Source: Octopus sinensis
Taxonomy: Eukaryota
Length of the DNA stretch: 64,000 nucleotides
Reading direction: 5' to 3'
Assembly (NCBI RefSeq): GCF_006345805.1
Contig: NC_042999.1
Location: 54,560,001 to 54,624,000, forward strand
The notes under the pieces were generated by a model. That model ran no database searches, was not told the origin of the DNA, and saw nothing but the letters and a program-made list of their open reading frames with translations. Of this stretch, positions 1 through 64,000 are shown piece after piece (the first letter of the stretch is position 1; each line of letters opens with the position of its first letter). Both the position numbers and the translations under genes were made by a program.

Positions 1-163
1 GGAGGCCGTGGATGAAGTCAATGGCGATTTTATTGAATAAATTTACTCTTTAGTATTTCAAGATATGTTAATGCAATTTTGGTAAATATATCTGTTAAAA
101 TGAAATATCAGTGTTATTTTCATATTTGCGTAATTTAGACGACAGTTTATTCACCGCACCCTG
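1..163 (+). mobile_element. 3' end of a Tc1/mariner (maT/DD37D-like) element
   Basis: Closely similar to ~7838-7990; encodes ...EVNGDFIE*; ends in TIR ...ttattcaccgcaccctg followed by TA. Confidence 0.85.
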
Positions 164-1217
164 TATATGCACACACACACACACACACATTGTCACAGAC
201 CTTTCCCTGCGGCAGGGTTTTAACAAGTGACGCGGCACTACGTTGGAGATACTATGGTGGAGACACCAACGTAGCCTCGCACCAAAATGACGGAAACTCT
301 AGAAAAGAGCGAAATATTAATTAGTGGTTGATTAATGTTTAATTAATAATTCTGTCAATTATTTGAAATATAATTTTTTTTTTTAAGATTATTAAGTAAA
401 ATTGTTTAGAACAGGTCCACCAAGTCCGTCAGAATGCTGTCACCCTATCAGGTGACAGTTATATAATTAACATAATGATCAGTTAATTATATATTATTAC
501 CTTATCATCGCCAATTTCCCCTTTCTACTTCTGCAAATTAACAGAGACCAACAGACAGACACAGCATCGGTCATATTTTGTCATTCTACCAAATTATTGG
601 CAGCCACATTACAGGCTTCTGCTTGTTATTGTGGATGATGATGTTGATTCTAATGCTAGGCGGCCATATGAACACCTCTGTTTTTTAATGTTCTGGCAAA
701 GTGCATTTAGAACTACATAATCCAAGATAACTTCTCGTCCTCTTTAGTAGAGTGTACTTTGGGGGAGTTGGCTGCTATTTCTCTCATATCAAGTAGCCAC
801 GAAGAGACTTCTTCCTTTGATTATCAAAGTAGAATATATTCGTTATCAGTGAAGACGGTGAATTGGCAAAGTTGTTAGTGTTTGATTCTCCGTTATCTGA
901 GTTCAAGCCCTGCAGAGGTCAACTTCGCTTTTCATCGTTTCGGGATCAATAAATAAAGTACGAATGCAGAGCAGTGGATTGGTGGATTGGCGGGAGACTG
1001 TCCTGACTCTTAAGGTTCGAAAACAACATTTGCCACGAATTGTATTGACTCAAGTTAGGAACAACAGCAACGAGAAGAACAAATTTAACCCAATCGAGGG
1101 CATTCGGACGTGATAAGAGCTTTCGCTGCGGAGATATGGCTTTACACGTATATTTTTTCTCAACGCTGCATCGTGCGATATTATATATACTTATGGATGT
1201 ACGTATGTATGTATGAA

Positions 1218-2035
1218 TGTCATTATTCAATTTTATTTCAAGATTTCTTGCTAATAGAGAAAAAGGAAGTTTCTAACACAGATTCAAGGTTCCTTCATTG
1301 GAATTTCAACATCAACAACAGGGTATTTTTGTATGTATGTATGTATGTATGTATGTATGTATGTATGTATGTATGTATGTATGTATGTATGTATGTATGT
1401 ATGCATGCATGTAAGTAGGTGCAGATTTGTACGTATGTATGTGCAGATTTGTATGTATGTATTCTCATGCATATCTAGACATGATCATATATATTTAAAT
1501 GATAAACTTCTGGAAAGTTTTACAGATTTTTACAGTTCCAGTGATGGATTGGCTCTGTAGTCTTCGAATTGGTTTTCTCCTTCCTGCTTTTGAGAAGCCT
1601 AATTTCTCAAGATTAGTATTTAGGCAGTGTGTTACATATCTCAGGGCCCCAATAATAACAGGTATAAATCTGGATAGAGTAACTGAAGATTTCCCAGTAG
1701 TTCAACATAGGTGTTCTCTTTTCCACTGATCTTCAGCTTTATGCTAACATCCGTTGAGCAGTTAATTTCCACAACTGTGCACAGTTTCTCCTCTCTATCC
1801 CAAATCATTATATTAGGTCTGTGGTGCTCACGCTTTATCGAGGTCTTCACTGGTACGTTCCACCAGTATTCCTTTTTATTATGAGTGGTTATGGCTTCTA
1901 CCATACTGTTGATACTTATTTCTTTATCCTCGGGCTTATCCTTTCGACGGACCCACTTCGTTATACAGTGTCCTAACTACAACATCATGCTTCATCGGTA
2001 GATAATACCGCGATGACATTTTCGGACAATTGCTT
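1218..2035 (-). mobile_element. 5'-truncated REL-endonuclease LINE (R4/Dong-like), 3' end in (CATA)n
   Basis: Decayed ORF YWWNVPVKTSIKREHHRPNIMIWDREEKLCTVVEI..KENTY resembles the REL RPD..E..K..Y motif; both ends abut (CATA)n; the 3' UTR recurs at 6836-7040 and 59460-59610. Confidence 0.75.
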
Positions 2036-2091
2036 ATGTATGTATGTACGTGCGTACGTATATATATGTGTGTGTACGTGCATGCGCACGC

Positions 2092-2137
<46 letters not shown>

Positions 2138-2368
2138 TTATTTTAAGTTATAATACATTAAACTGAAGGATTCTTCGATAATTTTGCAGAGTATAAAATT
2201 ATTGTTCTTTAACAAGAATAGCATTGACAGCGACTTCCAAATTTTGGCAAACTAAACAATCATCGGGCAGTCCGATGATGGCTTAATGGGACGAGATTTG
2301 ATAGTTACTGGCAGTACCATTCTTGTTAAAGAATTATATATAGATAGATATACACAAAAACACATACG

Positions 2369-2401
<33 letters not shown>

Positions 2402-2429
2402 ATGTATGTATGTATGTATGTATGTAAAG

Positions 2430-2627
2430 TTAATCCAAACAAAGCACAGAAAAACACAACAACGCGAGAACGTGGAACAAATATAGTATTATTGGACGCT
2501 CAGGAAAGAAGGAGGGTTTAACGTTTCGAGCGGAGCTCTTCGTCGGAAACATAGGAGAAGGAAAGATCCAGAGAAGGGAAGACAGAGGGAAAAAATCGCC
2601 AACGGTACACACGCGGTCACATTTTGA
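2430..2627 (-). mobile_element. Penelope-derived short element with minimal hammerhead motif
   Basis: Minus strand 2516-2550 reads GTTT-CCGACGA-A-GAGC-tcc-GCTC-GAAAC-GTT-AAAC; embedded in (TATG)n. Confidence 0.65.
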
Positions 2628-2694
2628 AATATGTATGTATGTATGTATGTATATAGTTGTATGTATGTATATAGTTGTATGTATGTATATAGTT

Positions 2695-2850
2695 GAAGTT
2701 TACAGAAAAGCAAAAGACGAAGACAGGTGTATAAAAAATAAACAGGTGTATTCGTTTGATGCTCGGGAAGGTGAGAAAGTATTTTACGTTTCAAGCCAAC
2801 GTTTTTCAACAGAACGGTACGCGAGGAAATAAACAGAGAGAGAATGAAAG
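2695..2850 (-). mobile_element. Related Penelope-derived short element, degenerate hammerhead
   Basis: Minus 2782-2814 reads tt-CTGTTGA-a-aaacgttggctt-GAAAC-GTA-aaa; same layout as 2430-2627; a truncated relative lies at ~49225-49310. Confidence 0.5.
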
Positions 2851-2851
2851 A

Positions 2852-2942
<91 letters not shown>

Positions 2943-3574
2943 GAGAGAGAGAGGACCTATACCTTAAGTGTAAAGTGAAGACAGTAAGAGACTGGTAAAG
3001 CAAATTACAAATGACTAACAGAAAAAGTATTGCTCTTTATTTCCCAAGAAAAATTTTAAACTTTAAGACTTGGCCACGGAGGTCTATGATTTGGCTGTTG
3101 TTTCTAGCGGGTCGAGTTACTATGTCAAAGTTCCCTTCTTGATTTGTTATTCTCAAATTGAAGAAATCTTTTTGCTCGACAATTGAAATAAACGTCTACC
3201 ATGTCACGTGTTCTGGTCAGATGTTACTGATGACGTACTTTGGTTACTATGGTTGCTATTGTTTAATGTCACCGAGATTACTGGTATCATTGACTAACAA
3301 CACAATACATGGTATTATTATTGTTGTTGTTGTTATTGTTGTTCTTTGTTATTAATTTCTGAAAATGAAAGCCGACAACAATACTTGCAGTTCGTTCTTA
3401 CACAATCAACGCTACACAATGAAAATATGCTTTACAATGGTCGCAGGAATTCGTGTTGTAGTTGCTGCAGCTGGTGGTGGTGGTGGTGGTGGTAGGGAGT
3501 ACAGATCTACAGCTGTTGGTGATTGTGTTGATGATGGCAGTGATGGTAAAGGTGCTGGTGATGGTGGCGTTGGT

Positions 3575-3940
3575 GCGGTGGGGGCCTAGTTAGAACTTTC
3601 TTCAGGTTGAGTAGCCCCCATCCCGCTCAAAAGGTCCCTGAACAAGGGTTGTGTAAGGATGTTGAACGAAACACCCAGGTTTCCAAAAGTGAATTATCCA
3701 AACCCCAAATAATTCCTCTCAACACATGGCTATGATGCTCCCCCACTACTTCTGCTCGTGATCAGTAAGGAAGGGACATGCCCGACTGGTTAAGGTCAAA
3801 CAACCGACAAACAGATTGAGAAGAATGTTTTCTGTAGCCCTTCTTTTACACCAAGACAAAACAATGCACAGGATAACACTTCCAATCAGTTGAGATCAAA
3901 AGCCATGAGAGTCACTGTCTGGTATTGCATCAGGGTATTT
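3575..3940 (+). mobile_element. Partial copy of ~550-bp non-coding repeat 'D'
   Basis: Aligns with ~13610-13991 (ggggcccagttagaa...ggtactgcatcaggg). Confidence 0.8.
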
Positions 3941-4140
3941 ACGTCGGGCGAAATTCTTAGCGGTATTTCGTTTGCCCTTACGTTCTGAGTTCAAATTCGG
4001 CCGAGGTCGACTTTGCCTTTCATCCTTTCGGGGTCGATAAATAAAGTACCAGTTTCGCACTGGGGTCGATGTAATCGACTTAATCCCTTTGTATGTCCTT
4101 GTTTGTCCCCTCTTTGTTTAGCCCCTTGTGGACAATAAAT
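3941..4140 (+). mobile_element. SINE family B (5'-truncated, tail type 1)
   Basis: B-box-like gagttcaaattc; core gcctttcatcctttcggggtcgataaa; tail tttagccccttgtggacaataaa. Confidence 0.85.
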
Positions 4141-4143
4141 ATA

Positions 4144-4189
<46 letters not shown>

Positions 4190-4898
4190 GTTGTTGTTGT
4201 TGTTTTTATTACACTTCCGTTATTTCTGGACTTTCTAGTTTTTGTCGTCATAGTCGTCATTGTATTCGTCATCGTATTCGTCATCATGATTATCATCATC
4301 ATCATCATCAACAACAATAATAACGTCGATGTCGTTATCATTGCAATCATCGTTACTCTACGCTTGCATTTCTTTTTCTTTGTTATTTTGTTCTCTTGAA
4401 AGCTATTTGGGAAAGACACAGATATGATGCTCGTCTGTTTCTATGAGATCCAGAGACAAACAGACAGATAGAATAAAGGGATACTTTTTATACGTCGTCC
4501 TGCTCTTCCTCCGCCCGCTTCTTCCTCACTGTGACGATTCCAACCTGGACATGTCACAGCTATACGTCCCACCCATCCTCATTAGGAACATTGGGTGACG
4601 AGGTTCTTCATCTCTACCAGTCACTTGTAACTGACAAACTGGCTGCTTCTCAGAATCATGACAATGGGTGCAGAGAAGGGGGAGGTCATGGGGATGGGAT
4701 TATAGTGTCCGGTTGATCCACCACCACCCAACCATTATGGATTATCATTTAACCCGTCAAAACAGACTGGCTTTTGGATTTTTGAAAGTGTCCTCACACA
4801 AACCACTCGGTCATGTGGGTCCTGATTATGGTGCCAAGTGAAATAAGCATTGGGGGTGCTTTGCTCCACGCAGAAACGGCAGGAATTACTCAGATGTA

Positions 4899-5104
4899 CA
4901 GTAATCCGTCGACTATCGCGGGTAATACGTTTCAAAACCTCTCACAGAAATAATTAAAATCTAAAAAAATATAAATGCCTATCGACCGCAGAAACCCGCG
5001 ATGTACTGAAAAGTCCACGATATAAATTTACAAGCATTAGCCAGAAAAATCCGCGATGTACTGAGTGCGCGATACGTGAACCGCGATATGGTGAGGGATA
5101 ACTG
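4899..5104. mobile_element. Tigger/pogo-like MITE
   Basis: TIRs cagtaatccgtcgactatcgcgg / ccgcgatatggtgagggataactg; TA on both sides. Confidence 0.8.
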
Positions 5105-5630
5105 TATTCCAAAATCTTCTCTAATTCCATCGCAATATCGGAAATTCTTCTGTATCATCAGCAGCTCACTCAGAGCCACAAACATTTCGCCCCTCAGCCT
5201 GTGCACTTCGTCTCAGTGGAACAGCGAGGACAGAATTAAGATTTGTTTGCGAAAGGGTTCCACCTGCGGTCTGTTGTCAGCCACAATCACCTTCATTTGG
5301 CTTTAGCTGCCGTGCCTATCACCCTGGGGGTTTTCTTCAGCACCCTGGGTACCAGACCTATATTCTGCAGGAAGTTTTCTCGGACCTTTTCTTTGTCAGA
5401 TTTTTATGTAACACCCTAACCTATTAATTAAACATCCTTACTAGAAAGGCACAGTTTTAAGGCACTGAATTCCTACCCCTTGTCAGAGCGTCATCAATAC
5501 GACGGACCACAGCATCTGCTCTAACAGTAGCACGCGGGAGGATAAGTGGATTTGTCTGGGAGAAGCTAAGGCATTATGCTTGCGTAGTGTGCAGTGTTAA
5601 TATATGCAACACTAGACCTTACAAGACCCC

Positions 5631-5662
<32 letters not shown>

Positions 5663-6144
5663 TTCTATTTTTCTCCCTCTCTTTAAATAACAATGCGTGT
5701 GTGTGTGTCTTCAATACTGTAGGAATGAGCCGTTACTAACGGTTTTTCGATCCCTGTATTCGGACAACTTTCAAAAATGAGAAACTACGTAGCGTCTCAA
5801 ATTCCTTTCGGTGACCGTGGATGAATGGATGGATAGACAGACAGACAGATCGCATAATATTTCTGTACTTCACAATAACACCCTCACTTAAATTGCTACT
5901 CCATTACAACTTTCAGTTCTTTTATATCTCTTTTTTGATTCATCTTCTTTTTAACCCTCCACCCCATCCGAAGGGGACCTCAGACCGGAGATTTATTGTT
6001 CATACATTGTTCTATGATGAATCGAGCTCAAAATTCTGTAAAGATTATCTGGAAAAACGAAAAGTGGCGCTTTTCAAATCAAAGAACTGCTGGAAATTAT
6101 AGGCAAACGTGTATATATTCATACATGCAAACATATATATATAT

Positions 6145-6517
6145 AGGCGTAGGAGTGGCTGTGTGGTAAGTAGCTTGCTTACGAACCACATGGTTCTAAC
6201 ATTGCCTCGGGCTGACCAAAGCCTTGTGAGTGGATTTGGTAGACGGAAACTGAAAGAAGCCTGTCGTATATATGTATATATATATATGTGTGTGTGTGTT
6301 TGTGAGTCTGTGTTTGGTCCCCCCAACATCGCTTGACAACCGATGCTGGTGTGTTTACGTCCCCATAACTTAGCGGTTCGGCAAAAGAGACCGATAGAAT
6401 AAGTACTAGGCTTACAAAGAATAAGTCCAGGGGTCGATTTGCTCGACTAAAGGCGGTACTCCAGCATGACCACAGTCAAATAACTGAAACAAGTAAAAGA
6501 GTAAAGAGTAAAAGAGA
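6145..6517 (+). mobile_element. SINE family A (tRNA-derived, internal TA/TG microsatellite), internally deleted
   Basis: A-box-like tggctgtgtggtaag; body shared with ~12 copies; tail (aagagta)n. Confidence 0.9.
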
Positions 6518-6518
6518 G

Positions 6519-6835
<317 letters not shown>

Positions 6836-7040
6836 AAAAATCTGTAGAACTTTCCCGAGGTTTATCATTTAAATATCTATAAGCATGTCTAGATATGCAA
6901 CTATATGCATGAGACTACATATATAAAGCAATACATGCATACAAAAATACCTGTTGTTGGTGTTGAAATTCCTTGGATCTAGGTTAGAAAACGGCTCTTT
7001 CTCTATTGATAAGAAATTTTGAAATAAAACTGAACAATAT
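6836..7040 (+). mobile_element. 3' UTR fragment of the (CATA)n-associated REL LINE
   Basis: Reverse complement of ~1218-1530; followed by catacatac. Confidence 0.75.
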
Positions 7041-7097
7041 CATACATACATGTGTGTGTATATGTGTGTATATGTGTGTGTATGTGCATATATATAT

Positions 7098-7138
<41 letters not shown>

Positions 7139-7170
7139 TGTGTATTTATATATGTATGTAGAAACATATA

Positions 7171-7990
7171 CAGCGTTGGTGTGTAAATTGTCGCCATTTT
7201 ATATTTATAATTTTGCGCATGTGCTTTGATTGTTTTTTAATTCTGTCGACTACACAATATAGCAGGGTCAGTTGGGCACCGTTTGTGACAAAAACAGCAC
7301 AATGGCGCAATTTACTCTGCCAGAAATTTTCGAAACGACATCTTGTACTGCTTAGAATTCGGGCCGGGAAACTCCAATACGAACAATTCAGAGTGTTTGA
7401 GTGTCCATCCGAGAACAGTGCAATCTGAGGACATGTACCGAAAGTGATGCAAATCAAGCATCCAGTCAACATCATGGTGTTTGGAAGGATCACTAGTGAT
7501 AGCAGCGACGTTATGCTTCTATTCATCTTCCCACACGGCCTCAGACTCAACATGGAGGTCTACATCGAGTGCCTGGAGGAGGTAGCGTTGCCCTGGGTGA
7601 AAAGGGGTGGGTGCTGGAAGACCCATGTCTGGCAACAGGACTCTGCGCCATGCCGTACAGGCAGGAGAACCCACTCATGGCTGTCAGACAATTTCTGTGT
7701 GGGGCGCATTTGAGCGAGAGACCAACAAAATTCCTTGTAACACCAAAGATGAACTGAAGGCAAGGATTATGGCAGCATTCACCAACTTAAACAAGGAGAT
7801 CGTCCAGAAGCATTGCAAGAGATTCCGAAGTCGTCTGGACGCCGTTGTTGAAGCCAATGGCGATTTTATTGAATAAATCTACTCTTTAGTATCTCAAGAT
7901 ATTTTAATGTAAATATAACTGTTAAAATGAGATGTCAGTGTTATTTTCATATTTGCGTAATTTAGACGACAATTTATTCACCGCACCCTA
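7171..7990 (+). mobile_element. Internally deleted Tc1/mariner element (maT/DD37D-like transposase pseudogene)
   Basis: Imperfect TIRs cagcgttggtgtgtaaattgtcg / cgacaatttattcaccgcaccct with TA flanks; peptides KHPVNIMVFG, WQQDSAPC, CKRFRSRLDAVVEANGDFIE; third catalytic D region deleted. Confidence 0.85.
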
Positions 7991-8002
7991 TATATAAAGA
8001 CT

Positions 8003-8225
8003 TTCTCTTTACTCTTTTACTTGCTTCAGTCATTTAACTGCTGCCATGCTGGAGCACCGCCTTTAATCGAGCAACTCGACCCCGGGACTTATTCTTTTGT
8101 AAGCCCAGTACTTATTCTATCGGTCTCTTTTGCCGAACCGCTAAGTAACGGGGACATAAACACATCAGCATCGGTTGTCAAGCAATGCTAGGGGGACAAA
8201 CACAGACACACAAACACGCACACGC

Positions 8226-8256
<31 letters not shown>

Positions 8257-8410
8257 CGACGGGATTCTTTCAGTTTCCGTCTACCAAATCCACTCACAAG
8301 GCTTTGGTCGGCCCGAGGCTATAGTAGAAGACACTTGCCCAAGGTGCCACGCAGTGGGACTGAACCCGGAACCATGTGGTTGGTAAACAAGCTACTTACC
8401 ACACAGCCAT
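8003..8410 (-). mobile_element. SINE family A
   Basis: Near full-length reverse copy with B-box-like gggttcagtcc and ccttgggcaagtgtctt core. Confidence 0.9.
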
Positions 8411-8676
8411 ACTTACATACATACTTATATGCATACATACATATATACATACATACATACATGCAGTGTAGGGAAAGAGGATGTAAGATAGAAGGCGGAA
8501 CACGTCCACGTCGTAATATTTTATGTCAACAGCTAAGAATTGATATGAAATACTAGCAGCAGCAATAGCATTAGTAGTAGTACATAAGAACAATATATAT
8601 GTTTGTGCGTATATGTGTGTGTATGTGTGCATGGCTCCTGGTTGTCTGTATGTGTGTATATACATACGTGTGTGTA

Positions 8677-8729
<53 letters not shown>

Positions 8730-9789
8730 GCAAGGTTCCCTAATTGGATGGTACATGTCAGCAATGTGGCAACACCTTTGTGTTTTCTGTCATTTCTGTG
8801 AAAATTACTTCATATCTATGATTAGTGCTACATAATGACGTGTGTGTGTGTGTGTGTGCGTGCGTTGAGTCATTATTGTTTGTGGCAGGAAACAACGTTC
8901 CGTTTAGCGAAACTAACAAATCGGATAAGAAGGCTTAGGAGAAGAATTATCACCAAACATATGTTTTAAATGATAGGAAAACGCACAGCAGAAATCTTAC
9001 ACACACACACTCACACACAAACACACACACACACGCACGCACGCACGCACGCACACGAACAAACCCACAGACTCTCATACACACACACAACCGTACACTG
9101 ACACACGCACAAGTGACGGTTAAAAAGAGATATACCTTGCCCCCAAGTTGTTTCGGGTTCGATCTTTCTGTGCAACACCTTGGCCCATCGTTGTTTAACA
9201 GCATTATAGGTCCTTAATGCCCTATATTACCGCCCCCTACAATCATAACCACGCCTACATAGATTTGGTTATGACCCTTAGAACCGTCCGACCCTGTGCA
9301 AATGGCCGATGTATCGAAGGCCTAAGACGGCACTGCCCTGGGACAAGTATCTTCTACAAGTTGCAGTCTCGGAGCGATCAAAGTGAAACCTTTGTTGACA
9401 AACCCTCGAAGAGAGTCGAGAAGAGAGTTCCTGTTATGAAGGTCGATTTAATGATTTATGGTTTAACATCGCCAAAAGCTGGTTCTTGGCACCTTTAGCT
9501 GGGCCCATTAAGTTGCAAATATTAAACACGGAGCCACCCCAAACACAAACATCCTGGAAAAGATCTGAAAGCATAGCTCTTCCTCCTATGAGTCAACTAT
9601 TAATCCTTTGCCCTTTTCCTGTGCATTACTTGTCATACACGGCATATTTTCCTGGCGTCTATGCATCATAAATGATAGACATTCCTAATTTTTCAACCAC
9701 CAGAGAAACTTGAAACTTACGATTGTAAAACTTCATATTACTCAGAACGGATGAAAGAAGGACTAATGTATCTCTATAAATATATGCAT

Positions 9790-10040
9790 GTGGAGGTGCG
9801 TGGCTTAGTGGTTAGGGTGTCAACATCATGATCGTAAGATTGTGGTTTCGATTCCTGGACTGGGCGACGCGTTGTGTTCTTGAGCAAAACACTTCATTTC
9901 ACGTTGCTCCAGTCCACTCAGCTGGCAAAAATGAGTAACGCTGCGATGGACTGGCGTCCGGTCCAGCTGGGGAACATATACACCACTGAAACCGGGAAAC
10001 CGAGTCCATGAGCCTGGCTAGGTTTTAAAAGGGCGCAAGT
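9790..10040 (+). mobile_element. SINE family C (tRNA-derived)
   Basis: A box tggcttagtggttagg; B box gtttcgattcc; central gtgttcttgagcaaaacactt and gcgatggactggcgtcc; related copy at 22138-22360. Confidence 0.8.
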
Positions 10041-10954
10041 AAGTATGCATGTAGTGTGTAGTCTGTGATACACAGCGCTACAAGCATAAATGTTTAGGAG
10101 AAATTTATGAAAATGCTTTGGATAGTTAAAGGGTTAAAAAAGATTACAACTTAACAAAAAGTAATATATGCAGAGAAAAGATCAAAGTCAGATTCTTATT
10201 CGTTTACTGAAGATAAAAAAGGTTGAGGTATTGCCGTGTGGTTAGAAAGTTGGCAACCACGTGAATTGGCGTTCGATCTCTCAGTATGGTTCTTTGTGTA
10301 ATTGTTTCTTGCCATAACCTCGGATTAACCAAAGTCTTGTGGATGGAATTTGGTGAATAGAAACTGTGGAAGTCGACCGTAAATATCATTGCTGTTCTTG
10401 GGCGTTACATCTAATTTGTCACCTACTTTAATGTCATTATGTGACCTTTTAGTGTGACCTCAGTCTGAAATATTCGGCCCAGGAGTCTGGAGTAAGGATA
10501 ACTTCTTCACCCTGCCTCCCACCCAGAACCCAATGACCACGAACACTACTTTTTGTTCTGTGATTAAGCGATAACACAACTGTCTTTAATACCAAGTGAT
10601 ATTAAAACAAGAAGATTCGGCAAATGAGAAAAAAATATCGAGAAATATTTCTCTTACAATAAATGTTACTGGACAGTAGACTGGCGGTATCGTTAGAGTT
10701 TTCGGACAAAACACTCTGAAGTATTTCTTCCGGCTCTTTACATCGCGAGTTCAATTTCTGTGCAGGCCAACTTCACTTGTCATCCCTCAGTGGTCGATAA
10801 AATAAAGAACCAGTCAAATACTGAGAATGTGTTAATCTCAAACACCTTTCTTCAAATCTCTGACCGTGTGCCTATCTCAGAAAGAACTAGTTTTAGTAAT
10901 GTTATAGTTGCTGTTGTTGTTGGTGTTGATGATGATTGTGGTGGTCGTGGTGGT

Positions 10955-11273
10955 GGCAATTCTGTATTCTGGAGTGCTGTTCTGGCAACTCTATATTCTG
11001 GAGTTTTGTTCTGGCAATTCTGTATTCTGGAGTGGTGTTCCGACAATTCTGTATTCTGGAGTAGTGTTCTGGCAATTCTGTATTCTGGAGTGGTGTTCTG
11101 GCAATTCTATATTCTGGAGTAATGTTCTGGCAATTCTGTATTCTAGAGTGGTGTTCTGACAATTCTGTATTCTGGAGTAATATTCTGGAAATTCTGCATT
11201 CTAGAGTGGTGTTCTGGCAATTCTGTATTCTGGAGTAATATTCTGGCAGTTTTATATTCTGGAGTGGTGTTCT
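10955..11273. repeat. 29-bp minisatellite, 11 units (ggcaattctgtattctggagtggtgttct)
   Basis: Unit starts at 10955, 10984, 11013, 11042, 11071 and so on; constant 29-bp period, no spacers. Confidence 0.95.
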
Positions 11274-12319
11274 GGTGTTCTACTTTCTAATGTAACAGGG
11301 ACGAGTCATCACATTGATTAAAAACTTAAATAAATATATATACTTCGACGGAGACAAACTAAAGTACCAGTTATATGCTGGATGCCACTCAAAGAACGAA
11401 AGTCATGTGTTCATCATCGTCATCATCATCAACATCCTCATCTTGTCCAATATGTCCTTCCCTTATTTTTAAGACGGTAGTGTCTGATATGAGAAATTTG
11501 ACAGCTACTTTTAGCAGGTCAAGTACTTGTATAAGAGGTCCCACCGTTTTGTTGTTGTTGTTGTTGTTGTTGTTTGCAACTTCCCCGTCAACATCCTCGT
11601 TGCCATAGTAACTATCATTATTACTGTTGTTGCTGTCGTCGTTTTAATCACTATTACCATGGTAACCATTACAAGTCAGTAAGACTTGTGACTAAGTTGT
11701 TGCTGTTATTGCTTTTGTTGTTCTTGTGGTGGTGGCGGAGGCGGCAGCGGCGCCACAGTGGTCGTCGTCGTTGTTGTTTATAATCATTAATGACTCTCGT
11801 AATCATCCCCTCGCGAACAACTTGTCTAAGTCCATCGTGTAATTCTCGACTGTGTAATTAGCACCACCCCCCCCCCCCACACACACACACAATTCCCAGC
11901 AATTAAATCCGGCGCCACAATAGGAGTGAAGCAAAATAAAATAGAATAAAAACTGGCGGTGATTATGGTTAAGATTTCCTGACATCGCGGTTAGGTGGGT
12001 GTTCAGATGAATCGGTTCGAATTTAGAGAAAAACTGAAACAATTCGAGCAATATCAAATGGTCAAGCGAGTGCCACCATGAGGCAGAGGCCCACTGGGCA
12101 GATATCCGGCGGGGGACGGGAGGAACGAGTCTAAGAGGGGCCGTTGTTAATGTGTGTTGTGTATGAAGAAGCTTCATTGCAGGGCTTCACCTTCGAGGGC
12201 CTATAATCCTGTTAAAACGGCACTAGTCTAAACTTGTCATATAAAATGTACATCATATATTAGCTGATGATTTTTAACATAAGTTAATTTACTAAGAAAC
12301 ATGATGACGATGATGATTC

Positions 12320-12775
12320 TTTTAATAGCCACAAGGGCTCACGTACAAAACATTAATTGACATACAACAACACAGACAAAAACAGGACGATACAATGGGT
12401 TTTCATCATGTATACAATGTAATAACAATAAAAATTGAACAAATTAAAACTCCCAATAGGGGAGGCGCTTTAAAGTCCTCGTGGAAAACCCCACAAAGGC
12501 CACGGGTGCCTGAACAACAGGGCAAGAGCCTTTCTCCTTTTTTTTTTATAGGTGCACGCTCAGAATTGGTCCTTTCACACTGGCCGTTCTTCCTATATTC
12601 ACCTACCTTTCAACAAACTTGCTAGAAGGCAACACTTCCCTCTCTACCCTCCAATCCCTTTTCAAGTGAAACTTGAAAAAGTGGATGGGGGCTTGGCCAA
12701 AGAGGAAAGTGTCTGTCTTTAGCCCTTTCAAACGGGTCCACCATACTACCTCTTTTGCTACAGCCACTAGACAAG
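12320..12775 (-). mobile_element. Tx1/L1-clade LINE ORF2 C-terminus and 3' UTR
   Basis: CLVAVAKEVVWWTRLKG...GPILSVHL*; 3' UTR homologous to 56915-57240. Confidence 0.7.
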
Positions 12776-12794
12776 TAAGAATTGCCTGCCCCTC

Positions 12795-13228
12795 CCGACA
12801 GAACGATCCAGGTTAATCGACCAGACATAATTATTAAAGACGGAGAAGAGAATACTTGTACACTAATAGATGTAGGTATTCCCACTGATAAAAAATACAT
12901 CTGTAAAGAAATTTGACAAACTAAGTGAATATAAGGAGCTGCAAATTGAAATACAAATGATGTTGCTTCTTAAAGCTAGAATTGTTCCAGTTAATGTAGT
13001 TGCCCTTGATATGATAAAAAAAAGGGATGTCAGAAGCATCTAGATATAGGAGAAAAGCCTATCTGTTTAAATGTCTGTGTTGTATTAAATGAAGATATTT
13101 CTCTACTTCCCCTCCTCAAACTTTCGGTCATACTGTAACATCTCTTATCCTTCACTCGCACCAGGACACTGGGTGTGTCTCGGCAACTGACTGTAACAAA
13201 CATGCAGATTAAAATTAAAAATAATAAT
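12795..13228 (+). mobile_element. R4/Dong-like LINE 3' fragment
   Basis: DRTIQVNRPDIIIKD..LIDVGIP..KLSEYKEL REL motif; ends in aataataat. Confidence 0.8.
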
Positions 13229-13371
13229 ACATTATTTACATTTGACGGTTATTGTCCTCATCTTGTTTGTTCTTAACACAACGTTTCGGCTGATATACCC
13301 TCAAACCTTCACCAGGTATCTTGGAGAAATTTCGAACCTGGGTTTTCATTCTTAAGGCATTTTTTCGATGC

Positions 13372-13441
<70 letters not shown>

Positions 13442-13989
13442 GAGTGAGAGAGCAGTTCATGCCATCAAAGTGACACTGGGGTAAAATATACGAAGCCCAA
13501 TATACCCATCATGACTACCCGTCTGATAAGGGTACACCAGGCTCATGCATCACAACCATATGTGCGCGACATGGTGATCTCATATCAAGATAAACAGCAC
13601 ATGACCTTGCAGGTGGGGCCCAGTTAGAATTTTCTTCAGGTTGAGTAGCCCATCCCGCTCAAAAGGTCCCTGAATAAGGGTTGTTTAAGGATGTTGAAAA
13701 AACCACCCATGTTTCCAGAGGTGAACTATTCAAACCCCAAAGAATCCCTCTCAACACATGGCTATGATGCTCCCCCACTACTTCTGCTCGTGATCAGAGA
13801 TGCACATATCGTCAGCCACTAAGGGACATGCTCAACTGGTTAAGGTCAAACAACTGACAAGCAAATCTGTGGTATTGAGCAGAATATTTGCTGTAGCCCA
13901 TCTTTTATACCAAGACAAAACAATGTACATGTTTTCAGTCAATTAAGATCAGAAGCCATGAGAGCTATTGCCTGGTACTGCATCAGGGC

Positions 13990-14045
<56 letters not shown>

Positions 14046-14099
14046 TCACTGCCTGGAATCGAAGTCAGAAACTTGGGGTTAGTAACCCGCGCTCTTAAC
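13229..14099 (-). mobile_element. tRNA-head/(AAT)n/hammerhead-tail SINE, inverted copy interrupted by repeat D
   Basis: Head at 14040-14099 and tail at 13229-13370 are reverse-complement homologues of 14096-14315. Confidence 0.7.
13441..13991 (+). mobile_element. Most complete copy of ~550-bp non-coding repeat D, in (ATT)n
   Basis: Sharp boundaries within ATT arrays; other copies at 3575, 14375, 19143 and 55940; no ORF, TIR or pol III boxes seen. Confidence 0.85.
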
Positions 14100-14346
14100 T
14101 CCAAGATTCCGAGTTCGATTCCAGGCAGTGGCCCGAATAATAATAATAATGATAATAATAATAATAATAATATCGAAAAATACCTTTTGGATGAGAACCC
14201 ATACTCGAAATTTTCCCCAAGACACCTAATGAAGGCTGGTGGGTATATCAGCCGAAATGTTGTGTTAACAACAAACAAGATGAGGACAAATATCCGTCAA
14301 ATGTAAATAATGTACATAATTCCTCCTCTCTTAAATATAAAACTGT

Positions 14347-14347
<1 letters not shown>
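14096..14347 (+). mobile_element. tRNA-head/(AAT)n/hammerhead-tail SINE, forward copy
   Basis: B box gagttcgattcc; AAT spacer; hammerhead-like GACAC-CTAATGA-A-GGCTG-loop-CAGCC-GAAAT-GTT-GTGTT at 14221-14266. Confidence 0.7.
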
Positions 14348-14374
<27 letters not shown>

Positions 14375-14377
<3 letters not shown>

Positions 14378-14740
14378 CCTGATGCAATACCAGCCACTGG
14401 CTCCCATGGTTTCTGATCTTAATTGATGTAAAAGATAAAATATTCTGCTCAGTACCACAGATTTTCTTTCCAGTTGCTTGACCCTAACTGTTCGAGCATG
14501 TCCCTTGGTGGCTGACGATATGTGCACCTCTGATCATAGGCACGTGTGTTCAGAGGAATCTTTTGGGTTTGTCCTGAAACAACCCTTATTCAGGGACCTT
14601 TTGAGCGGGATGGGTATCTCGACCGGAAGAAAATTCTAACTGGGCCCTACCTGTAAGGTCATGCGCCGTTTGCCTTGATATAAGATCGCCATGTCGCGCA
14701 CATATGGTTGTGATGCATGTGTCTGGTGTACCATGATCAA
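14375..14740 (-). mobile_element. Repeat D, diverged reverse copy
   Basis: Reverse complement of ~13515-13990 with deletions. Confidence 0.8.
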
Positions 14741-14933
14741 GAAAGGTAGTGACAAATTTTTTGACCAGATCCCTACGAAAGCAACAGTCTGAGATTCAAA
14801 ACAGTGTGTTGACATCAGCAGCCCGCATTCTCAGGAAGTTTCTCTCCATCTGATATATACGTGCCTTAGGTCTCTGGTTGAGACCCTGCCGGAAGATGAA
14901 ATAAAATGCAAATCAATCGGAAAAAGCAATAAC

Positions 14934-14970
<37 letters not shown>

Positions 14971-15370
14971 GTGGTGGTCGACAAGATGCATCATATGTGC
15001 TATATAGTTGATGTTGCATGCCCCTTTCACTCACGAATAGTCAAGAAGGAAGGCGAAAAAATAGATAAGTGCAACCCTCTTAAGTACGAAATAGCCCGGC
15101 TATGGAAAATGAAGAAGGTGAAGATAGTGCCAATTATTGTTGGGTGCTTCGGAACAGTATCAGAAAGCATCAAGGAGAATGTAAAGGAAACTGGAATAGT
15201 GCCCAGTAGAACTATTACAAAAGCTTGGCCTCCTTGGCACAATAATGGGAAAAGTATTAGATAACTGAAAAGAGCGAATACCATGGTACCGTAGGATAGA
15301 GGTAGTAAGCGCATTACTCATGCAAGACTCCAGGAGCTCCAACAAAACCTGTGATAGAAAAAAAATAATA
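14733..15370 (+). mobile_element. Two head-to-tail R4/Dong-like 3' fragments separated by (AAT)n
   Basis: MIKKGSDKFFDQIP..EIQNSVLTSAARILRKFLSI* and CYIVDVACPF..KIDKCNPLKYEIARLWKMKKVKIVPIIVG. Confidence 0.8.
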
Positions 15371-15444
15371 ATGATAATATTTAATTTATTTGCCACCAGG
15401 GCGAAGGGTGGAAAATATATGAAATCATTATTACTGTTGTTATT

Positions 15445-17690
15445 TACATTTAATTTGCATGTTTGTTACAATCACTTGCCGAGGCACACCCAGTGTCCTA
15501 GGGTGAGTGAAGGATAAGTTTGACTGAAAGCTTGAGGAGGTGAAGTGACAGGGGCAGCAGCAAAATATCTCTATGTAATACAACACAAACATTTAAATTG
15601 ACAGGGTTTTTCTAAGGATGTGGGCAATACTTGTCACCACAATCTTTTGGATTTCTCTGAGACATAGTTCTCTTGGGATCTTATCTAGTTGTTTCTGACA
15701 TCCCTTTTTTTATCATACCAAGGGCACCCACAATAACAGAAACACTTCACACTTTAATATGCCACATCTTTTGTATTTCAATTTCCAGGTCCTTATATTT
15801 ACTTTATTTGTCAAATTCCTTTACAGATATATTTTTTATCAGTAGGAACACTTGCATCTACAAGTATTTCTAATGACTATGTCAGGTCGATTAGCCTGGA
15901 TCATTCTGTCGTTGTTGACTAGAAAATCCCAGAGGATAGTGACATCTTTACCTTGAACGACTGGCTCAGGATGATGTTCATACCTGTAAGCAGAAGAGCC
16001 GATTTTATTGTATTTACATATTTTGCAATGTAAATACTGTCCTAGCGATTTTTGCATTCGTTGAAAGTCAGCACAGGACATCTTGAGACGATATGATCTA
16101 TTGTTTCGTCAAATGTATCGCAGAATCTGCATTTAGGGTCAGAACCGTTTTGAAGAACGTTAGCCTGGTAGTTTTTTGTAAGCAAGCTTTGATCTTGTGC
16201 CGCCAATATGAAACCTTCAGTGTCTGCTTTCAGTCCTGAACTTCTTAGCCACTGATGGGTTGTTTGATCTACATCAGCATTTCGACTTCGAAGTGTATAC
16301 TTTCCATGCAGAAGCGTCTGGCTCCATCGCACCTCAATTTGTTTCTGTCTGTTCTTTTTTGCAGTCTGCTTGATTCGTTTTGCTTGTTTTGTGGCAGTGG
16401 TTTCAGGTTCTTCAGCTATTTCAGGATTAATGCCAAGTTCCTTTGTGAATTTGCAAGCTTCCTTGACAATCAAATGTGATTTTTTTTTTGCTGCTTTCGT
16501 GTTTCCACACAAGTCACAGGCCCCGGTCCTCTGTACTAAATAAGTACCTGCTCATTGCTATTGTGGAGGTCTTATAGCACAGTTCTGCCTGCATCATTCC
16601 TCTTCCCCCATTACTTCTCTCTTGACCAGAAATGGCCTGAACTCTTTGCATGAACACCCCTGTACATAACTCCATGTCCCCCTACATGGCCTTGCTTTTT
16701 GCTTTTTGAGCCAAAATACTAACTTAACTTAACTATTAACTTAACTTAACTTCTAGGGAGGTACAGATGATCAACATCTGCTTTTGGGTGGTCCATGTTC
16801 TTAGAAGTTACTATTTTTCTTGTTTTCCTGTCCAGGTGTTGGAACTCTGTAAGATTCCAGTTAGTAATGTTAAAACTATATTGGACTACTGGAAGTTCCA
16901 GGGTGTTAATGGCTTCCATGCGATTTTTGAAGTTGAGTTCAGTCTTTAGTAATACCCCTTTCTTATTAGCAGTACTCGTTTTTCATTTTACCTTCATAGT
17001 AACATGTTTTATACCTTCTCCTTCGTGTATCCCCAGGTATTTATAACTTTCTTGTGGGTCAAGCTCCTTGATGGCAGCGTCAGTATCTAATTTAATGGAA
17101 GCCGTTTGCCTGAGCTTACCTCTTACCAAAGTTGCTTTAGCACACCTATCAAGGCCAAAGTCCTTTTTGATGTCATTGCTGAATTCTTCAATACTTGCTG
17201 GCAGCCCTACTAGTTTTTCGTCATTTCTAGCAAACAGCTTCAGATCGTCCATATAAAACAGATGGCTTATTGTATTATAAACTTTGAACTCATACCTGGT
17301 GTTATTCAGTTCGTTTGAGAGTGGGATCAGTGCCATGCAAAAGAGTAATGGGGAGAGGGAGTCGCCTTGAAAGATGCCTCGTTTGATGTTGATGTTTTTA
17401 GATTGGTTCATCCCAATACTATGGATCAGAAGGAGAGCTGTGGAACACAGCTATGCTACCTAGTAATAATTTGGAAACGACAGGAGAGATCTTATATATC
17501 TCAAGGGCCTCGAGTAGCCTATTATGTGGGACACTATCCTGTAGGCTATCCATGTCCTACTCAGGTTCAATTTGCTCGAGCAGTTCTTTACAATCATTTT
17601 AATTATAAGTAATGGATCTTCGCATCCATAAGAATTCCTTTTAGTCTTTTTGAGTTTGTGGAAGTATAGACTTCTGTTCATGGAAAGCGT
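15445..17690 (-). pseudogene. R4/Dong-like LINE: decayed RT, CCHC and REL domains
   Basis: KRGIFQGDSLSPLLF, HLFYMDDLKLF, ETEG-like DTEGFILAAQDQ, CRFC..ETIDHIVSRC, NRPDIVI; multiple stops and frameshifts. Confidence 0.9.
16619..16748 (+). mobile_element. Short retroposed insert with (AACTT)n tail inside the R4 ORF
   Basis: acttct duplicated at 16613-16618 and 16749-16754; the R4 reading (LYLPR|SNGGRG) rejoins on removal. Confidence 0.65.
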
Positions 17691-17725
17691 ATATTCTTTC
17701 TGTTATTATGGATGTAAGGATCTTG

Positions 17726-19135
17726 TAGGTGGTGTTGAGACATGTAAAGGTAGGTGAAATGCACCTCCGTCTCCGAGACACCGCACGCTCCGATCAGTTC
17801 GGCGAAGTGCTGCTGAAACTCTGTACACATCTGCTTGGATTCGTGTAGCATATGCCCGACCTGGCCCATCAAAGATCAAATTGTGAATTTGTTACTACGT
17901 CGCACCTCTGCCACCTGGGCCCATCGAACGGCTTTCGCCCCCTCATGTTTTAGAGCACCCGCCCTAGCTCTGACAACGCAACCTTCATGCTTGGCATCGA
18001 AGTCTTGATCAAGAGCCAATCTGGCCGCCGTTACGTCAGTCGCGATGCCGCTCCTAACCGCCTCTTCTAGCTTTCTAACCATCTCCCCCTCTATACTAGA
18101 TCCCCCTAAGGCTATTTCCTTACTAAATCCTACTGCTTCTATTCTAATAGCCCTTTTCAGGGCTACACCAACGGTTGTTGACGATTGCGCCCTCCAGCTT
18201 CTGATGAACTAGCTTGCTAACTCGGTTTCTGGATACCTGATGCGCTGGGGAAAAGGCATTCAACTTCCAGTACTCAGGACCCTGCCTATGGATCTTATCT
18301 ATTTCGACTGTACAGATCACAAATTTATGGTCTGTGTAGCCGACGACTGTGAACTGTGGACAACCTATGCTACTTCCATCTATTGGCCTACAGAAAAGCC
18401 TATCTAAATATGATCTGGAAGACCTGTGCTGTTTGCCCATGTCCACATTGGCGCATTCGGGAAGTCAAGTTGGTACCTGTGAGCCAATTAGAAATGACTG
18501 AGCAGGTATCCGAGGCTTTTGCATCCCTCTCCCTTATCGGCTAGTCTCACCCTATCCAAGTGTGGATCCAAAATGGTGTTCCAATCGCCCACTAAAACTA
18601 AAGATCGAGATGTTCCAAGGAAAATCTCCAAGCGTCTGAAGAAATCTAGCTGCCCTGCTCCAGTTGGGGCGTACAAAGCATGAAAGCACCACGTTCCCTG
18701 TTGTTCACATCCAGGACCACCAACTTACTTTCCGGGTCCAGTTAGATCGTCCGTACTTCGAGATCCAGACTTTTTCTAAACAACACTGCCCCTCGCTCCC
18801 CGCATTCCAGGCCGACTAAGAGAGGCATAGATCTTGAAATCGTCAAAAATAGGAGCCAGATCGCGTGTGTCGGAAATCCTGGTTTTGCTGACGGCTGTCA
18901 CATCATTAGTGACCTGAGGTTTTGAGCAGATTACCCTGCTTCTAGGACGACCCCAAGCCACGAATATTTAAACCACCTACTCTTAAACACCCCATGATAA
19001 TCGGACAGAATTTCGAGGAGACACAAAGACGCGTCTACTTACCATTAGGGTGTCGCTGGAAATCAGGTGGCTCAACGTCCATGTGTTGTTGGGGTTCTTC
19101 TGGGAACTCCTTTAAAAGCCTACTCGTGATCTTTT
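17726..19135 (-). pseudogene. Tx1/L1-clade LINE: ORF1 end and ORF2 AP-endonuclease domain
   Basis: MGCLRVGGLNIRGL (ATG ~18995), YAPT, LVGDWN, SYLDR, TDH, YWKLN motifs; frameshifted. Confidence 0.85.
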
Positions 19136-19142
19136 ACATTAG

Positions 19143-19385
19143 GCCCTGATGCAGTACCAGGCACTGGCTCTCATGGCTTCTGATCTTAACTGATTGGAAG
19201 TGTTATCATATACATTGTTTTGTCTTGGTATAAAAGATGGGCTACAGCAAATATTCTGCTCAATACCACAGATTTATTTATCAGTTGTTTGACCTTAACC
19301 AGTTGAGAATGTCCCTTAGTGGCTGACCATATGTGCATCTCTGATCACGAGGAGAAGTTGTATTGGGGAGCATCATAGCATTTTG
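19143..19385 (-). mobile_element. Repeat D, partial
   Basis: Reverse complement of ~13760-13990. Confidence 0.8.
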
Positions 19386-20047
19386 AGTGTTGTGGTAAGA
19401 GCAGCAATTGCCACAGGAACAGCTGTTATATTAGTTTTCCCATCAAAACTATTCATCTCCCTCACTAGGTCCCTCCTCTCTCTTTCTCACACACACACAC
19501 ACTTCCTGCGCTCTTTCTCTCTCCCATCGCTCTCTTTTTCTCTATCTTTCTCTGTAACCCTTCTCACTCTCTCATTCCCTCACTCTCTCTCTCTCTCTCT
19601 ATCTCTCCTTGAAACATTGAAACATAAATGATTTTACATAATGTATACAAATCTTGTTAATCTTCAAATGACATACATAATATATACACACACACACATA
19701 TACACACATACACACACACACCCATGTGTTCTCTTTCTCCCTTTCTCACCCCCTCTCTCTCAATAAATATGTATGTTTATAAATAAATATATATACACAC
19801 ACACATACCTACATGTATGTATGTATGTATGTATGTATGTATGTATGTTTGTATATACTTCGCTCTGTCAGCCCTGCACGCTGACCTTTTCCTTCAGGTG
19901 TGAACACGTGTACACACACCACCGCCTTCTGCGAATTCCCATACAAACCAGCAATTTTTTTCCTACACTCACATATAAACGCAAGAAAAGTCAAAAACAT
20001 TCACAGATGGAAATATGCGTACACATCTACACACATACTGATACACC

Positions 20048-20098
<51 letters not shown>

Positions 20099-20247
20099 AT
20101 ATATTTACGGCGGGCTTCTTTCAGTTTCCGTCTACTAAATCCACTCAAGAGCTCGGTCGGTAGAAGACACTTGCCAAGGTGTCACGCAGTGGGACTGAAC
20201 GCGGAACCATGTGGTTAAGAAGATCTTACCACACAGCCACGCCTGCA

Positions 20248-20308
<61 letters not shown>

Positions 20309-20849
20309 GCACGCACACACACACACACACACATATATACGCATATACATATTTACATTTATAAATATATGTGTGTAAATGTGTGGGGGGGGTGTATGCC
20401 TATATATACATATACATGTATGTGTATGTGCATACACATATATCCACGAACAAAAACACAAGATGTTACATATATATATATATACGCTGGAAAACTTATT
20501 TCAGAACAAGTTTATTCTCACCTCCGTCCCTATTATTCATCTATTATTTTTTCTTATTGTTATTATTACATTCTCACCAAGGCTTGTTCAGAACGTTAAT
20601 TAAGATCTTTTGTTAAACACCGACCCCTAGGGGAAACAACAATGTCGACTGGAACTTGTTTATAATTCACGGTTGATTGTATTAGACTACTGTTACGATG
20701 GCGATAGTATCCGCACAACGACGGTACCTCTATGTGGACAGTCTCTCAGCTAGAAACATCAACCGACTTTCCTCAAAATCCCATTGTGACAACTTCGTGT
20801 TAGTACAATAACACTGACTACCAATATGCGTACGCATTCATTTATTCTT

Positions 20850-21051
20850 GATTCGGTCATTTGACTGCGGCCATGCTGGAGCACCGCCTTTAGTCGAGCA
20901 AACCGACACCAGAGCTTATTCTTTTGTAAGTCTAGTACTTATTCTATCGGTCTCTTTTGTCGAACCGCTAGGTTACAGGGACGTAAAAACACCAGCATCG
21001 GATGCCAAGTGATGATGGGGAACAAACACAGACACACATACACACACACAC

Positions 21052-21100
<49 letters not shown>

Positions 21101-21243
21101 CGACGGGCTTCTTCCAGTTTCCGTCTACCAAATCGACTCACAAGGCTATAGCAGAAGACACTTGCCCAAGGTGCACGCTGTGTGACTGAACCCGGTACCA
21201 TGTGGTTGATAAGCAAGCTACCTACCACCAGCCACTCCTGCGC
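20850..21243 (-). mobile_element. SINE family A
   Basis: Homologous to 8003-8410; a partial copy also lies at 20105-20250. Confidence 0.85.
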
Positions 21244-21331
21244 ATGTATATATATATATAATGCGTGTATATGTACATGTAGAGGTAGGTACGTACATAT
21301 ATATTTATATATATGCATATGTTCTTTTATT

Positions 21332-21364
<33 letters not shown>

Positions 21365-21366
<2 letters not shown>

Positions 21367-21700
21367 ATCCTGGGATCGAGGTGTAGGAAGAAAGTTAGCT
21401 TCAAGCAATCAGTAAACAACATTCAGGGACAATAATGGTTTATTGAGACGGAAGGTTGTGGTTTCTTTTTTTTTTTCTTTTCGTATCGAAGTACAATAAA
21501 CTGAAAAAGTTCTTTTTATATTTCACGGTAGGCGACCAGGGTTGTCGGGTATACGAATAAGAATACTAGAGATACCCTTGGCCTGAAGAGTAGTCAGCAG
21601 TATACACCTCGCTTGGATATTTACCATTTCTGGGGTTCCGCTCGCTATGAAACATATGTTGCCCGGATCTTATCTACTCCATTCCTTAACTCTTTATAAT
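21365..21700 (+). mobile_element. Penelope-derived element in (TA)n with type I hammerhead
   Basis: Unique sequence between TA tracts containing the hammerhead motif at 21580-21663. Confidence 0.6.
21580..21663 (+). ncRNA. Type I hammerhead ribozyme motif with extended stem II
   Basis: GGC-CTGAAGA-GTAG...CTAT-GAAAC-ATAT-GTT-GCC; palindromic stem III AACATATGTT. Confidence 0.6.
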
Positions 21701-21754
<54 letters not shown>

Positions 21755-21755
<1 letters not shown>

Positions 21756-22025
21756 CAAAATAAGAAAATGGAAGAATACACTTTAATCAATAATCAACTA
21801 CCCGATAATACCCATTCACATAATTTATCAACCAACTACATATGAACATCAAGATCAAACACAATAATACAGAACAAAACAGTGCACATCAATGAGTAAT
21901 ATAATACAATAAGTACAATACGTATAAATAAATATAAATATAAACTATATCTTACAGCTGTTTCAGCCATGTAGATATGAGTATCTCATTATACTCATAT
22001 TAGCCAGGTGTGCTAAGTTAATATA
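21755..22025 (-). mobile_element. Penelope-like 3' terminal remnant
   Basis: Minus 21951-21968 ggctGAAAC-AGCT-GTAag is the 3' half of a hammerhead; the 5' half is absent; flanked by (TA)n. Confidence 0.45.
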
Positions 22026-22868
<843 letters not shown>

Positions 22869-23429
22869 TGAAACTCTTGTAAAGAATACAATATAGAATA
22901 TTCCGAGAAATTCCATGACTGACTCGAGATTCCAAAGAAGAAAGCTGTAAGCATCAGGTGATGCAAAGTTTAGAATCGGTTTTTATATCTAAAGGTGAAA
23001 AATTGCGTTGAATATGGAATATTCCTTAGAATATTCTAAAAAGGATGTCAGGTTTTAAAACAATTAATTAGGCCCCAATACAGCCTTAAACTTCGGTTAT
23101 TATTGGTTAGTGAAATTAAGTTCGGCCTCAATTTCTGCTTTTCCGAAATATATGATGGTTTTACCATACAATTGGTGTCTCCCTATATTTATTTTGATGG
23201 AAGATTCTTCACACAAAAAAAAGATTACAGAAAAAGTAAATAAAACTAAAACGAAGGCATTAATAGTTTTCCAGTCAGGTTTTAATATTTTAGCAGAAGC
23301 TGGCCATCTGTGAAAACATCCCACACACGATTAATTCGTTGGTTGTTTTTTCTGTTTGGCCGTAGAAGAAGCTTATCTTATATAAAACATCCACAACGGT
23401 CATATTTATGTTGTGTTAATTATTTAACT

Positions 23430-23630
23430 TTAAGTCAGTTTTGATAGAGTAGACATTCCAGCAGTGACCATCCTGTAGCAAAATATATAAAACTTCAATA
23501 GCTGCGCTCTTTTTGTTTATTGTTGTTTTGCTTTAAGTCGCCCTGACCGCCGGAGTGTTTCATCTGTCCTTCAAGATAATGAAATATGGCGGGAGGGATA
23601 TTGCTATTTCTAGCGAACCCAGCGAAATGA
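23430..23630 (+). repeat. Old dispersed repeat family (representative copy)
   Basis: Motifs acattccagc..tgaccatc and tggctgctatttctagc recur at ~770, 3090, 11500, 24240, 25840, 26510, 35590, 37940, 38770, 40870 and 47900. Confidence 0.55.
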
Positions 23631-24529
23631 AGGGTCTATATTAAAAATGTATTAATAAGATAATACTGCCATGGGGCAGAGAGCTGGCAGAACCGTTAGC
23701 ACGCCGGTCGAGATGCTCAGCTGTATTTCTTCCAGCTCTTTACAGTATGAGTTCAACTTCCCCCGAGGTCGATTTTTGCTTTTCATTCTTTCGGAGCCTA
23801 GAAAATACCAGTTTAGTATTAGGGTCGATATAAGTGACTAACGTCTTACCCAAAATTTCAAGCCTTGTTTATAGTAAAAAGTCTATAAATATTGCCATGG
23901 AAGAGCCAATTTAGCCCTTTTTTTATTATTCCTTGAGATGTCAAAATCGTCGTTACACGTCTGTACCCTGTTCACACACGCATTTCCGCTGGATCTGTTG
24001 AAAATTAGTTTCTGGCGAGTTTTTTATATGCTTCAGCATGTTTTCTTTACACTCTATTTAAACTGTGGGACATTCGGATCAACTGCACAGTTGTTGTTTA
24101 ACATTTTGACGCGGGCCAACTTGGGCCACTTGCCTTCCCCTATCACTCACACACACACACACACACTGGTACCATGTGGAAAAGCCGCCAATCATTCGAA
24201 CTCACAAGGGAGATTCGAAGGAATCACTCCACCTGCTTTGAATAGCAGCCAAATCTCCCTCAAATTGTACTATGCCATCTTAAGCATGCATTGTAGAGTA
24301 TAAACTCTGATACATAAATTTACAGGATGGTCACGTCTGAAACGATTTTGATCGCAGGTAAGCTCTATCATAGTGACCCAGTGTTAGAAAACAAAGTCTA
24401 TAAGTGGTGCAGCCATAGTCTTAATAATTTTACTGCTATTAGCATCAAATCTGACCCTGCTGATTCTCTCTCTCCTTATAGATATGTATGCTTGTATGTA
24501 TACGTATGTATACGCATATATACTTATAC

Positions 24530-24599
<70 letters not shown>

Positions 24600-25145
24600 G
24601 ATCAGGTCAGGTATGCAAGGGTATGCAACTTTGCAGCGCTTTGCTGCATTCACCATTTGTCCGTATATTCCTGGGTTCTTGCGGGTGACCAATTAAGCGG
24701 AGTCCCAGTCAGCCTCCCTATCTTCGCGAGATACCTCTTCATCGGCTGTATGGGAATCGGTATGCTAAGGAATAGACCCAACGTCTCTTCAGCGTGCCGC
24801 AAATGGCGACTAAAAGAGTTCAAGGAAGGATCTGCAACCCAACCTTGCAAAAACCCTCACCAGCAACAACCTTTTCTACAAATACCCAAACTTCTCCCCT
24901 CAGAGGAAGCATATGAACTGCCCTTTAAAGCCCGTTGTATGAAACGATTGGGGCAAAGCCATAAGGAACCCCATCCGCCGAACAGGGAAAACCCAAGAGG
25001 TCAGGATGGGTTGGAGTGCTGCCGCCTGAATGATGCAAAGCTGTCATCCGTTAGGTGTGGGAAATCTCGGTTCAATTTGTGGAAGCCTATTTGGGTGGGA
25101 ACCCGGAATTTTCTCTTTCTGAGGGATGATTCCTGTCTGTCCCTA
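24600..25145 (+). mobile_element. GC-richer insert in TA tracts, resembling an RTE 5' UTR
   Basis: gcgtgccgcaaatggcgactaaaag hairpin then gcaacccaaccttgcaaaaa; resemblance to RTE 5' UTRs is recalled, not searched. Confidence 0.35.
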
Positions 25146-26210
25146 GATACATATACATATAAATGTGTGTGCATATATATATATATATATATGTGTGTGT
25201 GTAGATACATACACGCAGACCTACAAATTCATGGAACGACATGATAGAGCATCTCCCCGGTTCCTTTGATTCTCATTCTTCATTTTATTGCACTCAATGT
25301 TTACCATCTTTAAGGTGGCGCGCTAGTAGAACCTTTATCATACCCGGATATATGTGTAGCGGCAGTTCGTTTGTCTTCATGTTCTGAATTCAAACTCCAC
25401 TGAAGTCGACTTTGCCTTTCATCGTTTTGGAGTCGATAAAATAAATACCAGTTGAACACTAGGTGATCAGCTTACCCCCTCCCCCGAAATTGCTAGCCTT
25501 ATGCCAAAATTTGAAATCAATATTTACCATCTTAAACCCAATAAATCAGTCGTAATCGATCACCTTATCTATCATATTCAGCCTCTTTTTTGCATACACC
25601 CTCTCCTCTTCCTCCTCCACACACCACCAGCCAATCACTTATTTGGACTTCTGCATCATCAAAGCCCTTCAAGCACAAATCAGATTGGTAGCTTCTACTT
25701 GAGTGTTCGACCTGTATAAAATAGAACCTTAATGTCCCTCAAATCAGATCCTTACATTCTTCAGATAAAAAAAAATAACGTTGGAAACGGAAACATTAGA
25801 TAACTTAATTCAAGATGCACTGACTTGAAGTTAAGACAAGATGGTCGTGGCTGGAGTTCTTTTGATCATATATCTGCTGTTTCAGAACTCTCTTGGGACC
25901 GAGCAATAATCGCTGTGGCACAAGAAGAGTCTGGCAAAGTTTCTAGTCTGACTCCATCTGATTCTCATCTTTTGGCAAAGTAATTTCCAGTCAAACCGCG
26001 CCGTCCCAGCGTGTGTCGACGAGCAGCGTTTTCACTCATATTCTATTAACGTTCTTCTGCTTCTGTCTTCGATACAACACATTCCTTTGCCAATTCCTTT
26101 AACAAGCTTTTAGCTTCTTCTTTTTTTTTGCACAAAAATATTATTTTTGCATTTCTTTAATGGAAACAATTCAGGAACGACAGTTCTGTTGGTAGACACG
26201 ATTACTCTGA

Positions 26211-26242
<32 letters not shown>

Positions 26243-26298
26243 TGGTAGTGGTGTTAGTAGTAGTAGTAGTAGTAGTAGTGGTAGTGGTAGTGGTAGTG

Positions 26299-26333
<35 letters not shown>

Positions 26334-26799
26334 TGGTGGTGGTGGTGGTGTCGGGTAGTGATGGTGGTCGTGTTTATTGCAATTTGTGTAGAGTATTGTT
26401 GTTGTTCAACCCTAGGATAGTTGCAAATACACAAACCTATGATCGAAAGCGCTCCACTTGTGAACATCTTGACTTTTCATAAGACTATAGTACGTAATTT
26501 GAAGAAGACCTGGTTGTTATTTCTAACTGAGCAAGCAACCTCAAAGAGGTTCTCTCATTCACTATGATATTAATGTTTATAGTTTAGTTGGTGGTGGTGG
26601 TGCTGCTGGTGGTGTGATTATTTTTGTTGTTGTTGTTGGTGGTGGTGATGGTGCTGGTGTTTCGCCCCATTGGTTGGGATTAAACGAGACACTTACAACC
26701 AAAGACAATCCATCCAGGACCATCTTGTCTATATTTCAGACAATATACCTCAAGCCAAACCAGCGAGATTCCATAGTCTGAGAGAAGTCGAGGATAGAC

Positions 26800-27200
26800 A
26801 TCAAGGGACGTGACCTCTTCATTATGTGAGGCCACAATTGGAGCGCTTCAGTGATACATTTACTTCATCAGGATTGACCTTGGATAAACAACAACGAAAG
26901 CAATAACAACTAGCTGTGTTGTAGGGGTGAGTGCAGTTGTGGCCATGGTAAACGGGGTGTTTGTAGAGGTTTTTGAGAGAAGATAGGGGAGGGATGTTTA
27001 AACACCACAAGTTACCCTAACCTCCTGTTAATTGAAGAAACTTTTGTTTTATTAGCAAGGAGTGGAAGAGGTAACATTATACGGTGAACTCGACACAACA
27101 ATGAGTATTGTGAGAGAAGGGTCGGAATGTTTGAGGACATCCGTTAATATCAGCAGATACGTATCAGGTAGGAGAATGTCGAACAGAGGGACCCTAATAA
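26800..27200 (-). mobile_element. Penelope-like 3' fragment with degenerate hammerhead
   Basis: Decayed ..LTIL..LLIKQK..SINR-like end; minus 26838-26874 CTGATGA-AGT-loop-ACT-GAAGCGCTC. Confidence 0.45.
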
Positions 27201-27205
27201 ATAAA

Positions 27206-27246
<41 letters not shown>

Positions 27247-27520
27247 GTGTGTAGGTAAAATGGCACACACAGAAGTAGACTGTCCTTAAACAATCGAAAC
27301 AATAGACATATTTTATTACATACTCAGCAGTAAATATGTTAATTACGTCCATGTCTAAGATAAATTAATTAGTTCTACCAACCTAATCAGTGTCAACTTT
27401 TCATTTTAGATTGTCTAGATCAGTGGTTCTCAACCATTTTTCACCAACGGACACCTTTGATTTCTGTTAAACTCGAGTGGACCCTTCTAACCATTTAATG
27501 CTTTAAAAAATTTTATATTT

Positions 27521-28238
27521 TTTAAAGAATAAAATATTTTGAATGACACAACAAATACACTATAATAACAACAATGGACTATAATAACTTGTAATTTAAT
27601 CATCCATCATCCGATATAATATTTCGGAATAAAAATTCCTTCTTCAGATATCCCTTGAAATTGATGGAGTCGCTGCTATTATCGTACAATCGGTTTTACA
27701 GCGGCTTTTCTTTGTTTTTTTGGAAGCGTTTATAATCTAGTTGTTGTTGGTGATGGTGGTGGTGATGGTGTGATTGTTTTTGTTGTTGGTGGTAGTGATG
27801 CTGGTGGTGCTTGTATTTCGCCCCATTGGTTGGGCTTAAATGAGACACTTATAATCAAAGACAATCCATCCAGGACCACCTTATCTATATTTCAGACAAT
27901 ATACCGAAAAAAAACCCACAAAAAGCCGTTGGAAAACCGATTATAGCAGCGACTCCATCAATTCCTAGGGATATCTGAAGAAAGAATTTTTATTCCGAAA
28001 TATCATATCAGACACTTTACTCTTTTATTCTTTTACTTGTTTCAGTCATTTGACGGCGGCCATGCTGGAGCACCGCCTTTAATCGAGCAACTCAACCCCG
28101 AGACTTATTCTTTTGTAAGCCCAGTACTTATTCTATCGGTCTCTTTTGCCGAACCGCTAAGTAACGGGGACATAAACACACCAGCATCGGTTGTCGAGCA
28201 ATGCTAGGGGGACAAACACAGACGCACAAACACACACA

Positions 28239-28296
<58 letters not shown>

Positions 28297-28550
28297 TACG
28301 ACGGGCTTCTTTCAGTTTCCGTCTACTAAATCCACTCACAAGGCTTTGGTCGACCCAAGGCTATAGTAGAAGACACTTGCCCAAGGTGCCACGCAGTGTG
28401 ACTGAACCCGGAACCATGTGGCTGGTAAACAAGCTACTTACCACAGAGCCACTCCTGTGCGTATGGATAATTAAATTACAACAGTTCTTATAGTCCATTG
28501 TTTGTATTATAGATCATTGTTGTGTCATTCAAAACATTTTATTCTTTACA
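27521..28550. repeat. Long inverted repeat (~200-bp arms) with a locally duplicated loop
   Basis: 27521-27722 is the reverse complement of 27904-28012 plus 28463-28550; loop 27728-27905 matches 26575-26749. Confidence 0.9.
28016..28460 (-). mobile_element. SINE family A inserted into the right arm of the foldback
   Basis: Full-length copy; arm sequence continues on both sides. Confidence 0.9.
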
Positions 28551-29280
28551 AACAACACGCAATGCTTCAAGCGAACTACAATACTCTCTTATAGTTTTTA
28601 TAATTAAACATTATTAGGAATTGTGTCAAAAAATTGTTGAAATATTTTGTGCATTGTAGAAGTATGACCAATTTATTGCAGATAAATTTTAACAACAAAA
28701 TCGTCTATGGACTCTCAATGGCCATGTGGACCCCGAGTAAGAAACACTGGTCTAGATTATTGCTCCATATCATAAAAGATAACACCCGACATCCTCGAGT
28801 TGAATGCTGCGCTTTTAAAAGAAATCGCCGTTTCTTTTACCCAGAAACGGTTCCAGCCTTTCCTGACGTCATAAGACGGGACGGGATCTTTTCTTTATCA
28901 GAGGAGAAAATGTTGTGATGTGTGTCTGTGTGTGTCTTGAGCAAACGAGAAACTCTCTGCTTGGTTTCTCTTCCTGCTAAAAATAGCAGCTAAATTGGAA
29001 CATGGAATTAACATGGAATTTTGATTGAAGGCTTTGATTTACGTCACTTGAACTTTTTTCTTACCATATTTCTGATGAAGTATTCTGCATCCGTTTTAAT
29101 AAATCTTGAAAACAATGAAGAATTTAGTAAAATAACTTAATTATTATTTAATTAGTAAAATAACTTAATTATAATTTAATTAGGAATATAAATTAACATG
29201 AAAATTTAATTGAAGGTTCTAATTTATATCATTTTAAAACCAGAAATATGTATCAGTGAACTAGGGTTGGTCTCTCAGAA

Positions 29281-29537
29281 AGGCGACGAGCTGGCAGAAA
29301 CGTTAGCACGCCGGGCGAAATCCGTAGCCGTATTTCGTCTGCCGTTACGTTCTGAGTTCAAATTCCGCCGAGGTCGATTTTGCTTTTCATCCTTTCGGAG
29401 TCGATTAAATAAGTACCTGTTACGCACTGGGGTCGATATAATCGACTCGATCCGTTTGTCTGTCCTTGTTTGTCTCCTCTGTATTTAGCCCCGTTTGTCT
29501 GTCCTTGTTTGTCCTCTCTGTGGGCAATAAAGAAATA
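29281..29537 (+). mobile_element. SINE family B, full length with 18-bp TSD
   Basis: agggttggt(c/t)tctcagaa at 29263-29280 and 29538-29555; tail partly duplicated. Confidence 0.9.
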
Positions 29538-30077
29538 AGGGTTGGTTTCTCAGAAGGGTCAAAGGAGTTGATCCCTGCTCTCTGATTTAAGTTTCACTTC
29601 CCAACGGTTCCCCTACTGACGCGTTAAGGGAGTACATTGATCTGCAACAGTACAAACTGTACGATAAGACACCAATGTCGTTTAGCTCCGAGTCAGTCAT
29701 GACTGCGCAGGCGTATGACAAAGACGCTCCAGCAGTGCCCATCGGTAGATCAGGAATCTATCAAAGTAGGAACGTATGTGAGGCAACTATATCGTCACAA
29801 TACTAGATCGCTCACCTCCGCATTCTTTTTTTTCATTTTGCACTGGTCCGGAGGACAATCTCATAAGCTCTCCTCGACGGAGAGGGCGTCTGGTGATCAC
29901 AATTCCTGCCGCCATTTTCGGTCTGTAACTTCCGCATAAAATAGACATTAATTTGAAGATGCGTGATACAATATGTGACTGCGCTTATATATCTACGTGT
30001 ATATGAGTGTGTGTGTGTGTGCGTGAAAGTACATATATACACACACATCTATGTACGTATGTATGTAATATGAGTGT

Positions 30078-30155
<78 letters not shown>

Positions 30156-30474
30156 GTGTGTGTGTTGAGAGAAGCTGTGATGAATGGTGGATGTGTATTT
30201 GTCCATGTCTGTTTAATGATGGGTCTCACTGAAATGTTTTAGGAAGTAAATGGAAGGGAAAGCTGTCAAACACACACACACGTACACACATACATATGTG
30301 TGTGTGTGTGTGTGTGTTGTGCGCGCAGCAGATTAGACAACGTAATTACATACGGGTATGTAGTCGTGTATATAAAGGTATACATGTAGGGTGGGGAGAG
30401 AATGAGAGGGAAAGGGAGAGAGAGAAAGAAAGAGGAGAGTGAGAAATAGAGAGAGTGAAAATATCTGTGTGCGC

Positions 30475-30518
<44 letters not shown>

Positions 30519-30621
30519 TTTGTGCTGTATATGCTTATATATCCATAAAACATGGATTGAATATAAGACAGAAAAAACGAAACTACGCATATAAACAGTT
30601 GCCTAGATGCATAGATATAAG

Positions 30622-30666
<45 letters not shown>

Positions 30667-30829
30667 CTGTGTGTGTGTGTGTGTGGTGTGTCTGTGTGTG
30701 TGTGTATGAGTGTGTAAATATGTGTGTGTATCTATAGTAAAATAAGGATTCAGATAGAATCAGGTACTTGAAAAGATATGCACCAGGTAGGGTTGGCTGG
30801 ACAGACAAACAGACAGGCAAGCAGGCAGG

Positions 30830-30936
<107 letters not shown>

Positions 30937-31249
30937 GCAAATAGACAGACAGACAGACGGACTGATGGATAGATGGAATGACGAGTAGATAGATACCATA
31001 CACAAATAGAAATGTAAACAAATGCCATACAAGGTAAATTTTTGATTTATAAAGATCATATTCCAATCTCCCGTGGATGTATTATAATTCCCACTGAATA
31101 AAAATACTTATCATGAAAATAATTTGCACAGAACTGAGCAAAGAGAAATAATTTCGAGTGGCCAGTGTCATGTGGCCTAAAAGACACAGACCGGTTGCAA
31201 TCTTTCATAATTCTTTTGTTTTTTAACCTTTTCAGGGATTTTTTGGACT

Positions 31250-31975
31250 AGGTCCTGGAAATTAATTATGGAAAAATATGGCACTGTACCACGCACCCAA
31301 GTGGTGAAATTGTTCCATCAAAATAAGGGGTCAATTATTCAAACCTAGGGAGCACCAAAGAGAATTGCACCCCATAAAGTGTACAGTATGGTGTGCAATT
31401 ACGGTGGATGAGATAATCGAGGCTTATTTCTTTTTGAGGACGATGACGGGAACGCTGTCACTGTAACTGGTGAGTCGTACAGGTCCGTGATCGAGAAATT
31501 TTTGCGCCCGGCCATTCAAAATAGGCCCGATATATGTTTCCAGCAAGATGAAGCAACTGCTCATACCGCAAGAGAGACAATAGAGTTGCTGAGATAATAT
31601 TTTGAAGAAATAATCATCTTTCGCTACTGACTGCGATGTCAACTGGCCATCGCGTTCCCCAAACTTGACCAGCGCTGACTTGTGGGGGTACCTCAAAGAG
31701 AAGGTTTATGTCAACAAACCAGAAACCCTGGAGCAATTGAAGGAGAAAATCATTGGAGAAATCAGGGAACTGGGCCCTGAAACCTTTACAGCTGTCGTAG
31801 AACATATTTCGGAAAGGGCACAGATGTGTGAAGCTGAAAATGGACGCCATTTAAAAGATGTCAATTTTCATATCCATTGTCTCCTCTTTATTGAATTAAA
31901 ATGTCATACAGCTATTTGTAAAAATAAGGGAGTTATTAAAAATTAAAACCCTTCGGTGACTTTTGGTTCACTCTG
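31250..31975 (+). pseudogene. Tc1/mariner transposase remnant, DD41D-like
   Basis: FQQDEATAHT...WPSRSPNLTSAD.LWGYLKEKVYVNKPETLEQLK; about 41-42 residues between the Ds; ends ...ggttcactctg TA. Confidence 0.8.
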
Positions 31976-33360
31976 TATATGAACAACAGACACAAATAGG
32001 TATAGATCAAGTACCGTGCAACATAAATTTTTCATTTCTTAAAATCATCTCCACCTCTAGTGTTTGTATTACAATTATCAAATGGCCATTAAGACCAGCT
32101 TTCTATGAGAAGGAGAGATAATCTCAAGAATGAAGAGATCTCTAAAGCTGGCATGCCATTAATGAAAGGGCCAGGGTTATTATCTGGAGATAAGAGGTCA
32201 GTTGTGGACATGTGTTCTTGCCTCAAATAGCCTTCATCAGCTTTTGAATTGCCTGACCTAGTCTGTAGTAGCGAGAGGACTTAGACTTATTACAAAACAG
32301 AGTAGAAAACTGTTATGGCCCGGGTTGTCAATATCGGCAAGTGTAGGGACAACATAGATAAATCTAGGTATATTAAATGCAATGTATGTATCTATATATG
32401 GTATATCTATTATATGAAATCCGATTGCGCTCAAATTTGATATGTAGATACCGGCGGTATCAGGGCGTTTATAAGTCTTGAATAAATTACAAAAATCGAT
32501 TCCAGGTGAGAATGCCATCGATAAAGCCGTGGGAACGTGCATTTGTACGCGCAAGTACATCAGCTGTTGCGATCGATACTAGGCGTACGCGAGAAAAATG
32601 CACGTGCAGTTTGCGCAAAAAAAAGTCGGCTGGCTTGAAATAATGCCACAAAATGCAGTATATTTAATTTTCATCAAAAATCGCCCCAAGTTGATTTCCT
32701 TCATATTTTATCGGATAAACTTATTATTGTTCCAGGTACGTTCTCATAAATTCATCATGCTTTTCCGTCTAGATTTACCTCCAGCAAACCCATTTGCATG
32801 CATCGTTTTTGTCCTGCTTTTCTTCCGTCAACCTGTACATAACTGCACCTTCCATTTTTGTTTTTGTACTGCTTAAAGACACGTTTCTTTCCTACCAAGC
32901 TTACTGTTTAAACCATGTTTGTGTTCTCCCAGTCAACAGCCTTATCACTACTGGTACTTTAAACTCTTCGGTTGCATATTTTTGTGAATAAAATCGTTTT
33001 TCTTTGGAATAGAAAAAAGTCTATCTTTATTTCTTCTTTGCTGCTGTCTCAAATTTTGGTTATATCAGTGTTTCTCAAAGGGGAGGCCTATGGGACGGTC
33101 GGACAAGTTTGGTTTGAGAAAATTTGGTTTAAATGTTTGACAACTCAATAACGTCCATTGGAGGGGGTTGTTTTGCTCGTACATATATATATATATATAC
33201 ACAAACACACACACATACATACACACAAACACACACATACATACATACATACATACATACATACATACATACATACATACATACATACATACATACCCTG
33301 TTGCTGATGTTGAAATTCCAATGGGATGGTGTGTGTGTGTGTGTGTCAAATTCTTATTGA

Positions 33361-34254
33361 TCTGGTCTGATCAATAAGTATCTGGATTGTTGCCATAGTA
33401 ACAAAGCTAAAGCACGCAGAGTAAAGCCGCTTGGCACAGGTTCGCTTTGAAATTCGCTGGGCATGTACACTAAGTTTTAACGCTCTAGCTTATTTCTGCT
33501 GTTTACAGCAGTGCTTGGAAGGAAGGTGTGTAGCGTGTGATTGTCGGATTGATCATGACAGAGAAAGTTGAGCAGAGAATCTACATCAAATTTTGCTAAA
33601 AGCTTGGTGATACCTGCTCAGAGGCCTACGCAAAGTTTTCAAAAAGTTTTCATCGTTCTCGACATACTCAAGGAGATCTTGTGCAACTGAAACCCGAGTG
33701 TCTTTTTGGTCAACTGAAAGCAGTTTAGGCACAAACTTGGCAAACACGCGTCTCACATCCAAAGCTTCAGTGATGATGGACTGAATTAATTAGAATCGCA
33801 ACTAATCTGCACATCTTCTGATAAACCACGAATGGTGATGCAACGATTTCCCCTCACAGCTGCACGCACATCTGCGATGTTTTTCTCAGTTCTGCTGGTT
33901 GCGGGTCTCCCAGAGCGTTTGTCAATATCGACATTTTTTCGATCATCTTAGAAACGTCTGCGTGACTCGTACACTTGTGTGTGAACCATACACTCCTCCC
34001 CATACACTTTCTGCAACTTTGCGTGGGCCTCTGAGCAGGTATCGCCATGACAACTTTCTCTGTCCTGGTCAATTCGACGATCACACGCTACACACGTTGC
34101 TTCCATGCACTGCTGTAAACAGCAGACGTGAGCCAGAACGTTAAAACTTATTGCACATGCACAGTAGAGTTCAAGGTCAATCTGTGGCTTTTACTTTGCG
34201 TGCTTTAGCTTCGTTACTATGGCAACAGTCCGGATACTTATTGACCAGACCTCG
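33361..34254. mobile_element. Mariner derivative made of two inverted 5' ends
   Basis: 33361-33637 is the reverse complement of 34015-34254; left arm MTEKVEQRIYIKFC*KLG; minus spacer KRSGRP..AKFVPKLLSVDQK. Confidence 0.85.
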
Positions 34255-34332
34255 TATAAATGTGTGCGTGTATGTTTGTGTGTACATATATTTATAGAGA
34301 GGGGGAGGGAGGCTGGAGATAATTGAGAGATA

Positions 34333-34553
34333 AATATTTCTTTACTGCCCACAAGGGATTAAACATAGAGGGGACAAACAAGGACAAAGGAATTACAATG
34401 ACCCCAGTTGCAAAACTGGTACTTTATTTATCGACTCCGAAAGAATGAAAGGCAAAGTCGACCTCGGCGGAATTTGAACTCAGAACATAACGACAGACGA
34501 AATACCGCTAAACATTTCGCCCGGCGCGCTAACGTTTCTGCCAGCTCGCCGCC
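34333..34553 (-). mobile_element. SINE family B with 16-bp TSD
   Basis: agataattgagagata at 34317-34332 and 34554-34569. Confidence 0.9.
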
Positions 34554-34627
34554 AGATAATTGAGAGATATAAGAGAAATAACTTCAGATGTTTAAAGAGA
34601 GGAGGAGGAGGAGGAGGAGGAAGTTAG

Positions 34628-34659
<32 letters not shown>

Positions 34660-35094
34660 CCAGCGAAATCCGGTGAAAGGAAATGAGTGCGACGAGGTGT
34701 AAGATGTTTTGGTTTTCCTTGAATGAGTTGTAAAATTGGAGCAAGGGAAGTTCCTTCGACAATGTTTACTTAAGAAACGTCGAGAAAGGAATACCTCTGC
34801 TATGTTTTAAATGTTTTTTTTGCGAAGTCAGTTTGGCGTCTGGACAGCTGCAAAGGAGTTTTCCGCTTTAACCCCCGCCGCCGCCATTATTTCCATTTAT
34901 TACATGTGTCTCACCCTATGACACAAACCGTGTCCCTTTTTAAGGAATCAGATGGCTGTATTGGTCCCTATATCATCGGGTGTAGTGAAGTACTTCCAAA
35001 CACTATCACCATACACTTGTTACACATACACACACACATAAGCATATATACACATAAACTTACATAAATACATACATATATATCCGCATATATA

Positions 35095-35352
35095 TGGGGA
35101 CGTAAACACACCAACATCGGTTGTCAAGTGATGGTGGGTGTACAAACAGACACACACACACACACACACACACATACATACAGACATACATAACGGGCAT
35201 CTTTCAGTTTTCGTCTACCAAATCCACTCACAAGGCTTTGGTCGACCTGAGGCTATAGTAGAAGACACTTGCCCAAGGTGCCATGCATGGGACTGGACCC
35301 GAAACCATGTGGTTGGTGAGCAAGCTACTTACCACACAGCCATTCCTGTGCC
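35095..35352 (-). mobile_element. SINE family A, 5' half
   Basis: Homology to other A copies. Confidence 0.8.
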
Positions 35353-36329
35353 TACAAATATGTGTGTGTGTGTACATGTGTGTGTGTGTGTACATGTGTG
35401 TGTGTGTGTGTGTATAAATATATGTATACATACCTTTATGCATGTATCTAAATAGATTGATGGATTTATATATAGATACACACACACATACACATACATA
35501 TACATATATATATAGAGAGAGAGAGAGAGGGGGGAGAGACGTCATCTTAGATACCCTCTTAGAGTGCTGGGTTACCCTAAAAATACGTGATGGTCATGGT
35601 CAGAATGTCTTTAATCTTTAGGTTCCTCGATCCCAGTTGAACCCGGCTTTAACAACGGCACCATTAACTAACTTCTATTGTAGAAATAAATCTTTGCCAT
35701 GTTGAGAGTTGGGTTTTAATGGGAAACAGACTATTTATGAAATCGTAAAACTTTGCAAGTCACCTAAGGTGTGTTGTCGTTATAACAACACCTGTTACAC
35801 CTGTTGGCTGTTAATGATCCTTTTTGTTGATGTCTGCCATGATTGCAAGATTCATTTCAGGATGAACGATGGCGGGGATAAAATCAATTTGAACAAAGGC
35901 CAAGTTAATCTAGTTCTGTGTTCTGTAAAATAAAAATTGCTGATTCTTACGTAACAGACACATACCACCAGAGAGACGGGGAACATAGACAACATGAAAC
36001 TGTCACTGGCCATGATAGAAACAGCAGTCACATTTCTCATAAATCAAGTAGCTAACCTAAAAACAAAGAGTAAAGACACATTGAAGAATGTATTCCTAGT
36101 TACCCAATTCTTAAAGACCCGATGGAGGAGTCAATATTGGCTTCAATATATTTGCCAAATAATAATGGTTCTCCCAGAAATTACATAAAGTTATGCTAGA
36201 CAAACCTGTAAGGGCCAAACTAAAGCAAAAGTGCGGAAATGATTATAAAATTATTGACATAGGTCGCTCCAGTTGCACAAAATGTGAGTGTGTATGTGTG
36301 TGTATGGTGGGTGTCCACTCCTCATACGG

Positions 36330-37095
36330 TGTCTGACCACCTCTTGTACTAACACCTTAGATCCATCATGGCGTCTGATGTGGTTTTTTAAACCAGACAT
36401 TGTATTGAAAAGACACCCAAATAGATTCCATATCTGATTTGGAATAACCAAGTGGATCCTAAAATGTTTTTTGAGACCTGTTAGATTTAAAGACCTTATG
36501 GCATATACGGCATTGAAAGGTGAGCACAGACATATAGGCAGAATAGATGGTGGTGGTTCGTTTGTCATGGGTCCGCAAATGAGATTTAAGCCCAGCAAAA
36601 GAAAGGCATGGTTTGTCACAAACTGTGCGCACAAACAGATCACTAATATTCACCGTTTCGATCGGAACATTCTTCTTAACATCGCTCTTGAGACCTGCAT
36701 GTATCATCCTGACTTCCTCAAAAGCTTTCACTACACTCCACACTGTTGTTCGCCATCCAGCTCGATCCGAATCAAGGGTTTCTATCGCCTTTGGATCCAT
36801 TCCAAGTAACTTCATGGTAGTCCTTATGCCGTCCTTAAACCTCTTTTTAGGTTTTCACCAGTTGCGTTACCCCTCTGCAAGATCGCCATAAAACAGTTGC
36901 TTGGGTGTGCGTTCATTCGCCATTCGAACAATATGACCAAACCATCTCATTTGATCCTTCAGAATCATTAACTGACGCAAAGCCATCTGTATACGCAAAG
37001 ACATCTATGTCTGGAGTAAAAAAAAACAACGCCCCATTTCATGTTTAAATGTGGCGAAGGTATTTTTGGTGGAATCGTTCTAACAAACGATAGAA
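36330..37095 (-). pseudogene. RTE-clade LINE 3' fragment with three C2H2 zinc fingers
   Basis: LERFHQKYLRHI, RWFGHIVRM..RTPKQLFYG..KRFKD, DRAGWR, then three Cx2Cx12Hx3H-like motifs. Confidence 0.85.
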
Positions 37096-37249
37096 TGATA
37101 AATGTATGTATGTATGCATGCATGCATGTATGAACGTGTATATATATATATATATATATGGGGTGAGGAGTGACCCTCTTCGGTCATTGTATGACCATGG
37201 GATTGCATCTAGAAGGTTCTCCTCCGAGGCACAATTTGTTATCAAAGAT

Positions 37250-37870
37250 GTGTGCTGTCATGCATTTTCATGGTGAATGTAGATCATGTTCAGATTTTTA
37301 TTTGGTCTGTTCCTTGTAATATCGTCTCGAGTTTCTTCAGTATTTCAGAAGCTGTTTTCAGTACAACCACCTTCCAAAAATTCAGATGGCCTTGCCGTCC
37401 TATAAAACAATTCTGACGGTTGGCTCTTGAACTTCCGAAACCTATGAACAGAGGTATGACTCCATTCCATTGACTCAGCCTTTGCTTTTGGATTATAAAG
37501 ATAAGGTCATATTCCATCTCCTGTTACTAAATTGGAAAAAACGGATATCTTCATTGGCTTCAACCGCTTCCAGCAGATCAGAGCAGACCCTCATATCTCT
37601 CTCCTTCAAATCGACTGCTGAAATACCTTCATTGCACATACTTTCCGTTACGTGGAGTCTTCCACCATCTTCTATAATGCATTGTGACCACAGTCTGGTC
37701 ATGCAGCAAGTTTATGGATTGTGACGTGCAGGAAGCTTACATCTGTCCACGGAAATCAATTTGTCCATTCGCTGGAGATTTGGGTCAATGGTCACCGCGT
37801 GGTTTATCTTCAATACTGGTTTCCCCTCCTTTAAACTTCATTCATCTATGCACAATATTTTCAATGGTGT
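37250..37870 (-). pseudogene. Decayed mariner transposase
   Basis: KFKGGETSIEDKPR and LVTGDG.*.YLYNPKAKAESMEW..KFKSQPS motifs. Confidence 0.7.
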
Positions 37871-38208
37871 CATCTCTGTGGAGAACCTGAACGTTAAGCC
37901 TTTTTCCAAGACTGAGTTATGGTTTGATGGAGAGATGGTTGCTATTTCTAGCAGATCGAACGCCCACATTGAGGATCATTTGTTTTCTTTCCACGTATTC
38001 TGGTTTAGCGATATGACGGTAAGTTATCAGTTAATCGAAAGTTCCATTTCCTACTTCATTTATCGTATTAGCACAAATATTCTTGAGAAAGGCATGAACA
38101 TCTCACTTTCTCATTATCTCTCACCAATAGATTCTATCGTAAGAACAGGATTTGGAAAGCGTTAAATCAACAGAAAGAGAATCAGCAGAAATATAGTAAT
38201 TAACATGA

Positions 38209-38258
<50 letters not shown>

Positions 38259-39489
38259 CCAGCTGCTAGTTATGATAATAACTGAGGGAGAGAGAGACCC
38301 AGAGGGGAGACGGTCGACTGAGTTTAGATCGTTAGCAGATATCTCACAGTCTTCACCAGTGCTAATGGCGCCAGTTTCCGGTAAATACTTGGAACGTTTA
38401 GGATGAAAGAAAATTATAAATTAACCTGAAATTAGTCATATTTTTAAGATCTATTTTAATCGTGCGCATACTTTAGTGGCCGTACTTAGGGAAGTATCTT
38501 GTTTCGGTTTGAAACTGAAACCGCAGGAATAACTGAAGAAAACTGATACAGATACGTTGGTACAAATGTGAAGTTTTTACTGAAAGCATATGTAAGGTGA
38601 ATAGTTCGATCCCCACCGCTGAGAGAAATTGAAACCTAAACGCGGTTGCACGAGTTGTTCAAATCTCGATGGAATGATCAAATTCCCCTCAAACCACATC
38701 GTGCAGAATTATAAAATGCATTCAAGGATTTAGTGAGATTTACACTGTTTCTGGATAAAATAAGACGAGATGGTCATGGTTTGAATACCTTTGAACATAA
38801 GTCTACTCAATCAGGGCTAACGTAGGGCTGCGAAACAACAGCAGCAGCAGCAGCCGTCCAAGAATTTGGACCTGGAGATCTCCATTTCCAGCGACTTCGA
38901 GGGCCACCTCCCAGTGGTGTCGGACGTCAATGAAGAGCCCTCGACTACAAGACGACCAAAGTTTCTTTTTTTTCCAAGGTCTGGTACTTACTTACCAGAC
39001 CAGCACCTAATCACCCTTATCCGTTTTGTTGCTTAACAACAACAACAGCAGCAGAAATAGCAACAACATATAAATTTTAAAAATAAGATGAAAGATGAAC
39101 AAGGTGTTGATTGTTAAAATATGAAGGCCGGTGATGTTTGAATATCGTTTCTGTTATTCTTTTATTGTTATTCATTTAGTGGTTGCAGTCGTAGGACTGC
39201 GGCCTTGCAGGAAAACCGTCTTAAGATATAAATAAGGGAATTGAAATTATGAGAATAACAAATGAATACAACTAAGATACGTTTAACTGTCAGTGGTAAT
39301 AACATTGAAAGAATCTGTGGAAGACAAAGAACCACACTAACACTGATTGCGCTCACCAAACCGAGAAATAATATAGAAAGATAAGACCATCCTTATGAAC
39401 AATAAAATCAGACCCCAGCGTGCACTGATGCTTCTATCTTTCTGTCGGCATGCGAGACATGACTAGCACGGCAGGATTCAGACGGGCAT

Positions 39490-39790
39490 TAGAAATAAAA
39501 TGCGACCGCAGCATTTGTATTTGGAGTATGTCATGAATATGTGGATTTGCGAAAGCATTGGTTCTCATGAAGATATTTTCACAAAAGGGAAGAAAATTGA
39601 AGCTGGTCTGGCCATAGAACAAAATCCAACAACGTTGCGAAAGGACATTCTTCTACAAGAAACCGTGGAGCGAAAAGAAGTAGAGGGTGACAGACAAAAA
39701 GAAAAGTTAGACAACGTCAAGAAATGAAGGAACAAATTGTTAGCGGAGACCCGAGCTGGCGTACAACCGTGCGAGAGAGAGGAAACTAGT
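39490..39790 (+). pseudogene. Old RTE LINE C-terminal fragment
   Basis: GSHEDIF..RKLK..GH..AKDILLQETVE..DNVKK..AETRAG-like, frameshifted. Confidence 0.55.
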
Positions 39791-39909
39791 AACCAATTTG
39801 TTACTTCAGTATCTCTATAACTCAATTGAAAGTTGAGGGCAAGACATGAGGGTAATGTGCGGCCATACAAGACCGCTGATCCATTCGTACATTCGTGCAT
39901 CTCAATAAT

Positions 39910-40329
39910 AATTTCGAATTTATACCACAAGAGGATGAGTCGATTACATAGACACCAGTGTTCAACTGGCATTTGTTTTATCAACCCAGAAAGGACGAAA
40001 AGCAAAGTCGACCGCGGCGGAATTTAAACTCAGAACGTAACGGCAGACGAAATACGGCTACGCATTTCGCCCGGCGTGCTAACGTTTCTGCCAGCTCGCC
40101 GCTTTGTGTATACTCTTTCTCTTTTACTTGTTTCAGTCATTTGAGTGTGGCCATGCTGGAGCACCGCCTTTAGTCGAGCAACTCGACCCCGGGACTTATT
40201 CTTTAGTAAGCCCAGTACTTATTCTATCGGTCACTTTTGCCGAACCGCTAAGTAACGGGGACATAAACACACCAGCATCGGTTGTCAAGCAATGCTAGGG
40301 GGACAAACACAGATACACAAACACACACA

Positions 40330-40411
<82 letters not shown>

Positions 40412-40577
40412 TACGACAGGCTTCTTTCAGTTTCCATCTACCAAATCCACTCACAAGGCTTTGGTCGGCCCGAGGCTATAGTAGAAGACACTTGCCCAAG
40501 GTGCCACGCAGTGGGACTGAACCCGAAGCCATGTGGTTGGTAAACAAGCTACTTACCACACAGCCACTCCTGTGCCT
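39910..40577 (-). mobile_element. Adjacent SINE B (39910-40102) and full SINE A (40113-40577)
   Basis: Homology to family copies. Confidence 0.9.
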
Positions 40578-41070
40578 ATATCTCTATAATAACACAAGTT
40601 AATCTTGTTGCTGAAGGATGAAGCTGATGTTCCTTATGTACTGCAGAAAAAACATTAAAAAAATTCTTCGTGAGTCTTCTACAATAAGCTTATATATAAA
40701 ATAAACTATATAAAGATGAAGTTAGCGGATGAGATCATATCAATGTAATAACAGTAGGATATATTTCAGGGTTTTGATGAGGTTTAGCTTGAAGGTTTAC
40801 TGTTAAAATCCCTAGTATAAGTTGAGTCAACCGGAGAGTTCCCATAGGGGGTCAAACAAACTGCAAGAAATAGCAACCGAATTGTTACTATTTTAACAAG
40901 AAGGATACACTAGATAATGTAATCCTAGATAAACTATGACTGAAAAACATCTGTAGTGACAACCATTTTTTTATCTTGATGTTTTTTTTTTTATCTGTGC
41001 AGAGCTAAAATGAGACTAAACAGCAACAATTATTATTATTATTATTATATTATTATTATTATTATTATTA

Positions 41071-41100
<30 letters not shown>

Positions 41101-41103
<3 letters not shown>

Positions 41104-41320
41104 GGCAGCGAGCTGGCAGAATAGTTAGCACACTGGACGAAATGCTCAACGGTAGTGCGCCCGTCGCTACGCTCTGAATTCAAATTCCGCCAAGGTCTAC
41201 TTTGCCTTTCATTCTTTCGGGGTCGAATTAAGTAAGTACCACTGAAACATTGGGGTCGATGTAATCGACTAGTCCCCTTCCCCCAAAATTTTAGACCTTG
41301 TGCCTTTAGTAGAAAGGGTT
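41101..41320 (+). mobile_element. SINE family B, tail type 2, in (ATT)n
   Basis: B core then ccccaaaattttagaccttgtgcctttagtagaaagggttatt; similar copies at 23675, 25310, 56180 and 57370. Confidence 0.85.
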
Positions 41321-41390
41321 ATTGTTTTCATTATCATCTTTCAATTCTGTTTCCATTTCTTGCCGAGTGTCTTCATGACACCTAGGACAG

Positions 41391-41432
<42 letters not shown>

Positions 41433-41505
41433 TATTATTATTATTATTATTATTATCATTATTATTATTATTATTATTACTCCTACTACTACTACTACTA
41501 CTACA

Positions 41506-41552
<47 letters not shown>

Positions 41553-41961
41553 CACTACTACTACTTCTTAATGAACAATGTGTTTTGTTTTTCCTTCCCA
41601 ATGAAAAGTTAGAGAGAGGGAAATAAAAGGTGAAATTTCCTTTCGCTTATAAAGAATTTCTTTACAGATTTATAAAAATTGGAATAGGTAAGGTCGTACA
41701 TACCTTTGCCTTGTTTTTTGTTGTTGTTGTTTTTTGCATCTTCAACATCGTCCCCATCAACGTCGTCGTCATCATCGTCATCATTACCACCACCATCACC
41801 ACTGCCATCGTCAGCGGCACGGAAGCAGCATTACTTTCAGTTATGTATTTATTTACATTTATATATTGTTTATACTTTTGTATGTATGTGTGTGTGCATG
41901 TGTGTACGTAATATAATTATCTATATATGTATATACATACATACACACGCACACACTCACA

Positions 41962-42036
<75 letters not shown>

Positions 42037-42208
42037 ATGTATGTATGTATGTATGTATGTATATATATATATATATATACACATACATACCACTATATAC
42101 ACGTATGCTTATATACACCTCTGTATACATATGATCCTTTGTACATATAATGGAAAACAAACTGACAGAAAAGTTGAAAGATCCCATTAATTTATGATTA
42201 GGGATGGT

Positions 42209-42243
<35 letters not shown>

Positions 42244-42296
42244 TTCTCTCTATCTCTCTATCTCACTTTCTTTCTCTCTCTCTCTCTCTCTGACTT

Positions 42297-42336
<40 letters not shown>

Positions 42337-42561
42337 CACACATGCGCGCACACAGATGGAGCGGTGAGACCCTTTAAGGAACAGCACTATTGACCCAGAT
42401 TGTATCTCCGCTATTGTTACCCTGGTCCCTGCCGAACCCAACAACAAGTAACCAAACACCAGAAGACTAGATTAGATGTGTTTCTTACATTATAAACGTC
42501 GCTGGTGCCTTATTCTTATTTTTGTTGTCATTATTATTGTTGTTGTTACTATTGTTATTGC

Positions 42562-42605
<44 letters not shown>

Positions 42606-42654
42606 CCATTATTATCATTATTTATTAAATTATTATTATTATTATTATTATTAC

Positions 42655-43050
42655 TAAGTCGGTGAGCTGGTAGAAACGTTAGCACGCCGGGCGAAATGCT
42701 CAGCGGTATTTCGTCTGGCGCTACGTTCTGAGTTCAAATTCCGCCGAGGTCGACTTGCCTTTCATCCTTTCGGGGTCGATAAATTAAGTACCAGTTACGC
42801 ACTGGCGTCGATATAATCGACTTAATCCGTTTGTCTGTCCTTCTTTGTCCCCTCTGTGTTTAGCCCCTTGTTGGTAGGAAAGAAATAGGTATTTTTCCCG
42901 CCGCTACGTTCTGAGTTCAAATTCCGCCGAGGTCGACTTTGCCTTTCACCCTTTCGGGGTCGATAAATTAAGTAGCAGTTACGCACTGGGGTCGATATAA
43001 TCGACTTGCCCCGCCCCCGAACTTGCTGGCCTTGTGCCAAAATTCGAAAT
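42655..43050 (+). mobile_element. Composite/dimeric SINE B (core+tail 1, then core+tail 2)
   Basis: Second core begins at ..aaagaaatag|gtattt. Confidence 0.85.
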
Positions 43051-43080
43051 AATTATTATCATTACTATTATTGTTGTTGT

Positions 43081-43440
43081 TAAGGCGACAAGCTGGCTGG
43101 AACGTTAGCACGCCGGGCAAAATGCTTGGCTGCGTTTCGTCTGCGTCAGTTCAAATTCCGGTGAGGTCAAATTCCGGGGTCGGGTCGTTAAATTAAATAC
43201 CAGTCAAACACTGAGATCGATGCAATTAACGAGTCCTCTACCCCAAAATTTCAAGCCTTGTGCCCTTAGTATTTCTTTATTGCCCACAGGGGGCTAAACA
43301 TAGAGAAGACAAACAAGGACAGACAGAAGGTTTAAGTCAATTACATCGACCGCAGTGCGTAACTCGTACTTATTTAATCGATCCCGAAAGGATGAAAAAC
43401 AAAGTCGACCTCGGCGGAATTTGAACTCAGAACGTAAAGG
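43081..43440. mobile_element. Tail-to-tail SINE B pair (+43081-43270, -43271-43440)
   Basis: Homology to the B core in opposite orientations. Confidence 0.8.
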
Positions 43441-43442
43441 AT

Positions 43443-43821
43443 TAATACCTCCTCCTTAGCGAAGACGGGGGTATTGTTTTCAGTTGTGTTTGTTTGTTTT
43501 TTTTTGTCTGTGGACAAGATATCTCAAGAACTGCCGGATGGATTCTGATGAAACTTTCAGGAATGTTTGGCCACATGACTGACACGAACTGATTAGATTT
43601 TGGGATCGATCCAGTGCAGGATAAGAATTCTGGATTATTTTTCTTGTTTTTTTTTTGTTTTTTTTTCTTAATTTTCAAGAACAGTCGTGTTCATTTTTAG
43701 TATTCTCGTTTGTGAGAGCAGTCGAGTTTATTCAGATATTCTCATTTTAAAAATCATCTCTGGCTAATCGTTGAGAGGACGCTGGTGTTGCCTTGGCAGT
43801 GGATGCGCTCTCTGAGTGCTC
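43443..43821 (+). mobile_element. Helentron-associated non-autonomous element (HINE/DINE-like)
   Basis: 5' palindromic subTIR acctcctccttagcgaagacgggggt; (gttt)n tract; 3' subTIR ccttggcagtgg; terminal hairpin gcgctc-tct-gagtgc. Confidence 0.7.
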
Positions 43822-43948
43822 TTATTATTATTATTATTATCGCTTTACTTCTCAGAACGTTCGGTCCTGTTTGTTCTGGTAGATTCTGTGAAAGCAGAGA
43901 GCAACCTGCTGTCAGAGGTTTCAAGGGTCTCTTTCATTATTATTATTA

Positions 43949-43994
<46 letters not shown>

Positions 43995-44247
43995 TATTAT
44001 TATTATTATTTATTATTATTATTACTACTACTATTCCTAGTAGTAGTAGTAGTTGTTGTTGGTGTTGTTGCTGTTGTTGTTGTTGTTGTTGTTGTTGTTG
44101 TAGTAGAACTGTTGCTGTGTGTAGTGTTATAGATGGAGGTAAATTGTATTTCATACTTATTTTCGTGTGTGTATATATGTGTTATATACGCTTTGCCTTT
44201 AATGCCATTGTGTATGTCTTATGAGCATAACACATACTTCAGCATAT

Positions 44248-44292
<45 letters not shown>

Positions 44293-44685
44293 ATTATATA
44301 TTATATATATATATATATATACACATATTTAAATGTGTATCTGTGTATTTATATACACATTGTTATATATATGTTTTTATCTTGACATGAAGAACTAAGA
44401 GGTTCAGCCTTCTGTTCATTTATCGTTTTTTTAGTGAATGCTAGGATGAGACGAAATAGGTTAAAACTAAATTAATATCAACATCATCATCATCATCATC
44501 AACAACAACAACAGCATCAATTTGAAGCTAAATAATAAAAATAAACGGAATCTAAAAGAAAGATGGAAGAATAACAACAATAAATATAAATAATGGAAGA
44601 ATCCATTGGAGTGACGGCAATAAACTGATAGATGTTGTTTTAGTGGATGTTGTTATAAAGGTGTGTGTATTAAGAGAGAACAGCA

Positions 44686-44735
<50 letters not shown>

Positions 44736-44897
44736 ATAAATATATGGTAGGGGAAATGTCGGGCTTAAGGTGAGGTGAATGCATTGAAGGTTTTCAATAT
44801 GCCCATTGAACATACGAACACATCATAAGGTGCATTTGTATATGTGCGTGAGCTGTCACGTATATGAACATATGAAAATATTTACATGCATATGTAT

Positions 44898-44954
<57 letters not shown>

Positions 44955-45400
44955 ATGAAAAAACAAACCAATAAATTGAACAATTATAAATTCAATTCAA
45001 TTTAAATATTTTATACAAACAAATGAAACTTCATTAATAAAACGAAGTTTTCGAAGAATGATCAAATCCATTTAAATATGTAATGATGCTTAATGAGATT
45101 AACATACCTTCTTAATTATTTAATATCCTTTAGGTGTAGTTTACACCTAGCTAACTGTTATATGAACACACATACATGTATATACATAAATATATATATA
45201 TGAACATATGACTATATATATGAATATATGTGTGAGTATATATATATATATATATTCTGTATTTATTGTATAAACTACCCGTCGATGAAGAGCACCAATA
45301 ATGTCGAAGCTTTTCTAAAGTGCTAACTACGGCTACAAAATATCAAATACTCCTCTTTCTCATCCCCTCTTTCTCACTCCCTCTTTCTCACTCCTTTTTT

Positions 45401-45475
<75 letters not shown>

Positions 45476-46007
45476 TACACTGCCTGAGTATTTCGAATTT
45501 CCTCACCGCTAATGACTTTTCCTCGTTAGAGTTTTAATTTAAATTAATTAAAAATTATTTTCGGCTCACCGTTTCAACCCTCACTCAGCTTCCTCTCTAT
45601 CTATATCAAGTAGTAAATGTGTGTGTGTGCGCGCAGCGATATCTGTGTGTGTGTATGCGTGTGCGGAGTGTGTGTGTGTGTGCGTGTGCGTGCGCACGTC
45701 TGTCTGTATGAGTGTGTGTGTGTGTGTGTGCGTGTACGCACACATGTGTGTGTATGAGTGCGTATGTGAGTGTGCGTGTGTGTGTGTTTAAAAATATATA
45801 TCTTCCCGTGTATTTCTTTCCATCGTAGACACATGACTTTCAAAGAATTTTAGACAAATAGCAACAGGGCAGTTACGTACGTATGTCGGCGGAGGCGGCT
45901 TCTACACGGTTCCGCCTATTTCTTTCCTCGTTGTAGTACCATGAGAACAGATGAGTATATATATATATATATATATATTATATAATATATATATATATAT
46001 ATATATA

Positions 46008-46230
46008 TTGGGTCATCCTATAATAATGCGGTTTTTTCAATTGCATGCAATAAAAGTCGGAGGGGGGCGGGATAAACTACCTGCATCAACTTGCTATAAA
46101 AGCAGGTAGTAATTTTACCTTGTGCTTATTCTTGGTGCAAATTTTGAAGAGTACACTTCGATTATAAGTTATTTTTTCAAAGCTATAATGGAAGGAACAA
46201 AGGACAATATTCGGCATATTTTATTTGAAG
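46008..46230 (+). mobile_element. Mariner 5' end in (TA)n
   Basis: TA-ttgggtcatcc TIR-like start; ATG 46188 MEGTKDNIRHILFE. Confidence 0.65.
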
Positions 46231-46618
46231 AGTGAGAGGATAATGGGGAAAAAAGGGAGAGAAAGATGAAGGAGAAGTGGGCTGCAATAGATTGTGTGCA
46301 GTGCATGCACCAGTGAAATATAAAAATGATATAAACGTAAGCTTTAAACAAAAATCGAAAAGGAAGTTTTAACGCTGAAAAGGGAGGGAAAGAGTGTTAA
46401 CGCTTCGGACCTGTTGTCTTTAATATTCTTCATAAACAGACAGACGGACAGAAAATAAGCCTTCAAAGGATTATATAGTTTGATTCATTAATTGGAGTAT
46501 TTGCAGCATCATCTCAATTTAACCAAGACAAAATATATGAAGAAAAATAAACATTCATCCTAGCTAAAATTTCGAAGTTAATCTATTTTAGTCAAACACG
46601 CTACATAATCATCAAATA

Positions 46619-46710
46619 CAAAGGAATCTCGGTTCGTTACTCGAGACTCTATTCATCACCCGAGACGTTTTATGTTTAAAAAAGATTGTTCGTAAACCGA
46701 GATCCCACTG
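46619..46710. mobile_element. Short Tigger-like MITE
   Basis: TA-caaaggaatctcggtt ... aaccgagatcccactg-TA. Confidence 0.55.
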
Positions 46711-47230
46711 TATTGTATTTAATCTTTTAAAAATTTGGAACAATTCCATCGTATAAGGCCCCGAAATTATAGTTTTTCTACTAAAAGATCCTCTTAGTTG
46801 AGTTTATAAAATAGGAAAGCCACAGCAATCCTTGCCTACAGTATTTAAAATCTTTGTAAACGACAAAACTTTTTTTCTCTTCCTTATTAAAACGTCTGTA
46901 TCGTTGACAAAGAGTTGCGGGAAGTAATTATCTGACTATTTGTTGGTGATACATAATAGTTTTAGCTTTGGAATAATGAAGTGACAAAGAGAGAAGCCAT
47001 TACACAATGCCTGCATAATTATTGACCTATATAGATACTAAATAAACTAATTAGTGTAACCTAGATCTTACAATAATAACTAACAACAACAATAAGATAC
47101 AATGGAAGCGTCCAGACGACATCTCTCGCGCCCACACACACAGGCGCTCGGTTTGTACGCAGAGGGTCCAGTGGTTGAATGTGTGTATGTGTGTGTACAT
47201 ATATGAGTATGTGTGTGTACATATATGAGT

Positions 47231-47296
<66 letters not shown>

Positions 47297-47434
47297 AGGA
47301 AGGAAGGGAGGAAACCAAACCAAACCAAAGTGCTTAATCATAAACACTAAAGAGACTGCGTAGCTAAAGATACGGTCTTCATAATTGAACACTGGAATAC
47401 ATTAAACCTTTATTTTAATTTCAATTGTCGTTGT

Positions 47435-47837
47435 AAGGCGACGAGCTGGCAGAATCGTTAGCACGCCGGGCGAAATGCTTAGTGGTATTTTGTCTGCCGT
47501 TACATTCTGAGTTCAAATTCCGCCGAGGTCGACTTTGCCTTTCATCCTTTCGGGGTCAATAAATTAACTACCAGTTGCGCACTGGGGTCGATGTAATCGG
47601 CTTAATCTGTTTGTGTCTCCTTGATTGTCCTCTCTGTGTTTAGCCTCTTGTGGGTAGTAAAGAAATGGAAATAGGTAGTTCGTCTGTCTTTACATTCTGA
47701 GTTCAAATTCCGCCAATGTCGACTTTGCCTTTCATCCTTTCGGGGTCAATAAATTAAATACCAGTTGCGTACTAGGGTCGATCTAATCGACTGATCCCCC
47801 ATCCCTCAAAATTTCGAGCCAAAAATAGAAAAGAATA
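47435..47837 (+). mobile_element. Composite/dimeric SINE B with 14-bp TSD
   Basis: tcaattgtcgttgt at 47421-47434 and 47838-47851; same internal junction as 42655-43050. Confidence 0.9.
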
Positions 47838-48939
47838 TCAATTGTCGTTGTTGTTGCTATTGTTTAGTGCCAGGTCAGTTCTGACCCAGTGGAAGTATAA
47901 TAAAAGGCGTTCCAACCATGATCATACCACTTTTTCTTATGTAGAGTATATCTTCCCCAACGTTATCCAATGAGCTCTTCCATTATTAACACTGTATCTG
48001 GATAGATTTTGCTACTATTTCTAGCAGGTCGAACCACCATCTATAGCTGAAATTAAGAAATGTTTATCTCGTGGGCCTTGAAGTGTCACGAAGACGAAAA
48101 CATTTACTTTTGAAATGTATGTTAAAATGTAAAATAATCATAAATATGTTATACAGTAAAGCAAAAGGGCCACAACATCACATTTTGGCACAAGGCCAAC
48201 AAGTTCGGCAGAGGGGTAAGTCGTTAGCTTCGACCCCAGTTTTCAGCTGGTATCTATTTGCTCGATCACGAACGGAGGAAAATCAAAGTCTGCCTCAGCG
48301 GAATACGAACTCTGAACGAACCGACGGACGAAATACCGCTAAATATTTTGTCCGGCATTCTAACGATTCGGCCAGTTCGCCGCCTTATAACACCCCATTT
48401 ATCACAGACACAAACCGAAATACGTTTCTCCAAGAAGATGAACAAACTTTTGAGAGTGTTTAATTATTTGGGAATTGTTCTTTCTCATGTTTTACTTGTT
48501 TCAGTTATTTGCCTGCGGCCATGCTGGGGCACCACCTTCTATGTTTTGTCTTTTTTTTAAGCGGTATTTATTCTATCTGTGCTTTTTGTTGAACTGTTAA
48601 GTTACAAGGGTAGAAAACCAACACCAGTTGTCAAGCGAAGGGGCTTCCACACAGTTTTCGTCTATCAAATTCATAACAAGGCATTGGGACAGAAGACATT
48701 TTCCCAACGTGCAGCCCAAAGTAACTGAATCCGAAAGCCCTTGTGCCATACTTGACGAGATTTCAATATTTTAATAAATAGGTACCAGAGAGGATTCTTG
48801 AATTGTCAAAAATGGGTTGGCAGTGGTAAAAGATTGCCTTTTGATGGTTGGAACGTTGTATTGTAAAATGGAAAGATATCTCCATTGATAAAAAATATAT
48901 ATGAAACTTTATCAAAATATATATCAAAACTTAATGTAA

Positions 48940-49220
48940 AGCCTTCAGATCATAATCTTCTTTAGTCGATCTTCGGTAATCTACGAGACAATTCGTTCTG
49001 CAACGACTTAGAGCTTAACACGTGGATCGATGAATTCTTCGAGTGCAAGACCCAATGATTTCGAATATGAAGACATTCAAGACATTGACCAAGTTGGTGG
49101 AATGTTGGCAGCAAATTATGAATAGTGAAGGAGAAAATATTATTGACTGATTTTGTTAAAATTGTTAATGAAAGGTAAGGATAAAAATAAATGAGAAAAA
49201 AATTTAGCTCCCAACCATAT
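48940..49220 (+). pseudogene. Mariner transposase C-terminal remnant
   Basis: PSDHNLL..LNTWIDEFF..KLVECWQQIMNSEGENIID*. Confidence 0.7.
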
Positions 49221-49671
49221 ATATAGTTAAAATTTATAGAAAAACACGACAACAGGTGAAGGAACAAGCGAGTATATAAGTCTGACGCTCAGAAGAATGG
49301 AGAGGTCTTCTACACAAACAAACGTAAACACATGCGTAAGTAGATAAACATACATAGACACACACATATGTGTGTGTAAGTATGTGTGTGCGTATATATA
49401 TATATATCGGAGCAATACACTTAATTGCAATGGCTCTTCAGATAAGACACGAAAATACGACAGGGTGCCCACGTGACATGAATATGATTAAACATCTTTG
49501 CTTACAATCCAATAGTTAAACTAAGTCATTGTTCATTATTCATAGTAAGTCGCAGCGAAATCAGACAACCTTTTCTTCCGAGATATTTTGTTTCGGCCAC
49601 ATAGGAATGAAAATGTCAAGAAGATTTAGCGTACGACCCAATAAATTAGATACTGAAATTTTACAAACCGA

Positions 49672-49755
<84 letters not shown>

Positions 49756-49780
49756 ACTTTTACAAGAAAAAAGGGACAGT

Positions 49781-49816
49781 GTCTGACGTTTCGGCTTGCT
49801 AACTTTCATCAGACTC
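49781..49816 (-). ncRNA. Minimal hammerhead motif (Penelope-type), stems decayed
   Basis: gagt-CTGATGA-a-agtt-agca-agcc-GAAAC-GTC-agac. Confidence 0.45.
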
Positions 49817-49879
49817 TCCGACAAAGGCTAATATTTTTTTAAGTACTCTCATCACTGTTCTTGTTAAAGTTTAATAAAC

Positions 49880-50272
49880 ACGTAGGAGTGGCTGTGTGGT
49901 AAGTATCTTGCTTACCAACCATATGCTTCCGGGTTCAGTCCCACTGGCACCTTGGGCAAGTGTCTTGTAGTATAGCCTCGGGCCGACCAAAGCTTTCTGA
50001 GTTGATTTGGTAGACGGAAACCGAAACAAGTCCGTCGTATATATGTATGTATATGTATGTGTGTATATATGTTTGTGTGTCTGTTTGTCCCCGCCAACAT
50101 CGTTTGACAACCGATACTGGTATGTTTACGTTCCCGTAACTTAGCGGTTCGGCAAAAGGAACCGATAGAATAAGTACTAGGCTTACAAAGAATAAGTCCT
50201 GCGGTCGATTTGCTCGACTAAAGGCGTTGCTCCAGCATGGCCGCAGTCAAATGACTGAAACAAGTAAAAGAA
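49880..50272 (+). mobile_element. SINE family A, full length
   Basis: Homology to family; degenerate copies also at 10225, 48490, 59060 and 61753. Confidence 0.9.
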
Positions 50273-50389
50273 AGTTTGTACTCTACTAAAAAGTACTGAG
50301 TAATTCTTCAGTTTAACATAAAATTGTTTTTATTATAACTCGACATAAAACAGTTATATATGCGTGTGTGTGTGAGCGTATGTATACAT

Positions 50390-50950
50390 ACAAATCGTCA
50401 GTAAACCATAAATCCGAAAGAGAAGCACACTCTAAATTAAAGAGCAGTAGAGTAATTAAATAAAGATGGCTATGGCCGGTCTATGGATTTACCCAGGGGT
50501 TTGCGTCCATAAAGCGCTTACTTTTACAACGACTCGATAGACAATAACCTCTTCAAAATGGAGGCAGAAAAGACCTTCAATAAAGCTACTTATTGAACAT
50601 ACAGACAAAGAAGAGTTAAGTGCAAGGGGTTGTCTCTCTTAGACCCATATTCGTAGTCGATGTGGTTGGCTTGTGAATTCCAGGAATTCAGTAGGAATCT
50701 CCTGGCGTGTAAGCAGGGTCCGAAACTTCCGTCCTGAAATTTAAGATGTTCTCCGAGTCGATAGTGTTCTTTAATGTTCTCACCCGCTCGGCTATGCACA
50801 GCTTGCAACACTTGCTCCCGTTGATGTAGAGGCCTGATTTTTCTAGGATCTTCCATGAAATTACGCATGGAGTCTCTTCATCCTTCAGATGCCATATGTG
50901 GCTGGTCAACGACGTGGCGTATCGTCTTTCTATAGCATCCTGAACGAGGA
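50390..50950 (-). pseudogene. Penelope-like element, GIY-YIG C-terminal region and 3' end
   Basis: TSLTSHIWHLKDE..ISWKILEK..NGSKCCKLCIAE..ILNFRTEV..CLH matches the typical PLE C-terminus. Confidence 0.8.
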
Positions 50951-51440
50951 CCTGTGGTTAGAGAGGCGCTGCTTGAAGGTGTTTCCCGAACAACCAATGT
51001 ATCTTTGAATATTGCTGCTAGCGATGCTGCTTCTATTGATATTGATGACGCTGCTACTTCCGCTATTGTTGCTACTGATGGTGTTGGTACTGGTGCTAGA
51101 GTCGTTACTGCTGGCATAGGAGGTTCATCATCGGTGACGATGTTGGTACAGGCGCTGTTGGTGCTGCTATAACTGTCGTCGTTGCTGTTGGAGCTATTAT
51201 CAGTGCTATATTGCTGGTCGACGTGTATGTGTGTATATATGTATGCATTCATGTATTCCCATCCCAAATAGAGACGAGTATCAATATTTTGATGTGGCAA
51301 GCCTAGACGATACCATTGGTTGCCTTGTTAACCTATAATGAAAGAATATTTATCCACCAATGCAGTGTTGAACAGTCATCCTCACTGCTCGATATTAGCA
51401 TATATATATATATATATTAGCATATATATATATATATATA

Positions 51441-51670
51441 TAAGGCGAGCTGGCAGAAACGTTAGCACGCCGGGCGAAATGCGTTGCCGTATTTCGTCTG
51501 CCGTTACGTTCCGAGTTCAAATTCCGCCGAGGTCGACTTTGCCTTTCATCCTTCCGGGGTCGATAAATTAAGTACCAGTTACGCACTGGGGTCGAAGTAA
51601 TTGACTTAATCCGTTTGTCTGTCCTTGTTTGTCTCCTCTGTGTTTAGCCCCTTGTGGGTAGTAAAGAAAT
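51441..51670 (+). mobile_element. SINE family B, full length, tail type 1
   Basis: Near-consensus copy within (TA)n. Confidence 0.9.
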
Positions 51671-52909
51671 ACATATATATATATATATATATAGATATAT
51701 ATATATAGAGAGAGAGAGAGAGCGTGTGATGTGTATATATTCTATATATGTATAGAAGGAGAGGGTATGTGTTTGAATATATAATTAAAAGTGGTTTTGT
51801 GGCAAGAATATATTAAATTTGGTCAAAATTAACAGGAAATTATATGAATACAACGGAAGAAGTGATCAAGTTAAATCAATTCAAATTCGTCAACAAATTG
51901 TTTCCTTTCTATCAATCTCTGCATAAAATGTCTATAATTAAATAATTAAATAATCGGCTTAATTATACAATTGTTGAAGTTGAAGACCAGAGCTAAGTTT
52001 TGAATAGATTCCGGGAAATGTTGAGTGAAAGAAGACGTTACATGTGGAAATAATTATGAGCAAACAGATGTCTGATTAAATAATGTTGTTTCACTGTTAT
52101 TTTATTTGTGTTGGAAGAGTGTATGGAATGGTTGTAGAGGAGAAGGAAGAGAGGGGTTGTTGAAGAAAACGGCGAAGACCACACAACAAGAGTGGTCAGT
52201 AAAATGGCGGCGTTGCAATTAACAACAATGGTGTGTAATAACAGCAGATGGTGGGGAGGAATATAGACACCGCCACAACATTGGTAATAACAGAAGTTTA
52301 GAGGAGGGGGGAGTGGGGGAAGAATGTGCGGAGAGGAGGAGGACATAGAAGAGGAAGAAGAAAAAGAATATGAGGGTAAGAAGCAGGATGACGACGAGAA
52401 GAAGAAGAAGAAAAAGAAGAAGAACGGTAGTCTGTTACACATTAAAGGAGATGAGATTAAATTTTCGCCGTTTAAAGAAACAAACACACACCCTCGACTT
52501 AAACAAGCAACTTTATTTTTCACTAGTTCTGGGGCCCACAAAATAAATAATGGTTAATTTAAGCAAGTCGATCCAGCTAACAAGAAGTGGAGTCTATGTC
52601 AAATGAAAAGGAAATTGTTATTTATAAAGAGACATAAGCGGTTGTAAGACATGAAGGCGGACATCTTTATAAGATATGCGTCTACCAAATAGAAGCCGTA
52701 AGCGGGCAGGATGTGAAGAAATGGCGCTAAGATGACCAAATAATGTTTGCTTTTAGAAAGTAAAGAAATTGTCGTAATTTCCGGGTGTGTGGAACGAGGG
52801 AAATGTTTAGATACAGAAATTTGGTTGATTGACCGAACGATCAATCAAGCATTCGATTACCTTATTGATTAAATAGTTAACTAGATGACTAGTAGTAGTA
52901 GTGGTCCTT

Positions 52910-53460
52910 TCTGTTATAGGCACAAGGGCCTGAAATTTTAGGGCAACTGGGAGAGTCTGAAGTTCTAGGAGAAGCGGAGGTGGTCGATTACATCGATCCA
53001 TTGATCGACTAATGTTATAGGGTTTCGAAAAGATGAAAGGCAAAGCCGACCTCGACAGAATTTGAACTCAGAACGTAATGAGCCGGAAGAGATGCCGCTA
53101 AGCATTTAATCCGGCGTGCCAACGATTCTGCCAGCTCGGTGCCTTAATAATAATGATAATTTATCTCTTTATTGCCTACAGGGGTCTAAACATAGCGGGG
53201 ACAGTCAAGGACAGACAATGGGATTAAATCGATTACATCGACCCCAGTGTGTAACTGGTACTTATTTAATCGACTCTGAAAGGATGAAAGGCAAAGTCGA
53301 CCTCGGCAGAATTTGAACTCAGAACGTAGCGGCAGACGAAATACCGCTAAACATTTCGCGCGGGTTGCTACCGATTCTGCCAGCTAATTTTTTCTACTCT
53401 AGGCACAGGGCCCGAAATTTTGGGGGAGGGGGCCAGTCGATTAGATCGACTCCAGTACGC
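52910..53460 (-). mobile_element. Cluster of three SINE B pieces
   Basis: Reverse B cores/tails at 52910-53140, 53160-53385 and 53390-53460. Confidence 0.8.
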
Positions 53461-53739
53461 AATAATAATAATAATAATAATAATGATAATAATAATAATA
53501 ATAATGATAATAATAATAATAATAATGATAATAATAATAATAATAATAATGACAAAAGAAGTGAATTAGAACTAGACGTGTGTTATTATTGGTGTAATGA
53601 TCTTCCCAGCTCACAATAAAATAAAACACGACAATAAAACACGACTTTACATCAAGAACCTTGCAAAAATAAAACCTAAAAAACGCGAAATATAATACAG
53701 AGCCTATAGAATACGTGTTAAACACGAACGAAGAACATC

Positions 53740-53786
<47 letters not shown>

Positions 53787-53859
53787 ACATATATATATAT
53801 ACACATACATACACATATATATACATAGATGCACACACACACATATATACACACACGCA

Positions 53860-53912
<53 letters not shown>

Positions 53913-55044
53913 GTATATATATATCTATATATATATATACATACTTGGAATTGTGCTGCAGCCAAAACAGAGGATTTAATGTTGTATGTGTGAAGTGAGA
54001 GACACTTCCTGAACCCTCAACACCATTATAAGATCACAACCATCGCAATAGCCACCACCACCACCACCATCATCATCATAACAGCCACCACCGCCACCGC
54101 CATCGGTTAACACGACTACGATCGTTGCTATCTCAGCAATCATCAAGTCACGATGAACAACATAAATAGTTGTAGCAAAAGCTGACACTAATATCATCAA
54201 CATCATCGATTACTATCATCACCAATACCACCGCCATTAACAACACTAACGACCCCTGTAGGCGACCACCAACACTAGGAACAGCATTGCTATTACCAAC
54301 ATTGTCGCCATCTCATCATCTTCACTATAAACATGACTGATATTATCAACGCCGCCGCACTCATGAGGAACGTCATTCGTCCGAACTCAGATATTTTAAA
54401 GGTTTGTTTGTTGACAGCAAACACTAATTATGTTTCTGTTAGCTTGATTAGACCAGATGTTATAGAAGAGCTGTGCTGACAGGAAAGATGGGGCTCCCAA
54501 CATTGACTGACAATGCCTTTGAAATGGGGGAGAACAGAAAATAAAATATAATAAATAACTAAATGCATAAAAGCTAGAACAGCATAAGATCAACAGAGAA
54601 AGTATGTAAGAACAGTTGTCCAAAGTTTGACAACCGACATCTGTGGTCAAAATGAGAGGAATTTGGCTTCATATAAGAACAGAGAAATAGACGTAACATT
54701 TGTATAAATATTTGTTTTGATTAGGGCGGTGACGGGGAGCTGAACACAGATGGATAGATGGAGACGGTTGACTAGAATTTTGAAGATACGGCAGAGCTAT
54801 CCTTGTCAGTCTCTTGCATTTCTGAGTTCGAATGCTGCTGTGGATAAATTTCTCTTCGGCGTTTCGTTGATGATAAAAAATATTTACCAGTTATGGACAG
54901 GAGGCTTTTTTGTCAATTAACTTCACTCTTACTCTTTCAGAAAAATAGATTTATAACTAAATCAATATTTATTTAAAGCATTATTGACTTTATTATTATT
55001 ATTATAGTTATTATTATTATTATTGTTATTGTTATTGTTATTGT

Positions 55045-56404
55045 TGTTATTGTTGTTTTACTTGTCAGAGCGTTCGGTCTTGTTTGCTCTGGTAGATTCT
55101 GTGCGAGCGGCCAGCAGCCTGCTGTCAGAGGTCTCACAGGATCTCTTTCTTCACATTATAAGCTTTGATACTTGGTTGTTTATTACCGTGAAAGACATTC
55201 AACATTCAAGTACCAATCTCGAAACCCTAGCTGTCCCCAGCAGAACAGTTTTGGGGGCTTGCTCTGCTTTTATGTCAATTCCGATTTCTCTGACATATTG
55301 CTTGAACTTGGTCGTTAGTGCTCCGAGTACCCCTGCAACCACTAGAATGACAGACACTCTCCTCATAGTCCACATTCTTGCAATTTCGTCTTTTAGTAGT
55401 TTAGTAGTCTGTACTTTTCAATCTTTTCTGGTTCTTGTCACTTATTATTATCATCATTATTATTATTCATATACGCACAAAAGATTAGACGGCTTGAAAA
55501 GAAAAATTTCCAACGTCGGGCTTAAGTAACCTTAGATGCCAAGAACCCTCCTGAGTATCCTACCTGTCTCTAACAATTCTCTTTTTTGGAGCTGCACTAA
55601 ACTGGGTTTTATGCCTATTTCCTCTATCCATCTGTTCAAATCTTTAGGGATAGTTCCCAATACACCTATAACAAACTGCGATACATTTTACCCACCCTTT
55701 CCATAGTCTCTGTACTTCAGTGTTTAGGTCCTGGTACTTTGCTATTTTTTCTATACACCTCATATTGATCTTTTCATCATTTGTAACTGTAAAGTCTAAT
55801 TATCTGGCACTTTCTATTCTCTTTATTTACTACTACCAAATCAGGCCTTCTAGCTTTTATTAACCAGTAAGTCTGAATGTTAAAGTCCCACATCTTGTAT
55901 TTCTTACTTTCAAGTACTATACTAGGTTCATATTCATACCTACCCGTCTGGTAAGGGTACACCAGGCACATGCATCACAACCATATGTGTGCGACGATCA
56001 CAATGTCTGGTCGATTGGGGTCAATTTATCTGTCTGTTTGTAATGGGAAGTTCCAAAGGATGGTGACACCCTCCTCATTTACTACACCCTCTAGACGGTG
56101 CCTGTACCACTTGTCATGGGATTTAATTTTGTAGTATTTACAAGCATTATTAATATTATCATCGTCATCATTATTATTATTAAGGCGGCGAGCTGGCAGA
56201 GTCGTTAGCACGCCAGACAAAATGCTTAGCGGTATTTTGTCCGTTTTCACGATCAAAATTCAAATTCCGCTGAGGCTGACTTTGCCTTTTATCCTTTCAG
56301 GGTCGATGAAATAAGTACCAGGGAAACACTGGGGTCGATGTAACCGACTAGTCCCCACCCCCAAATTTCAGGCCTTGTGCCAATTGTAGAAAGGATTATT
56401 ATTA

Positions 56405-56460
<56 letters not shown>

Positions 56461-56920
56461 CTTTGACTTTTGCTTTGTATTTGTACAAGTTGGCTCCAAG
56501 CCTCACTCAGAGACCTCAAGAGACAACAAGTTAGAAGTTCATGTTGGTGTTATGCCTAGGGTGCCATATATTTGGTTTTGTACATAGTGTTATTCTAGAG
56601 AATGTTTAAGAAACCATAAGGAAATTATAAGTTTGTTTTAAAATTTGAGATTACATAGAAAGTATTTTACGTAGGATATGAGAAGTTCCCATGAGCACTA
56701 TCTTTTGAATTTCTGCAATTTCGGGGTTTCCTGGTATCTGAGTTAGGTAGCAATCAGCACCTTTTGCTATCATTCCAAGGACACCTATGACAACAGGTAT
56801 TGTTTTAGTCTTCAGGTTCCACATTTTGCTAATTTCTATTTCAAGATCTTTATACTTACTCAGTTTTTGGTAGGTCTTGACAGATACGTTTATATCTATT
56901 GGGACAGTCATATCAATGAT
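55045..56920 (-). mobile_element. Array of four R4/Dong-like 3' fragments with (AAT)n spacers, plus a D fragment and a SINE B
   Basis: EIARMWTMRRV..LLGTARV; WDFNIQT..ARRPDLVVV; WNFPLQTDR..NRPDIVI; IDMTVP..KLSKYKDLEIEISKMW..LMGTSHILRKILSM*. Confidence 0.85.
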
Positions 56921-57240
56921 GAGGCGTCGCAAGAATGACCAGTATGAACGGACCAATTCTGAGGATACACCTGTGAAAATTAAAAGGAAATATAAAAGGA
57001 GAAAGGGGCTTTCTACTCCCCTTTTGACCAGGCTCCCGTGGCTTTTATGGGTTTTTCCACGAGTAACCTTTCGAAGCCCCTCCCCCCTATTGGGAGTTTT
57101 AATTGTTACTTACATTTCGTTGTTATCCTGCTCTCGTACACGGACTTTTTCAAATGGACAAAACCCTTTGTAACTTTCATCCTGTTTTGTCCCTTTATGT
57201 TTTAATTGATTTTTGTTAGCCCTTGTGGCCAATAAACGAA
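56915..57240 (+). mobile_element. Tx1/L1-clade LINE 3' end
   Basis: ..GPILRIHL* and 3' UTR homologous to the reverse of 12320-12600. Confidence 0.7.
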
Positions 57241-57259
57241 CGAATTATTATTATGATTA

Positions 57260-57308
<49 letters not shown>

Positions 57309-58132
57309 CATTATTATTATTATTATTATTGTTGTTGTTGTTGTTATCATCATTATCATTATAACAATAAGTAGGCGAACTGGCAGAATTATTAGAACGT
57401 CGGAAAAAGTGCTTAGCAGAATTTCTTCCGGCTCTTTACGTTAAGTTCAAATTCCGCCGATGTTGACTCTGCCTTTCATCCTTTCGGGGGTCGATAAAAT
57501 AATCACCGGCCGAGAACTGAGGTCGATGTAACCGACTCTCCCCCTCCCGAAAATTTCAGGCCTTGGGCCTAGAATAAAATTAATTATGGTTATTGGTGTT
57601 ATTGTTTAAGGGGGTAGCGTTATTGTCGTCTTCGTTGCTTTTAACACAGTCGCATTTATTGCAAACCCTTATCCTTCTTCAGGGAACTTAATATCGAAAC
57701 TAAGAAGAAGGTAAATACAGATGTATTTAGGGGATATAGTTTTACCCATTAGACACGGTTTCGTATTTCACCATATAAGATTCCTTTGCAGGTTTTATCT
57801 GTATCTATTCGTAACTGCATATCTCTTTTATCTGTATATATTTATACAGATATACAAGGAGCTTCGTCCTGGGGTTTCATTACATGTTTTCACAGAACAT
57901 TTAGCTTTCTCTTAATCCCTGTATTGGTGGGGCAATATTAGATAAAACTTGTATAAATATCAAGTCAACGATCATCGCATATCGTCAACGTGGGAAGTTA
58001 TTTAATAACAATGATAAAGTTTGAACACACATCAAGCCAGTTATGCATAGGAGATGCTGGGAATGTTTTCGATCGAGCAATTATCCGATTGTGATTCTAC
58101 TATATCTAGACAACATTGTGTATGAGTATAAA

Positions 58133-58540
58133 TTAAGGTGGAAAGAAAATCCTGTCACGTTTTTGATCTGTTCCCTTTGAGGCGACTTTTGCAATAGTTA
58201 CAACTTAATTTTCATATTCCCATGGGATTTTTCTTTTTTCAGATTACTTTATACTAAAGTGGTTAAATTCAGATTGATTTTACCGTTTTAAAACGAATAT
58301 AGATCAAAGCTATATCAGACACTGCACACTGTATGAGTTAAAAAATAGTCTCTTCAGCAACGGAAACGGCTAGACATATTCGTTCTGTTTCTAAAAAAGA
58401 AGCTTTAAGTGTCGAGATATGCTAAAGATGGCTAGTTTCGCTCGGGAAATGTTTTTCTCGCAGATAACCCAAAATCTGGACCACCAAGTTTTGTTAATAA
58501 GAAATCTCTGAAAATTGTAGTTGAGGATATTAAGGGGTGC
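58133..58540 (+). pseudogene. Mariner 5' end and HTH remnant
   Basis: TIR-like ttaaggtggaaagaaaa; IRHCTLYEL..SATETARHI..EALSVEIC*RW..DNPKSGPP. Confidence 0.6.
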
Positions 58541-59459
58541 AAACACTCTTTTGTATTCTTAAGTAGATAGAAAAATAAATGGAAATTCTTTAACAGATCT
58601 GTTTCGAAGTTGATTGTCTCTTCTGAGACTAGGAACACTTACTCTTTGGTTATCCAGAGAACTATTATTAATCTAACATTAATAAATTTCCTGGTTTGTA
58701 TATAAAGCGATAATCGGTCTCACAGTTAATTAAATAGTAGATATTCACACAGAACACAACATAATTCATAATATAAAAGCAGAGATGGGTTAATATGAAA
58801 CTTATGACCGTATATACACGATCCGGTTGAGGTTTATTCGAGGAGTGGTCCCAGAACCTAACGTTTCCTCGAAGCAGCTACACTACTGCCCGCTTTCAGT
58901 GTGGTGGAATAGGATAGTTTGATGGTGTTCTTGTATAAAATGCTGTGGTCCCTATGCTTAAAGGTAATTCTTTTTCGAATATCCAGAAAAAGATTCTGGA
59001 GCATTGGTTTCGACACAAAAAGGGTAGGTTGCACCAAATTAAATGTCTCCTCTTCTTCTGCTTGCCATAGGAGTGGGTTACTTGCCTCATTTAGGTGTGT
59101 GTATGTGTGTGTCTTTGTGTTTTTACCCCCCGCTACACTACCGGTGTTGGTTTTCTGACCCGTAACTTAGTGGTTCAGCAAAAGTGCTAGATAGAATAAG
59201 TACCAGATTTAAAAAATAACTACAAGGTTCGACGAACTCAATTAAATCCTTCAAAGCAGTGCCCCAGCATGACCAGAGTCATGTAACTGGGAGGGATCTA
59301 AAATCTCAAAAGAGCGTCCGAGTTTTACTTGAGTTATAGAGTTAATTCAATGTTCTTTTCAACTAAGGCTTACAAATAACTGTAGGTTTATCTACGTTAT
59401 GAAGGTTTCCTAACTTACGCTGTATATAAATACATGCTATATAGTCACAAAGTCAAAGG

Positions 59460-59606
59460 TGGATACCTGCATACGTACATGCATGAGAATATTCAAAAAT
59501 ACCCTGTTGTTGATGTTGAAATTCCAATGAAGGAGCTTTGGATCTAGGTTAGAAATCGGCTCTTTCTCTATTGACAAGATATTTTGAAATAAAACTGAAC
59601 AATGAC

Positions 59607-59610
<4 letters not shown>
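59460..59610 (+). mobile_element. 3' UTR of the (CATA)n-associated REL LINE
   Basis: Reverse complement of 1218-1330; followed by (CATA)n. Confidence 0.8.
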
Positions 59611-59637
<27 letters not shown>

Positions 59638-60049
59638 CATATATACGTGTGTGTATGTGTGTATGCGCGCGCGCGTGTGTGTATATCGCCATAACTTATA
59701 TGACTTAAATTAATTTATATACAGTCAAAATTTGTGTTCATTTGTAAGATACGTAAAGCGAAAACACATTGTTATCAGCGTTGTTTTGTAATAAGTTTTA
59801 TATAGCAAAAATATATGTGTATTCGACCACCCCTGATGGGATTTGAACTCAGAACGCAAAGAGCTGGAACAAACATAACAAGTTATCTAATCCGATGTTC
59901 CAACGTTACTGCCAAAGCAGGTGCATTAAATACCGCCTGAGAATGGTAAAAAGCAAAGATGACTTCGGCGAGATTTGAACCCAGACAGTAAACTACCGGA
60001 AAAATACCACAATGCTTTTCGACGGATGCTCTAACGACTTTGCCAATTC

Positions 60050-60106
<57 letters not shown>

Positions 60107-60847
60107 AAACACGCATATCTTCGTAAACCTTAATTTATAAGGTAAACTAAAGCTATTTAATATTACAATAAGCAACCTCATGACAATACATGATTTTGCT
60201 TTGTGCCCTAAATATCTCTCTGAAATCATTGACCCATATAAATACTACACACACACACTTGTGTGTGTATGTGTGTGTTGTTATTTTACATGAACCTTTC
60301 CCATCGACGCCTCACTAGTCAAGACCCAAATCTGGGTTTGCTCTCACATATAATGCAGTATATTGTAGTCCACAACTTAACTGTTTGACCTTAACCATAT
60401 TAGTCCCTCAAATCTCCATCATAATAGGATACACGGTAATTTATTAGCCCTTTCTGCTGCCATATTTATTCCTTCCTCAATTCCTTTCCTACTCCTCCGC
60501 CTCATCTTTATTCTCCTTCTACTTTTCTTTCATCTTGTAACTCTTCTTAACTTTACAGGGACTCCAACAATGTCGGCCTATTTTGTTTGAGGAGGGCGAA
60601 CAATGACTGCTATGGTCACAGTTGCTGCTTCTGCTGCTCCAACTAAATATTTCTTTTTTATAAAGGCCTTGATCGTGTCCTTTCGATTAGTGACATCTTT
60701 TCAATAAATAAAAGTTTCAGGGGTCAAAATGATCGGGTCACATGATTGATATTGTCGTTAAATAACTTCTTCAGTGGATCCTCGCTGCCTCATGTGTTTC
60801 TTTATCCCATCTCTCCCCACATTTACTTAATTATCTCTTTGTCTCAA

Positions 60848-60926
<79 letters not shown>

Positions 60927-61029
60927 ACATCCATTTATCTATTTTTCTATCTATCTTTCCATCCATTTATCTATCTATCACTCTATTTATGTCTGTCTGT
61001 AAATCTAGCTATCCATCTTTTTATTTATT

Positions 61030-61510
61030 TAACGGAGCTGCAGTCCTGGGTAAAACAGAGACCGAAGGGAGCACTTGGAAAGTGGAATGTCTTCAAGCAC
61101 TTGCATCCCTCAGCCAATCGGACAATGCGATACGTGGAACGATCACTTTAGTTTTTTTATAGAGGGTTAATGGAAGAAAAGTGCGACGACGTTCTTGGGG
61201 AGAACTTGGGCGTCGAAGATCATCAGCTAGCCACCCTTTTCCAGAGAAATTTTGACCCGGGACTGATGGATAATTTCCAAAAATCTCTGGCCTGGCAGTG
61301 CTACCGGGGAAGGAGCTTTACAGCCGAACATTCCGAGATGCGCACAGGACGATGAGACGGTCCTGCACGCACTCGTCCAGTGCCCGAGCATTGCTGACCA
61401 GTTGGCTTATGTCGAACACCTGCTGTCGCGTGTGGAACGGATCCTGCTGTCAACTGAATCCATCGTGAAGATCGCCTCCACCGCCTTCCTTTAACCAGGA
61501 AAGGCTGTGT
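61030..61510 (+). pseudogene. Tx1/L1 ORF2 C-terminal fragment with zinc knuckle
   Basis: MDNFQKSLAWQCYRG and RCAQDDETVLHALVQCP. Confidence 0.7.
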
Positions 61511-61511
61511 T

Positions 61512-61579
<68 letters not shown>

Positions 61580-61581
61580 TA

Positions 61582-61612
<31 letters not shown>

Positions 61613-61995
61613 ATGTACTGATCCGTGATAGAAAATTCAGCAAGAAAAAAAAAGAACTCCATCTAGTGACACAAATATTATTTAAAGATCACAATACATG
61701 TATTAAAGCGCTGCTAATAGTTTCATATATGTGTGGTTGTGTAGATATAGACACAGGCGTGGCTGTGTGGTAAGAAGCTTGCTTCCCAACCACATGGTCC
61801 TGGGTTCAGTCCCACTGCGTGGTACTTCAGGCTAGTATCTTCTACTATAGCCTAAATATATATACTTATATATATAGTATATATATAATATATATATATA
61901 TATTATATATATATATATACATATCGTGACGTATATTTGCCATTATATATAGTATACTTATATATATAGTATATATATATATATATCTATATATA

Positions 61996-62037
<42 letters not shown>

Positions 62038-62054
62038 TTATATATATAGTATAT

Positions 62055-62480
62055 GTGGCCATAAGGCACAACTCTACAAGCCAGCCCCAAACTCAACTCG
62101 TCCTGTCGAAAGACCCTTGTCCTACGTCCTGGTTTTGTTTTTATCCTTACCATTATTGTTTTTACGTTTTTGTATTCTTATTCGTGCTTTCCTTATTGTT
62201 TTCACGTATTTTTGTTTTTTTATTCGTGTACATCGTCCGTTTTCCGTCCTTGTGTTGTATACATTCGAAGCTTTCTTCCAAGGGATCTAATGCACTTGGC
62301 TTAGATTTCCCTTGGGGGCTGCCCAGGTCGGAGCAATCTCAAGATTAATCAGCCGAAATTGCGAAGATGATCCGGTTCTTGACTGATGACTGAGGGCTTC
62401 GAATGTCCCGTCCTGTGGTTCTTGTGTCGTCTTCTAGGTGTTTCACGTTCTTGTCCCAGTTTGTATATATTTTTTACTTT
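62055..62480 (+). repeat. Unclassified T-rich element embedded in (TA)n
   Basis: Sharp boundaries against TA tracts; no ORF or TIR recognised. Confidence 0.35.
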
Positions 62481-64000
62481 TTACATATACATATATATAC
62501 TTATATATCTTTTAGTATATATAATATGTATACATAGAAAGAAACACACACACACACACACACATAATATTTCTCCCTATTTACCTATCTACCTATTTAT
62601 CGATCTATCAATGTATCTATCTTTTCCTACTCTCCCCCTATTGCACTTCCCTTATTCCTCTCATCCTTACATTGTCTTTTTTTATCTACCCCAGAAATCG
62701 AGAAGGCCAAACCTTTATAAACGACATTTATCAACACAAACAGTGGGTGTTGTCTTGTCTTGTCCTGCCTGCGCTGCTGGGTGATATATAGTTAGAGGTA
62801 AGACGGGGAGCTCAAGAATTCGGCATCTTTCTTTGCTACCGCTATTGTTGTTGTTGTTGTTGTAGTAGTAGTAGGAGATGAGAAAAGCCGTGTAGTTTGT
62901 TGGGCACATTCTTAACCACCGGTGGCTGAGTCCACCGCAGCAGGAGTTACGGTGTTTGGATCTTAAGTCATGATATTTAATCATGCTTTATAATGATCGT
63001 GATGGTGGTGGTGGCGGTGGGGAGGAATGACGGTTGGGGAAGATCACCATTGTTATCACTGTCGTTGTCTTCGTCTTTACCGTGGTCATGGTTCAAACGG
63101 TGGTGCTGGTTGTAGTAGTGGTGGTTGTAGTAGTAATAGTAGTAGTGGTGGTGGTGGTGGTGGTTTTTTGAACGACACAGAACACAGGTGAGATTAGAGA
63201 AGCTCTAGATTATCCACACATACACACACTCATATATATATACAGATTATTTAGATTATTTCATGTTTTATGTAGAGAGAAACACATTTGTAACGGTTAA
63301 GATTTATTGCAATTGCCTGTTGTGAGACGTGAAAGATGAAAGAACAGTGATCGAAGTTGTAAAGAAATATTTATTTACCGTTACTTTAATATATGCCATA
63401 CCACGACGGATCGGTTAGTGGAATAGCATAACAGTTCGTAAAGCATGCAAGGAAAAGAAAGTTAATTTCGGCCTGTATATGTGTGAACCTGATCTCGTTG
63501 TAGTAAGAGAGATGGTAATGTGACAGAGAAAAGAAAGTGAGTTAGTGAGAGTGATGGGACAAAACAACTGCTTCGTTGGTGAGTTACCATAGTTGTTCCT
63601 TTGTGCCTTTTCCTTCAGAGACGGCGTTTTGATTAGTCGGTCAGCCAGACTGGCTTACGGAGTTCTTGTTTTTATAACTATCCAAAACCAGCTAGAAGGA
63701 TAGACATATTGTTGAGAACAATAGATTTCGTTGCAGGTCTGTTATCTCTATTCTAGCTTTTGGTGGCATAGAAGAGGTTAGAAGGGTCAAGTGACAAAGC
63801 CATTATTCTGCTTAGCGAAGGCATCTGGCAAATGTAACTGCTGTCACTCACAGAAAAAACTATTGTTTTACTGTAAAAAAAGTGCTGTTGAACTGTAAAG
63901 TGAAATTTGGCGATCGAGGATCGAATCCACGCTATGCCTGCATGAAGCTACTACACATCTAATCTGGCAAAGAATGGGGCTATATGTTAAAACTTAATTC

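Follow-up and report, generated by a model that had tools for sequence, protein, structure and literature searches.

The foldback analysed here lies inside a hAT-type MITE in a 64-kb window (the whole stretch of octopus DNA that was analysed) and consists, as judged from its sequence, of a pair of truncated 3' ends, both from a Penelope-like element (PLE), that face each other head to head, one with and the other without the tail of the family. The pair is bounded by a target-site duplication (TSD) and encloses a loop that is a copy of flanking DNA lying 764 bp from the left edge of the PLE. Loops copied from their own neighbourhood recur at other loci of the same family. The explanation that we consider best, and hold to be probable, is that two truncated PLE 3' ends were joined head to head and that the loop is flank DNA copied in while the insertion was being sealed.

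Layout and assembly of the window locus

The features of the locus are collected in Table 1. The host element (27421-28749) has a perfect 8-bp TSD and 15-bp TIRs that start with CAG and are identical at 11/15 positions, and it is non-coding and of high copy number, which fits a hAT MITE; we take it to be Charlie-like. The inverted arms inside it align as an inner pair (27610-27721 versus 27909-28012, 83% over 112 columns) and an outer pair (27519-27607 versus 28463-28552, 87% over 91 columns), and they are unequal because only the right one bears a 40-nt extension, a point that is absent from the preliminary description. The loop aligns with its source on the same strand over 178 columns (E 8e-55), with microhomology of 2 nt at both joints (GT on the left, CC on the right). 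When the 2.72-Gb genome (G000) was searched with the loop stripped of its repetitive part, four candidates gave four matches: the loop itself, its counterpart in the flank (91%) and a pair of 50-nt matches at E 6e-6.

The MITE with its perfect TSD, the inverted arms, the loop with its same-strand source and the SINE splitting the right arm had all been seen in the preliminary description, and all of them are present, with the coordinates slightly corrected here. The degenerate TSD suggested there also proves to be real: its two copies agree over 10-12 bp with one mismatch, and since the stretch that flanks the arms twice here is single in other MITE copies (L250, L258, L021), it is the TSD of the PLE. 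The order of events is the MITE, then the PLE and then the interrupting repeat, which we presume to be a SINE, the label being our own and not taken from a database. A long-ORF scan found no real gene in the window, with which an intron location remains compatible.

Table 1. Features of the window locus (positions in the window)
Feature	Coordinates	Strand	Remark
Loop source, single-copy flank DNA with GGT/GTT low-complexity 5' part	26575..26749	+	86% to loop; only two full copies in G000
Left 8-bp TSD of hAT MITE (GTCTAGAT)	27413..27420	+	
Host hAT MITE, 5' part with TIR	27421..27522	+	matches L021, L250, L113
PLE target-site duplication, left copy, 10-12 bp, TTATATTTTT(TA)	27513..27524	+	single in other MITE copies
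Left arm: tail-less PLE 3' end (pLTR), inverted, 5'-truncated	27523..27729	-	1319 G000 candidates; stops at tail-less boundary of PLE family
Minimal type I hammerhead-like motif, left arm	27613..27652	-	core CUGAnGA / GAAA / UH, stems I and II; sequence motif only
Captured local DNA (loop)	27728..27905	+	similarity to flank; bridged by independent contig
Right arm, part 1: PLE 3' end, sense	27904..28013	+	5' truncation at nearly the same point as left arm
Minimal type I hammerhead-like motif, right arm, one stem II pair broken	27970..28009	+	
Later SINE (presumed) inside right arm, no TSD seen	28014..28461	-	other window copies 76-89%; arm reads through across it
Right arm, part 2, to tail-less boundary	28462..28548	+	
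PLE tail, 40 nt, right arm only	28549..28588	+	two discrete family 3' ends; 179 exact matches of 31-nt tail motif
PLE target-site duplication, right copy, TTATAGTTTT(TA)	28589..28600	+	
Host hAT MITE, 3' part with TIR	28601..28749	+	2183 G000 candidates, 40 scored at 82-100%
Right 8-bp TSD of hAT MITE (GTCTAGAT)	28750..28757	+	

It is noted that palindromes and tandem or inverted PLE units are hard to assemble (PMC8557442), and misassembly had been named as a refutation of the earlier reading. A contig from another study (X19) spans both joints between the arms and the loop colinearly, with no differences in the aligned parts (27628-27733 and 27812-27949, the aligner skipping the low-complexity middle), and the second copy, i.e. 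the loop source, is a separate contig in both X19 and X2. In a search for the empty site in a related organism, a contig (X9) covers 26700-27530 at about 5% divergence and reaches only 8 bases into the arm, and one raw-read set (X22) gave two reads only. Since the loop and its source differ by about 10%, contigs of other studies bridge the joints and the second copy is assembled separately, the structure is not a misassembly; as the same pattern also recurs at other loci, we give an assembly artefact a negligible chance.

Some further features of the locus are also noted. The presumed SINE starts four bases past the end of the hammerhead-like motif, and several other PLE copies have SINEs or gaps within their last 130 nt. 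Another SINE-like repeat flanks the region in two diverged copies (25312-25463 and 29280-29431, 74%), and an (AGT)n/(GGT)n array, for which no role is shown, lies at 26211-26349, 230 bp upstream of the loop source. The same MITE family hosts the PLE at five of roughly 260 sites seen (window, L021, L239, L250 and L258), with different insertion points and PLE lengths. Only about four copies of the MITE occur otherwise in the DNA examined, which gives a rough estimate of tenfold enrichment or more, and the AT-rich centre of the MITE may be a target hotspot of the PLE.

Arms as the 3' ends of a Penelope-like element

Walking inward from the arm leads into a GIY-YIG frame and, in longer copies, into a frame with both RVT_1 and GIY-YIG. 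At L059 one frame of 350 aa holds RVT_1 (E 5.6e-9) and GIY-YIG (E 7.8e-6), both above the Pfam cut-off, and an ORF of this type is linked continuously to the arm through L015, L040, L042 and L055; the window copy has no ORF left. The arm is multi-copy, not single-copy, most of the first 30 loci have a single arm that runs on into common sequence, and the copies form a 5'-truncation ladder, and their 3' ends fall on one or other of two fixed positions separated by about 40 nt, the stretch between them being the PLE tail. On these sequence grounds the arms are the 3' end of a PLE family, not transposon TIRs, and the predicted product makes the family an endonuclease-bearing (EN+) PLE. It shares with the EN+ PLEs described before (PMC3846280; PMC8557442; PMC11167929) an RT with a C-terminal GIY-YIG domain, the 5' truncation, the inverted 5'-truncated copy, the tail of 30-40 nt on one arm, the 8-12 bp TSD and the AT-rich targets, and it may share a hammerhead-type motif. 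Directly before the GIY motif, the L037-type frames of L059 and L064 have C-x4-C-x2-C. As a CX2-5CxxC zinc-finger linker between RT and EN marks the Neptune/Nematis-type PLEs (PMC8557442), the family likely belongs to that clade.

The hammerhead-like motif is a minimal one of the kind in PMC4209133. In 15 copies 95.3% of the cells are paired, but the pairs show neither compensatory changes nor an excess over shuffles. An Rfam scan of eight loci gave no hammerhead; its 41 matches are all below the gathering score and of the kind of miRNA or simple-repeat noise.

A 17-nt motif has 663 exact matches, and the layout was scored over a sample of loci. The sample of 183 large loci (7.8-9.9 kb) is composed of 165 loci chosen blind to structure, 14 chosen as foldbacks, three chosen after a gap had been seen and the window, with L167 left out as a duplicate of L166. 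Head-to-head foldbacks make up 101/183 loci (83/165 of the structure-blind ones), and the other 82 have no second arm. Among the foldbacks, 75 pair a tailed with a tail-less arm, two have two tails, two have none and 22 have an eroded end, and the two arms share the subfamily in 72 of 74 typed pairs. TSD-like repeats, mostly of 9-13 bp and non-simple, occur at 30 of the 79 scorable foldbacks versus 22 of 400 shuffled pairs, and 23 of the 79 have target sites in simple repeats. Head-to-head arms are the usual layout of this PLE family, a trait that is already published for PLEs (PMC3846280; PMC8557442). The rare case of a tail on both arms is seen at L308 (3687-4115) and at one more locus, and whole PLE insertions or foldbacks are tandemly duplicated with their flanks at L106, L113, L131, L169, L233/L234 and L024/L025.

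The preliminary description had considered a Pack-MULE-like element with long TIRs. Superficially, the inverted arms, the TSD of 9-13 bp and the captured internal fragment do resemble a Pack-MULE or Pack-TIR element with 200-bp TIRs that captures and moves local DNA, such elements being bounded by a TSD and enclosing a piece of host DNA between their inverted arms (PMC8277862). They are, however, DNA transposons with fixed TIRs and a moving cargo, whereas the octopus arms are truncated retroelement ends and their cargo lies beside its source. The 82 single-armed loci, the varying arm lengths and inner ends, the one-sided tail and the truncation ladder that runs into the RT-GIY-YIG ORF all stand against such an element, and the three loops that were searched (window, L190 and L095) are found only at their own locus. 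Since these loops exist only beside their source, no loop-bearing unit has moved, and we therefore drop the claim and regard such an element as highly improbable.

Loops copied from the neighbourhood

In the 101 foldbacks the gap at the inner joint is zero or less in 48, 1-19 nt in 35, 20-39 nt in six and at least 40 nt in 12. Three of these 12 joints (L106, L160 and L163) are PLE-derived or low-complexity. Among the other nine long loops, eight score best on their own locus (seven clearly, one weakly), none of the 182 other loci reaching the same score, and one is sourceless. The distance to the source is 0.3-2.8 kb, with both sides and both strands represented (four direct, four inverted) and with some sources in two pieces. 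Besides the window loop, direct ones are L095, made of two pieces from 643 and 846 bp away, and L308, a repeat fragment from 276 bp away. Inverted ones are L190 (about 2 kb away), L122 (839 bp), L336 (1.3 kb) and L104 (two partly repetitive pieces from 530 bp and 2.75 kb), the loops of L095 and L104 thus being mosaics of two local pieces. The weak match, at L154, is 21 bp long with its source 800 bp away (34.6 versus 30.1 bits). The loops of L190 and L095 have exactly two matches each in G000, i.e. the loop and its own flank. The pieces of L104 and L308 are partly interspersed repeats, with 32 and 19, respectively, of the 182 other loci scoring at least 36 bits; their best match is local. For the sourceless 133-nt loop of L335 (4912-5044), no source was found within about 4.7 kb and elsewhere in the assembly there is only a weak 57-nt match; the source may have been deleted or be unassembled. 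The arms of L335 are symmetric and typed as different subfamilies. L268, with an AT-rich match of 19 bp at E 2e-4, was left out of the count.

Among the foldbacks not picked for their loop, the capture rate is 5-6/97, the background being four of 202 outer foldback flanks with a non-repeat local match. From the joint gaps, the own-locus matches and this rate, it follows that the capture is recurrent, site-specific and occasional. The preliminary description had suggested that, if other copies each carry loops matching their own neighbourhood, a locus-recording capture mechanism is at work. The recurrence of such loops bears out one part of this suggestion, with eight of the nine long non-PLE loops matching their own flank best. 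The other part does not hold: most foldbacks have no foreign loop, and with 83/101 joints shorter than 20 nt and a rate of about 5-6%, the capture is an occasional outcome and not the mechanism of the element.

The second alternative raised in the preliminary description, templated repair after a break at the palindrome centre, is a rival reading. It supposes that a spacer-less PLE palindrome was formed first, that its centre was extruded or broke soon after and that repair inserted DNA templated by the flank. Templated and foldback insertions at breaks do occur without any retroelement (PMC11724301), and in four of the five loops longer than 130 nt the inner ends lie within 6 nt of each other, as is expected of such a break. 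Inner ends no more than 12 nt apart are found in 5/9 long-loop cases versus 18/83 tight joints (p=0.04, post hoc), an enrichment of symmetric ends that a palindrome break also predicts. However, those 18 near-symmetric tight-joint foldbacks, four of them exactly symmetric, have survived intact, and loops are also present between very unequal arms (L104, L154 and L336). Moreover, the pooled substitutions show no later age of the loops, with 70/736 between loop and source (9.5%) versus 85/1076 between the arms (7.9%, p=0.23); for the window the numbers are 10/104 versus 13/176 (p=0.51). Nominal differences are present in three of seven cases, the loop being more diverged in L190 (p=0.04) and L308 (p=0.02) and less in L122 (p=0.04). 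The equal divergence is compatible both with capture during the insertion and with repair soon after it.

Another point that bears on this rival is the single-armed locus L311, which carries a 223-bp inverted copy of its left flank (3154-3378 versus 3559-3781) 10 bp from the PLE 5' end, with no TSD seen. As this locus has no second arm, local copying at PLE ends occurs without a PLE palindrome. Over the 82 single-armed copies, local copies occur at six 5' joints and four 3' joints, i.e. with no 5' excess, and only that of L311 abuts the joint. L109, L128, L261, L300 and L316 were considered as end-coupled local copies and judged to be other repeats or tandem arrays. Weighing these points together, we take the repair of an existing palindrome to be unlikely and prefer capture while the insertion is sealed.

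Proposed mechanism and relation to known systems

Both target strands are cut and extended by the PLE protein, whose RT starts at two tail-defining sites (PMC11167929). From these data, the one-tail rule and the intact TSD, we infer that one cDNA is primed per strand. In the proposed pathway the PLE protein would nick both target strands 10-12 bp apart, and each nicked strand would prime its own cDNA, the two RT start sites serving one cDNA each. Because both cDNAs would have the same polarity, their inner 3' ends could pair only via patches of chance or hairpin microhomology, and such pairing would give the usual tight joints. Ends that find a patch would be joined directly. With ends that cannot pair, for example if the two cDNAs terminate at an identical base, one 3' end would anneal by 2-10 nt to the flank, copy a tract of about 20-230 nt from a template 0.3-2.8 kb away, sometimes switch to a second template, let go and then anneal to the other cDNA. 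A template on the own strand of the end would give an inverted loop, and one on the strand of the other end a direct loop. The copying enzyme could be Pol theta, Pol delta or the PLE RT. What results would be a dead scar that does not move as a new unit, and we propose no function for this copy.

The observed joints show microhomology of 2-5 nt, with 10 nt at one joint of L336, and the TSD is intact around the loops of the window, L095, L104 and L308; at L190 a TSD was looked for and none was found, and at L154 and L335 it is obscured by simple repeats. The same joints also bear on another possible origin of the loops, in which the PLE RT leaves its own RNA and copies a nearby nascent pre-mRNA, the product being joined to the other cDNA. 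One such L1 event is reported (PMC10191854), read-through and template jumps have been proposed for PLE inserts (PMC3846280), and kilobase distances would be explained without long resection. However, the loops occur in both orientations and come from both sides, and the short microhomology at both joints is more like DNA-templated switching, so that we think a template jump of the RT quite improbable, and the copying of flank DNA at the sealing step is retained. The local DNA trapped at the inner joint points to a joining step on the chromosome, at the target site, rather than to self-priming of RNA before integration. The origin of the inverted ends of PLEs is described as unresolved in PMC8557442 and PMC11167929, and a chromosomal joint would make the two-cDNA model directly testable, both in the existing in vitro system for PLEs and in mutants of DNA repair.

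Comparable events are known from L1, where likewise less than 250 bp of nearby genomic DNA is copied into retrotransposon insertions. Templated insertions were reported in 22/3,598 cases, shorter than 250 bp, the template typically lying no further than 15 bp from the site (10.1101/2024.08.27.596794); foldback inversions amount to four events (0.4%) of 52-220 bp at the 5' target side (PMC10191854), and three further cases are given in PMC11702581. They have been explained by a cDNA that leaves the RNA and pairs with local DNA, or by DNA synthesis at the final resolution. L311 is a case of this L1 type, i.e. a foldback inversion, and local genomic DNA inside a TSD-bounded insertion, as in L1, is present in the four TSD-bearing cases named above. 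By contrast with L1, in the octopus PLE 5-6/97 foldbacks are involved, the templates are 0.3-2.8 kb off, the position is the internal joint, and either strand and either side can serve.

Host DNA is also captured between the pLTRs of Adineta PLEs (PMC3846280), where, as that paper presents it, the captured DNA is a spacer or a distant gene brought along to the new location, or else its origin is not given; in the octopus PLE it is the flank of the own insertion site that is copied, and it is placed at the inner joint of the arms. In the R2/PRINT snap-back (PMC11371274), the 3' end of the cDNA similarly primes DNA-templated synthesis on itself or on the nearby target before joining; that system, as described there, is engineered, uses a fixed rDNA site and one cDNA, and does not make another cDNA arm from a separate RT start. 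The events in L1 and R2 are rarer than those of the octopus PLE. A full-text literature search, with the early PLE papers of 2002-2006 and most subscription papers outside its coverage, found no description of own-flank capture at PLE inversion joints. New in the octopus PLE are that the copied DNA sits at the inner joint, that templates are reached over kilobases, that some loops are mosaics and that a rate could be measured, at about 5%.

More speculatively, and with less than even confidence, it can be proposed that PLE integration proceeds obligately via a two-ended break with a same-polarity cDNA on each strand, and that unpaired ends scan kilobases and copy about 10 times oftener, and far further, than in L1. 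If this proposal is true, the PLE loops would preserve a fossil record of the intermediate across animals. Each would also capture the neighbouring sequence at a datable moment, and short local duplications would steadily arise from them. Such scars create local duplications of 20-230 bp and mimic MITEs or Pack-elements for structure-based annotators.

Finally, we note two further observations. In 5/8 cases the tail-less arm is the one that faces the source, in 2/8 it is the tailed arm, and 1/8 concerns a two-tailed element; this is not significant and is not used as an argument, and there is no bias of side or orientation that ties the capture to one cDNA. At L095 (3885-3915 and 4102-4120) an identical 19-nt mirror of the captured sequence extends both arms, and three of its bases deviate from the source. 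This points to copying in a hairpin, or to a later conversion of one arm by the other, and away from two cDNAs made independently.
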